64,000 nt of DNA from an uncultured Chthonomonadaceae bacterium (GTDB lineage: Bacteria; Armatimonadota; Chthonomonadetes; Chthonomonadales; Chthonomonadaceae). The position numbers and the translations under genes are program-made. Positions 1 through 64,000 of this stretch are shown one piece after another. The stretch lies in the NCBI GenBank assembly GCA_963835065.1, contig CAWIEK010000053.1, positions 288,001 through 352,000 on the forward strand, given 5' to 3'. The notes under the pieces were generated by a model that saw only the letters and a program-made list of their open reading frames with translations, was not told the origin of the DNA and did no database searches. Position 1 is the stretch's first letter. Each line of letters starts with the position of its first letter.

Positions 1-184
1 TAACGACAAAAGCGAACATTCTGCCCCTGTTATCCGTCGTTTCTATAGCGCACAGGCGTTTCAACTGTTTTGGAGCCTCTTTCGAGGTTGAAAAACATCG
101 CTAACTGCCTGACCGCATCCACTTCTGGCGCTTGCGTGTTTGTAAAGCCTCAGAAGCACACCATTGTTTGGGAGGAAGACCGAG

Positions 185-514
185 ATGTCACGTATAATGA
201 AAGCCACCGCCCTGTTGGGCCTGGGCATTGCCTTGTTTGGAACCGGCAGCATTACCGGAGCGCGCGCCGATGGAACGTATGACAAGCTGAACGCCAACGT
301 GCGCAAAGACATGGACGTCCTTCAGGATGATCAAAAGCATATCCATGACATGCAGACCAAGCGCGACGACCAGAAGGCGCACAGACAATTCGCGTATGCG
401 CGCCAAACCACGAAGGACATTCACAAAGCGCAACAGGCCAAGTACCGCCACACGCAGAAACTGCGCTTTGACCAGCGAGAACTTGCGTCTTACAAGCGGG
501 CGCACAAAATGTAA
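185..514 (+). CDS. Small putative secreted protein (signal peptide plus K/H/Q/D-rich helical region)
   Basis: GGAGG at 171-175 before ATG 185; hydrophobic N-terminus ending in ARA-D; hairpin downstream. Confidence 0.7.
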   Translation: MSRIMKATALLGLGIALFGTGSITGARADGTYDKLNANVRKDMDVLQDDQKHIHDMQTKRDDQKAHRQFAYARQTTKDIHKAQQAKYRHTQKLRFDQRELASYKRAHKM

Positions 515-628
515 TGCTGTTTCCACATCGGGCTGTGAGTTAAAACTCGCGGCATGTCCAGAGGACGCCCGGTAACAAAATCCACCTGCGCGGACTGAAA
601 CAGTTATTTGGTGGAAGTCCCTAAGACT

Positions 629-665
629 AGAAGCGGCGGGCTGAGAATATCAGCCTGCCGCTTCT
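629..665. terminator. Probable bidirectional terminator hairpin between convergent genes
   Basis: AGAAGCGGCGGGCTGA-N5-TCAGCCTGCCGCTTCT, 16-bp stem with one G-U pair. Confidence 0.7.
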
Positions 666-692
666 GCTTGTGTTACAGTATGAAAAAATCAG

Positions 693-2054
693 TCATTGGG
701 TTTGCTGCAAAAATTCCTGCCACCCGCGCCGGGCCGTTCGTTCCATTGCGTCAGGATAATCGAATTTGAACGTTTCCGCCAGAATTTGCCCGGCCTGCGT
801 AACCTGTTCCCGCAATTGTTCTATAGCGCGGCAGATGTCGTCATCGGTTGCAAGAGATGCGCCCAATACCTGCAAAGCTTCTTTGCCGCGCGCTTGTTCT
901 ACCGTTTGCATCAGATGCGTTAGGCCGTGAATGGTCTGTGTTCGCATTTCGCCGCAATCATTGCCGGTCACCTGAATGTACCACAGCCGCAACAGCAGTT
1001 GCCGGTCGTTGTGAAGGCCGGTCAGGGCAAGCAGATGCAGGCCGCGATGCAGCACTTTGCGGTGCTTGTGCGTGTTGAGCCAGAAATGTTCCAGCAGCCC
1101 CCGAACGGTTTCGGGATTCGCAGGCTGCGGTGAGGGCACAGGTTCACATTCCGGTTCGCGCAGTTTGGCAGCGAAGTTCTCGTCACGACAGGCCAGCGTC
1201 AAAATAAACTCATCATGTACGGCTTTTGTCGCGCTTTGTACCCACACATCGTAAATATCGCCCGTCTCCAAAACCAGATGGTGCAAGAACGCGCCTTCGC
1301 CAAACTCAAGCAGGACATGCGCCACACAGGATTGGGCAAACAGCGCGTTCAGCTCAAGATGCCGCCACGCTTCCAACGCTTCCGGCAATACGGCAACGCG
1401 CAAATCCACATCGCTGTAACAGTCGGCGTTTCCCCGCGCAATGCTGCCGCCAATCCACAGCGCGACAACTTCCGGGCATTCCCAAATTCGGGGCGCAGCC
1501 TCCTTCAGCGCTTCCAGTTGTGGAAGGTAGGGCAAGACTTCCATATCAAGCACAGACGACACTTTGTTTAATTCCTCATGCCACAAGTCTATCAACGCCT
1601 GTTCGTACTGTTTGCGTTCAAAATGAAACGGGCCGCAGCCGTCGTACTGCCAGTGGCGGGGTCCCCAATTCGGCATCCGGTGCGGCTGCTCGAAATCGCT
1701 CCACGTCACAACGTCTGTTTCAACCTCGACTCGCGCCATGAGGGGCCAACAGCCCGATGTGCCGCAACTGCATTGCATTACGGCGATTTTACCTGTTTGC
1801 GTATCCTGCTGCCATCGAATCGGCTGGCCGAGAAAGTGTTCGGAGGGAAACAGTACGTTTTCGGGTGGCAGGCCCACGTAGCCGCCCGCCATTTCAGGAT
1901 GCCCTTCCTGCGCGGCAAACGGCAGTTCCACTTCCCGCACAAATTCCAAAAGGTTGCGGCTATTGATGTAGATGGCAACGGAATACAGTTTATACTCAGG
2001 GCTGTATTCTACGGCAAAACGAATGGTATCCATATCCGACTCGTACTTATTCAT
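693..2054 (-). CDS. Nucleotidyltransferase-domain protein (aminoglycoside/lincosamide NTase-like) with an N-terminal CxCGxxGCWP domain
   Basis: Pol-beta NTase motif GGSIARGNADCYSDVDL; N-terminal ~160 aa contains CSCGTSGCWPL. Confidence 0.7.
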   Translation of the reverse strand: MNKYESDMDTIRFAVEYSPEYKLYSVAIYINSRNLLEFVREVELPFAAQEGHPEMAGGYVGLPPENVLFPSEHFLGQPIRWQQDTQTGKIAVMQCSCGTSGCWPLMARVEVETDVVTWSDFEQPHRMPNWGPRHWQYDGCGPFHFERKQYEQALIDLWHEELNKVSSVLDMEVLPYLPQLEALKEAAPRIWECPEVVALWIGGSIARGNADCYSDVDLRVAVLPEALEAWRHLELNALFAQSCVAHVLLEFGEGAFLHHLVLETGDIYDVWVQSATKAVHDEFILTLACRDENFAAKLREPECEPVPSPQPANPETVRGLLEHFWLNTHKHRKVLHRGLHLLALTGLHNDRQLLLRLWYIQVTGNDCGEMRTQTIHGLTHLMQTVEQARGKEALQVLGASLATDDDICRAIEQLREQVTQAGQILAETFKFDYPDAMERTARRGWQEFLQQTQ

Positions 2055-2283
2055 CTCCTAAATGGCGTCCTGCGGGTGATAGGTAGTACGCGCTCGGATC
2101 GGCTTGCAGCAGCGTCTTTTCTCGCGCCAATAATTTTTTTGCGCGTTCCGCCCGCCGCTTGTGTTTGGGAATGGAGGCGAACCGCCACAAAGCGTCAAAA
2201 CGCTGATAGCCGATCCCGCAGCGCCTATCACGGGATCGGGCGCGTACCTGTTGTTTGCGGTATTTGTAAAGGTTGGTTGGCAT
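2047..2283 (-). CDS. Small basic hypothetical protein
   Basis: ORF MPTNLYKY... fills the gap between two minus-strand genes and overlaps the next start by 8 nt; no recognisable motif. Confidence 0.35.
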   Translation of the reverse strand: MPTNLYKYRKQQVRARSRDRRCGIGYQRFDALWRFASIPKHKRRAERAKKLLAREKTLLQADPSAYYLSPAGRHLGDE

Positions 2284-2302
2284 GGGAAACTCGCTTATCG
2301 GA

Positions 2303-5213
2303 TTACGTCGGCGCGTTACTATCCGAAATGGCACAGGCAATAGCTTCCTCAAGCGTCATAGCCTTTCCTGCGGCCCAGGTTGCGGCAAAATCATTCTCTT
2401 CGACAGCCGAGCGCAGCGTTTTCACTTGCGCGTCGTAATCCGCGTGAGCAATCGGGGGTATCGGCGTACCAAGCAACGTTCGCTGCGCTTCTGCCGCGCC
2501 AAAAAGCCGCGCGGCGTACAAGGCTTGCCCTCGCATTGTTTCTGAAGCCGTCTTTTCTTCTAACCCTGCCACCGCAAGCCCGGCAAAACTCTCTAGCAAG
2601 TTTACACATTCGAGTCTTTGTCCAAGTCCCTGCTGCAAGGCCAGGCTTTCCGTGAACAGCGAACGCGCCTGCGCCATCTCCTTTTCCAGGCGGGCAATCT
2701 CTCCCAAAACCCCAAGCGCGGTTGCCGCTTCTGCCGTATCCCCGACACTGCGCACAATGGCAAGACATTCTTCAGCCAACCTGCGCGCTGCCGCATACTC
2801 GCCCTGATACTTCAGAATGTTCGCCAGGCTGCACAGGGAATACGCCTGATACCACTCGTCATTCAGTTCTTTTCCTATCGCAAGGCTTTGTTCCGCAATG
2901 GCACACGCCCGAACGAGATTACCTTGCAGGGTGAGCACAGCGCTCAGATTGATCAGGGAATTGGCTGCGCCGCGCTTATTCCCTGTTTCCTGACAAAGCG
3001 CCAGGCTCTCCTTAAAAAGCGAGCCGGCAGTATCATAATCCCCCTGGTCCTGCACAAGACTACCCAGATTGCTCAAGCCCGCAGCGATACCCGGCTGATT
3101 CCCAAGTTCCCGCTGCAAAGCGAGGCTGGCTTCAAACAGAAATCGGGCAGACGCATAATCGCATTGATAAAGCGAGATAATGCCCAGGCTGTTCCTTGCG
3201 GACGCGGCAAGGCGCTTGTTGCCGGTTTGCTGCGCCAATGTCGCGCCCCGCTCCAAAAAGGACCGCGCCAGCTCGTAATCCCCCTGCTCGATTGCCAGGC
3301 GTCCGATCTGATAACAGATTTCCGCCTGCGCTTTCGGCGTCTGCTCTGCGGCAGGAACGGTAAGCGCCTGTTCCAGTTGTTCGCGGCCTTCGCGCAGATA
3401 GCCGCCCAGATACCAGAAGTTTCCCATCGCTGCCGCCGTATGCAGCGCAGCCGCCGGTTCAGAGATAAGCGCCCATTCCAGCGCGACCCGCAAGTTGTCA
3501 TGCTCCGTTTGCAGCAATCCAAGCGCGGCCTGCTGATCGGGGCCGGCCAGACGCAGGGAAGTCTCCTCCACAAACCGCGCAAACCAGGCGTAATGCTGCT
3601 GCCGCGCGGCTTCTGTTTCCCCGCTTTCCAGCAGCCGGTCACGGGCATACTGCCGAATCGTTTCCAGCAGGCGATAGCGCGTATGTTCCGCCTCCTGTTC
3701 GACCACGACCAGGCTTTTGTCGGCCAGGCCGGTGAGCAGGTCCAGAACTTCCCAATCTTCCACAGCGTTACTCGCGCCGACTGCTGCCGCCGCTTCCAAC
3801 GTCCACCCACCCGCAAACACGGACAGGCGGCACAGCAGCGTTTTTTCGGGCGGAGCCAGCATGTCAAACGACCAGTCAATCAGAGCGCGGAGGGTTTGCT
3901 GCCGGGGCAGGGCGGTTCGGCTGCCGCCTGTGAGCAGGCGGAAGCAATTATCGAGTTTGGCATTAATCTCTTCCACGCTCAGGGAGCGGATGCGGGCGGC
4001 GGCGAGTTCAATCGCCAGAGGGATGCCGTCCAGACGGGTACACAACTGCGCCAGCGCAGGCACATTCTGGTTGGTGACGGCAAACGCGCTTTGAATACTG
4101 ACGGCGCGGTCTATAAACAGGCGGACGGCTTCAAATTGGGTCAGCGATTTCGAGCGTATGTTTCGCTTTCGGATCGGGCATGCGCAGGGAGGGAACGCGG
4201 TAAATGGTTTCGCCGGGAATGTTGAGGCTTTCGCGGCTGCTGGCAAGAATGTGCAGATGCGGGCAGGATTGCAGCAAGGTTTGGGCCAACCGGGCGCAGG
4301 CCGCAATCAAATGTTCGCAGTTGTCCAAAATCAGCAGCAGCGCGCGCTTTTTCAGGGTTTCTACAAGCGTCTGCGTAAGCGAAGCGCCCGCTTCCTCCTT
4401 AATGCCAATTACCGAGGCTACCGTTTGGGCGACGAGGGCGGGGTCTGTAACGGGAGCCAGTTCGATAAGAAAGACGCCTTCAGGAAACTGTTCCGACACG
4501 TCCGCGCCCACTTGCAGGCTTAAACGAGTCTTGCCCGTTCCGCCGGGGCCAAGCAGCGTTACCAGAGAAAAGGAAGCAAGCCGTTGCTTTATGTCCTGCA
4601 TCTCCCGTTCGCGCCCCACAAAACTGGTAAGCTGGAGGGGCAGATTGTTGGGAAAGCTGTCAAGCGACCTGAGCGGCGGAAAATGGGAGGGAAGCTGCGG
4701 ATGAACAATCTCATGCACCTGCTCCGCCCGGTTCAGGTCTTTGAGGCGGTGCAGTCCGAGGGGATGCAGTGTTACCTGCTCCGGCAGCCGATCCCGCACC
4801 AATTCAAAAGTCGCCTGCGAAACAAGCATCTGGCCGCCATACGCAATGGCTTGCAGGCGCGCGGCGCGATTGAGCGTTTGCCCGAAGTAGTCGTTGTCCC
4901 GTTCTTCGGCCTCGCCCGTATGCAGGCCCATCCTGACTTTCAACGGCCCGGTTTCGCCCCACTCCTCCTTCAGCAACGCAAACTGCGCCTCCAAAACCGC
5001 ATGAACGGCTTCGGGGGCTGTAGGAAAGGCGGCACAAAACGCATCGCCTACAGTCTTGAACACGCAGCCATTGTGCCCTTCGATGGCATCCCGGAGCAGA
5101 ACATCGTGGCGGGCAAGCGCAACGCGCATGGCTTCGGGGCAGCGTTCCCATAAGCGGGTACTGCCCTCAATATCGGTAAACAGAAACGTCACGGTTCCCG
5201 TCGGTAAGTTCAT
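2303..5213 (-). CDS. Class III adenylate/guanylate cyclase + STAND-type ATPase + TPR repeats; frameshifted near 4149
   Basis: LFTDIEGST and GDAF cyclase motifs; Walker A GPGGTGKT; LLILDNCEH; DGIPLAIELAA; TPRs. Removing one base of the T run at 4148-4150 joins the two ORFs as TLESLTQFEAVRLF. Confidence 0.85.
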
Positions 5214-5252
5214 GGCGTTGTTCTCGCGGCGTGGTTTATGATAACGGGGCGG

Positions 5253-6087
5253 TTAGAGATAAGGGAGAACCAGATCGCGTTCAGCGGCAAGCCCGCGCCA
5301 TTCGTCTGCGCCCTCGCCATCGTTGTATATTAAAGTGTACGGGCCGGCGAAATGGACGGCGCGGCTCAGTTCCAGGCAATGGCAAAAATCGGCTTTATCC
5401 GGCTCGTAGGGCGCAACGAAGTCGCATTTGGCGTGGCATGACTCGGCATAGGGAAAGATGGAAGCCAGGTCGTCGTACTTGGTCGCGCCGCCCCAGTTGC
5501 CGAAATCCAGATTGAATCCTATGCGTCCTTCCAGGCTGTCGAGCAGGGCGTGAACCGCGTCCGGGCCGGCCAGCAGATCGAACCAGTTTTCCGTCGTGAC
5601 CCGAACACCCAGGTCACTGCCGCGCTGCGCCAGTTCTTCCAATCCGCGCCGACTGCGCTGCAAAGTTTCGGGAGTATACGCGGCATGTCCCGCAATCACC
5701 CGCGCCCGCTCCGCGCCCAACTGCGACGCGGTTTCCATCCAGCCGATCATCCAGTCCAGATCACGCCGCGCATGGTCGGGATGCGTCATATCTCCCGCTT
5801 CGATCAGCACGGAAAACAGCTGCACGTCCGCCGCGTCCAGCGCCCCCCGCAGTTCATTCAAATACGACGCTTCCCGATTGGGCAAATGCGGATGCGAAAT
5901 CTCCATCGCCTGAATACCCGCGTCGCGCGATACGGGCGGGCAGTTCCAGCAGTGTCAAGTTTCCCGGTTCCGCCCGCTCCTGACGAGTTCGCTCCGCCTG
6001 TCCCGGCATATCCCGATACGTCGCGCCCAACGCCCGACTCAAACTATAAGTAGAAACCCCAACCCGCGCCCCACTATGTTCTATCAT
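5253..6087 (-). CDS. Sugar phosphate isomerase/epimerase (xylose-isomerase-like TIM barrel); frameshifted near 5925
   Basis: VTTENW, LDFGNW and HAK motifs; the N-terminus MIEHSGARVGVSTYSL lies in an adjacent frame. Confidence 0.75.
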
Positions 6088-6167
6088 AACAAATTTTTCC
6101 CTCTTTTCCCATTTCCCATTTCCAAATCTCCCCCTCTTCTCCCCGTGTCCCCCGTGTTCCCCGTGGT

Positions 6168-9098
6168 TCATATTGTTTTTACCGGCGACATTTCCGCCCA
6201 GGTTTGGCCGTATTTGGCGTCGGCGCGGAGGGGAACATTGAGCGGGTAGGCCGATTCCAACAGGCGCTTGATTTCGGGCGTGATGGTGGCTACCATGTCC
6301 GCCTCGACCTCAAACAGCAGTTCGTCATGCACCTGAAGCAGCAGGGTGCAGCCATTTCCGCAGGTTTCATGCAGATAGTTTTGTACCTCAATCATGGCGA
6401 TTTTGATGATGTCGGCAGCCGTGCCCTGAATCGGCATGTTGACCGCCGCCCGTTCCGCCGCCTGCCGTATCTGCGCGTTGCCGCTGTCGAGTTCCGGCAC
6501 ATAACGGCGGCGACCGAGCAGGGTTTGCACGTACTTTTGCTTGTGGGCGAGCGCAGTGGTATCGTCCACGTATTTCTTTACGCCGGGCAGCCGCTCAAAG
6601 TATTCCTTGATCCACGTTGTCGCCACGCCCGTGCCAACGCCCAACATCGCCGCGAGCGCAAAGCCGGACTGCCCGTAGATGACCGCGAAGTTGATGGTTT
6701 TGGCCTGTCGGCGCTGATCGGACGTGACTTCTTCAAGCGGAACTTCAAACACCTGCGCGGCAGTGGCTTTGTGAATGTCCTCGTCTGCCAGAAACGCCTG
6801 CGTCAGCGTCGGGTCGCCCGTGACGTGGGCGAGCAGGCGCAGTTCCACCTGCGAGTAATCGCACGACAGCAGCATTTTACCTTTGGGCGCGATAAACGCC
6901 CGCCGGATTTCGCGCCCGATTTCACTGCGCACGGGAATGTTTTGCAGGTTCGGGTCGGACGAACTCAATCTGCCCGTACTGGCTACGGTCTGGTTCAGGC
7001 TGGTATGAACGCGCCCAGTGTTGGGATTGATGAGCCGTATCAGGGCGTCGGCATACGTGGATTTCAATTTGGCGACTTCGCGCCAGTCAATGATTTTACG
7101 CGCAATGGGATGTTCCGCAGCCAGCGATTCCAACACTTCCACGCCCGTAGAGTACCCGGTCTTTGTCTTTTTGCCGGACGGCAACTGTAATTTATCGAAC
7201 AGAATCTCCTGCAATTTTTTAATGGAGCCGATGTTGAAGCGTTCGTCCGCAAGGGTGTAGATTTCTTCGGCAAGGGCGTCCATCTGCCCGCCCATGCGCT
7301 CGCCCAATGTGCTGAGATACGGCACGTCCACGCCAAGCCCCGCCTGCTCCATCGCGCACAGCACAGGCACAAGCGGAACCTCAATCTTATCCATGATTTC
7401 GGTCATTTTGACTTTTGCCAGCGCATCCCGAAGCGGCGGCATAAGGGCGACCAGCAGCGCGGCCTCCTGCATCAGCATCGCGCCTTCCAGATAAGCGTCG
7501 TCGGCCTCGACAACCGCATCCAAATGCGTTTCCGCCAGATCAAGGAGGGGATAAGAAGAGCGCCCCGCTTCCAGTAAATAAGCGGCAATCAAGACGTCGA
7601 ACGTAAACGGCGCGACTTTTATTCCCGCCTGCTCCAAAATGATTTCCAGAGGCTTCACGCCGTACCCGATTTTGGCAATGGCAGCGTCCTCAAACAACGG
7701 GCGCAAATCCTCAATTGAAACGGCAAAACCGTTTTCATTCACGGGCTTTGGCGCATCTTTATTCTTCCCTTTTCCCTTTTCCTTTTTTACTTCTGCGATT
7801 TCTTCGCCTGGCTGTTCTTCATCGAACAAGCCTCCTTGAGGTTTTTCGGCTGGAACTTCCGCCGGGGAATCCACAATGGGAGGCGCGGCACTGCGCACGG
7901 CAACGTAGTAAGTGACTTCCTTGGAGGGCGCGAAGGCGAGGCCGGTCAGGGTAGCGAGCATGGGCGGTTCGCCATCGGTTTCAAAGCGGATGCCTGCCGT
8001 TTTGCTTTTCTGGACGGCGGCAAGCGCGTCCGCAAACTCTTCCCGTGACCCAATGGCAATGGCAACCGCGCTGAAGGTCGCTTCCGGCACGGCGCGTTCC
8101 GTTACCAAATCTTCGGTTGTGCCGACGCCCGTTTGCGTCGGCGCGGGCAAACGCCCCAACAGCGACTTGAACTCCAACTCGTGAAACTTTTGCCGCGCGT
8201 TCTGCCAGTTTTCTTCGGTTGGCGCGTAAGGCTGGATAGTGAACTGCATCGGCGCGTCGCAAACGATAGTCGCCAGTTTTCTGGAAAACCGCGCCTGCTC
8301 CACATTGGCTTCCAGCGCGGCTTTGGCTTTCGGAGGCGCAATGCCTTCCCCACCCGCTTCCACCACTTGCAGCAGTTTTTCCAGTGACCCGAATTTTTGC
8401 AGCAGGGCGGACGCGGTTTTGTCGCCGATGCCGGGAACGCCCGGAATGTTGTCGCTGCTGTCACCCGTCAGGGCTTTGAAGTCGGCGATGCACTCCGGGC
8501 CGATGCCGTAGCGTTCGCGCACCGCGTCGGCGTCGTAGGTTTTCACTTCCGACACGCCGCGCTGCGTGATCTGGACGTGAACGTGATCCGTCACCAGTTG
8601 CAGCGTGTCCGAATCGCCCGTCAGCACAATCACATGGTAGCCGTCCCGAACGCCCTGCACGCACAGCGTTCCAATCAGGTCATCGGCCTCGTAACCGGGC
8701 TGTTCCGCCGACTGGATGCCGAATGCGGCGACGATTTCGCGGGCAACCGGCTGCTGCGCGGAAAGCTGGGGGTCAATGGGCGGGCGGTGCGCTTTGTATT
8801 CCTCAAAGGCGACGCTGCGGTGCGTTCGGTGCGGCGCGTCCCAACACACGACAATGGCGTCCGGCTTCTCGTTGTTGAGAATGGACAGCAGCATGTTGGT
8901 GAAGCCGAACAAGGCTCCAGTCGGGCGATTGTCTGTCGTGGACAGATAGCGCCCGGAAAAGAAGGCGCGAAACAGCAGCGCGTATGCATCTACCAGCACC
9001 AACTTTTTGCCTGTTTGGGCAACGCCTACAGGCGTGGAAGCCGTTGGTGACGTTTGTAACGAAGGTTCGGATGGGGAAATCTCGGCTTGCTCGGCCAT
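6168..9098 (-). CDS. polA: DNA polymerase I
   Basis: 5'-3' exonuclease motifs (YEADD, GDSSDNIPGVPGIGDKTA); polymerase motifs DYSQVELR, RRQAKTINFAVIYG, QVHDELLF. Confidence 0.98.
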   Translation of the reverse strand: MAEQAEISPSEPSLQTSPTASTPVGVAQTGKKLVLVDAYALLFRAFFSGRYLSTTDNRPTGALFGFTNMLLSILNNEKPDAIVVCWDAPHRTHRSVAFEEYKAHRPPIDPQLSAQQPVAREIVAAFGIQSAEQPGYEADDLIGTLCVQGVRDGYHVIVLTGDSDTLQLVTDHVHVQITQRGVSEVKTYDADAVRERYGIGPECIADFKALTGDSSDNIPGVPGIGDKTASALLQKFGSLEKLLQVVEAGGEGIAPPKAKAALEANVEQARFSRKLATIVCDAPMQFTIQPYAPTEENWQNARQKFHELEFKSLLGRLPAPTQTGVGTTEDLVTERAVPEATFSAVAIAIGSREEFADALAAVQKSKTAGIRFETDGEPPMLATLTGLAFAPSKEVTYYVAVRSAAPPIVDSPAEVPAEKPQGGLFDEEQPGEEIAEVKKEKGKGKNKDAPKPVNENGFAVSIEDLRPLFEDAAIAKIGYGVKPLEIILEQAGIKVAPFTFDVLIAAYLLEAGRSSYPLLDLAETHLDAVVEADDAYLEGAMLMQEAALLVALMPPLRDALAKVKMTEIMDKIEVPLVPVLCAMEQAGLGVDVPYLSTLGERMGGQMDALAEEIYTLADERFNIGSIKKLQEILFDKLQLPSGKKTKTGYSTGVEVLESLAAEHPIARKIIDWREVAKLKSTYADALIRLINPNTGRVHTSLNQTVASTGRLSSSDPNLQNIPVRSEIGREIRRAFIAPKGKMLLSCDYSQVELRLLAHVTGDPTLTQAFLADEDIHKATAAQVFEVPLEEVTSDQRRQAKTINFAVIYGQSGFALAAMLGVGTGVATTWIKEYFERLPGVKKYVDDTTALAHKQKYVQTLLGRRRYVPELDSGNAQIRQAAERAAVNMPIQGTAADIIKIAMIEVQNYLHETCGNGCTLLLQVHDELLFEVEADMVATITPEIKRLLESAYPLNVPLRADAKYGQTWAEMSPVKTI

Positions 9099-9293
9099 GC
9101 GGAACGCGCTCCTTTAGCGGCAGGGAAAACTCCCTTTTTGTCTACACCTTTATGACATACGTATTTGCACTCCATTATACGTCACCAAAGCGGAAACAGG
9201 CAAGCAGGATATACCCGACTTAATCTGTATTCCTACGGTTTCTGCTCCGCAGGGTTGCGGGAGTTTGCCCGATTGGACGCAAAAGCCCTGTAG

Positions 9294-9311
9294 TTGGCAT
9301 GACTTGTGCAT
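9294..9311 (+). promoter_or_regulatory. Putative sigma54 (-24/-12) promoter
   Basis: TTGGCATGACTTGTGCAT: GG-N10-GC, ~70 nt upstream of a PEP-CTERM gene. Confidence 0.65.
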
Positions 9312-9381
9312 TATAGAAAGTACGGCGCGTTGAACTGCCGTACACTTTTCTCGTTCTTGATTTTGCACAAGGAGTACCTTC

Positions 9382-10008
9382 ATGCGTTTCAATAAATTTT
9401 CAGCGGCCACTGTGTTGCCGATTGGCCTGCTGTTCGTTCTGGCTGCCCCTTCCGCGCAGGCGCAGATTAGTAAGATTGGCGGCACGGCCAATTTATCCTT
9501 CTTGACAGCGCCCTCGGATGTGCGCCCGGGCCAGCATCAGAGCAACACGGATGTCTTTGTATTTGCCGAAAAACAAAACGTCAGCGTCACGAACCTGATG
9601 ACCGATTTGCAAGGTCCGGTCACAGGCGCTGTCAACAGCTACCTGCTTTACACGGATCAGATGGGCACAGGGGGCAGCACGACCTACGATATTACCGTGT
9701 CCTCTGACCAGAGAATCCTCGGCGTCATCACAACCTCTGCCTTGTTGGATACTACCGATACTACGTTTGGACTGGGCGGAACCAAGTATCCGTTCGGCGA
9801 TGGCTCGCGCGGGCAGGAAAACCGGGACTTTACGACACTTTCCGGTAACACGCTGACCCTTCACAACGTGACTTCGGGTAATGTGGATGAAATTCGCGTC
9901 TTCACTGCCGCCGTTCCTGAACCCGGCAGTATCGCTCTGCTCGTGGGCATGGGCGTATCGGGAACCGCGTTCCTACGGCGGCGCAAGGCCATCAAGACAG
10001 CCGCGTAA
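9382..10008 (+). CDS. PEP-CTERM sorting domain protein
   Basis: Signal peptide ending AQA; C-terminal VPEPGS + TM helix + RRRK; AAGGAG RBS. Confidence 0.93.
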   Translation: MRFNKFSAATVLPIGLLFVLAAPSAQAQISKIGGTANLSFLTAPSDVRPGQHQSNTDVFVFAEKQNVSVTNLMTDLQGPVTGAVNSYLLYTDQMGTGGSTTYDITVSSDQRILGVITTSALLDTTDTTFGLGGTKYPFGDGSRGQENRDFTTLSGNTLTLHNVTSGNVDEIRVFTAAVPEPGSIALLVGMGVSGTAFLRRRKAIKTAA

Positions 10009-10055
10009 GACGACTGTGAAGCGTTTTCCTGCACCAATGGTTACATAAAAGAGGA

Positions 10056-10099
10056 ATAGCGGTGTCTCTTCCATTTCAAGGCAAAAGACGCCGCTATTT
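10056..10099. terminator. Hairpin, probable terminator
   Basis: AATAGCGGTGTCT...AGACGCCGCTATT downstream of the PEP-CTERM gene. Confidence 0.55.
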
Positions 10100-10405
10100 A
10101 GGGTCCGTAAATCTATACCTTCCCGAACTGGCGAAAGCAAGGATGAAGGAGGAGAGATAAGAGATAAGAGATAAGAGTATGTAGAGGCAGCGTCGAAATC
10201 TTGGCAATACAGCGCTTCCAGCCCGATGTCTCGTTGTGTCAAGTTGTAAATAGAGAGGCGTCGTGACCTCAACAGAGTCAGGGCGAACGGGAGGGGTGAA
10301 ACATAGGACTGACACCTCCTTTGCTATATAGTATACACTTGTACTATTTAGACGGAGGGAATGGGGCAAAAGGTTCACTGTTTTCGTGTGGTTTGGCTTT
10401 TTTGT

Positions 10406-11023
10406 TTAAAAGTTGCGCTCTTCATATCTGAATTTGAGGCCCGCCTTGCTGTCCACGCCGATAATCTGTGTCAGGATAGCTTGAGTCATGTTCGTAACCG
10501 TCGTCTCGTTGCCCGACAGGGGGAACATGAGTATACGCGAACCATCGCTCTGCTCTTCTCGCCACAGAATGTGATGCCGGGTAAAGAACATTTGCGCCTT
10601 TTGATGACTGTCCGCCGATTGAGGCCAATTGGCGAGGAGGTGAACCTGCATCTGTCCAGTGTTCATGCGCAAAACGCTGAAACTCTCCTCCCTATCGAGC
10701 AAGGAAATCATCAGCACAGTGGCTTGCTTTTGCGACAGCATCAGACGATGGACGTAAGCCGAAACATGGCTCAGGCCATTGACCGGAACAATTGCCGGAT
10801 CGGGCATGGGAAATTCTGTCTCCGTCGGCGTTCCCGGATTTCCTGAAGTGTTTGCCGACGCTGCCGGCGTGTTTATCGGCGTTGCCGCGCCATTTCCTGA
10901 CGGCTGCGGCGTTGAGGTTGGCGGCATTGAGGCTTGTCGTCGTTCGGCAGAGCGCCGCGCCGCCTGCGCCCCAATAGCAGCAGCCGCCGCAACAACCGCA
11001 AACAACATCAGCCAGTTCTCCAT
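10406..11023 (-). CDS. Hypothetical membrane-anchored protein
   Basis: MENWLMLF... N-terminal TM helix, Pro/Thr linker, globular C-terminal domain; the true start lies inside the longer listed ORF. Confidence 0.65.
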   Translation of the reverse strand: MENWLMLFAVVAAAAAIGAQAARRSAERRQASMPPTSTPQPSGNGAATPINTPAASANTSGNPGTPTETEFPMPDPAIVPVNGLSHVSAYVHRLMLSQKQATVLMISLLDREESFSVLRMNTGQMQVHLLANWPQSADSHQKAQMFFTRHHILWREEQSDGSRILMFPLSGNETTVTNMTQAILTQIIGVDSKAGLKFRYEERNF

Positions 11024-11087
11024 CTGTCCCTCTCTCCTTTTCTCCTTTTCTTCTTTTCTTCTTTTCTTTTTTTCTTCCCTACGTGGT

Positions 11088-11744
11088 TCACTCTTCTCTG
11101 TTGACCCGCCGCTGAAAGAGCCGCCGGATACTGGACGCGAGTTGCGGCAGACGCGCAAAGTATTCGTCCTGTTGGGGCGTACTTTCGTTCTGGTACATGG
11201 CGCGGTTGAGCCGGTGGACGGTGATGCCGGGGCAGGGACGTTCCACAAGCCGCAGTTCATCGCCCGCGCCCACCTCGCCGGTTTGCATGACGCGCAGGTA
11301 ATAGCCCGTATATCCCAATTCTTCCATGCGCCGGGGCATGTCCTTGCGATCCCATTTCCGCGCCACGTTGATGCACGGCTGACGCGGCTGGCTGACCTGC
11401 ACCTGCGCCGCGCCCACCGCGTACACATCGCCAATGCAAACGTCTGTTTCCGGCAGCCCTGACAGCGTAAAATTCTCGCCGAACGCGCCATACGTAAACG
11501 TATCGCCCATACCGAATGTGGTTTGCCAGTAGGGATAGTGTTCCGCAGCGAAGCAGCACACAACCTTGTCCGGCCCGCCGTGAAATTTGAGGTTGTACTG
11601 TTGGTCGCCGTTCAGATTGGCGCGTTCCAGCCGGACGCGCCCCTGTACCGGCGCTTTGAAGATGGCGCTTTCCCACGCTTTGCCGTGAAAGTCCAGTTGG
11701 CGCGGCGTACCGACTTGCAGAGATATAAGAATAGGGTTGGTCAT
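11088..11744 (-). CDS. MOSC domain protein (YiiM-like)
   Basis: GDQQ..HGGPDK, GAFGENF, VSQPRQPC and TGYYLRV motifs. Confidence 0.9.
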   Translation of the reverse strand: MTNPILISLQVGTPRQLDFHGKAWESAIFKAPVQGRVRLERANLNGDQQYNLKFHGGPDKVVCCFAAEHYPYWQTTFGMGDTFTYGAFGENFTLSGLPETDVCIGDVYAVGAAQVQVSQPRQPCINVARKWDRKDMPRRMEELGYTGYYLRVMQTGEVGAGDELRLVERPCPGITVHRLNRAMYQNESTPQQDEYFARLPQLASSIRRLFQRRVNREE

Positions 11745-11851
11745 AGAGAAAATACCGGAAAGTAGCCGCGAATGAACGCGAATGAACGCGAATAGGCCGA
11801 CTGTTTTTTATACGTATAGATGCCAGCCGCGCATGGAGGATTATTCTAAAA

Positions 11852-12634
11852 TCAGGCGGCTTCTTCGCGGGGAACGTACTCGCGGCTGGTAAACAAACTG
11901 ATGGCGGCGAGCAGGGTGATGGCAATAGCCGCCAGTAACACCATCCACGCCAGACTGCTGGAAATTACGTCGGGCGCATTGCCGCCCATTGCCGCCGCGA
12001 GTTGCGCTGCCGGGTCTTCTTTGTCATGGGGCGAAAGCACCTGCAAATAGGTCATCAGCGACACGCGATGAAACGAACCCGGCAGCCGTGAAACCCACGA
12101 TTCCCACCCGAACGCGAACAGCAGGCCGTACAGCATCGCCCGGTTTACCACAACGCCGAGCAGCAGAAACAAGCCTCCATAGGCAAGCGCGGCAAAAGGC
12201 AAAATTTCCAGATCGCGCATCAGGGGCGAACCGCTCAACCCGCCCGGCCCGAACGTGACCAGCGCAATCAACAACGTGGACAGCCACGCCGCCCCTAAAA
12301 CGACGGTGTTCACGGCCAGAAACTTCATCAGCAGCAAGCGCCAGCGCGGAACCGGGCGCGTCAGCAGGTACACGATGGTTTTGCCTTCCACTTCCTGCGA
12401 AATGGCGGATGTGCCGAACACCACCGCCAGTATCAGCAGCACGAATCCGAAAACCAAATCTTTCACCAGCGCGTTGTACACGTCTGCGGCAACGAAACCG
12501 CCGGCGGCAGCCGCCTGTACGCGCCATAATCCGGCCATAATCGGACTGAGCAGAATCAGCAAGCCGATCATAATCAGATTTTTAGGCCGCAGCAGTTCGC
12601 GCAATGTTGACCGATAGAGGTAAGCGTCGCTCAT
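11852..12634 (-). CDS. ABC-2 type transporter permease
   Basis: Six TM segments; EVEGKTIVYLLTRPV motif. Confidence 0.88.
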   Translation of the reverse strand: MSDAYLYRSTLRELLRPKNLIMIGLLILLSPIMAGLWRVQAAAAGGFVAADVYNALVKDLVFGFVLLILAVVFGTSAISQEVEGKTIVYLLTRPVPRWRLLLMKFLAVNTVVLGAAWLSTLLIALVTFGPGGLSGSPLMRDLEILPFAALAYGGLFLLLGVVVNRAMLYGLLFAFGWESWVSRLPGSFHRVSLMTYLQVLSPHDKEDPAAQLAAAMGGNAPDVISSSLAWMVLLAAIAITLLAAISLFTSREYVPREEAA

Positions 12635-12643
12635 AATTTGATT

Positions 12644-13564
12644 TTAGCCGTTCACCAGATATTTGAAGACGGATTCGAGATTGTTGTCGGGCGAGTCGAA
12701 ACTGCGAATGTCGTAGCCGCCGGACAGCGCAATGTCGGGAAATTGCGTGTAAAACAGGTCGGGCGAATGGGTTTCGATTTCCAATTGTGTGGCGTCTGTC
12801 GCGTTGAAGCGGACGCTGAGAATGTACGGCATGTCCAGCAATTGCTTGCCCAACTCGCGGGCGCGGGTCGTGGTAATGGCAATGTGGTGCGGATGCCGGT
12901 CAATCAGGCCGCGAATGGCGTAAATGTCGCCCTGAGCCATCAGCCGACCCTTGCTCAACAAAATGATATTGTGGGTCAACTGCTCCACTTCGTACAGAAT
13001 GTGGCTGGAAATGAGGATACATTTGCCCTGCGCCGCAAGGGTGTGCAGCAATGCGCCCATGTCGCGCCGCCCTACCGGATCAAGGCCATTGAGCGGTTCG
13101 TCGAGTATCAGCACGTCGGGGTTGTGGACAATACCCTGCGCCACTTTGATGCGCTGCCGCATACCCTTCGAGTAGCCGCCGATTTTGCGGTCCGCGCTTG
13201 CCGTCATGCCGACGGTTTCAATCACTTCACTCACGCGATTTGCCCGCGCGTTTGCCGGAATACCGCTCATCGCCGCCAGCAGCGTGACAAAATCGCGCCC
13301 GGTCATTTCCGTATAGTTTTCTTCGATTTCCGGGCAGTATCCCAATCGTTTGTAAACGGCGGGATTGGCGAAGGGTGGCAGGCCAAAAACGTCAACCCTG
13401 CCAGTCGTGGGCCGCAGTTGCCCCGTGACCAGTTTGAGCATGGTAGACTTGCCCGCGCCATTGGGACCGAGCAGAGCCGTGATTCCCGGCCCGATCTGGC
13501 ACGTAATGTCGTTGACGCCAATCACCTGCTTGTACCAGCGCGAAGCGTTTTGCAGGGTTATCAT
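12644..13564 (-). CDS. ABC transporter ATP-binding protein
   Basis: GPNGAGKS, YSKGMRQR, LDEP. Confidence 0.93.
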   Translation of the reverse strand: MITLQNASRWYKQVIGVNDITCQIGPGITALLGPNGAGKSTMLKLVTGQLRPTTGRVDVFGLPPFANPAVYKRLGYCPEIEENYTEMTGRDFVTLLAAMSGIPANARANRVSEVIETVGMTASADRKIGGYSKGMRQRIKVAQGIVHNPDVLILDEPLNGLDPVGRRDMGALLHTLAAQGKCILISSHILYEVEQLTHNIILLSKGRLMAQGDIYAIRGLIDRHPHHIAITTTRARELGKQLLDMPYILSVRFNATDATQLEIETHSPDLFYTQFPDIALSGGYDIRSFDSPDNNLESVFKYLVNG

Positions 13565-14562
13565 CCTCTTACCACCTCGACGGCTTTCACTTTAGCCCGC
13601 GCCGCGCCGATGCCCGCCGCCACCAGTATTCCGAACATCAGCAGCAGGGGCAGCAGGGGCGCAGCCGCGCCGTTCGCATTGTGGGCTACACGATGGGGCG
13701 CAAGCCCGAAAACGTGCTGCACCAGGCCGCTGATAATTCCCTGCAGGGACACATATTGCAGCAGCAGTTGCCCATCCGAAGGATCAGACGATTTCAGCGT
13801 GAAGATGCTGAACAGATAGACGGACAAGGTTATGCTCAAAAAATACAGCGCGGCCATGATGCCGCCTGCCGCCCGCCCGGTTTTCGACCACGCCGACACA
13901 CCGCAGAACAGACTGGCATACAAGGCTCCCGGAACCGCCGCCGCCAGCAGGATGCGCCCTATCAGCAATGGCTCGTCGCTGAGAAAACCGTCCTTCAAAA
14001 ACATCAGCAGGCAGAACACATACAGCATCAGCGCGGGAACCGCAATCGCGCCGAAAATCATCAGAAACAACGCCATCCACTTGCCAAGCAGGTAATCCCC
14101 TTTTGTCAGGGGTTTGGACAGATACACCAGCAGGGCGTTCGCGCCATTATCCGCCGCGATGCTGCCCGCGCCGACGTTCAAGGCTACGATAAACACGAGC
14201 AATCCCTGAAGCTGCATCGCCTGAAAGAAGATGCGGGCAAAAAATCCACCCTCATCGGCAGAAGCCGCGCGCCCGCTGCGCCCCATCATGCCGGTGAGAC
14301 CTTGCGTGTACAAGGTAAGGGCAAGGATCACGCATGGAAACGCGCACAGGGCCACGCTGATCCAGAATCCCGGCTTGCGAAACGACTGCCGCAGCCCGGA
14401 AAGCGCCACAATCCACCAGCGAATCGCGCGGGTTTGCAGCGGGCCGTCGTAGTTGCGGTACGTCAGGTCGGCAATCGGGGAAGCAACGCTTGCGGCATTG
14501 GGACCGTTCGGAGGAATGGAACCGGCAGGCGCGGGCGAAGGCTGTGCGGGTGGAATGTTCAA
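13561..14562 (-). CDS. ABC-2 type transporter permease
   Basis: Multi-TM; YLSKPLTKGDYLLGK motif; 4-nt overlaps with both neighbours. Confidence 0.85.
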   Translation of the reverse strand: MNIPPAQPSPAPAGSIPPNGPNAASVASPIADLTYRNYDGPLQTRAIRWWIVALSGLRQSFRKPGFWISVALCAFPCVILALTLYTQGLTGMMGRSGRAASADEGGFFARIFFQAMQLQGLLVFIVALNVGAGSIAADNGANALLVYLSKPLTKGDYLLGKWMALFLMIFGAIAVPALMLYVFCLLMFLKDGFLSDEPLLIGRILLAAAVPGALYASLFCGVSAWSKTGRAAGGIMAALYFLSITLSVYLFSIFTLKSSDPSDGQLLLQYVSLQGIISGLVQHVFGLAPHRVAHNANGAAAPLLPLLLMFGILVAAGIGAARAKVKAVEVVRG

Positions 14563-15509
14563 TCTACGGCTCCCATGAAAATATCTTCCAGCGAACGCTG
14601 CGCGGGCTGAAAGCCGCGCACCTGCGCGCCCGATTCGCGCGCCGCTTCAAACACCATTTTGCCTACTTCCAGTGAGGTTTCAAACATCATACTGCCGACC
14701 TGCTGCGATTGGGGCGGATTCAGGGCAAAACGGAGTTCGCTGCCGTTATCATGCAGGGTTTCCGCGCCGCGCCTGAGCATGGCCTGCACAAAGGCGGGGG
14801 ATGTTTCGCGCAGGGTGACGACGATCTGCGTACCCACCGTTTCGCGCAGACTGGCAATCGTGCCTTCCGAAGCGATCTGCCCCTTGCGCATCACGATCAG
14901 GCTGTCACACGTCCGCTCGATGTCGGGCAGCAGGTGCGAGGAGACAATCACGTTGACGCCCTTGCCATGTGAAATGTCGCGCACGAGAGCGAGCATTTCG
15001 TCCCGGCCTGCGGGGTCAAGACCGTTGGAAGGCTCGTCCAGAAACACCAGTTTCGGCCCATGCACAAGCGCCTGCGCCAGTTTGATGCGCTGCTTCATGC
15101 CCGTCGAATACGTTTCCACGTTGCGGTAACGCGCTTCGTTCAGGCCGCAGTATTCCAGCACTTCGTGGGCGCGGCGCAAGGACTCTTTGGCCGGCATCCC
15201 CGCCAGTTCGCCCGCATACGCCACAAACGTTACCGCGTTCATTCCAGGTATATGGCAGTCAATTTCCGGCATCAGGCCGATGCGCTGCCGCAATTCCAAG
15301 CCCTGCGTCGCCACATTAAAGCCCAGGACTTGCCCACTGCCGCTTGATGGCTGTACGAAGCCGAGCAGGGTTTTAATCAGCGTGGTTTTGCCCGCGCCGT
15401 TCGGCCCAAGCAGCCCGACACAGCCTTCCGGGATTTCCACGCTGAGGTCATTGACAGCCGTTTTCGCGCCATAGCGCACGGTCAAATTAGAAATGGTTGC
15501 GACAGACAT
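14559..15509 (-). CDS. ABC transporter ATP-binding protein
   Basis: GPNGAGKT, YSTGMKQR, LDEP. Confidence 0.93.
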   Translation of the reverse strand: MSVATISNLTVRYGAKTAVNDLSVEIPEGCVGLLGPNGAGKTTLIKTLLGFVQPSSGSGQVLGFNVATQGLELRQRIGLMPEIDCHIPGMNAVTFVAYAGELAGMPAKESLRRAHEVLEYCGLNEARYRNVETYSTGMKQRIKLAQALVHGPKLVFLDEPSNGLDPAGRDEMLALVRDISHGKGVNVIVSSHLLPDIERTCDSLIVMRKGQIASEGTIASLRETVGTQIVVTLRETSPAFVQAMLRRGAETLHDNGSELRFALNPPQSQQVGSMMFETSLEVGKMVFEAARESGAQVRGFQPAQRSLEDIFMGAVD

Positions 15510-15546
15510 AGGCGGAATAAGCAACAATCATTGGCAAAGCAAGAGG

Positions 15547-16057
15547 CTATTTGGACTTGTCGAGATAATCCGGCGGGAACAGTTTCTGGCCGTACTTTGC
15601 GGCGATACTGCTCATCCGCTGCTGCTCTTCCGGTCCCATAACGGGAGGAGGCAAAAATTCACCGGCGGCTACAGGTTTGCCCACTTCCTGAAAGAATTCG
15701 TCCAGCCCGGAAGGAACCACCACGCACCACAGACGCGCCATTGTGTTCGTCATATTTTTGAAGCAATGCACTATGCCGCCCAGAGGGATATTGACAAACG
15801 AACCTTTCCGCGCCGTATAGGTAAGCGATTCGGTTTTAACCTCAATTTCGCCTTCCAGAACATAGAAGGATTCTCTGAAAGGCGGCGTGTGAATGGGGAC
15901 CCGGCCCACCCTGCGGCGGAATCAGCATGTCAATGGCGGCGTAAGCCCCTCCGGTTTGCTCGCCGGTAATCACCAGCCGGTAAGTATCGCCAACAACCGA
16001 CAGCGTCTGCCCATCCTGCGCCGTCACCGTCGTAAGTTCGCTGCTTGGATTCTCCAT
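15547..16057 (-). CDS. Cupin domain protein (quercetinase-like); frameshifted near 15875
   Basis: PGPHSH and ESFYVLEGE...HCFKN halves are in different frames; removing one base gives HSHAAFQESFYVLEG. Confidence 0.8.
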
Positions 16058-16138
16058 AACTTGAATTCGATCCTTCCTTGGATGTATCCCGGTGTGACTA
16101 CTCTGCGGAAGCGAGCAGGGTTTCCTTATTTACGCTCT

Positions 16139-18094
16139 TCAATTCAGATGAATTCTGCGGTGGAACACGTACCATTCCGCGCACAAAAGCAGCAACGCGA
16201 CAAAGGCCAGATAGGGAAGCCATTCCCGCGTGGTCAGCACCTGACGGGTCGCTATGGGCGTGGCGTTTTGCAGAATGGTCAGGGATTTGTGGGGCGTGAT
16301 GTCGGACTCGGCGGCGTTGACGAGGTTGACCGAAAAACGGGAAACGGCTACGCCCTGCCCGCTCACATTATATACGCCCGCCTGATCCGTGCTGTCGAAG
16401 GCGGCGTCGCCCCGCTCCCCAACAACCACATCGCGCTTGCTGCCGTCCGGTTTGGTAATGGTCAGGGTTCCGGCATTGGGAAGCGCGGGAATGACGTGCG
16501 TTTCCCCGGTTTTGGAGTGCCCCGATCCGTTGTCGTCCCATTCCGCGCCAAGCCAGCGAACCGTGTTAGAAATGAAGATGGGAAACGGAACCGTGAGCAG
16601 GAAGTGTACGGATTTTTCCAGCGAAAAGGCGACAAACACGCTTCGCATTCGGTTGCGCTCGCCCACCTCCGCCCGCGCCTTGCTTTTTTCTCCGGCCACA
16701 ATCAGGGAACCGGACTCGCCTACCGCCAGTTCCTTGCCCCAATCGAGGGGCGAGGCTTTGTACACGCCCAAGAGATTTTCGCTGCCGAAGTCCACGTAAT
16801 GCAGAACGGGATGATCCCGCTCCATATCCACAAAGCCGACGCCGTTCATTTCACCCTCGGCTTTTGCCGGCGATTGGTCACTGGTACAATGCAAAAACAG
16901 GTAATTGCCTTCGGGCAGTTTGGCGGGCGCGGTTTCGTTGAACACGATTACGTCGTAGTTTTTGGCGCTGTCGGCGGGATACGCGGCGGCTTTGCTTAAT
17001 TCGATGCCCGGATCAACCTTCAGCGCGTTTTCAAGCCACAGGTTTTCGGTTCCCACCAGTAGTACTTTATATTGCTTGTGCGGCTGCAAGATTAAGGACG
17101 CTTCGTTGTCGGCAGCAAGGTCGTCCTTCACGTCCAGATGAACGCGCAGCAGCATGGGGCGTGGCGGTTCCTGCACATCGAACGCTTCCGTGCTTTCGCC
17201 ATGCGCGGGCAGGGAAATCTCGTGCGCGTCGAAAAGATTGTCTTCCAGATAAATCTCTTCGTTGAACTTTTTGGGCTGATCGCTGTAGTTGTGCGTGACG
17301 ACAAGCAGTTGTACCGACTTTTCGCCGCCGATGTTACGCCGAAAATCCAGCGCGGTAATGCCGACGTTGTCATGCCCCTTGCCAATGGGATGAAAGGCGA
17401 CATGCGTTTTGCCCAAGTTCAGGTTGGCGAGCGAAATTTGCGCCTCGCCCCCGTTGTTCGTACCATTCGAGCCATTTGTGTTGCCCCCAACCGTTTCAAA
17501 CGCGCCATCGGAAACCAGTTCGATCTGCCCCGCTTCGCCATTGTCCCGCGACGCCACCAGTTCCGCGCCCAAGTTAAGCGCGTCCCGCATGTTCGTCGGC
17601 GTATCATGCGCCTGCAAGCCGTCCAGGGAATGGCGCAGTTCCGAACGCTCGTTGGTAAACCCGGTAATGGCTTCGGGGCGCGAGTACGCGGACACGATCA
17701 TCATCCGGTCGCCCGCGCCCATGCGGTTGATGATCTGCTGCGCTTCCTGTTTGGCGGCTTCAAACCGGGACGGCGCGACATCCGTTGCCTTCATGGACGC
17801 GCTGGTATCCATAATCAGGACGATACTGCGCCCGCCATTGCTCAGATTGCGCGTAAACGGACGGGCAAGCGCGAAAATCAGCAGCGCGGCCAAAAGCAGT
17901 TGGAGAAACAGGAGAAGGTTCTTGCGGAGTTTCTGAAATGGGGCGTTCGCCTGCACATCGCGGATCACCTGCCGCCACAGAAACGTCGAGGAGACGACAA
18001 CATCCTTGCGCCGCAGCTTGAGGATGTACATCAAAACGATCAGCCCGCCCACAATGGGGAGCCACAACAGATTGGACAGGCTGGCAAAGTGCAT
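16139..18094 (-). CDS. BatA-N + VWA domain membrane protein
   Basis: N-terminal double-TM BatA-like segment; MIDAS DTSASM; C-terminal TM ending in EW..RR. Confidence 0.88.
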   Translation of the reverse strand: MHFASLSNLLWLPIVGGLIVLMYILKLRRKDVVVSSTFLWRQVIRDVQANAPFQKLRKNLLLFLQLLLAALLIFALARPFTRNLSNGGRSIVLIMDTSASMKATDVAPSRFEAAKQEAQQIINRMGAGDRMMIVSAYSRPEAITGFTNERSELRHSLDGLQAHDTPTNMRDALNLGAELVASRDNGEAGQIELVSDGAFETVGGNTNGSNGTNNGGEAQISLANLNLGKTHVAFHPIGKGHDNVGITALDFRRNIGGEKSVQLLVVTHNYSDQPKKFNEEIYLEDNLFDAHEISLPAHGESTEAFDVQEPPRPMLLRVHLDVKDDLAADNEASLILQPHKQYKVLLVGTENLWLENALKVDPGIELSKAAAYPADSAKNYDVIVFNETAPAKLPEGNYLFLHCTSDQSPAKAEGEMNGVGFVDMERDHPVLHYVDFGSENLLGVYKASPLDWGKELAVGESGSLIVAGEKSKARAEVGERNRMRSVFVAFSLEKSVHFLLTVPFPIFISNTVRWLGAEWDDNGSGHSKTGETHVIPALPNAGTLTITKPDGSKRDVVVGERGDAAFDSTDQAGVYNVSGQGVAVSRFSVNLVNAAESDITPHKSLTILQNATPIATRQVLTTREWLPYLAFVALLLLCAEWYVFHRRIHLN

Positions 18095-18096
18095 GG

Positions 18097-18423
18097 TTAG
18101 CCCCGATTATACAAATTTTGCGTAACGCCGGTGTCATTGGCGCGGGACACGCGCCCTTGCTGTTCCAATTGCCCGACGCGCCGTTCCAGCGTATGCAGCG
18201 TGGTGTCGAAACTCAGGTCGTACTGCATCGTGGTGTCGCGCAGGGCTTTGATTTCGGAGCGAAGGGCGGCAAACTCGGAGCGCATGTCTTCGGAAAGCAT
18301 CTGCTGACGCTGCAAAGACATTTCTTCCATTTTGCGCCGGTGGTGCGTCCAGATTGCCAGCATAGGAATGGCAAGAATGCCCATTACCGGGATGCCAATC
18401 ACAATCAGCACGATAGGCCACAT
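18097..18423 (-). CDS. Small TM/coiled-coil hypothetical protein (paralog of 19104-19427)
   Basis: TM helix, WTHH..KM, LRDTTMQYDLSFD motif shared with the paralog. Confidence 0.8.
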   Translation of the reverse strand: MWPIVLIVIGIPVMGILAIPMLAIWTHHRRKMEEMSLQRQQMLSEDMRSEFAALRSEIKALRDTTMQYDLSFDTTLHTLERRVGQLEQQGRVSRANDTGVTQNLYNRG

Positions 18424-18479
18424 ATCCTACACGATCCTTTCCTTACCAAGCAGCGTAATTTACCTGCATAGGCGATGTA

Positions 18480-18818
18480 CTACGGCGTGTCCACTCCAAG
18501 AGCAAGGGTGACGCGGGCGGCAACCTGCTGCCAATCTCGTTCGGAGAGTCGCCCGATATGCGCTATAACTTCCGCACGCGGGGCTGTCAGCAAATAGGCG
18601 CGAAAAGCGGACGGACGATATAGACCTGCGGCTGACCAATCCTGCAAAACATAATCCGTAGGGGTTGTGGCGGCAGAAATTTGTGCCCTCAACAATCCCA
18701 CAATTATATCTGGTCTATTAGCTTGATAGGTAGCGGAAGAGAGAATCACGGCAGGACGATGTTTGGTTTCTACTGCGCCATGAAACGGAACTGTTACCAC
18801 ATCACCTGGCTGCCACAT
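18480..18818 (-). CDS. PemK/MazF-family toxin
   Basis: QPGDVVTVPF...KHRPAVILS...DWSAAGL. Confidence 0.85.
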   Translation of the reverse strand: MWQPGDVVTVPFHGAVETKHRPAVILSSATYQANRPDIIVGLLRAQISAATTPTDYVLQDWSAAGLYRPSAFRAYLLTAPRAEVIAHIGRLSERDWQQVAARVTLALGVDTP

Positions 18819-19065
18819 GCGTTTCATCTCCACTCTTTTCCACAGGCAACAGGTCGTCTTCGTCACCATAAAGTTGTGCCGCATACTGAAGCGATTGCTG
18901 CATGTAGTCGCGCTTATCCTGCTCCGTCAACTCGTCATCGTCTATTTGTCTTGCATGCTGATGCTTGAGAAAACGCAGGAAATCCAGCGTTTCCGCTACA
19001 ATCGCATCAGGTGTATTTTTTACTTCATCAAGCAAGGCATCTACCGTTGTCATCTCATTCTCCAT
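18802..19065 (-). CDS. Putative antitoxin (DUF2281-like)
   Basis: PDAIVAETLDFLRFLK motif; acidic; overlaps the toxin start. Confidence 0.7.
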   Translation of the reverse strand: MENEMTTVDALLDEVKNTPDAIVAETLDFLRFLKHQHARQIDDDELTEQDKRDYMQQSLQYAAQLYGDEDDLLPVEKSGDETHVAAR

Positions 19066-19103
19066 ATAAGCGCAGATGCAAACAATTTGCAGTGATCATT
19101 GTG

Positions 19104-19427
19104 TCAGCCACCATTGCGCAGATTTAACACGGCTTCTTCCGGCCTGATTGTGGGGCCGAACGAGGAGGTGTTTTCCACGCGGGCGACGCGCTGTTCCATG
19201 CGCTGCAAAGCGGAGTCGAAACTCAAGTCGTACTGCATGGAGGTTTCGCGCAGGGATTGAATCTCCTGCCGCAAGGCTTCGATTTCCGTATGGACATTGC
19301 CGTTGCCCTGCTGTAACTGCAAGCGCAATTGCAGCATGTCCCGCTGATGCTTGGTCCATAGATTGAACAGCGGTATGGACATCGGCAGTCCGAAAATACA
19401 AATGATCGCAACAAGGGGAATTATCAT
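19104..19427 (-). CDS. Small TM/coiled-coil hypothetical protein (paralog of 18097-18423)
   Basis: TM helix, WTKH..DM, LRETSMQYDLSFD; AGGAG RBS. Confidence 0.8.
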   Translation of the reverse strand: MIIPLVAIICIFGLPMSIPLFNLWTKHQRDMLQLRLQLQQGNGNVHTEIEALRQEIQSLRETSMQYDLSFDSALQRMEQRVARVENTSSFGPTIRPEEAVLNLRNGG

Positions 19428-19443
19428 GTTGGTTCGTTCGCTC

Positions 19444-20184
19444 CTAACTCGTTCTTGCCAGCGCGTCCGCCAGCGTCACCGTGCCCGCATACAACGCCTT
19501 GCCGATAATCACGCCGTCTATGTTGGGGGCCGACTGCGCTTGCAGGGTATGCAGCGCGTCTATGTCGGCGATGGTCGCCACGCCGCCTGAGGCAATCACG
19601 GGTATATTGGGAATTACCTGCGCCACCTGCGCTAACGCGCCCAGATTAACGCCTTGCAGCATCCCGTCCCGCGCAATGTCGGTGAAAATAAAGCGCTGCG
19701 CGCCCATATCCGCCAGACGTTTTACGAACACGGTTGCGGTTTCGCCGCTGTGTTCCTGCCAGCCGTGAATGGCGACAATGCCGTCGCGGGCATCCACGCC
19801 GATAGCGAGGTTGTTGCCGAACCGCGCCAACAACTCCTGCGTCAATTCCGGGTTCTGCGCCGCCGTCGTGCCGACCACGACTCGCGCCACGCCTGATGCC
19901 ATTATTCGCTCCGCCGCTTCCACTGTGCGAATCCCGCCGCCCACCTGCACGGGCAAACCCGTCGCGTCCACAATGCCCTTGATGGCCGCAAGGTTTTCCG
20001 GGCTGGATTTCCCGCTCCTTGCGCCGTCCAAGTCTACGACATGCAGCCAATGCGCGCCTTGGTCCTGCCATTTTTGCGCCATTGCGACGGGGTCATCCCC
20101 ATACGTCGTGACCTGCGCAAAATCGCCCTGTATCAGCCGAACGCACTTGCCGCCCTTGAGGTCTATTGCCGGGTAAATGTCCAT
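19444..20184 (-). CDS. hisA: ProFAR isomerase HisA
   Basis: IYPAIDLKGGKCVRL, LHVVDLDGA, QVGGGIR, TDIARDG. Confidence 0.97.
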   Translation of the reverse strand: MDIYPAIDLKGGKCVRLIQGDFAQVTTYGDDPVAMAQKWQDQGAHWLHVVDLDGARSGKSSPENLAAIKGIVDATGLPVQVGGGIRTVEAAERIMASGVARVVVGTTAAQNPELTQELLARFGNNLAIGVDARDGIVAIHGWQEHSGETATVFVKRLADMGAQRFIFTDIARDGMLQGVNLGALAQVAQVIPNIPVIASGGVATIADIDALHTLQAQSAPNIDGVIIGKALYAGTVTLADALARTS

Positions 20185-20187
20185 AGC

Positions 20188-20266
20188 AGTTCATAGTTGA
20201 TAGTTGATAGTTGATAGGGATGGACAGGCGGTCTGTCTATCAACTATCAACTGATTACTATCAACT
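20188..20266. repeat. Inverted heptamer-repeat hairpin element (TAGTTGA)n...(TCAACTA)n
   Basis: Direct reading; fills the hisH-hisA junction. Confidence 0.85.
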
Positions 20267-20270
20267 CTAC

Positions 20271-20909
20271 TCACTTCCAATCTACGAAGTTTCGTAAAAT
20301 TTGCAGGCCGACTGCGCCGCTTTTTTCGGGGTGGAATTGCGTGGCGGCTACATTGTCTTTTTCCACCGCGCAGCAGAAATCGAGGCCGTAATGGGACGTG
20401 GCGGCGACAAGGGACTCGTCTTCGGGTTCGGGGTAATAGGAGTGGACGAAGTAGACGCGGCTATCCTGTTCCACGCCCCGCAGCAGGCGCGAGTCGGGAT
20501 TAACGCGCAGACTGTTCCAGCCGATGTGCGGCACTTTCAACGCCTGCGCTTCGGGCGTCCGTTGTTCGGCGGGAACGTTTTCAAAGAATTTCACCACATG
20601 TCCCGGAAACAGGCCGATGCCGGGAGATGTGCCCATTTCCGTGCTGCTTTCAAACAGCATTTGCATCCCGACGCAAATTCCCAAAAACGGTTTGCCGCTG
20701 GTAATGCTCTGGCACACGGCCTGCCGCAATCCGCTCTGGTCAAGATTGGTCATGCAGGCGCAAAACGCCCCCACACCCGGCAGCACCACGCGCTCGGCGC
20801 GTTCAATAGTCGCCGGGTCACTGGTAATGAGGGGGTCGCCGCCCACATACGCCAGCGCTTTTTCCACGCTGCGCAGGTTTGCCATGCCGTAGTCTACGAT
20901 TGCGATCAT
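20271..20909 (-). CDS. hisH: Imidazole glycerol phosphate synthase glutaminase subunit
   Basis: LPGVGAF, GICVGMQ, YFVHSY, QFHPEKS. Confidence 0.97.
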   Translation of the reverse strand: MIAIVDYGMANLRSVEKALAYVGGDPLITSDPATIERAERVVLPGVGAFCACMTNLDQSGLRQAVCQSITSGKPFLGICVGMQMLFESSTEMGTSPGIGLFPGHVVKFFENVPAEQRTPEAQALKVPHIGWNSLRVNPDSRLLRGVEQDSRVYFVHSYYPEPEDESLVAATSHYGLDFCCAVEKDNVAATQFHPEKSGAVGLQILRNFVDWK

Positions 20910-20921
20910 GCTCGTCCTTCT

Positions 20922-21036
20922 AAGGTTTCAGGTGTCAGGTGTCAGGTGTCAGGAAGTACATCTTCCATTGTGAACTATTCTTACAAATGGTGGAGCGGCT
21001 TGTTCCTGACACCTGATACCTGAAACCTGAAACCTT
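20922..21036. repeat. Inverted heptamer-repeat hairpin element (CAGGTKT)n with ~50-nt core
   Basis: Direct reading; core similar to that of 21415-21528. Confidence 0.85.
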
Positions 21037-21037
21037 C

Positions 21038-21355
21038 CTACTCCGGTTCCAGCGTCGGTCCGACAGTCGGGCGCGGCAGTGCGGGCGGTTTGGCGCGCGG
21101 CACGGTTGGCGGCGCTTGCTGCTCGTAACGGTCTTGAATATGCGTCAGGTTGGTGGAAATCTGGCGCGCGTTGGCGTTGGTGATGTTGAGCGCCCAGCGC
21201 ATTGCGCCCACCAGCGTCAGGCTCAATACGGCAACCAACAGGGCGCGCGTCAGCAGCCCGGCCTGAACTGCCGCGTCACGGGAGGAAGCCGCAGGATAAG
21301 AGGGCGTACAAACGGCCTGCTCCGGCAGCAGCAATGTTTTTTTCGCTCGATTCAT
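21038..21355 (-). CDS. Hypothetical single-TM protein
   Basis: GGAG RBS; central TM helix; Pro-rich tail. Confidence 0.6.
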   Translation of the reverse strand: MNRAKKTLLLPEQAVCTPSYPAASSRDAAVQAGLLTRALLVAVLSLTLVGAMRWALNITNANARQISTNLTHIQDRYEQQAPPTVPRAKPPALPRPTVGPTLEPE

Positions 21356-21414
21356 GGTTGTTTCTCCAGCAGAAAGAGTGATTCAAGTTCCCTTCTGGAG
21401 AAATAGGTAACAAT

Positions 21415-21528
21415 AGGGGTCAGGTTTCAGGTTTCAGGGGTCAGGGAATACACCTATCATTATGAGCGGTTGCGATAAAAGTAGGAATGGCTTGTCCCTG
21501 ACACCTGACACCTGATACCTGAAACCTT
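21415..21528. repeat. Inverted heptamer-repeat hairpin element (CAGGTKT)n with ~50-nt core
   Basis: Direct reading; abuts the hisB stop codon. Confidence 0.85.
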
Positions 21529-22122
21529 CTAAAGTATCCCCTTCGTTGAGGGGATGCCCTGTACGCGGGGGTCATGCGCAATCGCTTGTGCCGCTGCGCG
21601 CCCGAACGCTTTGAATGCCGCTTCGATGATATGATGCGTATTGGTTCCGGCCATTTGCCGCAGGTGTACCGTCCAGCCGGCGTTTACGGCGAAGGCGCGA
21701 AAGAACTCCGGTACTAATTCACTTGTAAAATCGCCTAATTTCGGGGTTGGAAAGGTTAAATCGCAGGCCAGAAAGCCGCGCCCACTGATGTCAATGGCGC
21801 AAAACACCAGCGCCTCATCCATCGGCACGGCGCAGTTCCCTACCCGCGCAATCCCCGCCCGGTCTCCCAATGCTTCCGCAAACGCCTTGCCCAAGACAAT
21901 GCCCACATCTTCAACGGTATGATGATCGTCAATGTGCAGGTCGCCGCTTGCCTGCACGGTTAATTCCAGCAGGCCATGTTTGGCGATATGCGTCAGCATG
22001 TGATCGAAAAACCCTACGCCCGTCTGAATTTCGCTTTTGCCGCCGCCCTCCAAAGACAGACTAAGTTTTATATCGGTTTCCGCAGTTTGGCGGTGTATAC
22101 TTGCTGTACGGGGTTGGCTCAT
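21529..22122 (-). CDS. hisB: Imidazoleglycerol-phosphate dehydratase
   Basis: FFDHML, DDHHTVED, NTHHIIEA, PSTKG. Confidence 0.97.
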   Translation of the reverse strand: MSQPRTASIHRQTAETDIKLSLSLEGGGKSEIQTGVGFFDHMLTHIAKHGLLELTVQASGDLHIDDHHTVEDVGIVLGKAFAEALGDRAGIARVGNCAVPMDEALVFCAIDISGRGFLACDLTFPTPKLGDFTSELVPEFFRAFAVNAGWTVHLRQMAGTNTHHIIEAAFKAFGRAAAQAIAHDPRVQGIPSTKGIL

Positions 22123-22144
22123 AATCTTTGCACTGTCCGCCTCA

Positions 22145-22771
22145 TCAGGCCAACTTGATTTCTTCAAAGTTCGTGATGGCAATTTTAATGATTTTCAGGA
22201 AGTTGCGGCCTTCCGGCGTTCGCAGCAAATTGACGCTCGGAAAGCTATACTCGCAGGGCGTGATAATTTGTCCGGCGTCTGCCCAAGGATATTCTGTATT
22301 ATACGGCGCGGTTTCACGCTCAAGCGCCGGGGCGAGAATTTCGATCTCCCTTGCCAGCAGGCGGGCGATTCGCGTTACGTGCCGCAGTTCTGCGCTTTTG
22401 TTACGATACCGCACCTGAACATAAGGCGCTTTCAAAAAGCCGATGATAAACTTGGAAAACGCGACATGGCTTGTCAGCAGGTTTTCAATCGGCGTACCGG
22501 TGTCACGGAAGCGGTAAGCTTTGGCTATCTTTTCACAGGCCATTTGCAAGTAGTGCAAGGCATGGCACAATTCTACCTGAGCAAGCAACGGATATTGCGC
22601 CGCCAGCTCTCTACTGGTAAATAATTCGTAAATTGCCAGATCGGAACGACTCTGCTTGACATACGCTTGCGCCCAAGCAACGCGGTTATCCGGCAACGTA
22701 CCGCGCTGTAGGACATCAGCAATACCGGTACGCACTTCTGGAACATCAACTTCTTCGGGTTCTGGCCCCAT
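22145..22771 (-). CDS. HEPN-like protein
   Basis: HYLQMACEKIAKA resembles the HEPN QxxEKxxKA motif; EYPW near the C-terminus; start uncertain. Confidence 0.6.
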   Translation of the reverse strand: MGPEPEEVDVPEVRTGIADVLQRGTLPDNRVAWAQAYVKQSRSDLAIYELFTSRELAAQYPLLAQVELCHALHYLQMACEKIAKAYRFRDTGTPIENLLTSHVAFSKFIIGFLKAPYVQVRYRNKSAELRHVTRIARLLAREIEILAPALERETAPYNTEYPWADAGQIITPCEYSFPSVNLLRTPEGRNFLKIIKIAITNFEEIKLA

Positions 22772-22791
22772 AACGATGTATCAAACTCTTT

Positions 22792-23118
22792 TCAAGAACG
22801 CGAGTATCGTTTTACGCTCTGCAAATTCCAGCCGGCAGGCAGGGGAATAGTACCTTCACAAACACGCTCCATTTCTTCGGGAGTCACTTCCGCAACAACG
22901 CTGGAATACGTGATTTCCTCGGCGGGCGCAAAACCGAATGTCATTACCTCGCCTGTCGGCAGAGTCGCACTGTTGATTTCCAGCAGCTTGATGGGTTCTG
23001 TTGGGCTATCTTCATCCATCGCCAGAAACCGATAAATTTCTGTTGTATACGGATCAACATTGAAGTGCCACTCTATCAGCTTTTCAGCCACTTCATCTTT
23101 TGCGGTGAGAGTCTGCAT
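22792..23118 (-). CDS. Small acidic hypothetical protein, probable partner of the HEPN-like gene
   Basis: 108 aa, lies between hisD and the HEPN-like gene; EPIKLLEI core. Confidence 0.65.
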   Translation of the reverse strand: MQTLTAKDEVAEKLIEWHFNVDPYTTEIYRFLAMDEDSPTEPIKLLEINSATLPTGEVMTFGFAPAEEITYSSVVAEVTPEEMERVCEGTIPLPAGWNLQSVKRYSRS

Positions 23119-23125
23119 GGCGTTC

Positions 23126-24430
23126 CTACTTGTTTTCTGATGCTGTGGAAACGGCGACACGTACCTTAACCGCTTCGGCGTGGGCGTCGAAGCCTTCGGC
23201 GCAGGCAAAGGAAGTCAGCGCGTCCGCGACCTGCTCTAAGGCGGGCGCGGTGTAGTACAGGAAACTGGACTTTTTCACGAACGTATCTACGTGCAGGGGC
23301 GAGGCAAAGCGGGCGGTTCCACTCGTCGGCAGGGTGTGGCTCGGTCCGGCAAGGTAATCGCCCAGCGTTTGCGGCGTGTAATCGCCCATTAAAATTGCGC
23401 CCGCGTTGCGGATGTGACCGAGGGCAGCCAGCGGGTCGCGCACCATCAGGGCGAGATGTTCCGGCGCGCAAATGTTGGCAAGTTCGTAGGCTTGCAGCAA
23501 CGATTCCGTGACAAGCGCGGCGCTGTTGTCTTCCAGCGATTTGAGCAGAATGTCGCGGCGGGGCAGTTTTTGCAATTGCCGCTCGATTTCCTTCAAAACT
23601 TCCTGCGCCAATGCCTCGGAAGGCGTAATCAGAAACGCGGCGGCTTCTACATCGTGTTCGGCCTGCGTAAGCATATCGAGCGCGGCGAAAATGGGGTTGG
23701 CGTGTTCGTCCGCAACCACGCATACTTCGCTTGGCCCGGCCAGCATATCAATATCCACCACGCCCCACAATTGCTTTTTGGCGATGTTGACATACACATT
23801 GCCCGGCCCGACCACTTTATCTACGGCGGGAACGGTTTGGGTTCCATACGCAAGCGCGGCGATGGCCTGCGCGCCCCCGACCGTCAGGACGCGCTGCACC
23901 CCGGCCACTTTGGCGGCAAACAGCACAAGCGGCGGTACTTTGCCGTCCTTTTGAACGGGAGTGCAAAGAATCACTTCGGGGACGCCCGCCACAATCGCCG
24001 GAATCGCGGCCATCAATACCGTGCTTGGATACGCCGCCGTGCCGCCGGGAACGTACACGCCGACGCGATCCAGCGGGCGCACAAGCTGCCCTAAAATTTT
24101 GTCGGGCTGCGCGTCCAGCCAGCTAGTCTTGCGCTGCTGCTGATGGAATTTTTCGATGTTGGCCGCGGATTGGCGCACCGCGTCGCGCAGTTTGGGCGCA
24201 ATCGTCTCTTCCGCGTCGTCCCACAACGCGCGGGGAACTTCCAGCGTGTCCAAATCGGGCGAATCAAAGCGGCGGCTTAGTTCCAGCAAAGCCACATCGC
24301 CGCGCGCCCGAACGTCCGCAATAATATTGCGCACAATGGCTTCCACGCGGGGGTTATCCTGCAGCGTCGTTCGCGCCAAAACCGCGCGAACTGGCTCCAT
24401 CCCGTCCTGAGCAACCCGAAGAATTCGCAA
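23126..24430 (-). CDS. hisD: Histidinol dehydrogenase
   Basis: GVYVPGG, GPGNVYV, IDMLAGPSE, QAEHD, APEHL, GPSHTLPT. Confidence 0.97.
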   Translation of the reverse strand: MRILRVAQDGMEPVRAVLARTTLQDNPRVEAIVRNIIADVRARGDVALLELSRRFDSPDLDTLEVPRALWDDAEETIAPKLRDAVRQSAANIEKFHQQQRKTSWLDAQPDKILGQLVRPLDRVGVYVPGGTAAYPSTVLMAAIPAIVAGVPEVILCTPVQKDGKVPPLVLFAAKVAGVQRVLTVGGAQAIAALAYGTQTVPAVDKVVGPGNVYVNIAKKQLWGVVDIDMLAGPSEVCVVADEHANPIFAALDMLTQAEHDVEAAAFLITPSEALAQEVLKEIERQLQKLPRRDILLKSLEDNSAALVTESLLQAYELANICAPEHLALMVRDPLAALGHIRNAGAILMGDYTPQTLGDYLAGPSHTLPTSGTARFASPLHVDTFVKKSSFLYYTAPALEQVADALTSFACAEGFDAHAEAVKVRVAVSTASENK

Positions 24431-24563
24431 CGCGCCCCGTCCTTATCCAAAGCCGAAGTAAGCAGGCGTATAACAGTCAGTCTTCCGCTTTGAAGCGCGG
24501 AGGCTGAGGCTGTCATTCCTGCTTACATTATACGGCGTTTGCGCGGGGGAAGTCAATGCACGG

Positions 24564-24675
24564 AAGTAGTCAGTAGTCAGTAGTCAGTAGAAGAACCCAC
24601 TCCTGTAATCTGCTGTTTTAGAACAAAGCCCTGAGTAGAAAGGTATTTCTACTGACTACTGACTACTGACTACTT
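24564..24675. repeat. Inverted heptamer-repeat hairpin element (AGTAGTC)n...(GACTACT)n
   Basis: Direct reading; the right arm encodes the last codons and stop (VVSSQ*) of the HD-GYP/GGDEF gene. Confidence 0.85.
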
Positions 24676-27358
24676 TCCACTTCTCCAACACGCTCGCCAC
24701 TACCGCCGTGTCCAGGCACAGTGGCTCAGAAAACAGACAGCGCACTTCCTTTTCCGTTCTGCCTTCGCGTTCAATCCTGCCTTCGCGTTGTTTTTGTTCC
24801 GTTTTGGTTTGGAACATGCGGCGGTCGGCAATGGCTATCAGGTCTTCCAGGCTGCCGCTGTCATGGGGCGCGCAGGCAATGCCGATACTCACATCCAGAT
24901 GGCAGGACGCATCGAAGTCGGACAGAAAATCGGGGCGATAATTCTGCACCGCGCTGCGAATGCGCGCCGCCACTTCGCGCGCTCCCGTTTCGCCGGATTG
25001 CGGCAGCACGATCACAAACTCATCGCCGCCATAGCGCACGGCCATATCAGTTGGGCGCAGTTCACGCGGCAGTAATTGCGCCACTTCGCGCAGGACGCGG
25101 CTGCCCTGCGGGTGTCCGAAACGCGTATTCATGTTCTTGAAATTGTCCAGGTCGAGGTACAGCAGGGCGCAGTTTCTGCCATTATGCGGTGGGAGAAGGG
25201 AATCCATTTTTTGGCGCAGATAGCGCATATTGTTCAGACCGGTCAGCGCGTCCGTGTTGGCGTTGCTGTACGCGCGGACATACTCCTGTTCCTGACTCAA
25301 TGCGGTCTGCACCTGTTCGGCGATCATAGTCAGCAAATGTTCGTCATCCGCGCTGAAGGCATCCGGGTCGCGATGGTAAAACGTCATCGTTCCCAGAACA
25401 TCCTCGCCGTGCAGCAGGGGCACAATCAGAATAGAGCGCACGGGGCGCGTATCGTCTTCCGACACAGACCAGGTTAATCCTTCCGCGTTGTAAGGGCCGC
25501 GCGCGGTGCGCCGATGACGCGCCGCGATAGCAGAAGGCGCGTTGGCATCCAGCAGGGAATGGTTCAGAAGCACATCCGCGTTGTGCCCCGCAGCGGCGTA
25601 CACGCGCAAGCGGGGTTCGGATGGGGTTTCGTCCGCGCCATCACCTTTATTCCCATTGGCAAGGGCGGCGTTGTTATCCGATGCCGCAGAATTCTGCGCG
25701 GGCCATGCGGACGGCAAGCGCAAGCCCTCCGGCAGCGGGGTATCAAATACCCGGCTCGGAGGAGCGTCATACAGGAAAAAGGCGCAGGTGGTTCCCTGCC
25801 GAATTGCCGTCAGCTTTTCTACCAGTTGTGTCAGCCGCCATTGCATTGGAATGGGCAAATTCAGCTTCTGGCTTATCTCATAAAACACCCACAGCTCCCA
25901 GGCCGAGTGTCCAATCTGGCGCGAAACGCCCGAAGCCGTACTTGCCGCGGAAGGCTGGCCTGTTATGGCTTCCGCGCTTGCCGTCACCAGTTCCAGTTCC
26001 TGCATGGTGAGATCAACCTGATCCACCACTTCCAAAAACGCGCGCACGACCTGCGGATCAAACTGCATCCCGGCTTCTGTAATCAGAAAATCCAGAGTTT
26101 TCTGACGCGGCCAGGCGGTGCGATAAGGACGATCTGACGTGAGGGCGTCGTACACGTCCGCAACCGACAAAATGCGCGCGCTCAAGGGGATGGCCTCGCC
26201 TGCCAGTCCGTCCGGGTAGCCCGTGCCGTCCCATTTCTCATGGTGATGGCGCACCACGTCAGAAACCGGCCAGGGAAACTGAACCGGTTCCAGAATATCC
26301 GCGCCCACTACGGGATGCCGCTTCATCTTCTCAAATTCATCCGGCGTCAGGCGGCCCGGCTTAAGCAGGACGTAATCCGGTACGCCCAGTTTGCCGATGT
26401 CGTGCAGCACCGCCCCGGTGCGAATCGCCTCCAACTCCGCCCCGCTCACGCCCATATTCTGCGCAATCGAAACCGCGTAATGCTGTACGCGGTGGATGTG
26501 GGCATGCGTATACTGATCCTTGGCGGCAATCGCCGTCGCCAGCGATTTCACCGTAGACAGATACAACTCGCTGAGTTCCTCTTTGCCCGCTTCCAGCTCC
26601 TTTTTGCCGGCTTCCAGTTTGTCTATCAACTGCTGCGTTTCGGCAACATGGTCGGCATACAGCTTATTGTAGTATTGCAGCGCGAACGGCACAACCGCCG
26701 CGCCCAGAAGCAGGGTGCGGCTGTCACTGACAAACATCACGGCAAAGGCGACGTAGGCCGCTCCCAGCAAATGCGGAGGAAACGCCCACATAAAATCTTT
26801 ATGCCATAGTATTCGCAGGGAACGGCGCGAGGTCAGGGAAATCATTTTTGCCAGCAAGCCGGCATTCAGAAAAAAATACGTGGTCATCGCCGCGAACACT
26901 GCCGGCAGGGAACCTGGTCTCACCATTCCCACGCCATGATTAAACAGGGCGAAGACCTGCCCGGAACACCAGGCGGTGGTTACGATAGAGGCCATATTGA
27001 ACAGCAGATACCGCAACTGCGTACGGCGCGGATACAAGTCGGCGGCAAGCGTGGAAACAATTCCGGCTAGAACTCCCGCGCGTATTCCCAAAGCCAGTAG
27101 CGTTCCGAATGTCACCAGGAACCCGAGCGTTACATAACGCAACTCGTCCGGCTGTCTGGAATGTAATAAATACACTTTGCGCGTACCCGCAAAGGCCGCC
27201 AGTGTCAGAGCAATGCCGACAGGAAGCAGCGGGAGGTGGTCGCCCGCAACAGGCGGCAGAAGCAGCGTGGCAAGCAGGGCGGCAATTCCCAGCAGACAAA
27301 CTACAACCAGAAAGCCGCGCGCGCTAAAAGATTCGGATGACGAGGATTTAGATGGCAT
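24656..27358 (-). CDS. Membrane-bound HD-GYP + GAF + GGDEF c-di-GMP signalling protein
   Basis: About 6-7 N-terminal TM helices; LHDIGK and HHEKWDGTGYP; GAF (ILIVPL...FSADDEHLL); RPTD I-site and GGDEF. Confidence 0.93.
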   Translation of the reverse strand: MPSKSSSSESFSARGFLVVVCLLGIAALLATLLLPPVAGDHLPLLPVGIALTLAAFAGTRKVYLLHSRQPDELRYVTLGFLVTFGTLLALGIRAGVLAGIVSTLAADLYPRRTQLRYLLFNMASIVTTAWCSGQVFALFNHGVGMVRPGSLPAVFAAMTTYFFLNAGLLAKMISLTSRRSLRILWHKDFMWAFPPHLLGAAYVAFAVMFVSDSRTLLLGAAVVPFALQYYNKLYADHVAETQQLIDKLEAGKKELEAGKEELSELYLSTVKSLATAIAAKDQYTHAHIHRVQHYAVSIAQNMGVSGAELEAIRTGAVLHDIGKLGVPDYVLLKPGRLTPDEFEKMKRHPVVGADILEPVQFPWPVSDVVRHHHEKWDGTGYPDGLAGEAIPLSARILSVADVYDALTSDRPYRTAWPRQKTLDFLITEAGMQFDPQVVRAFLEVVDQVDLTMQELELVTASAEAITGQPSAASTASGVSRQIGHSAWELWVFYEISQKLNLPIPMQWRLTQLVEKLTAIRQGTTCAFFLYDAPPSRVFDTPLPEGLRLPSAWPAQNSAASDNNAALANGNKGDGADETPSEPRLRVYAAAGHNADVLLNHSLLDANAPSAIAARHRRTARGPYNAEGLTWSVSEDDTRPVRSILIVPLLHGEDVLGTMTFYHRDPDAFSADDEHLLTMIAEQVQTALSQEQEYVRAYSNANTDALTGLNNMRYLRQKMDSLLPPHNGRNCALLYLDLDNFKNMNTRFGHPQGSRVLREVAQLLPRELRPTDMAVRYGGDEFVIVLPQSGETGAREVAARIRSAVQNYRPDFLSDFDASCHLDVSIGIACAPHDSGSLEDLIAIADRRMFQTKTEQKQREGRIEREGRTEKEVRCLFSEPLCLDTAVVASVLEKWKVVSSQ

Positions 27359-27502
27359 AAGAAGAGGTCCTCAGAAGCTAAACGCCGATGAAAAAGAGAA
27401 ACACCAATGAAAGTCTTGCGGTTGCCTGCTATGGCACCTGAAGATGATATCAAAGGAGGAGGCGCACTTAACAAGTGGAGGCTAAAAACCACCATTTGTC
27501 CA

Positions 27503-27528
27503 TTATCGGCACTCTTGTTACAGATTTA
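27503..27528 (-). promoter_or_regulatory. Putative sigma28 (FliA/WhiG-type) promoter for the HD-GYP/GGDEF gene
   Basis: Minus strand TAAA-N14-GCCGATAA; perfect -10, spacer one base short of the usual 15. Confidence 0.55.
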
Positions 27529-27582
27529 TAGCCCATTTCGAAAAATTTTCTAAATTTTTTGTCAAAATGTCTATTTTCCCCC

Positions 27583-27610
27583 TAAAGATGCCGGTTTCGT
27601 ATGCCGATGG
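27583..27610 (+). promoter_or_regulatory. Putative sigma28-type promoter for the S8 peptidase gene
   Basis: TAAA-N16-GCCGATGG. Confidence 0.5.
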
Positions 27611-28032
27611 TCTTAGTAAGAGATTGACCCTGCCCTTATAAGCGGCGCTGTTCAGGCTCCTTCAACGGCAAAGACCAGCGCGCACCTTCCACATTCAGGT
27701 CTTCTTCCACTCCGCGCCCCGCCGCGCAGACATACGCTTTGTTGCGTACCTTGCTTTGCATGCCGGTTCGTTACGGCAGCGTTTTGCGGCAGTCGGCAAT
27801 TTCCTGCCAACTCGAAGCAGCGAATTACCGGGATGTTCTTTCGCTTTTCCGCATTTCACGGGTACAGGCAATTTCAGACTGTTCATCGCCTTCCTTGATA
27901 CTTCCAATCGCAGCCCTTTCTACGCAACTCTCCGCCAGGTTGACGAGAAAAGACAACCCCTGACCGGTTCCGGCTGTTCCCATTCAACAATGTTCGCTTC
28001 TACTCTCATCAGTATTCTTATATAAGGAGAGA

Positions 28033-29946
28033 ATGATGACCGTTTTGCCCACGCAGACGCGCTTTATTGCGTCTTTCAACTCATCTTCAACAGCAAACCG
28101 CTCTCGTCGCGCGCGGCTGTCCGGTTTTGGACTGCTGACGGGCGCGTTTGCGCTTTCAACCGGCGCTTGGTCGCCCGCGCAAGCAGCATCCGCTCCGCCC
28201 GCGCATCTCTCGCCGACAGACAGCGCCAAAATCGCGCCCTTTGTGCGCCAGCGCCTGTCCGGTACGTCTGGCGACTTGATTCCCGTCATCGTCAAAACCG
28301 ATGGAACTATTCCCGCTTCCGTCCAGGGGCTGGTGGGCAAAACTTCGCTCACCGCGTTTGCTTTCCCGCGCGCCGGCAAGAATACGCCGGCGCTGGCGCT
28401 GCTCAACCGGGGTGACGTGATGGCGGCGCGGCTGGACGCGCGGAGCATTGCCGCCCTGGCCGCAGACCGTCATACGCTCCACATCTCGCCGGATTTGCCC
28501 GTGCAAACGTTCAGTTCCGGCCCGGCTTATCTGGATTACGCGATGGAAGCGACGGGCATCAACTACCTGCAAGCCAGCCACAATCTGTCAGGCCGGGGCG
28601 TCGGGGTTGCTGTCGTAGATACCGGCATTTATCCGCACAACGACCTGTCGCAAACGGCCTCGCGCATTGTCGGCTGGACAGATTTGGTGCAGAACCTCAG
28701 CCAGCCCTACGATGACAACGGGCATGGCACACACGTCGCCGGGTTGGTGGGCGGCAACGGAAACACTTCGGCTGCCAACGGATATATCACTTCGTTTGTC
28801 CGCTCCGCTCCCAACACGTCGCTTATCGGCGTGAAAGTGCTGGACAGAACCGGCGGCGGCAGCGTCAGTACGGTGATTGCGGGCATCAACTGGTGCATCG
28901 CGCATCGAGCGCAATACAACATCCGCGTCATGAATTTAAGCGTGGGGCATCCCATCGGCGAAAGCTACCAGACCGATCCGTTGTGCCAGGCTTGCGAACA
29001 AGCGTGGGCGGCGGGCATTACGGTTGTCGTGGCGGCAGGCAACAACGGACGCAGCGTGCCGAGCGACCCCAACAGCCCCACGCAGTACGGCTCGATTACC
29101 AGTCCCGGCAACGATCCGAGCGTGATTACCGTAGGCGCAGTCAACACGCGGGGCACGCTCCTGCGCGACGACGACCTCATCTGCACCTACAGCAGCCGGG
29201 GGCCGAGCATGGGCGATCTGGTTCTCAAGCCCGACATCGTTGCGCCCGGCAACAACATCATCAGCCTGGCCGCGCCGGGCAGCGCACTGTTCGCGCAGGC
29301 CGGCGGCAACCTGCTCACCCCATCAGATTACGGCGGCACGGGGAGTCAGGCGTATATGACGCTGTCGGGCACGTCCATGGCGGCGCCCATCGTGTCCGGC
29401 GCAGTCGCCCTCATGCTGGAAGCCGACCCGACCTTAACCCCGGATACCGTCAAAGCGCGCCTGATGCTGTCGGCCACCAAGACCGCCACTATGGATTATC
29501 AGTCTTACGGGGCCGGATATATTAATGTAGTGGGCGCGCTGGCCTTGACGCAGGTAACAGCCGATCATTCGATCAGCCCTTCCCTGACCCGCCTTTCCAA
29601 TGGCACGGTGGATATTACCAACTTCGGCTGGGGCGGCAACATCGTTGACCAGAACTTCGGTTGGGGCTACAACGGCACGGACAAAAAAATCACGGCGGAA
29701 AACTTCGGGTGGGGCTACAACGGCCCGGTGGGAAAAGACGGCAAGCTGTACGACGATTCCGACTACCTGACGCCGCAGAACTTCGGCTGGGGCGACAACG
29801 GCTTTACGGGCCTGGGCGTGTTCGGACCGCAAACCCTGCCCACCAACGTCGGCCCGACCGACCCCGCGCTGTGGAACGGCCACATCACGCCAATCAACAC
29901 GCCCACGCAAACCGACTGCCTGAGCCTGCTGTTTCGAGGCGATTAG
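28033..29946 (+). CDS. Secreted subtilisin-family (S8, AprX-like) peptidase with a C-terminal NFGWG repeat tail
   Basis: AAGGAG RBS; signal peptide; triad VVDTG / HGTHVAG / SGTSMA; oxyanion AAGN; four NFGWGxN repeats at 29620-29799. Confidence 0.95.
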   Translation: MMTVLPTQTRFIASFNSSSTANRSRRARLSGFGLLTGAFALSTGAWSPAQAASAPPAHLSPTDSAKIAPFVRQRLSGTSGDLIPVIVKTDGTIPASVQGLVGKTSLTAFAFPRAGKNTPALALLNRGDVMAARLDARSIAALAADRHTLHISPDLPVQTFSSGPAYLDYAMEATGINYLQASHNLSGRGVGVAVVDTGIYPHNDLSQTASRIVGWTDLVQNLSQPYDDNGHGTHVAGLVGGNGNTSAANGYITSFVRSAPNTSLIGVKVLDRTGGGSVSTVIAGINWCIAHRAQYNIRVMNLSVGHPIGESYQTDPLCQACEQAWAAGITVVVAAGNNGRSVPSDPNSPTQYGSITSPGNDPSVITVGAVNTRGTLLRDDDLICTYSSRGPSMGDLVLKPDIVAPGNNIISLAAPGSALFAQAGGNLLTPSDYGGTGSQAYMTLSGTSMAAPIVSGAVALMLEADPTLTPDTVKARLMLSATKTATMDYQSYGAGYINVVGALALTQVTADHSISPSLTRLSNGTVDITNFGWGGNIVDQNFGWGYNGTDKKITAENFGWGYNGPVGKDGKLYDDSDYLTPQNFGWGDNGFTGLGVFGPQTLPTNVGPTDPALWNGHITPINTPTQTDCLSLLFRGD

Positions 29947-30066
29947 TTGATAGTTGATAGTTCTTAGTTGATAGAGATGAAGAGATTAAGAACTTTCAGC
30001 GCTACGTCACTTGATCACCGGTAACAGGTTGAAATTCCTCTGAAACACAGGAGTTTGTGAAGCAGA

Positions 30067-30104
30067 CGAGTGGAGGCAGAAACATTGTTTTCTGCCTCCA
30101 CTCG
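30067..30104. terminator. Terminator hairpin between convergent genes
   Basis: CGAGTGGAGGCAGAAA / TTTCTGCCTCCACTCG, perfect 16-bp stem. Confidence 0.75.
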
Positions 30105-30146
30105 CTTTGTATCCAATCATCAAAGCTGTCATTGCTAACTTGCGAG

Positions 30147-30518
30147 CTATGGACGCGCTGTAATCGTTACTTTGCCACCGATAACAGCCTCAAAAAATAC
30201 ATCATGCCCTTGCAGCAGTCTCGTTCCTAACAGTGGATCGGTATCGGCAACTTCCACATAAACATTGCGCAACCTGCCGTCCCATTCCACAAACCCAACG
30301 TAAACATCAATCTCTTCCAACACGCCATTTGCCAATGTAGTTATGCTATGCGTAAGCCAAACCAAGCCAAGTTCACGAACCTGCTGCGGACTCAAAGTGA
30401 GCGATCCATTGAAGCCGGTGTCCACCAGAAAAGAAATCGTTTGTTTATTCCCGGCAGAACTTCGTATTGTCAAAGGAACTCGTGGCTCGTAATGTTCATC
30501 TACAAAGCCAGGAATCAT
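30147..30518 (-). CDS. Clan AA (retropepsin-like) aspartic protease
   Basis: FLVDTGFNG and PLLG motifs; 123 aa. Confidence 0.85.
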   Translation of the reverse strand: MIPGFVDEHYEPRVPLTIRSSAGNKQTISFLVDTGFNGSLTLSPQQVRELGLVWLTHSITTLANGVLEEIDVYVGFVEWDGRLRNVYVEVADTDPLLGTRLLQGHDVFFEAVIGGKVTITARP

Positions 30519-30790
30519 GTCGTTATCCTTGTTCTGCGGAAGCCGAACCGGTACGCAGTAGCATGTCCTGCCCGCATCAGCCACAATTGCGCATCAGGAT
30601 TGCGCAGCAAGAGACGTTCTCCTGCCGTATAATCGTCCTCATCCACCTCGTAATCGCCGGTTTCAATGTCAATGGCGACAAATTTGCCGTTGTGCTGCGG
30701 TTCGACGTGGGCGCGGATGTTGTTATAGTAGAGCGCTTCCCCGCGTTGCGCGAACTCTTCTTTGCTGTAACGTGGTTCTCGTGCCTGCAT
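30515..30790 (-). CDS. Small partner protein of the aspartic protease (DUF5678-like)
   Basis: GKFVAIDIETGDYEVD motif; 4-nt overlap with the protease gene. Confidence 0.75.
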   Translation of the reverse strand: MQAREPRYSKEEFAQRGEALYYNNIRAHVEPQHNGKFVAIDIETGDYEVDEDDYTAGERLLLRNPDAQLWLMRAGHATAYRFGFRRTRITT

Positions 30791-30904
30791 GGTTTGGCTC
30801 CTTTTTCAAGGCAGAAGGCTTGCGCGGCGGAAAGTGTCTGCGGCTGGCTGTTCGGCAGGAACAAACAGTCGGGTACACCCTGCGGCTTGTCTAATGCCTG
30901 ATGC

Positions 30905-32065
30905 CTAATGCCCGGCGTGGTTCAGCAGGGGCGAACCGAGGGGAACACCCTGCGGCAAAAGTTGGTACTGCGTGGTGCGGCGCATGGGCGCGTACCCGGC
31001 TTCGCGGATAAGGCGCTCCATTTCCTCAATCGGCATCGTGAACGCGCAGCCCGCAGACGACACGACGTTTTCTTCCATCATGGTGCTGCCGAAATCGTTC
31101 AGGCCGTAGCCGAGGGCAATCTGCGCCACTTTTGGCCCCTGCGTCACCCAACTGGCCTGCATGTGGGGAATGTTGTCCAGCATCAGGCGAGCAACGGCGA
31201 CCGTGCGCAGATAATCGAAAGCGGACGCCCGCTCGATGCTCAGTTCGGTTCCGTCCGGCTGAAACGACCAGGGGATGAACGCGGTAAACCCGCCCGTCTC
31301 GTCCTGCAATTCACGCGAACGGACGAGATGCTCGATTCGGTCTTCGGATGTGTCCACGCTGCCATACATCATGGTCACGGTTGTCTTCAAGCCCGCTTTG
31401 TGCGCTTCCCGCATACAATTGAGCCACGCATCCGCGGTGTCTTTGTAGGGCGAAATTTCCTGACGGACGCGATCTGTCAGGATTTCCGCGCCGCCGCCGG
31501 GTACGCTGTCCAGTCCCGCCGCTTTCAGGCGCGCGAACATTTCCGACTGCGACAATTTGCTGATGTTGGCGATATAAATCAGTTCCGCCGGGGAAAACGC
31601 ATGGAGAATCACGCCATACTGCCCGAATTTGGCCTTGATGCTGTGCAGCAAATCCTCGTACCATTCGATTTTCAGTTTGGGGTTGAGGCCGCCCTGCATC
31701 AGAATCTCAATGCCGCCCACATCCACCATCTGCTGAACTTTGTCGAAAATCTGTTCTTTGGAAAGCGTGTAGCCTTCCGCATGGCCCGGTACGCGGTAGA
31801 ACGCGCAGAACTTGCAGCGCACCCAGCAGACATTGGTGTAGTTGACGTTGCGCCCGACCACATACGTTACCAGGTGGTTGGTATCGGGATGCAGGCGTTC
31901 GCGGACATGGTTGGCGAGAAAGCCGAGTTCGGGCAAATCGTGGTGCGCGAACAGGCGCAGGCCATCCTCTGCCGTCAAGCGTTCCCCGGCAAAAACTTTG
32001 TCGGCAATGTCGTCAATGCTCCGCGTCCGTACACCCGTCGTCAACTCGCGTTCTAAAATTGCCAT
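30905..32065 (-). CDS. mqnC: Cyclic dehypoxanthinyl futalosine synthase (radical SAM)
   Basis: RNVNYTNVCWVRCKFCAF, PGGGAEIL, QASWVTQG, MMEENVV. Confidence 0.9.
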   Translation of the reverse strand: MAILERELTTGVRTRSIDDIADKVFAGERLTAEDGLRLFAHHDLPELGFLANHVRERLHPDTNHLVTYVVGRNVNYTNVCWVRCKFCAFYRVPGHAEGYTLSKEQIFDKVQQMVDVGGIEILMQGGLNPKLKIEWYEDLLHSIKAKFGQYGVILHAFSPAELIYIANISKLSQSEMFARLKAAGLDSVPGGGAEILTDRVRQEISPYKDTADAWLNCMREAHKAGLKTTVTMMYGSVDTSEDRIEHLVRSRELQDETGGFTAFIPWSFQPDGTELSIERASAFDYLRTVAVARLMLDNIPHMQASWVTQGPKVAQIALGYGLNDFGSTMMEENVVSSAGCAFTMPIEEMERLIREAGYAPMRRTTQYQLLPQGVPLGSPLLNHAGH

Positions 32066-32352
32066 GATCGTTCTCCTGCTCGATTCTACGTTCCGCCCGC
32101 AGCTCTTGTTGCTGCCTGAATCTGATTATACCTCAGTATGTGATTTATTTCACGAATAGAAAATTTCGCGCAATGCGTCCTGCCGCGCGTTTCGCTTTAC
32201 CGCCAACTTAGAGCCTCTCCTGACAGGCGTGGTATTTGCGTCTGAAAGACGCTTGACCTTTCCTGCCGGGGATTGCAAAGCCCCGGCCTATTGGAGAGGC
32301 GTTTACAGCAAACCTGCAAGGAATCCAGCCGCCAGATGGCGAACAAATTCCT

Positions 32353-34467
32353 ATGTCCACGCCAAACCCTGACACAACACTTTCTGACTCAATACTTCCT
32401 GACACAACGCCGGAACTTATGCCCGGTATCACCATTGACCCGCCCGGCGCGCATGACCTGGATGACGCCCTTTGGCTGCATGAGGATACGCTGACCATAT
32501 ACATTCCCGATATGAGCATCATTCCTCCGGGCGATCCCATTGAAATTCGCGCGGCAGAACGGGGCTTTACCCGCTATTTTGCGACAAGCAGCGCGCCCAT
32601 GCTTCCCCGCGATTTGGCGGAAAACCGGTTAAGCCTGCTGCCGGAGCGAACCCGGAGCGCGATTGCCCTGCATCTCACGCTGGATACGAATTATGACGTG
32701 ACGAACATACAGGTGGAACGGGGCTTGCTGCGCAGTCAGGCGCAATTGGCGTATGCCGACGTTCCCGCCATTTTGTCCTACGACAATCATACGCTTGTCG
32801 CGCTGCGCCCCATGCTGGCGCGCATGACGGAAATCGGGATAGAACTGCTGCGCAAGCGCCGGGAACGGGGCGAACTGGCGTTTTATGATTTGAAGCAGGC
32901 GCTGGCAACGAGTGAAGACGGCAAGGTGCGCGCGCTTAAACCACATGAGGCGAACATGGGCTATGTGCTGGTGCAGGAAATGATGCTGCTGGCGAACCGG
33001 ACATTTGCGGAGTGGATGCTTGCCGCGGATATTCCCGCCCTGTACCGCAATCACCGCGCCGCTTTAGCCGCGCCGCCCCGCGATGCGCTGCTGACGGACA
33101 TTTCGCAGATGTTCGCGCACCCGCAAGTGTTCGACACGCAGATGGCGCGACAGCGGCTGCAGCTGCTGATGGGACGAGCGCGCTACAGCCCGGTTGTGGA
33201 AGGGCATTACGCGCTGAACCTGCCCTGCTACACCCACGTCACCAGCCCTCTGCGCCGCTACGCCGATCTTGTCAACAACCGGGTCATCAACGAACTGATT
33301 ACCGCCCGCCAGGAAAACCGCGCCCCTGTTCCTCCCTACAGCATGGGGGAACTGGCCGTTGTGGGCGACCACCTTCATGCCCTGATTATGGAGCAGGAGA
33401 AATCGCGGCACGAGCATTTCAAGGCAAAAGCCGAGCAAACTGCCCGCGCCCATATCGAAACCGCGCCAAAAAAGATAGCCGCCCTGTCGGGAGCCGAGTT
33501 CGAGCGCATTATCAAGGTAAGCGCGCAGGAAGAAACGCCTTCCCAGGCGGCGCTGGAAAGCGCGCGCCTGCGCATGAAGCGGCAGTCCATTCGGGAACGA
33601 GAACTGTTTTTGATTTTGTTCGAGACGCCCGCCGACAACGAAGATTGGCAGAAATTGCGGCTGGACGCGCTGAAGTTTTTGACAACGCACCCCTATCATG
33701 CCGTGTCGCTGCTGACGATGGGCATAGACCTGCTGAGTTGGCCGGAAACCGAGTACCAGTTCGGAATGGAGCAACTCCTGCTGACGTGCCGGGCGCTGCG
33801 GCAGGGACCGGATGGCAGCCTGGAAACAGAACTTTTTCGCGCCAAGAACAAAAAGTCCGCGCAGCAGGCGGCGGCCTTAGCGATTTGTCATTTGCTGTGC
33901 GGTGTCGCGCCGCCCGTTCCACTCCCCGCGCCCGCGCCCACTCCGCCCGTAAAAAGTAAATTGCCGCTAAAGACATCAGCAACGGCAACAACCCAATCGG
34001 GCGCAGAAACACAATCCGCCGCAGAATCTCCTCCTGCAAATACAAGCGTCGCAGAAGCAGCGACAGTGACCGCATCCTCGGCAAGCCCCGCAAGCGCGGA
34101 TGCATCAACGCCATCCACAAGCGCCGATATGGATTGGGAATGGATAGAAGCGCCTGTGAAAGCGGGCAACTGGGTTTACGCGCTCAGTGAAGCCTGCCTG
34201 CGCGCCAAACAGCGTAAGCCGGCGTTCCAATTCTCAGCAAACAAGCAAAAAGGCGTGCAGAATGTTCCCCAATGGAATTGCAGCGCGCAACTCGTCTGGA
34301 AGGGCGCCACCTATAGCGCCAGAGCCTCCGCCGCCACCAAGCAAGTCGCCAAACGGCGAGTTTCCCGCCAACTGCTTTCGGCCATCTGCCCTGTACAGAT
34401 AGCAGAACTGATTTCAAACACGGAAGCCACCGCAGCCGTTCTAGACGAAGAAGAAGACGAGGAATAA
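32353..34467 (+). CDS. RNB (RNase II-family) exoribonuclease with two C-terminal dsRBD-like domains
   Basis: TIDPPGAHDLDDA, EMMLLAN, THVTSPLRRYADL; no room for CSDs at the N-terminus; KKSAQQAAA and TKQVAKRRVS dsRBD-like helices. Confidence 0.85.
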   Translation: MSTPNPDTTLSDSILPDTTPELMPGITIDPPGAHDLDDALWLHEDTLTIYIPDMSIIPPGDPIEIRAAERGFTRYFATSSAPMLPRDLAENRLSLLPERTRSAIALHLTLDTNYDVTNIQVERGLLRSQAQLAYADVPAILSYDNHTLVALRPMLARMTEIGIELLRKRRERGELAFYDLKQALATSEDGKVRALKPHEANMGYVLVQEMMLLANRTFAEWMLAADIPALYRNHRAALAAPPRDALLTDISQMFAHPQVFDTQMARQRLQLLMGRARYSPVVEGHYALNLPCYTHVTSPLRRYADLVNNRVINELITARQENRAPVPPYSMGELAVVGDHLHALIMEQEKSRHEHFKAKAEQTARAHIETAPKKIAALSGAEFERIIKVSAQEETPSQAALESARLRMKRQSIRERELFLILFETPADNEDWQKLRLDALKFLTTHPYHAVSLLTMGIDLLSWPETEYQFGMEQLLLTCRALRQGPDGSLETELFRAKNKKSAQQAAALAICHLLCGVAPPVPLPAPAPTPPVKSKLPLKTSATATTQSGAETQSAAESPPANTSVAEAATVTASSASPASADASTPSTSADMDWEWIEAPVKAGNWVYALSEACLRAKQRKPAFQFSANKQKGVQNVPQWNCSAQLVWKGATYSARASAATKQVAKRRVSRQLLSAICPVQIAELISNTEATAAVLDEEEDEE

Positions 34468-34484
34468 TTCAACGTTCGTGCTGT

Positions 34485-34607
34485 TGCCGGGTATTGAAAA
34501 TACCCGGCAGGACAAAACAAGCGTCTTACAGACGCGGGAATCTTGATGTAGAGAATCGCGTCCGCAGGACGCTTGCACTTTCCTGCCGGGTATTTTCAAT
34601 ACCCGGC
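34485..34607. repeat. REP/REPIN-like composite palindromic element
   Basis: Two inverted units of GCCGGGTATT(G/T)..AATACCCGGC and AAGCGTC..GACGCG; second copy at 46099-46220. Confidence 0.8.
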
Positions 34608-34670
34608 GCTCCGCAGGCCATTCAGACGGTGGTTTTCAACCACTGGCTTTTGGTCCCGTTTCCTCGTAGT

Positions 34671-35965
34671 TTATTTATGCCGCAGGCTGTGGGCGGCGAT
34701 GTCGCGGCGGTAGTGGATGCCGTCGAAATGGAGACAGCCTAATCCGGCGTAAGCGCGATTGGCGGCGGTCTGCACATCCTCCCCTACCCCCGTGACGCTC
34801 AACACGCGCCCGCCATCCGTTACCACGTCATGGTGCTGCCGTTTTGTGCCCGCGTGGAAGACGAGACAGCCTTCGCTTTCCGCCGCCTGTTCCAAGCCCG
34901 TAATGGGCTTGCCCGTGTCGAAATTGCCGGGATAGCCGCCCGATGCCGCCACCACGCACACGGACGCGCTTGCGCCGCCATTGCGCCGCGGTGTTCGTTC
35001 AGGCTGCAATCGGCCACGCCCATCAGGAGCGGAACCAGATCGCTGTCGAGCAGGGGCAGCACGGCCTGCGTTTCCGGGTCGCCAAGCCGACAGTTAAATT
35101 CGATGGTTTTCAAACCCTCGGACGTGACCATGATGCCCGCGTACAACACGCCCCGATACGGAATGCCCAACTCGCCGATTGCTTTGATGGCGGGACGTAA
35201 AATCTGCTCTATTGCCACTTCCACCACATCCGGCGGCAGAATGGGAACGGGACTGTACGCGCCCATGCCGCCCGTGTTCGGTCCCAAGCCGCCGTCAAAA
35301 GCGCGTTTGTGATCCTGCGAGGGAACCAGGGGAATCAGGGCGTCGCCATCCGTCAAGGCCATAATGGACGCTTCCTCGCCGACAAGACACTCCTCAATCA
35401 CCACTTTGTCCCCAGCCGCGCCAAATACGCGGTCCGCCATGATGTGTTCCACGCCCGCGTAGGCTTCCCCCGCGTCTTTAGCGACCACAACCCCCTTGCC
35501 TGCCGCCAAACCATCCGCTTTGATGACAATGCGCGTTTCGGGCGGATGCTGCCGGTAAAAATCATCCAGACAGGTTCGCGCTTCGGCCAGAGACGCGCAT
35601 ACCCAGAACGGCGCAGTGGGAATGTCGGCGGCCTGCATCAATTGCTTGGCGAAAATCTTGCTGCCTTCCAGCCGCGCCGGCCCGCTTGCCGGCCCGACAA
35701 CCGGCAGTCCCGCCGCCTCGAACCGATCTACCAACCCCGCCATAAGCGGCGCTTCCGGCCCGACAACCGTTAGATCCATCCGGTTCTCAGTTGCAAAGCG
35801 CGTCAAGCCGTTCACATCGCTCACGCTCAGGGGAACGCACTCCGCCAGTTGCGCGATCCCGGCATTGCCCGGCGCGCAGTAAATTTTCGTCACAGAGGGG
35901 CTTTGCGCGATCTTCCACGCCAGCGCATGTTCCCGCCCGCCCCCGCCAACAATCAGTACGCGCAT
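34671..35965 (-). CDS. purD: Phosphoribosylamine-glycine ligase; frameshifted at about 34965-35000
   Basis: GGGGREHA, KADGLAAGKGV, QDHKR, NTGGMG, EFNCRLGDPE; the C-terminal GYPG..FHAGT..GGRV..YRRDI is in another frame. Confidence 0.95.
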
Positions 35966-35967
35966 GG

Positions 35968-38900
35968 TTATTCCTCCAAATCCCCCGGCGCGCGGTCGGT
36001 CATATTTTCAAAGCGCGTGTACTGCGGCATGAACCCGACGAACACTTTGCCGGTCGGCCCGCTGCGGTGCTTGGCGAGTATCAGTTCCGTTTCCTCAATT
36101 TTTTCCGAATCCCGATTGCCCTGCTGATCCTCCGCGCCCTCTTCTTTCGCCTTGTAATAGGCATCGCGATAGATAAACATCACGATGTCGGCTTCAGCTT
36201 CTATCGAGCCGCTGTTATGCGCAACAATGCCGTTCGCCAGAAAATTAGCGCAGTCTACTTTGATGTCGAACGTTTCCTGCTCACCTGTGGCTTCAATGCT
36301 GCTAATGCCTTCCCAAAGCAGATCACTGCCTATCAACTCTTTCAGGGCAGACTCTGAATTTGCGGCGGGAGGATAGATAGCAGTGGCAATTACATCCCCC
36401 GTCTTTAGCTCGTCCAGCCGCTTCCAGCCGTTTGCGGTCAGGAATGGATGATTAGCCGAGGCTGTTACCTGCCGCCCTGTGCGCGTCGTTAGCGTCCATA
36501 CCGGCTTAACTCCGGTTGACCAAACATCCTGCACCTGATACTTGCCGATTTTCTGATCGCGTCCCATGCCTAGAATGGTACTGCCGGGCTGAACATCCCG
36601 AATAGCTACCTGCCGTCCCGTATGCGCGTCCGTCAGGCGCGTGTCGCCAACGACGCACTCGCGCAAGTCCGATAGCATAGGGCGTTTATCCGGCCTTGAT
36701 TCCACTGCGCGGGACAATTGGGAGAGGGCAATCACCGGGACGCGCAATTCACGCGCTAGTTGCTTGCAGGCGCGGGCGATTTCGGAGATTTCCTGCGTTC
36801 GGTTGTCCGTTTTTTTATGGGAGCGCATGAGCTGCAAATAGTCAATGACAATCAGCCCTAACCCCTGTTCGGCTTTCAGGCGGCGGCACTTGGCGCGCAT
36901 TTCCATTGCGGAAATATCGGGCGAATCGTCAATGTAGATCGGCGCTTCCGACAGGCGGTTGATGCCTTCTCCCACACGCTGCCAGTCATCGCCTTGCAGG
37001 TTGCCGTTGCGTAATCTGTTGGAATCTACTTTCGATTCGGAGCAGATCATACGGGTGACAAGCTGCTCTTTCGACATTTCTAGACTGAAAATCGCCACCG
37101 GCACATTCTCAGTCATTGCTATAAATTGCGCCATTTGAACAGTTAAACTTGTATTATGAACGCAAACATCCTGCGCAATGAAGTTCGCGCCGTCAGGAAC
37201 GGTCAGATCGTATACTTGATGTGAACCAATAGCTTCAATGCTGACGATTTCATCCCAATACAAATCTGCGCTTGCAATCTGACGCAGGCGCGGCGATTGC
37301 AGCACTTCAGCATACTTCGCAAGCCGTATGCGAGGCAGGGAACGATTGGTATGCGGATTGTAGCCATCCTTGCCTGCGCCCTTTTCGCTACAACGTCGCG
37401 CCAGTTCGCTTAGAGAAAGCCCGGCCTTTGCCGATTCCGCGCGTACAAGGTTCCACACTGCCTGCGGCGGATGCCCCACAATACTACGGCGCATGTCGCT
37501 TGTTTCCATACCGGTTTCCGCAAGCGGGCTTGCCACGCGGAAGACGCGAGTTGCCTTCTCGCCAAACCAGCCGATTTCCTGCTGATAAGTGGCGACGGAT
37601 TGCGGCTCGGTGATTTCGACGCGCCAGCAGCGCTCGCTTTTACGCCACAACTTGCTGACAATGCCAAAGCGCGTCAGGGCATGGTGTACATCTCCCGCCA
37701 ACAGTTCGGACGCAACCGCAAACTCAATGCGGCCATAGCCTGCCATGCCGTAAATCGTGCCGTCGCAACTGAACAAAATGCGCAGGAACTCGGCCAGCCG
37801 TTCCCGCTTCCAACTCCACACGCAAGCCGGGAAACGCTTCGCGTCCGCTTTTTTGCCCATCAACTTCAAATCGCGCAGCCAAACGGTAATGGGATTGGGG
37901 CGGTTGGAACGCTGCTGTTGGACAACGGCGTAGTCAATGCCGTACTGTTTGATGACACATTCTGGAAAATGCCGCGCAATCAGCGCCTTGAAGTCGGCAA
38001 CTATTATGGGGTCAACATTCGTGAAGCGCGGCGACGTGCCGGACAAGCCGCCTTCAGCGAGGAAATAAGCCATCAATCGAGCCAGGCCCGGCGCGTAATC
38101 TTCCTGCCCGAAGCAGGGTACGGAACGTGGTACGCCGATCTTATCGCCCACTTCCAGACAATGCAAAGGCGTCCAGCCCTGTACGGTGAGGAACGGATGA
38201 TGCCCGGTTACATCTACGCTGCGCCCCGTCCGCGTTCGTACCCGAAAGCAAGGCTGTATGCCGCTGTCAATCCAATCCGAAACTGCCGTAACGCGGACCT
38301 CGCCCCGCTCCGACACGCCGAACACGACAGGCAATTTCTCCCGGATGCACTGCTCCAATGTTTGCCGCTCGCCGGTTAAGGGATTATCCATCAGAGTATA
38401 AGCCGGCAGGCACTTGCCCATACCTGGTCGGGCAGCAATAATAATCAAATCGGAAGGATTCAGGCCGTTGGTTTTCCAGTTCAGGTCGTCGAAGGGGGTC
38501 ATGCGCCCGTTGCCGGTGCCTTTGTTCTCATAGCGCTTTTCGATCCGGTCCAATTCTTCGTGGAGCAGGGGTCGAATGTGGTAAAAAAACTGCCCCATGC
38601 GCCGCTGCCCGATTTCAAACACCAGTCTTTCCGCGCGATCTACAACTTCATCTACCTCATTGAATTCGGAGTACGCCAACCCTTGTATTTGCGTACCAAC
38701 GTCCATCAGCTTGCGCAGGATAGACTTTTCCTCTACCATCTTCGCGTAATACTCGATGTTGGCGGCAGTTGCGGGGGCTTCCATCAGGTTTTGCAGATAA
38801 AACCGCCCGCCCGCGATTTCCCCCAGGTCGCGCCCGTTGAGTTCATCCATCACGGTCAGGATGTCTACAGGTTCGTCGCGCTCGGCAAGAGCAAGCATCG

Positions 38901-39069
38901 CCTCGAAAATGAAGCGGTGCGCGTCCCGGTAAAAATCATCGGGCTTGAGCAGTTCCGCCGCTTTTTCTACAGCGGGGCGTTCGATCAGCATGGAACCCAA
39001 TACGGCTTGTTCGGCTTCCAGACTTTGGGGAGGAACGCGGTCAAAAGGCGACATTCGATCCAGCGCCAA
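35968..39069 (-). CDS. dnaB: Replicative DNA helicase with two inteins
   Basis: PPQSLEAEQAVLG, AARPGMGK|T, SLEM, IDYLQL, LSQLSR, DLRE|SG; TTG start after AAGGAGG. Confidence 0.97.
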   Translation of the reverse strand: MALDRMSPFDRVPPQSLEAEQAVLGSMLIERPAVEKAAELLKPDDFYRDAHRFIFEAMLALAERDEPVDILTVMDELNGRDLGEIAGGRFYLQNLMEAPATAANIEYYAKMVEEKSILRKLMDVGTQIQGLAYSEFNEVDEVVDRAERLVFEIGQRRMGQFFYHIRPLLHEELDRIEKRYENKGTGNGRMTPFDDLNWKTNGLNPSDLIIIAARPGMGKCLPAYTLMDNPLTGERQTLEQCIREKLPVVFGVSERGEVRVTAVSDWIDSGIQPCFRVRTRTGRSVDVTGHHPFLTVQGWTPLHCLEVGDKIGVPRSVPCFGQEDYAPGLARLMAYFLAEGGLSGTSPRFTNVDPIIVADFKALIARHFPECVIKQYGIDYAVVQQQRSNRPNPITVWLRDLKLMGKKADAKRFPACVWSWKRERLAEFLRILFSCDGTIYGMAGYGRIEFAVASELLAGDVHHALTRFGIVSKLWRKSERCWRVEITEPQSVATYQQEIGWFGEKATRVFRVASPLAETGMETSDMRRSIVGHPPQAVWNLVRAESAKAGLSLSELARRCSEKGAGKDGYNPHTNRSLPRIRLAKYAEVLQSPRLRQIASADLYWDEIVSIEAIGSHQVYDLTVPDGANFIAQDVCVHNTSLTVQMAQFIAMTENVPVAIFSLEMSKEQLVTRMICSESKVDSNRLRNGNLQGDDWQRVGEGINRLSEAPIYIDDSPDISAMEMRAKCRRLKAEQGLGLIVIDYLQLMRSHKKTDNRTQEISEIARACKQLARELRVPVIALSQLSRAVESRPDKRPMLSDLRECVVGDTRLTDAHTGRQVAIRDVQPGSTILGMGRDQKIGKYQVQDVWSTGVKPVWTLTTRTGRQVTASANHPFLTANGWKRLDELKTGDVIATAIYPPAANSESALKELIGSDLLWEGISSIEATGEQETFDIKVDCANFLANGIVAHNSGSIEAEADIVMFIYRDAYYKAKEEGAEDQQGNRDSEKIEETELILAKHRSGPTGKVFVGFMPQYTRFENMTDRAPGDLEE
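36214..36657 (-). mobile_element. Mini-intein (148 aa) in DnaB
   Basis: CVVGD...SANHPF...NFLANGIVAHN followed by Ser; no endonuclease domain. Confidence 0.92.
37153..38412 (-). mobile_element. Intein (420 aa) with LAGLIDADG homing endonuclease, inserted in the DnaB P-loop
   Basis: CLPAY...TGHHPF...VYDLTV..NFIAQDVCVHN followed by Thr; LMAYFLAEG and FLRILFSCDG blocks. Confidence 0.94.
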
Positions 39070-39087
39070 GACGGCCTCCTTAATGGG

Positions 39088-39348
39088 CAAGGATGAAGGA
39101 TGAAGGATGAAGGATGAAAATACCGGTATTCAGGTATTCAGGTATTCAGGTATTCGGTGTTCGGTGTTTGGGCAGGCAGCCGGGTTAGTACAGCAGTTAT
39201 TCAGCACAGCAATTGTCGGGAAACAAAGAACATTGCGACAAAACAAAATGAAGTGAAAAGTTGGGAGAAGGAACCCGCAACGCTTGCGACAGGCAGCCAT
39301 TGCGGGCGCGAGGAAAATTCATCCTTCATCCTTCATCCTTCATCCTTG
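39088..39348. repeat. Inverted heptamer element (AGGATGA)n...(TCATCCT)n enclosing a (CAGGTATT)n arm
   Basis: Direct reading; supplies the rplI stop codon. Confidence 0.85.
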
Positions 39349-39933
39349 TTCTTCGTCTTCCGTTGAGTCGGCAACCGGGGCAGGCGCGGGCGCGGCGGCG
39401 GCTTCGGCGGCCAGGCGGGCGGCTTCATCCTTGGCGGCTTTTTCTTCGGCTGCGACGCGGGCTTTTTCGCGGGCGTCGAGTTGTTCCTGCGTTACAATGT
39501 CAATGGTGAAGGGAACGATCACATCGGGGTGCAGTTTGGCGGTAAGTTCATACGCGCCGGTCAGTTTGATGGGGTCAATCAGGCTGATTTTGCGCTTGTC
39601 CACCGTGATGCCGGTTGCGGCTTGCAGAGCCTCGGCAACATCGGCTTCCGTCACGGCTCCGAACAGGCGATTGGAGCGCGGGCTGGCCTTGCCCATGATT
39701 TGCAGTTGAACGCCGTTGATCTTTTCGGCGTTGGCCTGGGCGTCCGTTAGTTGCTGGGCGCTTTTGGCGGTTTCGCGGGCCATGCGCGTAGCATGAAGCT
39801 TGGTTACGTCTTTGGTGGCAACCAGCGCCAGTTGACGCGGAAACAGATAATTACGGGCATAGCCGTTGGCGACAACGACGATCTCGCCGTCTTTGCCGAC
39901 TTTCGGCACGTCGCGGGTTAGAATGACTTTCAT
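39340..39933 (-). CDS. rplI: 50S ribosomal protein L9 with Ala/Glu-rich C-terminal extension
   Basis: MKVIL, GYARNYLFP, LFGAVT, IKLTG, KLHPDV. Confidence 0.96.
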   Translation of the reverse strand: MKVILTRDVPKVGKDGEIVVVANGYARNYLFPRQLALVATKDVTKLHATRMARETAKSAQQLTDAQANAEKINGVQLQIMGKASPRSNRLFGAVTEADVAEALQAATGITVDKRKISLIDPIKLTGAYELTAKLHPDVIVPFTIDIVTQEQLDAREKARVAAEEKAAKDEAARLAAEAAAAPAPAPVADSTEDEEQG

Positions 39934-39941
39934 GACAAATC

Positions 39942-40066
39942 CTTTGGGTATTCAGGTGTTCAGGTGTTTGGTGTTCAGGTGTTCGGATGATGCTTTGCCG
40001 CAAGAGTAAACCTGTGTACTCTCGTATTTCCCGAATACCTGAATACCGAACACCTGAACACCAAAG
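39942..40066. repeat. Inverted repeat element (CAGGTGTT)n...(AACACCTG)n with conserved core
   Basis: Core similar to that of 53669-53800 in reverse orientation. Confidence 0.85.
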
Positions 40067-41569
40067 TTAGTTGTTCAATTGGACACCGATTGTGGGAACC
40101 GGGTCGCCGCGAAAAATGCCGTCTGCGCCCGCCCAAATCGAAACGTTCTTTTTTACCCTAATTAGCCCCTTCACGTCAAGGCGTGGATGGTTCGCGTCGT
40201 ATAAATCTGCGCGCAGGCCGGAATAAGGGAAAAGGCCGTACTCCAAACCGACGCCCAGTTTGGACGCATGAAGACCGTACCGCGCCAGCAGATTGTCGGT
40301 GATTTTGGTTCCGCCCTGCAAATTGAGGCGCGTGTTATCGCCAAAGTCGTACAGGCCGAAATCAATCAAATTGTGATTGCCGATGGGAACGCGGGCGTCC
40401 ACGTCCAAACGAAAGCGGGCCGGGTCTACGGATTCCTGCGCATCCACGAGCAGTTGAATGGGCGGCACTTTGGGCGCGCGCGCTTTATCCGCCGCGTTGG
40501 TAAATTTGCCCAGGATATTGTTTAATTTTTCCAGCGCGGCGGCGCTGCGCTCGGTTGTCAGTTTCAAGTTGACGGCGGACTCTTTGAGGTTGGCCTGCAG
40601 CGTCGGATCGCCGGTCAGTTGGTGAATGTCGGACGCGATCTGACGGCTGCTCGACAGGGTGGAGCGCGCCAGTTCGATGGTTTCTTGAAGCGAAGATTGC
40701 AGGCGCGGGTCGCTCACCTGTTCGGTCAATTTGCGCACGACGTTGTTGGCGTCATCCACCGTATTGCCCAATTTGGTAAAAAGCGCCAATCCCTGATCCG
40801 TCAGCTTGTTCAGCCGGCCCTTGCTGCTGTTGATAATGTCGTTGAGATTGCGGCTCAGATTGTCGGTTGTTTTGCGCGTGGTGATGGAAAGCTGCTTGAA
40901 GTTTTCCGTGATTTCCAGCAGGTTGTTCTTCAAGCGCGGGTCGGCAATCAGATTTTTGCCCCGCGTCATCGTGTCGTTGGAATTGTCTACCAGCCGGTTC
41001 GTCTTGTCCAGCAAGGTATTTAACTTCGTGAACGACGTGCCCAGTTTGGCGTTCAGATTGGTGAAACTGCTGTTCAGATTGGCGACGGTCTGCGACAATT
41101 GGGGATCAATGCTCGACAGCGCGCTGGCCGCTTCCCCACCCTCGACAACCGCGCTTCCATCCTGCGGCAACGTATGGATAACCCCTGGTTCTGCGGGCGC
41201 GGTTTGGTTTTGCGCGCCCTGCGCGTCGGCGGGGGGGCGCACTTCAATGGTCGGGTTGGTAATCAACAGCCCGGATGCGATTACAAACTGGTATGTGGTC
41301 GGTATCTCGTACTGTTTTTTGATGGCAAGCGTGACGGTGGGAACAAGCGTTCCGTTGCTTTGTTCCAGCTTTACATCCTGCACATCGCCGATAGCGACGC
41401 CTTTCAAGCGCACGACGCTTTGCTTCAACAGCCCGCGCGTGTCTTTGAAATGAACGCGCACCGTATAGGTGTTGAGATTGATTCCGGAAAGGTAATAGTA
41501 TGCGCCGGCAGCCAGCACAAAGGCGAGGAGAACCAACACCCCTACTTTTACAGCGGATTTACTTTCCAT
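40067..41569 (-). CDS. mlaD: MCE/MlaD family protein with long helical region
   Basis: N-terminal TM; GL...VRLKGVAIGDV MCE motif; downstream of mlaE/mlaF. Confidence 0.8.
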   Translation of the reverse strand: MESKSAVKVGVLVLLAFVLAAGAYYYLSGINLNTYTVRVHFKDTRGLLKQSVVRLKGVAIGDVQDVKLEQSNGTLVPTVTLAIKKQYEIPTTYQFVIASGLLITNPTIEVRPPADAQGAQNQTAPAEPGVIHTLPQDGSAVVEGGEAASALSSIDPQLSQTVANLNSSFTNLNAKLGTSFTKLNTLLDKTNRLVDNSNDTMTRGKNLIADPRLKNNLLEITENFKQLSITTRKTTDNLSRNLNDIINSSKGRLNKLTDQGLALFTKLGNTVDDANNVVRKLTEQVSDPRLQSSLQETIELARSTLSSSRQIASDIHQLTGDPTLQANLKESAVNLKLTTERSAAALEKLNNILGKFTNAADKARAPKVPPIQLLVDAQESVDPARFRLDVDARVPIGNHNLIDFGLYDFGDNTRLNLQGGTKITDNLLARYGLHASKLGVGLEYGLFPYSGLRADLYDANHPRLDVKGLIRVKKNVSIWAGADGIFRGDPVPTIGVQLNN

Positions 41570-41594
41570 AGTTTATCCTTACAACGTCCTTTTT

Positions 41595-42338
41595 CTACAG
41601 GCTGTCACGTTCGGGGTAAAGAAATTCCTTTACAATCTCGTTATCGGAGTTTTTTACGCCATCCGGGGTGTCTTCAATCACGATTTCGCCCTGATGCAGC
41701 ATGGCAACGCGGTCAGAAATGCGGAAAATGGACGGCAGATGGTGCGATACCACAACCGATGTAACCTTCAGGCGCTTGCGCGTATCCATAATCAATTCAT
41801 CAATGGCATGGCTTGTAATCGGGTCCAGGCCGCTCGTCGGCTCGTCGTAAAATACGATGGATGGCTGCATGGCAAGAGCGCGCGCCAGTCCGACGCGCTT
41901 TTGCATGCCGCCCGACAGTTGGGAAGGAAACTGTTTTTCCAATCCTTCCAACTGCACTTCCGCCAAGCGCTCCTGCACGATCTTGTCCAATTCCGCGCGC
42001 CCGACTTTTTTCCGATGCCGCGCCACGCCGAAAATAATGTTGTCGTACACGTTGAGCGAGTCGAACAAAGCCGCATACTGAAAAACAAGCCCCATCTTCA
42101 AGCGCACTTTGTCCAGCGCGTTTTCATCCAGGCCGGTAATGTTTTCTCCATCAATCAGGATTTCGCCCGACGTAGGACGCATCAGCCCGGTCATTAATTT
42201 GAGCAGCGTGGTCTTGCCGCTCCCCGACTGCCCCATGATGCTGACAATCTCCTCCGACGCCACTTCCAGATTGATATTATTCAGTATACGCTTGCGCGGC
42301 ACTTCGTACACCAGATTGCGGACGCTGATTGCGCTCAT
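41595..42338 (-). CDS. mlaF: MlaF-like ABC ATP-binding protein
   Basis: GQSGSGKT, FQYAALFDSL, LSGGMQKRVGLARA, YDEPTSGLDP. Confidence 0.9.
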   Translation of the reverse strand: MSAISVRNLVYEVPRKRILNNINLEVASEEIVSIMGQSGSGKTTLLKLMTGLMRPTSGEILIDGENITGLDENALDKVRLKMGLVFQYAALFDSLNVYDNIIFGVARHRKKVGRAELDKIVQERLAEVQLEGLEKQFPSQLSGGMQKRVGLARALAMQPSIVFYDEPTSGLDPITSHAIDELIMDTRKRLKVTSVVVSHHLPSIFRISDRVAMLHQGEIVIEDTPDGVKNSDNEIVKEFLYPERDSL

Positions 42339-42347
42339 AGTTTTATT

Positions 42348-42544
42348 AACCACGGAGAACACGGAGGACAGGAGGAGAGGAGAAAACTTACCACGGATGA
42401 AACGGATGAAACAGATAAACACGGATCAAATCAAACTTTCCCTCTGTATCCGCGTCAATCCGCGTTATCCGTTTCATCCGTGGTAAGTCCCTATCCTTTT
42501 TTCCTCACCTTCTCCTCCCCGTGTCCCCCGTGTTCTCCGTGGTT
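42348..42544. repeat. Nested inverted-repeat elements: outer (CACGGAGAA)-type, inner (ACGGATGAA)-type at 42386-42488
   Basis: Both have complementary arms; located between mlaE and mlaF. Confidence 0.85.
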
Positions 42545-42553
42545 TATATGTTT

Positions 42554-43393
42554 TTAGCGGTCTGCGGAACCGGTCAGCATTTGCGCGAGGAAGAAATCAG
42601 CGACGAAAATCAGCAGGACGCACAGCACGACGGAATTGGTGGTGCTGCGGCCCACGCCGGTTGCGCCGCCCCGTGTGCGCAAGCCCTGGTGACACGCGAC
42701 CACGCCGACAATCAGGGCGAATACGACGGATTTCATCAGGCCGTGCGTCAGGTCCTCCAGGCGAGTAAAATGCTGCACCGATTCCAAAAACTCGGCGTGG
42801 GCTATGCCGTTCGCGCCCGCCATCAGATAGCCGCCGATCATTCCGGACAGGTCGGCAAACAGCGTGAGCAGGGGCAGCATCAGCACGGCGGCAAGGATGC
42901 GCGGCACGACAAGATAGCGGGTCGGCGAGACAGCCATTGCGCGGAGAGCGTCTACCTGTTCTGTTACGACCATCGTGCCGATTTCGGCGGCAATCGCGGC
43001 TCCGGCGCGCGCGGCAAACGCCACGCCGCCCAGCACGGGGCCGAGTTCGTTGAGAAACGCATAACTCAGCGTCCCGCCAACAAACGACGTTAGCCCGCCA
43101 ACCTGCTGCGCCAGTGTCGCCGTGTACAGCGAAAATACGGCTCCCGTCGCCGTTGTCACGACAAGCACGATCCAGATGCTGTCCGCGCCAATAGACGCCA
43201 TTTGCGTCATCAAGTCGCGCGCATTGATGCCACCGGATGCAATGGAGCCGATAAAGCGCCCAAACAACTGCATCGCTTCGCCCACAAAGGTCAACACGGC
43301 ATTAGCCGCCGCGCCCACGCCACGGGAACGGAGGGGAGTCACTTCGGCCTGCGCTATACTGCCGGTTTTTTGCTGCACCGCTTGGTTCGCCAT
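42554..43393 (-). CDS. mlaE: MlaE-like permease
   Basis: ELGPVL, AEIGTMVVTEQVDAL, YLVVPR, GGATGVGRSTT. Confidence 0.92.
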   Translation of the reverse strand: MANQAVQQKTGSIAQAEVTPLRSRGVGAAANAVLTFVGEAMQLFGRFIGSIASGGINARDLMTQMASIGADSIWIVLVVTTATGAVFSLYTATLAQQVGGLTSFVGGTLSYAFLNELGPVLGGVAFAARAGAAIAAEIGTMVVTEQVDALRAMAVSPTRYLVVPRILAAVLMLPLLTLFADLSGMIGGYLMAGANGIAHAEFLESVQHFTRLEDLTHGLMKSVVFALIVGVVACHQGLRTRGGATGVGRSTTNSVVLCVLLIFVADFFLAQMLTGSADR

Positions 43394-43445
43394 ACTTCTA
43401 GTATACCGACCCTGCCCCTATCACGTCAACGCCCAAAAGAATATC

Positions 43446-43686
43446 AATTCGTCTTCACCACAGAGGCACAGAGACACAGAGGGGGCACAGAGAAAAACGA
43501 AGGAGAGAAGATATAAGATATAAGTGGGAGGGAGCGCAAGTGTGTTCTCTCCTTGAATAATCCTGTTTAATCCTGAAAATCCTCTTAATCCTGTCTATTT
43601 CTTCTCCTTTTTCCTTTTCTTTTCTCCTTTTCTTCTTTTCTCTGTGAAACCTCTGTGTCTCTGTGCCTCTGTGGTGAAGACGAATT
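43446..43686. repeat. Element with perfect 37-bp inverted arms (CACAGAG repeats) and an internal AATCCTG-type array
   Basis: 43446-43482 is the exact reverse complement of 43650-43686. Confidence 0.9.
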
Positions 43687-45076
43687 AAACAGCTTCGCGG
43701 ATGCGGGAAAGCAGGCGGGCAAGGTGGCGCGTTCCCCGCGTGAAGTCGTCGAGTCGGATATTTTCGTTGGGGGCGTGGGCGCGGAGGCCGGGGTATTCGA
43801 TGCCGGGGCTGGTCACGGGCAGGCCGAGAAAGCCCGTAAACCACCACATCGGGCCGGAGCCGCCGAGCAGGGGCGCAATGGACGCGGGTTTGCCGTACAC
43901 GTCCTGCGCGGTTTTTGCCGACAGGCGCACAAGCGGATGGTCGGGGTCAACGCGGGCAGGACGTTGCCCTCCCAAATACTTTATTTCGATGTCAGTGAAA
44001 CCGCGCGCATCTAAGTGCGCCCGCAGGCTGCGGTGTACGTCTTCGGGGTCTTGGTCGGGAACCAGGCGGAAATCCATTTTGGCGCGGGCTTCGGACGGCA
44101 GCACGGTTTTCGCGCCCATGCCTTGCCAGCCGCTATCCAGTCCGCACAGGGTCAGGGTTGGCTCGAATACGGCGCGGCGCTTGAATTCCAACCCCGTTGT
44201 CTGCATTCCGCCCAATAGTTGCTGTGGCGTCAGGCCGAATTGTTCGCGGAAGGTGGTTTCGTTGGTGGGCAGGGCGTCGAGCAATTGCAGGTCGCGCAGG
44301 GTCGGCAATTGGGCTTTGTCATAGTGGCCGGGCAGCAAAATACGCTCATTGGCGTCTTTCAGCGTGGATAACGCCCATACCAGCCGCCAGGCCGCGTTGG
44401 GAAGCAGCGAGCCGCCATTGCCGGAGTGCGCGTCATAGGCGATGGTTTTCACATGCAGTTCAAAGTACGCGATGCCGCGCATTCCGCAGTACAGCGCGGG
44501 GGTTCCGTTTTCGTCTTCGCCGCCTTCTTCCCAGATGCAGGCGTCGGCGCGGAGCAATTCGCGGTTCGCTTCGACCCACGCGCCGATGTGCGGGCTGCCG
44601 ACTTCCTCTTCCCCTTCAGCCACAAACTTTACATGGAAGGGCAGATCGCCGCCATGCGCGGTTCGGACCGCATCCAGAGCCAGCAGGCGCGAAACAATGT
44701 GCCCCTTATCATCCCCTACCCCGCGCGCAATCGCCTTGCCGTCACGCAGGGTCAATTCAAACGGCGGGCTGTCCCACAAGTCCAGCGGTTCCGCCGGCTG
44801 CACGTCATAATGGTTGTAGAACAAGACGGTGGGCGCGTCAGCCTGCTTGCTTTGCGCGGTTCCAAACGCAATGGGCGGGCCATCCACGACAGGCATAATC
44901 TGCGCGTTCAGGCCATGCGCCCGCATCAAACTGACAACCAGTTCGGCGCAGGGTTCCAGAGACGCGCCCTTCGCCGACACGCTTGGAATAGCGCACAACG
45001 CTGCCAGTTCCGCCAGCGCGTTTGCCTGCCCCGCCACAACAGCGGCATCCATTCGGGCGTTGATTGTCTCGTTCAT
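43685..45076 (-). CDS. M20 family metallopeptidase/dipeptidase
   Basis: YNHYDVQP, RGVGDDKG, EGEEEVGS, HAPNE. Confidence 0.92.
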   Translation of the reverse strand: MNETINARMDAAVVAGQANALAELAALCAIPSVSAKGASLEPCAELVVSLMRAHGLNAQIMPVVDGPPIAFGTAQSKQADAPTVLFYNHYDVQPAEPLDLWDSPPFELTLRDGKAIARGVGDDKGHIVSRLLALDAVRTAHGGDLPFHVKFVAEGEEEVGSPHIGAWVEANRELLRADACIWEEGGEDENGTPALYCGMRGIAYFELHVKTIAYDAHSGNGGSLLPNAAWRLVWALSTLKDANERILLPGHYDKAQLPTLRDLQLLDALPTNETTFREQFGLTPQQLLGGMQTTGLEFKRRAVFEPTLTLCGLDSGWQGMGAKTVLPSEARAKMDFRLVPDQDPEDVHRSLRAHLDARGFTDIEIKYLGGQRPARVDPDHPLVRLSAKTAQDVYGKPASIAPLLGGSGPMWWFTGFLGLPVTSPGIEYPGLRAHAPNENIRLDDFTRGTRHLARLLSRIREAV

Positions 45077-45107
45077 GCAAACTCCTGAGAAGAGAAGTTA
45101 TGAAGTT

Positions 45108-45196
45108 ATAAGGGATAAGGGGCAAGGAACAAGCGAAAAGATAAGAAGTTCTTCAACTTCCGTACTTATCCCTTATCCCTTACCCCTTATCCCTTG
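45108..45196. repeat. Inverted heptamer element (AAGGGAT)n...(ATCCCTT)n
   Basis: Direct reading; immediately 3' of tRNA-Cys. Confidence 0.75.
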
Positions 45197-45202
45197 CTCG
45201 AA

Positions 45203-45274
45203 AGGAGCCGACCAGAATCGAACTGGTGATCGCGGTTTTGCAGACCGCTCCCTTAGCCACTTGGGTACGGCTCC
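45203..45274 (-). tRNA. tRNA-Cys (GCA)
   Basis: GGAGCCG/CGGCTCC acceptor stem, CT-GCA-AA loop, GTTCGATTC T arm, U discriminator; CCA not encoded. Confidence 0.95.
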
Positions 45275-45429
45275 ATAGAATACAGAAAAATGCGGCGCGA
45301 CAAACACCACAACACAAAACTTCAAACCGCGCAGGAAGCCAAAGCGTTCAGGCAAACAAATGCCGGACTCACCGCGTCCGGCAGGAACACGCCCCGACAC
45401 ACCTTACCACCAATCTGTAAACCTGCGCA

Positions 45430-45501
<72 letters not shown>

Positions 45502-45513
45502 AAAACTGACACA

Positions 45514-45918
45514 CTAAATCTCGAAATCTACAGCCCAACGTATATTCTTCGTTTGGTTGTTAGCTGGCGGATCAATTCGCAAGATACCTAATGATTGACT
45601 AACCGCTTCGCGTGGAACCAAATACGTTTTCTGGTTTGCCGGACAATACACACCGTAAAAATCTACTTTGTCGCCGTAACATTTACGAGTGTGTTTAGTT
45701 GCCCCTTGTTGAGCCATCGTATACAGATTGAATTGTACTGTACCCTGCTTTAGTCGACCGGTTTTACACTGGATACGATAAAAACAACCGTTTTCTTCCG
45801 TGACCAGATCGTAATCCTGCTGATTCCCAAAAGGGATGAGAACTGTTCTTCCGGCTTTTAAGAGCGCAGCAAGAATAACACCTTCTGTTGTGGTTCCAAC
45901 CTGTGTCGTATTAGCCAT
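45514..45918 (-). CDS. PD-(D/E)XK endonuclease, group-I-intron-associated (I-Ssp6803I-like) family
   Basis: G..TE, IPFG...YDLV, RIQCKT, VDFYGVYCP...YLVP; AT-richer than flanking genes. Confidence 0.85.
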   Translation of the reverse strand: MANTTQVGTTTEGVILAALLKAGRTVLIPFGNQQDYDLVTEENGCFYRIQCKTGRLKQGTVQFNLYTMAQQGATKHTRKCYGDKVDFYGVYCPANQKTYLVPREAVSQSLGILRIDPPANNQTKNIRWAVDFEI

Positions 45919-46098
45919 ACAGAACCTCAACTAGACACGGATAAAAGAACCTTGCGGCTACTATACACATTATAAGCCTGCTGCAAGGTATTTGTCAAGT
46001 GGCAGGACATGAAAATTGCGTGAGCGTTGCCGACCGCCTTATTTTGCCGGAACCGGGTGTTTTCAACGCCTGCGGTGGAACGGGCGTATTCTGTTTAT

Positions 46099-46220
46099 TG
46101 CCGGGTACTTTCAGTACCCGGCAAAACAAAACAAGCGTCCTTCGGACGCGATACTTTATTCGCAAATTCCCGCGTACCGCAGGACGCTTGTACTTTCCTG
46201 CCGGGGATTGAAATACCCGG
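46099..46220. repeat. REP/REPIN-like composite element, second copy
   Basis: Same arms as 34485-34607; central spacer inverted. Confidence 0.8.
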
Positions 46221-46300
46221 ACAGGCGGAAGCATTGCAGGAATCGGGTGAGCAATAGCGAAATACAGCATCAGCAGGAAACAAAGCCAGGAGGCGCAGGG

Positions 46301-46738
46301 ATGGAACCGACAACAAGCACGAAACACGAAACGGAGTCATCTACACAGGCCATGAGTACCAAGAACGGTGAGCCTGACACAACCCCTGGCGCGGTTACGC
46401 AATCATTTGTCACCGCGCCCCCTCACGTTGCGCCCCACGCGCCGCAGCGCGAAGAAGAGGCTGCTGCAAAATACCATGACATCAGCACGGCAGTTATGAT
46501 GGCGACGTTTCTGCCGGGCGGCGGACAGCTTTCTAATGGGCAGACGGGAAAAGCCTTGCTGCTGATGGGCGTCACATTAGGGGGATTGGGGTTTTTGATA
46601 TGGCTCCACAGCAGCGTCATGCTCTGGATAGGGCTGGCAACAGGGCTGGTCATCTATATTGGGGCCATCCTGGATGCCGCCCTGATCGCGCGGCGTTTGC
46701 GCCGTCAGGAACGGGTACGCCCATGGCAGTGGTTCTGA
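46301..46738 (+). CDS. Hypothetical membrane protein
   Basis: AGGAGG RBS; FLPGGGQLSNGQTGKA motif followed by TM helices. Confidence 0.75.
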   Translation: MEPTTSTKHETESSTQAMSTKNGEPDTTPGAVTQSFVTAPPHVAPHAPQREEEAAAKYHDISTAVMMATFLPGGGQLSNGQTGKALLLMGVTLGGLGFLIWLHSSVMLWIGLATGLVIYIGAILDAALIARRLRRQERVRPWQWF

Positions 46739-46776
46739 GAAGAACCACTGCCATGAGGACGTGTACTCCGGTCAGG

Positions 46777-49700
46777 TCAGCGTTGCGCCAGATTTGATGA
46801 TACTTGCGGGGCGGTGAAGGTGTACGCGCCCGATCCCACCTGGTAGACTGCGCAGCCGGCTTCCATGCGCGCGAACGTCACGCCTTCCACTTTGTTTGCC
46901 GGCTTGCCGCCTTCCATTACCTGTGTGGCGCTTTGGACCGGCACGTACACCGTTGCCGTCGTGTTGGCGGGAACGGTAATGTGATAGACGAACTGCCCGT
47001 TTTCCAGTTTCCAATCGCTTGTAATCGGGCCGTGTATGCTGTCGTAGGTGGCGCGGGCATACGTCAGGCCGCCGCCGGGGTGCGGATGCAGCACGATGCG
47101 CTTGTACGCGGGCTGAACCGGGTCGAGATCAATCCCGGCAACGCTGGCATACATCCACTCGCCAACCGAACCCAGCGAATAATGGTTGAAACTGTTCATG
47201 CCGGGGTCCTGAAAGCCTTTGTCCTCTGTCCAGCCGTCCCAGCGCTCCCAAATGGTGGTCGCGCCCTGCCGAATGGAATAGCCCCAGGACGGATACGTGT
47301 CATTGTTGAGCAGGCGGTACGCCACATCCAGATGCCCGGTTTGCGTGAGTGTCGGCGTCAGGTAGCCGACGCCCAAAAAGCCGGTTGACAGATGCCCGCT
47401 GCGCTTGTTTATAATGTCGTCCACCAGATACCGCGCCGCGGCTTCCCGCTTTTCATCCGGCAGCAGATTGAAGCGCAGGGCAAGCACGTAAGCCGTCTGC
47501 GTATCGCTCTTAATCCGTCCATCCGCGCCCACAAACTCGCGGTTGAACGCCGCTTTGATCTGCGCGAACAAGTCCCGATACTGCTGCGCGTCCTCGGTTT
47601 TGCCGATTGCCTGCGCCATCTGCGCCATGAGCTGCGCGTCATACGCGAAATAGGCTGTTGCCAGAATTTCGCGGGGCGTATCTGATTTGACATTGAGCCA
47701 GTCGCCGAAGTTGTTGTTGGCGCGTTTGCGCCAGATGAAATCGGGGTTGACGGAGCGGATGTATTCGATCCACTTTTGCATCGCCGGATAGCGCTCGGCA
47801 ACCAGGCGCGTGTCTCCGTAACAGCGATAAATCGTCCAGGGCACGATTACGCCCGCATCGCCCCAGGCGGGAGCGCCGTCCGACTTGTCGCCCATGCGCG
47901 GCGTTACGTCGGAAAAGCCGCCTTCGGGCGATTGCGCGTCTACAACATCCTGCGTCCACTTGGTCATAAACGCGGCAATGTCGCTGTTGTAGCTTGCCGT
48001 GCGAACGAAAATCTGCGCGTCGCCCATCCATCCCAATCGCTCATCGCGCTGTGGGCAGTCCGTCGGCACTTCGAGATAGTTGCCCCGCTGCCCCCACACG
48101 ATGTTGTGCTGCAATTTGTTCACGAGCGGGCTGGAACACGCGAAGGTTCCCGCAGGCGGAGTGGCGGACGTAATCACAATCCCCGTCACGGCGTCAAGAG
48201 AAGGTTTCGCGGTCAACCCGGTCAATTCCACATACCGGAACCCGTGAAACGTAAACGTCGGCTCCCAAACCTCCGTACCACTCCCCTTGCACGTATAATA
48301 ATCTGTCGCTTTCGCGCCGCGCAGGTTGGTGGTGTAAATCGTGCCGTCGGGACTGAGCATTTCGGCAAACCGGATGCGAACCGTCGTACCTGCTTCGCCC
48401 TTCACCTTGATACGCGCCCACCCCACCATGTTCTGCCCCAAATCGAACACGTATGCGCCCTGCGGCTTTTCCGTCATGCTCCGCGCCTTCAATTCCTCCA
48501 CCTTTTCCACGGATTGGTCGGGCTGAGAAACGAGGGCAAATGATGAGTGATGAGTGATGAGTGATGAATGGGAATTCAATTCATCACTCATCATTCCGCG
48601 TTCATCATTTGCCTCTGCTTGTTTCCACGCATGGTCATCAAACGCCGCCGTGTTCCAGCCGGGCATTTCTTTGCGGGCGTCGTAGGTTTCGCCGTCGAGC
48701 AGGTCGTCGCGCAGGATGGGGCCGGGGGAGGCTTTCCACGAGGCGTCGGAAACAACGGTTTCGGCTGTGCCGTCTTCGTATGTCAGATGCAGTTGCACAA
48801 GGGCGCGGGGCTGTGTGCCGTAGTTGTTGCCTCCGGTCAGGCCGACGTGCCCGCAGAACCAGCCGTCGCCAAGCGTGACGCCAACCGCATTGTCGCCGGT
48901 TTGCAGCATTTTGGTCACGTCGTAGGTCTGGTACTGTATCCGCTTGTTGTAATCGGTCCAGCCGGGGCGGAAAATGTCCTGGCTGACGGGCTTGCCGTTG
49001 AAGGAGAGTTTGTACAATCCCTGCGCAGTCGCATACACTCGCGCCGAGCGCAGGGTCTTGCGGACGGCGAATGTTTTGCGCAGATAGGAGGCGGGGCGAT
49101 TGGCGGCTGCCGCATTGGGCAGTCCCCAGGGCGCATCCCCGATGTTGGCGATCTCCAGCGCATGAGGCAATGTGTTGGCAGCCGTATCCAGCCTGCCCGC
49201 TTTCGGTATGGCGTTTGCCGCCAGCCAATCTTTGTTGGTGACGGCGCGAAACATGGTTCCATCCGCATACGTGATTTGAACCGAAGCGGCGATACCTGCC
49301 GGCCCGTCCGTGTTGTTGGCGGCAAGCCGGATGGTGTTTTCGCCGGGTTTCAGCGCGTCCTTGATGTCCATGCGGCCGGCGGACTGCCAGCCGGACTGCT
49401 CGCCTACGCGCCTGTCGTTCACGCGCGCCTCAAAAGAGTTATCCGCAATGCCTACCAGTTCCGCCCGCGTAATCGCCGCATCGGTTCGCACCGGAACCGT
49501 ATGCAGGAAGTAACGAGTGCCTGCCGGCGCGGATTGGCGTGGGTTGCCTTCGGGATACCATACCCATTTCACGTTTTTCCAATCTTCCGCCCGTTGCGCC
49601 AGGGCCGGCATGGGCATTGTCGTCCATTGCGCTTTCCAGTCGGCGGGAGACAGCAAGCCCATTTCCCAATGCGCAGGCGCGCTGAACGCCGATACGCGCC

Positions 49701-50061
49701 CCTGCTTGTCCCAAACTCGTACCTTCCACCACGCCGATTGCCCGGAGCCAAGCGGTTTGCCCGCATACGCGATGTGTATGGATTCGTCGGAAGCGGTTTT
49801 GCCGCTGTCCCACAAATCCGCCTTGTCCGCTTTCAGCATTTCGGGAGCGCTTGCCACCAGAATCTGGTACGCCGATTGCGCCTGATTGCGCTGTTTGGAT
49901 TCCAGCGTCCAGTACAGGCGCGGATGGGGAGATTCCACTGCCAGCGGGTTCATCAGATACTCGCAGCGTAAGTTGGCAATCCGCATGTCGGCGTGGGGCG
50001 CAGCATGGAAACGCGCCACAGGCATTGTGTGCAGCATTAAAAGGCTGAAAAGTCCAATCAT
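46777..50061 (-). CDS. Alpha-L-rhamnosidase (GH78)
   Basis: DLGQNMVG, FTFHGFRY, PTDCPQRDERLGWMGD, GATTIWERW, SFNHY. Confidence 0.95.
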   Translation of the reverse strand: MIGLFSLLMLHTMPVARFHAAPHADMRIANLRCEYLMNPLAVESPHPRLYWTLESKQRNQAQSAYQILVASAPEMLKADKADLWDSGKTASDESIHIAYAGKPLGSGQSAWWKVRVWDKQGRVSAFSAPAHWEMGLLSPADWKAQWTTMPMPALAQRAEDWKNVKWVWYPEGNPRQSAPAGTRYFLHTVPVRTDAAITRAELVGIADNSFEARVNDRRVGEQSGWQSAGRMDIKDALKPGENTIRLAANNTDGPAGIAASVQITYADGTMFRAVTNKDWLAANAIPKAGRLDTAANTLPHALEIANIGDAPWGLPNAAAANRPASYLRKTFAVRKTLRSARVYATAQGLYKLSFNGKPVSQDIFRPGWTDYNKRIQYQTYDVTKMLQTGDNAVGVTLGDGWFCGHVGLTGGNNYGTQPRALVQLHLTYEDGTAETVVSDASWKASPGPILRDDLLDGETYDARKEMPGWNTAAFDDHAWKQAEANDERGMMSDELNSHSSLITHHSSFALVSQPDQSVEKVEELKARSMTEKPQGAYVFDLGQNMVGWARIKVKGEAGTTVRIRFAEMLSPDGTIYTTNLRGAKATDYYTCKGSGTEVWEPTFTFHGFRYVELTGLTAKPSLDAVTGIVITSATPPAGTFACSSPLVNKLQHNIVWGQRGNYLEVPTDCPQRDERLGWMGDAQIFVRTASYNSDIAAFMTKWTQDVVDAQSPEGGFSDVTPRMGDKSDGAPAWGDAGVIVPWTIYRCYGDTRLVAERYPAMQKWIEYIRSVNPDFIWRKRANNNFGDWLNVKSDTPREILATAYFAYDAQLMAQMAQAIGKTEDAQQYRDLFAQIKAAFNREFVGADGRIKSDTQTAYVLALRFNLLPDEKREAAARYLVDDIINKRSGHLSTGFLGVGYLTPTLTQTGHLDVAYRLLNNDTYPSWGYSIRQGATTIWERWDGWTEDKGFQDPGMNSFNHYSLGSVGEWMYASVAGIDLDPVQPAYKRIVLHPHPGGGLTYARATYDSIHGPITSDWKLENGQFVYHITVPANTTATVYVPVQSATQVMEGGKPANKVEGVTFARMEAGCAVYQVGSGAYTFTAPQVSSNLAQR

Positions 50062-50068
50062 CGTTGAG

Positions 50069-51349
50069 TCAACTCCCATTTGAATACGTTTTTGCGCTTA
50101 ACGCCAGCCCTGCCGCTCGTTGGCCGGACACGAGCGCGCCGTGCAGCGAACTTTGTACCGTGATTTCACCCGCCAGTATCAGGCCGGGAAGCGGCGTTCG
50201 GGCGTCGGGCAGTTTGTCCCAGATGCCGACGGGCTGCGCGAACTGCGCCCAGGTGACGCGGTAAATGCGCAGCAAGCGCCACATATCCGGCTGCGCGTCC
50301 GGGAACTGCGCCCCGATTTCCCGCTTGGCCGCGTCTGCCAGGGCTTCATCCGACAGGTTTGTGTCGCCTAACACCGTCACCGTGAGCAGGTGCTGGCCTT
50401 CCGGCGCATAATGGGGCGCGACGTTGCTCATCATCTGCGCGTTGTTGACCAGGCCATCGGGACTTGTAAACAGCGTCAGCAGTTTCTCGCGGTAGAGCGG
50501 TTCCGGCAGGGCGAAACAAAGCGTGTTGGACACGCGCCACGTCGCAGGCAGATGCAGTCCCGCCAATTGCGCCGCTTTGTCGAACTCGGTCGCCAGAACA
50601 ACCGCATCCGCTTCTACGGTTTCGCCACCCTCCAATTCAATGCCGGACGCGCGCCCATTCTTGTGAATCAATTTACGAACGGAACGGTTCAAATGAATAC
50701 TGTTCGGCGTCATGGTGTCGGCGATCTGCTGCGGCAATCCGCCCATGCCTTTTGCCGGAACCGCTGTTTCCCCTTCCGCCAGCATCTTGAACACAAACGC
50801 GAACATCCGCGAACTGGTTTCCAAACTCTTGTCCAGAAAAATGCCCGCATAAAAGGGACGGATAAAGCGGTCAATAAACTCAGAGGAAAACCCGTATTCG
50901 GTCAGGTACGCGCCCATTGTTTGATCCGGCATGGCGAAAATCTGCTGTACGCTCATGCCTTTCAGCAACAGGGTCAATTTGGCGACCAGAATCTTGTCCT
51001 GCAAGGAGAACAGGGACGAAAACGCGGTTGTCAGGGCTTTTGTTGGCGCGCGCAGAGGATCGGCAATGATCTGCCGCGTGTCGTTCCAGCACACCATTGC
51101 GCCCGGCTGAAACGCGCGCATTTCCAGCGCGTCCAAATTAATTTCCTGCCGTATCGCCGGGTACGCGGTCAACATCACCTGAAAACCCCGATCCAGCAAA
51201 AAGCCGTCTACGGTATCCGTCCGCACCCGCCCGCCCACGCCGTCACTCGCCTCATAAACCTGCGCGCTATGCCCCGCCCGCTGTATCGTTCGCGCGCAGC
51301 ACAGCCCCGCCAACCCGCCGCCCACCACAATGACATTCCTCTGAGCCAT
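50069..51349 (-). CDS. FAD-dependent oxidoreductase (amine oxidase family)
   Basis: GGGLAGL, EASDGVGGRVRTD, DRGFQV, GALVSG. Confidence 0.88.
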   Translation of the reverse strand: MAQRNVIVVGGGLAGLCCARTIQRAGHSAQVYEASDGVGGRVRTDTVDGFLLDRGFQVMLTAYPAIRQEINLDALEMRAFQPGAMVCWNDTRQIIADPLRAPTKALTTAFSSLFSLQDKILVAKLTLLLKGMSVQQIFAMPDQTMGAYLTEYGFSSEFIDRFIRPFYAGIFLDKSLETSSRMFAFVFKMLAEGETAVPAKGMGGLPQQIADTMTPNSIHLNRSVRKLIHKNGRASGIELEGGETVEADAVVLATEFDKAAQLAGLHLPATWRVSNTLCFALPEPLYREKLLTLFTSPDGLVNNAQMMSNVAPHYAPEGQHLLTVTVLGDTNLSDEALADAAKREIGAQFPDAQPDMWRLLRIYRVTWAQFAQPVGIWDKLPDARTPLPGLILAGEITVQSSLHGALVSGQRAAGLALSAKTYSNGS

Positions 51350-51363
51350 GCAAACCTCCAATG

Positions 51364-51525
51364 CAAGAATAAACCACGGGGAACACGGGGAACACGGGGA
51401 GAATAAGGGGAACGAATTCCCACTTTCGCCTTAATTTCCGTTGACTTCGCGTATTTCGTGCTTATTCCCGATTTCCCCTCTGTTTTCCTCCCCGTGTTCC
51501 CCGTGTTCCCCGTGGTTTATTCTTG
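51364..51525. repeat. Element with perfect 38-bp inverted arms ((CACGGGGAA)n)
   Basis: 51364-51401 is the exact reverse complement of 51488-51525; a single arm of the same type lies at 6139-6168. Confidence 0.9.
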
Positions 51526-51529
51526 TGTT

Positions 51530-52870
51530 TTAGAAGCAAGGGGCGAAGAGCCGCCACAGCAAGGCCGGGTGCAGGACGTGGGCGGCGGGGCGCGTGTCGC
51601 CGAGGATTTGCAGCAGGCGGTCGGTCGCGCCGGGGAAGCGTTCCAGGCGACGCGCCAGGGAATTGAACAGCGCGGGCGTTCGGACGACGGTTTGCACCAG
51701 GTCAATGAGCAGGTAGCGGCGGGAAAGTTCCTGCCGCAGCGTGGCATACGGGCGCAGCGCGTTGCGAGACATATCGCCTGCCCGCAGCGCGGAATGGGCC
51801 ACTTCCGCCGCAAGCTGCGCGCCGCGCAGGCAGAAGTAAACGCCCTCGCCCGTAAACGGGTCAATAAACGTGGCCGCGTCTCCCACGAGCAGCGCGCCGT
51901 CGGCAAACGTGGAATGGGAGCGATGCCCGAAACAGCCCACAGCGCGAACATGAGGCTTGCGCGTGGCAACCGACAGCCGCGCCGCGAGATCGGGGAAATG
52001 CGCGTTTAAGGTCTGCTCGATCCATTCGTCCGCGCGTCCTGCCAATTGTGGCGCGTAAGAATTGGGAACCACAAAGGTTGTATTGGCGCAGGCGTTATTG
52101 TCGCTCTGGCTGCTATGATGGTCGCCGGGAAAGCCCAGGCCACAGACTAATGGCCCATGCGTTCGCATTTCAATGGTGTCGCGGCTGCCGCTGAAATCGC
52201 CGCGCCAGTGCGCAACGAGCGCGATCCGCTGCAAGCGTGGAATGGGTTTTACCAGATTCAGTTGACGGGCAACAAGAGAGTGCGCTCCATCCGCGCCGAC
52301 AACAAGCCGCGCCTTTAATGTACGCGATTCGCCCCCGCTGTTTTTGCCTGTCACGCCCGTCACGCTTCCATCATCATTCCGGCACAACTCGCGAACCGCA
52401 AACCCTTCCTCCACAATCACGCCTTTGTCCCGCGCGTGTTGGAGCAGGAGGGAGTCCAAAACGGTACGGCGCAGGGCATATCCTGCCGGCCCGCCCTCCA
52501 ACGGCGCGTGTTCCACCTGCCGTCCATCTGGCGCAACCAGAAGCGTCGCCCGCACTTCTCTCATCCCCTGTTCGCGCAGGGTTTCCCAAACACCAAGCTG
52601 CCGCAGCAAATGCGCCGCTTGGGGCGTTAAAAACTCGCCACACGCTTTATCTCGCGGAAAACGCGCCCGGTCCAGCAAGGCCACGCTCCATCCCGCTTCT
52701 GCCAGCCATGCCGCCGTCGCCGCCCCCGCCGGCCCGCCGCCAACGATAATCACATCAAAGGATGAAGGATGAAGGATGAAGGATAAAGGATGAGGATTTT
52801 CGATTTTCGATTGTCGATTGCCGATTGAATTTAGTGAATTGTTCATAGCGCCATCATGCTGTACCGGCAT
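51530..52870 (-). CDS. FAD-dependent monooxygenase / geranylgeranyl-reductase family protein
   Basis: GGGPAG, FPRDKACGE, GADG, GDAATFIDPFTGEG; repeat-derived N-terminus, start uncertain. Confidence 0.88.
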   Translation of the reverse strand: MPVQHDGAMNNSLNSIGNRQSKIENPHPLSFILHPSSFDVIIVGGGPAGAATAAWLAEAGWSVALLDRARFPRDKACGEFLTPQAAHLLRQLGVWETLREQGMREVRATLLVAPDGRQVEHAPLEGGPAGYALRRTVLDSLLLQHARDKGVIVEEGFAVRELCRNDDGSVTGVTGKNSGGESRTLKARLVVGADGAHSLVARQLNLVKPIPRLQRIALVAHWRGDFSGSRDTIEMRTHGPLVCGLGFPGDHHSSQSDNNACANTTFVVPNSYAPQLAGRADEWIEQTLNAHFPDLAARLSVATRKPHVRAVGCFGHRSHSTFADGALLVGDAATFIDPFTGEGVYFCLRGAQLAAEVAHSALRAGDMSRNALRPYATLRQELSRRYLLIDLVQTVVRTPALFNSLARRLERFPGATDRLLQILGDTRPAAHVLHPALLWRLFAPCF

Positions 52871-53662
52871 CTTCTGTCTTCTGTCTTCTGTCTTCTGCCT
52901 TTTCTCTTATAAGCGCCACGCGATAAAACAGGCTGCGCTTTAACTGCACTTCCTGCCCGACTGTCAGGCCGAGGGCGCGGGGCATGGCTTCGTATTCTTG
53001 GAGCGAATAGGCGCGCAAAACTGAGGCGGGCGCGTCGTGGCGCGTCAGGCGATTGACGCCCGCAACCGAAGTGACAAGCCGTATCAGATGCCAGGCTGAC
53101 CATGCGCGGCGCAGATCGTTGACGAGCCAGCCGCGCCGGGACACGCGCTCCATTTCGCGCAGGGCGTCCACGCACCGCGCCATTCCCCAATGGTGAAACG
53201 CAAGCGAACACAGCGCGTAATCGAACGCATTGTCCGCAACGGCAACTGAAACGCATCGCCGCGCATCAGGCGAATCGGAGTTAGATGCCCCACCTGTTCC
53301 CGCGCATAGCGTAAAATCGGCGGGCTGTAATCCAGGCCTACGATTTGGACAGGCACATCAAGTTTTCGGGCCATGTTGAGGAGCGAGTGAGGGATGTCGC
53401 CCGAACCGGTCGCCACATCCAGAAAGCGCAGGGGTTCGGCATCGCGCGTTGGGTCGCGCTTTTCCCGTTCCAGCCAGATACGCGCCTGCCGCGCAACCAC
53501 GACCGTGCCGCCCAGAAAGCGGTTGGCGCGGCGCACGTCGGACATGCTGGCGCGAAAATCCGCATACGGCTGCGCGTCATCGTCAATCAGCTCGGCAACA
53601 TCTATGCGCGGCGGCGTGTCCCAGGCAAGCAGCCTGTCCAATAGCAAGGGCAATGCCTCCAA
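52854..53662 (-). CDS. Class I SAM-dependent methyltransferase; frameshifted near 53238
   Basis: LDVATGSGD; adding one T gives LPFADNAFDYALCSLAFHH; VNDLRR, THD-like SVLRAYS region. Confidence 0.85.
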
Positions 53663-53668
53663 TCAAGA

Positions 53669-53800
53669 GGGGTGTTCAGGTGTTCAGGTGTTCGGATGTT
53701 CAGGATATACAAAATCACCCAAGTTTACCTTAGCGCACAACGCTCTCAGTCGAACATCCGAACACCCGAACACCTGAACACCTGAATACCCGAACACCTG
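53669..53800. repeat. Inverted repeat element (CAGGTGTT)n...(AACACCYG)n
   Basis: Direct reading; core related to that of 39942-40066. Confidence 0.85.
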
Positions 53801-54007
53801 CCTAACCTATAGCACGCGCAGGGGAACGTTTCCGTTCCAAACCCGGCTACCGGGCTGGATGCTGCCGGACGGACATAGCATCCAAACTGACATTTAACTC
53901 CAACGCGCCGGTATTTACGGCAGGAAAAGGCGGCGATGTTCCCGACCGGGTAAAATATTTTGAAAAAAATGCGTGGATTTTGCGCATTTCTCCCAAAACT
54001 ACGCGAT

Positions 54008-54025
54008 TTGGCATGGATTATGCAA
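54008..54025 (+). promoter_or_regulatory. Putative sigma54 promoter
   Basis: TTGGCATGGATTATGCAA: GG-N10-GC, upstream of a PEP-CTERM gene. Confidence 0.65.
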
Positions 54026-54422
54026 TATACTTACTAACAGCGCGTTGCAGATTCCGGCTGTCGCGTGTGGGATGTGTTTTGAACATTTGGAAATTGATGT
54101 TTGCGGATGCGGGAACAAGCGGACAGTTTTACTCGTCGGACGCAGGCCGTCAATTTCTCAGTCGCAGTTTCTTTAGCGTTGTTTCCAATGTCGTCGTAAC
54201 TCTAAAGGAGTCTGCGTCTTTTCCCTGTCCCTAAGTGGACTGTCGCAGTCGTGACAGGTGTGTTTCTCACCATTTTGCATGGCTGCTCCGTCGGCGAACG
54301 GCGATTAAAAAGCCGATGCCATGCAGAACTTGTTTGACAAAGCAGTAATTATTTCCAACTGATCCGAACATGAGGTCGGGTCCTGTCTCGCAGTCTTGCA
54401 CTTGAGACGAAAGGGTTTTTGA

Positions 54423-55076
54423 ATGAAAGTACGTAATTTGTTTGTACCCGTAGTAGCGGGCCTCTTGCTGAGTGGCGCTGCCGTGAGCCAGGCTCAGACG
54501 TTCACCTTCTCGACCAGTAACACTGCGGCGAGTGTCGGCACAGCTCCCAATGGTGGCACAACCGTAACCTTCCCGGGGTCGGCTTCCGTTTTCGGCACGG
54601 GCGATGCAACGGCTTTCTTCCTTGACACGCCCGGTGGCGGCACTACTACGGCCCAGACTCCCACCAACATCCGGGTGTTCACCATTACGCCGGAGGGCAC
54701 GACGGGGACGGCCGCGTTCAACGATACGTTTAATCTCGCCGTCACCCTCTTGTCAGACAGCGGCACGGGCGTTTTCAACTTCACAGGCCTGAATTTTCAG
54801 GGTACGCTCGACAACACAGGTAACCGAGCTGACAACGTGTTCTTCAGCAACGTTCCGAACAACATCATCTCGCAGAACCTGGGTGGCGTTATATACTCCG
54901 TTCAGCTCATCGGCAATACGCCTCCCGGCATTTCCGGGAATAACACGTCTGACGGCACCATTGCCGCGCGCGTAACCGCGGTTGCCGTACCTGAGCCGGG
55001 CAGCGTCGCTCTGATGATCGGCATGGGCATCAGTGGCAGCGCGTTCGTAATGCGCCGCCGCCGCGCCGTCAAATAG
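54423..55076 (+). CDS. PEP-CTERM sorting domain protein
   Basis: Signal peptide; VPEPGS + TM + RRRR. Confidence 0.93.
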   Translation: MKVRNLFVPVVAGLLLSGAAVSQAQTFTFSTSNTAASVGTAPNGGTTVTFPGSASVFGTGDATAFFLDTPGGGTTTAQTPTNIRVFTITPEGTTGTAAFNDTFNLAVTLLSDSGTGVFNFTGLNFQGTLDNTGNRADNVFFSNVPNNIISQNLGGVIYSVQLIGNTPPGISGNNTSDGTIAARVTAVAVPEPGSVALMIGMGISGSAFVMRRRRAVK

Positions 55077-55129
55077 GTTCCTTACGTTATTGTTCTTTGG
55101 CAGCAAAGAATAATCGCCTCGGAACTTTC

Positions 55130-55165
55130 ACTCCTCCCTTCGGCAACGCGGGGAGGAGTTTTTTT
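55130..55165 (+). terminator. Rho-independent terminator
   Basis: ACTCCTCCC...GGGAGGAGT followed by a T tract. Confidence 0.8.
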
Positions 55166-55333
55166 ATTTGATTCTGCTTCTAACATTCCGCAAAATGAAC
55201 TTATTTCTTTCTTGATGTGTTATGTTGTCCATAGCATCAGCGTTCAGGAGCAATCCGAAGCAAATGCCTGTAGAAGCCGCCGCCGAACAATGTCGTTGGA
55301 GCAGCGCAATAGAACACATAAGGAGCAGGAAAC

Positions 55334-55549
55334 ATGTGGCATCAAATCGCAGAGGACAATACCGAGGAAGTGTATCTCGCGGGCGAGAAAGTTCTGCCCG
55401 GACTGTACCGGCAGGTTGGCAGTATGCGCGAAGTTCGTCTGGAAACGGAAGATTGTTTGCCCGCCAGCCTGGATGGGCGCGTGGCCTGCTATATGCGGGT
55501 CAATCATACCTGGGCGCAACGGACGCGCCAACATACGCAACGCGCCTAA
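55334..55549 (+). CDS. Small hypothetical protein (71 aa)
   Basis: AGGAG RBS; protein-like composition (YLAGEKVLPGLYRQ...LPASLDGRVACY). Confidence 0.6.
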   Translation: MWHQIAEDNTEEVYLAGEKVLPGLYRQVGSMREVRLETEDCLPASLDGRVACYMRVNHTWAQRTRQHTQRA

Positions 55550-55570
55550 TCCCTGTACTCCCGTTTCGCA

Positions 55571-56882
55571 TCAGTTCAGCAGCAGAACTTGAACGCGCTG
55601 TCCCTTGCGTATTTCCTCTGCCTCTTCGGGAACGATGAGCAGGGAATTAGCGAGGGACAGCGCCTGCAAATTGGCCGAACTGCGCCCGGCAAGCGGTTGC
55701 GTCAGATAGCGCCCGTCCTTCCATTCCGTTCGGGCGCGGACGTATTCTCGCCTGCCGGGAATGTGCGCGATGGTTTCGGTGATTTCCGCTTCAACTTGCG
55801 GGCGCTGCCAGGTTTCCGCTGCCCGCCCCGCCATTTTTGCCAGCGCAGGGCGCGCGAATAATTCAAACGTCACCTGCGCGGATACGGGGTTGCCGGGCAA
55901 TCCAAAAAACAGCGCGTTGCCGATGCGCCCAAACGCAAGCGGCTTGCCCGGTTTCATCGCCACGCGCCACAATTCCAATGTGCCGAGTGTTTCCAGCGCG
56001 GGCTTAACAAAATCCCGGTCGCCAACGGAAACCCCGCCCGCCGTAACAATCACATCCGCTCCATCCTCGTTCCCTGCTCCTGCGCCACCCACCTGGCTTC
56101 CACCTGTTTCCATTCCCTGCGCTTTGTCGGCATCCGCTCGCAGGCCCGCGCACTCGCGCAACACAGCCAGCGTAGCCTCGAAATCGTCTTTCACATGCCG
56201 CCGGGAATGAACTTCCGCGCCACACTCGCGCGCCAGCGCGGCAAGCGCATAACTGTTGCTGTTGCGAATCTGGCCCGGTTTGGGAATCGTTCCCTGCTCC
56301 AACTCCACAACCTCATCCCCGGTAGAGATTACGGCAACGCGCGGCAGGCGCACAACTTGAACATTTGCGCGTCCCATCGAAGCCAACAATCCGATCTGCG
56401 CCGCGCCAATGCGCGTTCCCGCTTCCAACACCCGCTCACCGGCGCGTATGTCCTCGCCCGCATACCGCGCATGCTCCCCTGCCCCCACCCCGCAACGCAT
56501 AGCAATTCGTTCTGCATTTTCTGCTTGAACCGTTGCCGTATCTTCCACCATGATGACCGCGTTGGCTCCGCGTGGCAGGGGAGCGCCCGTCATAATGCGC
56601 GCGCACTCGCCCGGTTCCACAACGATCTTCGGCCACACGCCCGCCATGATTTCCGCCACGCACGTCAGGACAACCGGCGTTGCTGCGCTTGCGCCCTCCA
56701 CATCTTCGCTGCGAACCGCATACCCATCAACAGCCGAATTGTCAAACGGCGGCTGTGGGAATGTCCGCAACAATGTCTTCGGCCAATGTCCGGCCCAGGC
56801 TGTCCAGCAGGGACACGGTTTCGGCTGGCAATACGGGCGTCGCCGCCAAAATCTGCGCAAGCGCTTGTTCTACTGTTACCAA
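55571..56882 (-). CDS. moeA: Molybdopterin molybdenumtransferase; frameshifted near 56758
   Basis: PPFDNSAVDGYA, IMTGA, STGDE, GGVSVG, MKPGKP, LPGNP; the N-terminus (TTG)VTVEQAL...GRTLAEDIVADI is in another frame. Confidence 0.93.
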
Positions 56883-56931
56883 TTAGAGTGTTTTTCCTTT
56901 AAGAACAGGGTTAAGAAACTTTCAAAACACC

Positions 56932-56962
56932 GCAAGCCTCCCGCATGATACGGAAGGCTTGC
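56932..56962. terminator. Hairpin, probable terminator
   Basis: GCAAGCCT...AGGCTTGC stem. Confidence 0.5.
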
Positions 56963-57028
56963 TATTTGCTTATGTGAGGCATAAAAAATGTGGTTGCCGC
57001 TTACGTAAGAGCGTTGGGAGACAAGTCT

Positions 57029-57496
57029 TTATCCAGATTGGTCAGGTGGCTCAACCTGTGCAAGTGACTGCACATCCAGCAAGTCTTGTGGACGCCCTGC
57101 TGCCTACTTGGATGCGATCAAGTCACGCCGCGAGATAAATGGAATTCGCATACCGCCGAAGTCGGCTTCTTCTCGCCGCTCCCACGCCTCCGCGAACGCC
57201 ACACCGGGTATGCCCATCAGCACGTCTACCCGCAACGGCGGCACACCCATCTGGTAGAAGTAGCCGTCTTCGGCAAAATCCTGCTCTGTCAACCCTTTTA
57301 GCGGAGCGCCGAATGCGCGCAGCGCCTGGAAGACAGCGCGGGCATTGTCTGCATCTGCGCGTACCCACAGATCAAGGTCTTTGGTATAGCGCGGCTCTGT
57401 GTAGCGAATAACCGCATAGCCGCCAATGACAAGATAGTCAACGTGGTAAGCGTTGAAAAGATTCAACAGATCGCTGAATTCGGAGTTGACCCACAT
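57029..57496 (-). pseudogene. Nucleotidyltransferase (DUF6036-like) interrupted by an in-frame TAG at 57104-57106
   Basis: IGGYAV, PRYTKDLD; read-through gives DLIASK*AAGRPQDLLD and ends at TAA 57029-57031. Confidence 0.7.
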
Positions 57497-57644
57497 CGCT
57501 TCCCTTCATTTGCCAAGCCATGACCACCAGTTCCCAAGCAGCAGCAAACCGAGCCGCTTCCGGTTGTGCCTGCCAAAAGTTCAAATCAAAGGAACGGTCG
57601 AGTTCTTCCAGCCTGCCGAAACGTTCAACAAACCCGGCCCTCAT
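57438..57644 (-). CDS. Small partner protein upstream of the nucleotidyltransferase
   Basis: FDLNFWQAQ..ARFAAAWEL motif; overlaps the NTase start. Confidence 0.65.
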   Translation of the reverse strand: MRAGFVERFGRLEELDRSFDLNFWQAQPEAARFAAAWELVVMAWQMKGSDVGQLRIQRSVESFQRLPR

Positions 57645-57747
57645 TCTTGTCGTCTCCTGCGCAAATTACGCCTCATTTGCGCCGCTCATCCGCTTATATG
57701 GGCGGCGCAAATATTTATGCCGGTGGTATTTTCATGGTAACGCAGCC

Positions 57748-59091
57748 TCAGCCGAAAAGTTCGCGGATTACGCTGCCGTCGTTGGCGAGTTTGATGGGGC
57801 GTCCGGTGGGCGTGACGTATTCCTTGTTGGGGTCGAGGCCGACGGAATGGTACAGGCTGGCGGCAATGTCTTCGACATGCACGATGCGCGAAGCCGGTCC
57901 CATGCCCCGCTCGTCCGTGCTGCCGACAACCTGCCCGCCCTTCACGCCGCCGCCCGCCATGACAACCGACATCGCGTTGGGCCAGTGGTCGCGGCCCTGA
58001 TTCATGTTCAGTTCCGGCGTCCTCCCGAACTCGCCCATCCAGACAACCAGCGTCGTGTCCAGCATCCCCCGGTCGTGCAGGTCGCGCAATAGTGTTGCAA
58101 AACCTTGATCCAGCGAGGGCAGCATCCCGTTTTGCAGGCTTGGGAAGACGTTCGTGTGCATGTCCCACCCGCCCAGGGTGATGTTGACGAAGCGAACGCC
58201 CGATTCGATCAAGCGCCGCGCCAGCAGGCAGGATTGCCCGAAGCCGTTGCGCCCATACTCGTCGCGCAGTTTGGCGTCTTCCTTGCCCAGTTCAAACGCC
58301 TCGTGCGCGGCCTTGCTCGTGACCATGCCATACGCGCGGTCCGTGAACGTATCCATACTCTTGACCGCGTCGCTTTTGGCGTTTTTCAGGCTGTCAATCG
58401 CGCCGAGCAGACGGCGGCGGCGATCCAAACGCGCAACGGAAACGCCATTGGGCAGTTGAATGTCGCCCACCTGGTAGTTCGGGTCGCCGGGGTTGCCCGC
58501 ATAGAAAGCGTTGTAGGAGCCGCCCAAAAAGCCCGCGCCCTGTCCGTTCGCGCCGCCGAGCAGGCCGACATACGCGGGCAGGTTGTTTTGCGCGCCCTTT
58601 TCCCGCGAAATCACGGAGCCGTAGGAGGGGTATTCCAGCGTGGGCAGGGGCAGGTAGCCCGTCTGCATGTAGTGTTCCGCCCGCTCATGCGCGCCGTCAC
58701 CGTGCGACACGCTGCGCAGAATCGCCATTTTGTCCATCTGCCGCGCCAGTTTGGGCAAATGCTCACCAATGAAAATGCCCGGCACATTCGTTTCCGTCGC
58801 CTCGAACGGACCTTTGATTTTCACATCGGCTTTGGGCTTGGGGTCAAATGTATCCACGTGGCTAGGCCCGCCGCCCATCCACAGCATAATGACCGAAACT
58901 TCTTTGGCTTGCCGCTTGCCGCCTGTCGCTGGCCGATTGGTTTCTGCCGCATGGGCTTTGAGCGCGAGGAACTCCGGCAGGGCCATGCCCAAAAAGCCCA
59001 CCGCGCCAACCTTGATCATGTCTCGGCGCGTCACGCCGTCGCAAGTGCTGTCGAGATACGAACCAAACTGACGCAGTTCTTTGTTGTCCAT
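57748..59091 (-). CDS. DUF1501 family protein
   Basis: Tat-like TRRDMIK; GGGPSHVDTFDPKP; GWDMH; GEFGRTP; GRDHW. Confidence 0.92.
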   Translation of the reverse strand: MDNKELRQFGSYLDSTCDGVTRRDMIKVGAVGFLGMALPEFLALKAHAAETNRPATGGKRQAKEVSVIMLWMGGGPSHVDTFDPKPKADVKIKGPFEATETNVPGIFIGEHLPKLARQMDKMAILRSVSHGDGAHERAEHYMQTGYLPLPTLEYPSYGSVISREKGAQNNLPAYVGLLGGANGQGAGFLGGSYNAFYAGNPGDPNYQVGDIQLPNGVSVARLDRRRRLLGAIDSLKNAKSDAVKSMDTFTDRAYGMVTSKAAHEAFELGKEDAKLRDEYGRNGFGQSCLLARRLIESGVRFVNITLGGWDMHTNVFPSLQNGMLPSLDQGFATLLRDLHDRGMLDTTLVVWMGEFGRTPELNMNQGRDHWPNAMSVVMAGGGVKGGQVVGSTDERGMGPASRIVHVEDIAASLYHSVGLDPNKEYVTPTGRPIKLANDGSVIRELFG

Positions 59092-59103
59092 GGAGGTCTC
59101 CGA

Positions 59104-59226
59104 AGTAGTCAGTAGTCAGTAGTCAGTAGTCAGTAGAGATGCCTGCTCATTCAAAGCCTTGTGCAGAGCGATAGAATGAATAGGAATGGAATTTCTACTG
59201 ACTACTGACTACTGACTACTGACTAC
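59104..59226. repeat. Inverted heptamer element (AGTAGTC)n...(GACTACT)n
   Basis: Core homologous to that of 24564-24675 in reverse orientation. Confidence 0.85.
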
Positions 59227-59229
59227 CTC

Positions 59230-61848
59230 CTAATGATTAAACAGAAATTCCTTCGTGTTAAGCATAACCCACATCAAATCTTCGTAGCCTTCTTTGGGCG
59301 AGGGCGCTTTGGCGATGTAATCGGCGGCTTCTTTGCGCTCCTTGTCGGTGGGGAAGCGGGCGAGGCTTGACAGATACATCTCGTCCAGAATGGCCTTGTC
59401 GCTGCGGTCTCCCAGGCGGGCGATCAGTTTGGCGATGCGCCCGTTCGGGTCGGCGATTTTGTTGTTGAGCGTCGGGCCATTCATCATGGCAAGCGCCTGC
59501 GACATAGACGTTTCCTGGCTGCGCTCGTACACTTGCAGCCGGCTGCTGCGCCCAAACACGTCCAGAAAGCCGCTTGGCACGCGGTTGTCGGCCAGATTAA
59601 TGGCGCGCGTTTTGTAGGGCAGGCCGGGGAACGGCTCGTAAATGTCGGTGGCGATGCAGATGGAATCGAGCAGTTGTTCCGGGCCGAGCCGCTTGAGCGG
59701 GTAGTGGCTGAAGTTCTTGCCGTCTTCCGCGTTGGTGCTGTTGGGCGTGGAACTCAACTGGTACACGCGGGAATTGCAGATCACGCGCGTCAAATGCTTC
59801 ATATCATAGCCGTGCTTGACGAAATCTTCGGCCAGATTGTCCAGCAGGGGTATGTTGATGGGCGGGTTGGTGGCGCGGAAATCGTCGGCGGGGTGGACAA
59901 TGCCGCGTCCGAAGAACTGCTTCCAGATGCGGTTGACGGTCGCTTTGGCAAAAAACGGATTGTCTTTGGCCGTAATCCATTCCGCGAGTTTCACGCGCAG
60001 GTCGCCTTTGGCGTTGGCAATCGGCTGCTCTTCCGTAATGAACTTGGGCGCCATGACCTGCTGCGTCCGCAGTTGCCGCACTTCGCCGTTGTCATCGCAG
60101 TAGACCATCGCCTCGTCTTTTTGCTGGCCGTCATTGACATGTGTTTTGGCGAAGAACGCGGCCATGCCATAATAATCGTCCTGACTCCAGCGGTCGAACG
60201 GGTGGTTGTGGCATCGGCAGCACTCCAGGCGAACGCCCAGAAACATCTGGCTGGTGCTTGTCGTCAGGTCGGCGGGATCATCGGTCACTTTGTAATAGTT
60301 GGCGGTTGCGGTTTCGTTGTGGTAGTTGCTGCCGCTTCCCGTAAGCAGTTCGCGCACAAACTGGTCGAACGGCTTATTTTCCGCGAAGCTGTTGCGGATA
60401 TAGGCGGTATAAGCGCGGACGCCGTCTTCCTTGAGCAGCGTGCTGGTGTTGCGCAGCAGGTCGCTCCAGATGATCGTTTGGTAGTCCTTGTATTCGGGAC
60501 GTTCCAGCAGTTCATCAATCAGTTTGGCGCGCTTATCGCTTTCCTTACTTTCGATGAACTCGCGCACGGCTCCCGGCATGGGCGGCGTGCCAATGATGTC
60601 GAAGTACACGCGGCGGATAAACGTGGCATCGTCGCACAACTCGGACGGGATCATGTTCAGCGTTTTCACTTTGGCGAACACGGCCTCGTCAACGAAGTTG
60701 TTGGTAGGAATTTTGGGATAATTGGCAAGCGGAGCCTGCGGCTGCACCACAACGGTTGACAGTCCCACTTTACCCGCGAACCGGATCATCAGGTTGGCTT
60801 CGCCCCGGCGCAGCGCGACCAGTTTGCCCACGCTGTTGACCTGGGCAATGCCGTCGTCGTCGCAGGCAAAGCGGGCAAAGGGCGTCACGTCGCGTTCGCT
60901 GCCGTCGCTGTATTTCGCCAAAACGATAATCTGGTGCTTGGAATTGGCCTGTTTAATCAGGCGGCTGCCGGGGATCACGTCCAGACCGGTGATTTTGGGA
61001 ACGGCAACGGCTTTCGCGGCATCGCCGCCGAACGCGGCCAGTTTCACGCCGGATTTTCGCGCGGCTTCAGCCTGCTGCACGGCTTTGGGCTTGAACGGCG
61101 CTCCCGCCCGCAGCCATGCGGCAAACACGCGGGCTTCCGGGCCGTTGGGATCGAACCGCTTGCCGCCGCCGTGTCCCGCGAGGTTCGTGGGCTTGCGGAA
61201 AAACAGGCTTTGCATCGGGTTTTTAGCGTCCACGCGCCTGCCGTTCGCGCCCTTGACGATGGTTTCCCAATCCTTTTGCGCCTCGTAGCCGAAGAAACTG
61301 AATTTCAAGCCACCCTGCCCCTGCGGTGCGCCGTGACACGCGCTGCCCGTGCAGCCGTTCTTGACCAAAATCGGCGTAATGGCGGTTTCAAAGCCCAGGT
61401 TGGCATCGGTTTTGCTGTTCTTGACGACCAGTTTGGCTTTGGCCGTGCGCCCGCCCGCATTGACCGTCACTTCAGCCGCGCCGTCACCCACCGGATAGGC
61501 AACGCCGTCCTTATCCACGCGAACCACACCGGAATTGGACGAACTGAATGTCGCGCCCTCCGTCAAATCGCGCTGGCTGCCATCCGTCGCCTGCCCCACT
61601 GCCGCGAGAGTTTGAAAGGCATAGGAGCCATCCAGCGTCGCCTGCGCGGGTTCCAAAACGACATTCTTAATAGGGGCGACAGACGCGGAAGCAGCAGGAG
61701 CGGCGTTCGATTTATGCGCCACAGGACCGGCAAGGCTGCCGGCTGCCACAAGGGCAAGCGCCGCCAATGTCAGCACGGGAGCGATGCGCGGACGCGCCAA
61801 AAGACGCGCGCGCTCCGCAGGGACGGAAGAGGATTTCAGAACCGCCAT
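59230..61848 (-). CDS. DUF1549/DUF1553 protein with Ig-like domains
   Basis: FIRRVYFDIIG, CCRCHNHPFDRW, VNRIW..FFGRG, EQLLD, EFLFNH end. Confidence 0.92.
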   Translation of the reverse strand: MAVLKSSSVPAERARLLARPRIAPVLTLAALALVAAGSLAGPVAHKSNAAPAASASVAPIKNVVLEPAQATLDGSYAFQTLAAVGQATDGSQRDLTEGATFSSSNSGVVRVDKDGVAYPVGDGAAEVTVNAGGRTAKAKLVVKNSKTDANLGFETAITPILVKNGCTGSACHGAPQGQGGLKFSFFGYEAQKDWETIVKGANGRRVDAKNPMQSLFFRKPTNLAGHGGGKRFDPNGPEARVFAAWLRAGAPFKPKAVQQAEAARKSGVKLAAFGGDAAKAVAVPKITGLDVIPGSRLIKQANSKHQIIVLAKYSDGSERDVTPFARFACDDDGIAQVNSVGKLVALRRGEANLMIRFAGKVGLSTVVVQPQAPLANYPKIPTNNFVDEAVFAKVKTLNMIPSELCDDATFIRRVYFDIIGTPPMPGAVREFIESKESDKRAKLIDELLERPEYKDYQTIIWSDLLRNTSTLLKEDGVRAYTAYIRNSFAENKPFDQFVRELLTGSGSNYHNETATANYYKVTDDPADLTTSTSQMFLGVRLECCRCHNHPFDRWSQDDYYGMAAFFAKTHVNDGQQKDEAMVYCDDNGEVRQLRTQQVMAPKFITEEQPIANAKGDLRVKLAEWITAKDNPFFAKATVNRIWKQFFGRGIVHPADDFRATNPPINIPLLDNLAEDFVKHGYDMKHLTRVICNSRVYQLSSTPNSTNAEDGKNFSHYPLKRLGPEQLLDSICIATDIYEPFPGLPYKTRAINLADNRVPSGFLDVFGRSSRLQVYERSQETSMSQALAMMNGPTLNNKIADPNGRIAKLIARLGDRSDKAILDEMYLSSLARFPTDKERKEAADYIAKAPSPKEGYEDLMWVMLNTKEFLFNH

Positions 61849-62184
61849 GAACACTGCCTCCTGGGGCGAAAAACAAGACAAGGGATGAATCATTATAGGC
61901 CGATTCGCGGCACAATGCAAGCGATACGCCTCAAAAACTCGTAATTGTCGCAACAATTTTCAAAAGATTTGTTGTCAACCTATATATGGTGGCATTTAGT
62001 ACCTCTGGCTCTTTCCTTTTAGACGCGATGAATAGAAACAATAGTTTGCCTGTCTTGCGATTTTATCTCTAATTGGGAAGGGCTATTTTGCGCGACAAGC
62101 CGCGCGAAACTTTGCGCGGCTTGATTTCGTCATTGAAAAGCGATAGTACGGATGCACATTTTGTTGGGACAAGGACAACTGTAG

Positions 62185-62564
62185 ATGATACGAAACTTGA
62201 TAACTCGCTGGATTGCAAGCGCGCTGGCATTGTTCATTATCACGCAGATACCGCACATCGGCGTGTCGCTGACGAAACACGACGCCGGCGCATGGACGAC
62301 ATTGGCGATTGCAACCATCGCTATCGGGTTGGCGAACGCGCTGATACGCCCGATTGTAATGTTTTTCGGCGCCCCCATCAACTGCCTGACATTCGGGCTG
62401 TTCGGGCTGCTGGTAAACGCCGGATTGTTCTATCTGGTCGGCAACTTCGTGCCCGGCTTTAAGGTGGAGGGCTTTATACCCGCCTTATCGGCTCCGTTGC
62501 AATGGGCATCATCAGCGGCCTGCTCAGTTTTCTGCTCAAAGATCGCGGCGACAGGGACAAGTAG
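62185..62564 (+). CDS. 4-TM 'phage holin family' (DUF360/YvlD-like) membrane protein; frameshifted near 62486
   Basis: NALIRP...PINCLTFGLF..LVNA; adding one base gives ALIGSVAMGIISGLLSFLL, ending at TAG 62562-62564. Confidence 0.8.
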
Positions 62565-62587
62565 AAGTACGCCAAATCAAATTGTCA

Positions 62588-62621
62588 AATCGCCCGACGC
62601 GTGTACATGCGTCGGGCGATT
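62588..62621. terminator. Hairpin between convergent genes
   Basis: AATCGCCCGACGC...GCGTCGGGCGATT. Confidence 0.7.
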
Positions 62622-62658
62622 GGCATTGAAAATAGGCTGCATCTAAAAATAGCCTGCA

Positions 62659-63909
62659 TCATTCCGAATTGGCTTCTGCGCGGTGTTTTCTGCGTTCGAT
62701 GGAATCCAGCAAATCCTGCATGTTATCCAATGTTCGCGCGGCTCGACGCACACTGTCCTGCGTCCTGGGGCGCGGCGGCTCTTCACGAGACGGTTGGGTT
62801 ACTTCAAAGGATTCTGGCGGGTCAGTGCGCCGGCGTCGGCGCGAGCGACGTTCTGGATTGTGTTGGGCGGACTCATCCCGACCGAACTCATCCCGAAAAG
62901 GCCGCTGTACGCCGTCCTCGCCGACATGGTAAGCAGGCGTGTCTGGAGAGGAAAATGATTGTGGGTTGCCTGCTGTCGCGTTCGGGTCGGAAGGCATGGT
63001 GTCATTTGCGCGAGAAGCCGACGTACTCGCGGCCACGCGAACGGGAATATGCGTTTGCGCGGCTTGTTTGCTGTTATCGGATACGTTCGCTTGCCGATGA
63101 AGTGAAGCATAGGCGCGGGGCGCTTTGAAACCACGCGCCGCGCCAACGGCGACCGGAACATGTTCGGCTTGTCGCGCAGGGCGGCTCTCATTTGCCGTCA
63201 TGCCGGAATGTGCTGTTGTGCGGAATGTGACTGACCCGGTATGGAAACGCGCTCCTGCAGACGCTGTTATTGAACCGGAAGATGGGCCGCGTTGGTGATG
63301 CAGTAAGGCTGGCGCTACGGTTTGCGGTTCCAGCGTGGGCGCATTGCCGCCGAGCGACATTGTTGGCGGCAACGCCTTCAAAGGACGCGATGATAGGGCT
63401 GTTGAACGACGCGCCGCCGACAGGGACGTTGCAGAGTGTGCTTGTGGCAGGAGAGCCAGGGGCGCTGCCAGCAGGGGCAGAGGGTGAGCATCGGCTATGG
63501 AATCAGACAGCGAAGCCGATTGGCGCTTCTGCCAGACGCCCACGCACAACGCCGCCACCGCAACACTCAGAAGCGCCATGCCACCCGCTTTCTTGAGCAT
63601 GGAATGGCTTGGGCGCGCTGTTTCTGCATAGTGTCGGCGAAGCAAAGGCGCGTTTAGCCGCGCTGTCCGCTCGTAAGGAACGTCTTCCGCATCTGCCGCA
63701 GGAGACATGGGCGCAAATGCCTCATGCGGCAAAACATTCTGCATCATCGCAGGGCGTGTTCGTTCTGACGCCTTTGCAACTACCCTATCCGCAATGACAT
63801 CCAGGCCCGACCCTGTGAATTCCGGCAAGCGGATAGGCTCGCGTTCTGACGAAAGAGCGCGCGCGGTGTTGATGGACGGCTCGGCCTTTGGAATAGCTTC
63901 AAAACTCAT
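62659..63909 (-). CDS. Hypothetical low-complexity single-TM protein
   Basis: 416-aa ORF with one TM helix and Ala/Ser/Pro/Arg-rich remainder. Confidence 0.55.
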   Translation of the reverse strand: MSFEAIPKAEPSINTARALSSEREPIRLPEFTGSGLDVIADRVVAKASERTRPAMMQNVLPHEAFAPMSPAADAEDVPYERTARLNAPLLRRHYAETARPSHSMLKKAGGMALLSVAVAALCVGVWQKRQSASLSDSIADAHPLPLLAAPLALLPQAHSATSLSAARRSTALSSRPLKALPPTMSLGGNAPTLEPQTVAPALLHHQRGPSSGSITASAGARFHTGSVTFRTTAHSGMTANESRPARQAEHVPVAVGAARGFKAPRAYASLHRQANVSDNSKQAAQTHIPVRVAASTSASRANDTMPSDPNATAGNPQSFSSPDTPAYHVGEDGVQRPFRDEFGRDESAQHNPERRSRRRRRTDPPESFEVTQPSREEPPRPRTQDSVRRAARTLDNMQDLLDSIERRKHRAEANSE

Positions 63910-64000
63910 CGCGCGCGCAGAATGTTGCCCCGGTTCTGCCTGTGGGCGCGCGTCTTGTGACGCTGTTGTTTCCTTGCCTGTCTTTGCCTGGCTTACTTGT

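Follow-up and report, generated by a model that had tools for sequence, protein, structure and literature searches.

A W-G repeat-tailed subtilisin paired with MASE9 receptors in Armatimonadota: a probable multi-copy peptide precursor in a c-di-GMP circuit

The window analyzed here, a stretch of 64,000 nucleotides from an uncultured Chthonomonadaceae bacterium, carries a gene for a subtilisin-type (S8) protease with a repeated C-terminal tail, next to a gene for a membrane receptor of the MASE9 type, equipped with domains of c-di-GMP metabolism. The pairing of the two gene types is real. Since they travel together across the phylum, the tail is likely to be a peptide signal which is cut out; it is considered probable, with some reserve, that it serves as a multi-copy peptide precursor for the MASE9 domain, within a c-di-GMP feedback loop.

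Both genes occur in 54 of 251 Armatimonadota genomes; the protease stands alone in 1 and the sensor in 16, and 180 have neither. In the 33 relatives at least 90% complete (of 41), both genes are present in 10, neither in 23, one alone in none. The sequence-only reading had made its proposal depend on a conserved neighbourhood, which is observed along with a near-strict co-occurrence. A chance neighbour was also considered, and rejected on the co-occurrence together with a control: S8 genes in general occur in 40 of the 41 relatives. In the genome under study, which has five S8 matches in all, the only two MASE9-like genes adjoin the only two W-G-tailed S8 genes, and the repeats of the two proteases differ (NFGWG and RAIWG). 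The second of these loci carries frameshifts; the one DNA run examined gives no coverage there.

An S8 gene lies within 7 kb of the sensor at 30 of 52 sensor loci. When the repeat motif was the sole query, metagenomes returned 79 loci, with the motif inside an S8 ORF at 48; for 29 of these 48, by table count, the fetched DNA contains a MASE9-like gene. Nothing usable came from genome contigs searched with the window membrane domain alone, nor from viral contigs searched with a canonical MASE9 protein; plasmids searched with MASE9 domains returned the query records alone, and, searched with the protease, eight catalytic-domain matches. The "two-gene circuit" of the sequence-only reading is too narrow: in the 41 relatives, 19 of 34 proteases, about half, lack a sensor within the flanking DNA fetched, some loci feature two or three proteases with different repeats beside one receptor, and one genome has five proteases and one sensor. 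These counts also weigh against the precursor reading.

The protease gene (28033..29946, + strand) is a 637 aa ORF; its likely start is the second ATG, at 28036, because of the RBS spacing in relatives. The N-terminus (28033..28185, +), disordered in the model, looks by eye like a signal peptide, with a basic region, a hydrophobic stretch and AQA, and the protein is likely exported. A subtilisin-type prodomain, folded in the model, follows within probable boundaries (28186..28509, +), and then the S8 catalytic domain (28591..29517, +), matched by Pfam Peptidase_S8 at residues 187-495 (E 1.5e-54). The triad D196 (28618), H231 (28723) and S448 (29374) and the oxyanion N337 (29041) are all present, and none of the 96 aligned homologs departs from them: the intact triad originally read from the sequence is thereby confirmed, while the secretion read along with it keeps the grade of likely. 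Triad, oxyanion Asn and prodomain are those of an AprX-like S8A subtilisin; "serine protease AprX" is the JGI name of many homologs, and the closest structure match is ProN-Tk-SP (3afg). Prodomain and catalytic domain are common to the window protease, AprX (Bacillus) and Tk-SP (Thermococcus). What the window protease adds to them is the linkage to MASE9 and a tail, spanned by no Pfam or NCBIfam model, in which x-x-hydrophobic-W-G is repeated and which closes with G[DE]. A terminator-like hairpin of 16 bp is found 3' of the gene (30067..30104, +).

The tail contains four NFGWG copies, at 29620..29634, 29653..29667, 29701..29715 and 29779..29793 (all +), beginning at residues 530, 541, 557 and 583, that is, with start-to-start spacings of 11, 16 and 26 residues. 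They are preceded by T, Q, E and Q, and followed by G, Y, Y and D, then by N; the protein terminates in LLFRGD. Copies, flanks, variable spacers and terminus are thus as first described. Six-frame translation of the 8.0-Mb genome gives 69,977 ORFs, in which NFGWG occurs four times, always in this protease; when the protein is shuffled, any 5-mer is found three or more times in 11 of 20,000 shuffles. In relatives, the repeat is the same throughout one protein and different from protein to protein; its spacing peaks at 6, 11 and 12 residues (112, 74 and 51 intervals), and some tails feature 14-16 hexapeptide copies. The AlphaFold model leaves the tail unstructured, with pLDDT below 50 across residues 534-627. 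Low pLDDT in the tail may also stem from poor alignment of the repeats. At the very end, a conserved element, D-x5-hydrophobic-x-G-[DE], is predicted as a helix (29908..29943, +) and modelled with confidence; its G[DE] falls within the final 12 residues in 93 of 96 homologs.

The favored interpretation is that the protease would serve as the precursor of a multi-copy signal and as the enzyme that matures it, cutting short NFGWG-containing peptides, at putative sites, from the predicted disordered tail. The residues at the prodomain junction reveal no consistent cut motif and did not predict a cut site in the tail. Alternatively, the tail might be a MASE9 ligand without being cut, either staying on the enzyme or leaving it in one piece, perhaps in the form of a hexapeptide beta-helix presenting W-G multivalently, so that the receptor would sense the mature protease. 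The six-residue periodicity and the long perfect arrays of relatives would fit such an arrangement, as would the confidently modelled G[DE] end, conserved beyond the needs of a disposable tail; as a lead only, Hexapep is present in 16% of the members of a language-model neighbour cluster. Of the features of a left-handed beta-helix, the period (6, 11 or 12) is seen in relatives; the window tail is irregular and of low confidence in the one model made, and Hexapep finds no match in the window protein. Against an uncut tail stand the window spacers of 11, 16 and 26 residues. Moreover, single-copy small ORFs, described below, fill the same genomic role with no array, and the pockets of S-components, the fold predicted for the receptor, are occupied by small ligands. 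An uncut tail is accordingly judged unlikely.

The receptor gene (24656..27358, -; 900 aa) is oriented head-to-head with the protease gene, as first proposed, across a divergent intergenic region of 674 bp (27359..28032); it encodes a MASE9-like membrane domain, a coiled coil, and HD-GYP, GAF and GGDEF domains. The membrane domain (residues 10-247; 26618..27331, -), initially taken for a sensor with about 6-7 transmembrane segments, has instead eight helices in the model, two of them short (H70-81 and H83-99). It carries the traits of MASE9, as defined in the main text of Galperin and Chou (bioRxiv 10.1101/2021.11.05.467447): eight segments, a short hairpin pair, and aromatic and Asn/Ser positions, here F120, N121, N165, W185 and W191, with Thr77 for the conserved Ser. 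Pfam MASE9 (PF20972) does not match the window domain, and scores 19.7 bits on the paralog from the same genome against a cut-off of 24.3; it matches 34 of the 46 relatives scanned (among 150 listed), 17 above cut-off. When alignment A3 and the MASE9 of Natranaerobius, a member above cut-off, are compared by hhalign, the probability is 99.3 (E 3e-20), and by such profile evidence the window domain belongs with MASE9. The label "unknown membrane domain", also considered, was rejected, the domain being related to MASE9.

A structure search with the window membrane domain ranks ECF S-components in all of the best 14 positions, with Z from 9.7 to 12.8, values which, according to the warning of the tool, are weak for helical bundles (under about 13); rank 15 (BtuM) scores 7.5. 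Foldseek also places ECF S-components first, with E above 0.02. The predicted fold is that of an ECF S-component: the six-helix core, shared with RibU, FolT and CbiM/NikM (Z up to 12.8, within the same weak range), superposes on solved S-components with an rmsd of 3-4 A over 150-180 residues, at 8-14% identity. Unlike S-components, the window domain is fused to signalling enzymes, has an extra C-terminal helix and is apparently inverted in orientation, as the positive-inside rule directs its conserved, pocket-side face toward the cytoplasm. An outside peptide would thus have no direct access to the pocket, which counts against a role as peptide receptor. The outside loops are short and poorly conserved, as is also described for MASE9 in the main text of Galperin and Chou (bioRxiv 10.1101/2021.11.05.467447). 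Predicted as a complex, the sensor domain and tail residues 529-561 scored 0.02, a result weighed neither way.

The HD-GYP domain (HD_5, residues 273-437; 26048..26542, -) has all of its motifs: DxYT, HD, KPG, HHExxDGxGYP and RPYR, including those expected of a phosphodiesterase (HD, HHExxDGxGYP, KPG, RxY[K/R]), the activity which they predict. By the criteria in the main text of bioRxiv 10.1101/2021.11.05.467447, the motif places a Tyr at the third-metal position and would indicate the binuclear type. A GAF domain follows (residues 584-688, C-terminal part matched; 25295..25609, -), and then the GGDEF domain (residues 700-857; 24788..25261, -), in which the GG[DE]EF motif (777-781), RxxD (768-771) and the metal-binding DxDxFK are all present. 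Residue 753 is Ser, while 40 of 45 receptors, the window receptor included, have Asp at this position. We take it to correspond to the guanine-binding D344 of PleD, and Asn744 to N335. The guanine-binding pair of active cyclases is thus incomplete, Asn744 being present and Asp replaced by Ser753. The description of intact HD-GYP and GGDEF outputs, with an RxxD I-site, stands for the motifs of both domains; with Ser at the guanine-binding position, intactness of the GGDEF domain is not assured, and the output of the window receptor would likely run mainly through HD-GYP.

The correspondence between repeat and membrane domain, proposed in the sequence-only reading as a check, is found in part. 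Repeat labels require 7 changes on the sensor tree, and 9 each on the HD-GYP and protease trees; in one genome (G001), two paralogs have near-identical HD-GYP domains, distant sensor domains and different repeats. An Arg at -3 of the repeat goes with Asp or Glu in one mid-membrane column, occupied by T128 in the window receptor, in 18 of 18 pairs, against 6 of 20 otherwise, a rule noticed post hoc. In new pairs the figures are 3 of 5 against 2 of 24 (Fisher p 0.024); the rule fails in both Arg pairs of one genome (G061), and two (L279, L293) of the nine non-duplicate rows dropped from this test also contradict it. The mid-membrane acid thus appears to follow the repeat Arg loosely. Repeat distance correlates equally (0.69) with the HD-GYP and the sensor domain, so that shared descent accounts for much of the match. 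The partial correlation of the repeat is 0.31 with the receptor and -0.09 with its own catalytic domain (27 Armatimonadota pairs); in a partial Mantel test on all 32 pairs the sensor domain is not significant (p 0.07).

The partial correlations also bear on the idea that the target of the repeats is their own protease, which they would inhibit as a pseudo-substrate or mark for export, and that the enzyme cuts the receptor, thereby activating or destroying it. The terminal helix is indeed conserved, and stand-alone MASE9-like ORFs, devoid of output domains and placed directly after the S8 gene (17 of the 36 in the loci found by motif), could be docking partners in the membrane. Yet the repeat tracks the receptor over its own catalytic domain, and the outside loops of MASE9 are short and poorly conserved: this possibility is regarded as very improbable.

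Of 34 tailed proteases, 12 have c-di-GMP-I riboswitches no more than 1.2 kb upstream, which make up 17 of the 63 c-di-GMP-I matches in 41 genomes; among other loci, riboswitches are present in 9 of 10 and in 8 of 20. Rfam finds no riboswitch in the window intergenic region, unlike that of many relatives, a point against the favored scheme; a promoter scan stayed at chance level. In the favored scheme, peptides released from the tail would bind the adjoining MASE9 domain, whose predicted S-component fold is a ligand-binding one, and would shift the HD-GYP/GGDEF output, hence the level of c-di-GMP, in a presumed direction; in many relatives, the riboswitch ahead of the protease gene would close a loop of the autoinduction type. 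c-di-GMP is a biofilm messenger.

MASE9 loci devoid of the protease feature, immediately upstream, an ORF of 25-38 aa resembling a signal peptide. Such an ORF precedes MASE9 in 3 of 3 loci from other phyla, with C-termini GASFTWGGGG (Natranaerobius), PPGVSWT (Nonomuraea) and GAPQKWG (Euzebya), and in 15 of the 16 sensor-alone Armatimonadota genomes; in the protease-linked receptor clade, it is found upstream of 0 of 50 receptors. A preset Trp filter was passed in 5 of the 16 protease-less genomes, where the ORF ends in GA-x-x-x-W-P; of the 11 failures, 10 have a Tyr-Pro peptide, spotted post hoc, and one (G072) has none. Upstream of the small-peptide operons (8 loci) Rfam finds nothing, though a conserved stretch is visible. 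Some of these ORFs adjoin DUF5317, a candidate membrane peptidase; as no relative of DUF5317 was found in Atlas or PDB, this role rests solely on two Asp positions in a four-row alignment.

These ORFs weigh on a reversal of the circuit, in which MASE9 would sense a small molecule, for instance Trp, a dipeptide containing it or a compound akin to a vitamin, and c-di-GMP would control the protease as an output, its tail being an anchor to matrix or surface. S-component folds are known for binding vitamins and metals, the riboswitches place the protease gene downstream of c-di-GMP, many proteases are unlinked to a sensor and the repeat correlates with HD-GYP as well as with the sensor domain. The reversal, though, leaves unexplained the W/Y peptide ORFs upstream of protease-less MASE9, the co-occurrence of unlinked genes (54 of 55 protease genomes) and the Arg-Asp/Glu trend; it is rated slightly below the uncut tail, as rather improbable. 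A generalization of the peptide-precursor reading has, in our estimate, even chances: MASE9 would be a widespread family of peptide-pheromone receptors with an inverted S-component fold, binding short aromatic-Gly/Pro peptides from two interchangeable sources, self-cut subtilisin tails and exported ORFs of 25-40 aa, in an undescribed, riboswitch-closed quorum-sensing loop of Armatimonadota, Bacillota, Actinomycetota (hdgA/hdgB-like locus) and likely Acidobacteriota.

The receptor architecture is already published: MASE9-HD-GYP(-GAF-GGDEF) proteins (PF20972) were described by Galperin and Chou (bioRxiv 10.1101/2021.11.05.467447), whose passages on the domain name no ligand, fold or partner gene; their main text has zero occurrences of "peptidase" or "protease". 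The window receptor shares with the proteins of that text the architecture, the eight predicted helices, two of them short, and the aromatic and Asn/Ser positions; it differs in falling below Pfam detection. HdgA of Streptomyces venezuelae is a protein of MASE9-HD-GYP type, for which the passages on it in PMC6205966 suggest that an activating signal was missing under the authors' conditions. A literature search, with most subscription papers outside its scope, found no paper on the protease-MASE9 pairing, nor a description of c-di-GMP-wired peptide signalling between cells in the soil phyla concerned. If the proposal is correct, this orphan family of sensors, with 4,090 representatives in a profile search (E <= 0.001), would gain a synthesizable ligand, testable even in culturable Streptomyces-type hdgA/hdgB loci; peptide signalling between cells, wired straight to c-di-GMP, would be added to the soil phyla; a protease would double as the multi-copy precursor of a pheromone, and a fold known from transporters would have been reused as a receptor.

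Peptide quorum sensing, as in Agr, ComC/ComD and Phr-Rap, combines an exported precursor, proteolytic maturation, a dedicated receptor, feedback on the precursor and paired variants. The same scheme is proposed here, as read from the genes; in particular, a putatively exported precursor is genetically tied to a receptor. Unlike in those systems, the precursor would be the protease's own multi-copy tail, the receptor a MASE9 domain of S-component fold, the output c-di-GMP and the feedback a c-di-GMP riboswitch. Polyproteins matured by S8 enzymes are known from yeast alpha-factor (Kex2) and from the cyanobactin precursor PatE (PatA/PatG), where precursor and protease are encoded by separate genes. 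Several short cores, variable spacers and an S8 maturase are features that the window protease would share with them; it differs in that no conserved cut motif could be made out beside its repeats, and in that precursor and protease are one chain.

The gene at window positions 28033-29946 (+) encodes, as a 637 aa ORF, an S8 protease of the AprX/Tk-SP-like type. The D/H/S triad and four-copy NFGWG tail, described in the sequence-only reading, are confirmed in the sequence: D196, H231 and S448, with the oxyanion N337, are each invariant across the 96 rows of the alignment, and the repeats start at residues 530, 541, 557 and 583. Across all six reading frames of the 8.0-Mb genome the motif is found only in these copies; 11 of 20,000 shuffles of the protein contain any 5-mer at least three times. 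The prodomain is folded, with ProN-Tk-SP as top structural match. Just past the terminator-like hairpin of the gene lie a small aspartyl-protease-like gene (Pfam Asp_protease_2; 30147-30790, -) and a 91-aa partner ORF.

Head-to-head with the protease gene, 674 bp apart, the expected neighbour was found: a 900 aa membrane protein (24656-27358, -) with HD_5, GAF and GGDEF domains. Its outputs, initially described as intact, are so for HD-GYP, which has the full set of motifs; GGDEF and RxxD motifs are also present, but residue 753 is Ser, while Asp is found in 40 of 45 receptors. The Asp at this position binds guanine, which makes it doubtful that the cyclase is active in this clade. Other features of the window are a sigma-70-like promoter (11/12 match; 24527-24556, -), ahead of a hisD-like gene; a purD-like gene (34671-35965, -), apparently frameshifted near 35000, with its C-terminal part in another frame; a DnaB-like helicase of 1040 aa (35968-39090, -), apparently with two inteins, judging by motifs; and two tRNA genes (45203-45274 and 45430-45501, -).

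The membrane domain of the window receptor had no match in a Pfam scan. Its paralog in the same genome matches MASE9 (PF20972; bioRxiv 10.1101/2021.11.05.467447) under cut-off; 34 of the 46 relatives scanned, out of 150 listed, also match it, 17 of them above cut-off; the profile of the sensor family aligns to over-cut-off MASE9 with a probability of 99.3. The membrane domain has 8 helices in a confident AlphaFold model (pLDDT 91), rather than the 6-7 first estimated. In a fold search the best 14 matches are ECF S-components (Z 9.7-12.8), with weak agreement from Foldseek. Lys+Arg counts per loop are 3.4, 2.4 and 2.0 for loops 2-3, 4-5 and 6-7, versus 1.0, 0.5, 0.9 and 0.6 for the others, which would place both termini inside, and conserved residues and pocket-side loops toward the cytoplasm. 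The predicted orientation is the reverse of that of transporter S-components.

The favoured circuit, fairly probable as a whole, would begin with export, and then maturation, of the protease, which would cut W-G peptides out of its own tail; by binding MASE9 these would shift the c-di-GMP level, and in many relatives c-di-GMP would in turn feed back on the protease gene. Against this circuit stand the lack of an evident cut site and a sensor pocket that appears inward-facing; a peptide might get there through the membrane or have to be imported. A tail that stays attached as a domain would agree with the hexapeptide periodicity and with the conserved helix at the C-terminus, and the uncut tail as MASE9 ligand is an unlikely alternative.

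The pairing of protease and sensor is real. In the source genome there are two MASE9-like genes, and two of the 5 S8 matches are tailed; all lie in two pairs. The second pair (L001:9298-13954, contig C37) has receptor then protease in tandem, six RAIWG repeats, and one frameshift per gene (within GGDEF in the receptor, close to the catalytic Asp in the protease), which may reflect assembly error or decay. Of the 119 proteins whose catalytic motif could be parsed (query and best homologs), 107 have at least two WG in the tail; the repeat is the same throughout one protein, and varies from protein to protein. Homologs bearing names are mostly from Armatimonadota.

Of 41 related genomes, 15 carry the tailed subfamily, 14 the sensor, and 40 an S8 protease of any kind; the 33 near-complete ones have both genes (10) or neither (23). 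In a census of 251 genomes of the phylum, whose kin are not independent, 54 have both, 1 only the protease, 16 only the sensor and 180 neither; tails were confirmed in fetched loci only (of 40 new ones, 38 have the tail and two could not be parsed). The pairing proposed in the sequence-only reading is conserved, though adjacency is looser: across the 41 genomes, the partner is a neighbour for 14 of 20 sensors and for 15 of 34 proteases. An S8 gene lies within 7 kb of the sensor in 30 of 52 further loci, many of the remaining ones stopping at a contig edge. A search by repeat motif only gave at least 122 stretches; in the 79 loci examined, the motif is inside an S8 ORF in 48, and a MASE9-like gene is present in 35, 29 of them among the 48. 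One receptor can be shared by several proteases at a locus, which counts against the favoured circuit. That the tail acts on the protease itself, or that the receptor is cleaved, is improbable.

MASE9 also occurs by itself, as ~250-aa proteins with no output domain whose genes directly follow those of tailed proteases at loci L124, L130, L132, L151, L153, L154, L174, L176, L188, L191, L194, L196 and others; they could be co-receptors, sinks or transporters. A double MASE9 protein is found at L181. At many Capsulimonadaceae and 'Armatimonadales' loci (L090, L096, L097, L100-L104, L107-L113, L117) the receptor lies head-to-head with a divergent GGDEF-HD-GYP gene.

The proposed co-variation of repeat and sensor was found in part. 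Repeat labels require 7 changes on the sensor tree, versus 9 on both the HD-GYP and the protease trees. Taken over 27 Armatimonadota pairs, the distance between repeats is correlated equally with that of the sensor and of HD-GYP (0.69 each), and less with that of the protease's own catalytic domain (0.48; partial -0.09); for all 32 pairs, the sensor partial correlation is not significant. In a paralog pair of one genome (G001), HD-GYP domains are ~0.01 substitutions per site apart, while sensors are distant and repeats different. At one mid-membrane column, chosen post hoc, all 18 pairs with Arg at repeat position -3 have Asp/Glu, versus 6 of 20 other Armatimonadota pairs. In new loci, for which this was predicted in advance, Asp/Glu is present in 3 of the 5 Arg-type pairs and in 2 of the 24 others (p 0.024); 29 of the 40 fetched were scored, leaving out 2 duplicates, 2 with unparsed protease and 7 that lack a dominant motif (two of these 7 contradict the rule). 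In each of the three trees the window pair (NFGWG, Thr128) falls within a clade apart. These data are suggestive of matching between tail and sensor, not proof.

c-di-GMP-I riboswitches, often tandem, are found ahead of the tailed protease gene in 3/11, 4/16, 9/10 and 8/20 loci, the first two sets sharing one locus. Genome-wide, in 41 genomes, 12 of 34 tailed proteases, unlinked ones included, have such a match upstream, together taking up 17 of the 63 matches; no riboswitch is present at the window locus, in its clade, or at the C37 locus. MASE9 might instead sense a small molecule, with the protease as output, a reading considered slightly less likely than that of the uncut tail.

Where the protease is absent, unannotated signal-peptide-like ORFs precede MASE9 genes: in Natranaerobius thermophilus (~28 aa, C-terminal GASFTWGGGG; L119:3682-3768, 45 bp before), Nonomuraea gerenzanensis (PPGVSWT; L120:5686-5790, 18 bp before an hdgA/hdgB-like pair) and Euzebya pacifica (GAPQKWG; L242:3664-3750, where a MASE9-like GGDEF-EAL gene follows after 13 bp). 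A filter defined after viewing these loci, and then left unchanged, selects a single ORF per locus of 9-13 kb, with a source-genome background of ~0.7% per 300 bp. For 16 protease-less Armatimonadota genomes, with the prediction fixed in advance, it picked out an ORF in 5, which come from two families and show GA-x-x-x-W-P, two of them also with DUF5317; the other 11 failed. Ten of the failures, all from one genus, have a conserved upstream 38-aa ORF containing GA-KLEIYP plus a stretch of prolines, noticed by eye post hoc, before MASE9-HD-GYP (L243, L244, L248, L251-L254, L256, L258, L261); the eleventh genome, G072, lacks one. Ahead of receptors of the protease-linked clade such ORFs number 0 of 50. 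A conserved non-coding stretch ahead of the 38-aa ORFs had no Rfam match in the three loci scanned; a hypothetical gene, also upstream, looks similar by eye to its counterpart in Natranaerobius, whose MASE9-HD-GYP gene is recorded as two ORFs (L119:3813-5104).

DUF5317, which may, judging by two Asp positions, be a membrane aspartic peptidase, occurs in small-peptide MASE9 operons at L245:2413-3159, L260:2552-3328, downstream of the MASE9 gene in Natranaerobius (L119:5330-5611), and, fused to an EAL protein, after the GGDEF-EAL gene in Euzebya (L242:5788-8328). The strongest reason for reading the tail as ligand is that MASE9 is nearly always accompanied by a repeat-tailed protease or by a tiny, likely exported aromatic peptide.

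Every part belongs to a known family, and the receptor architecture is already published. Literature searches returned nothing on the pairing, a MASE9 ligand, an S-component fold for MASE9 or a riboswitch link. The proposed circuit of protease tail and MASE9 would work like peptide quorum sensing.
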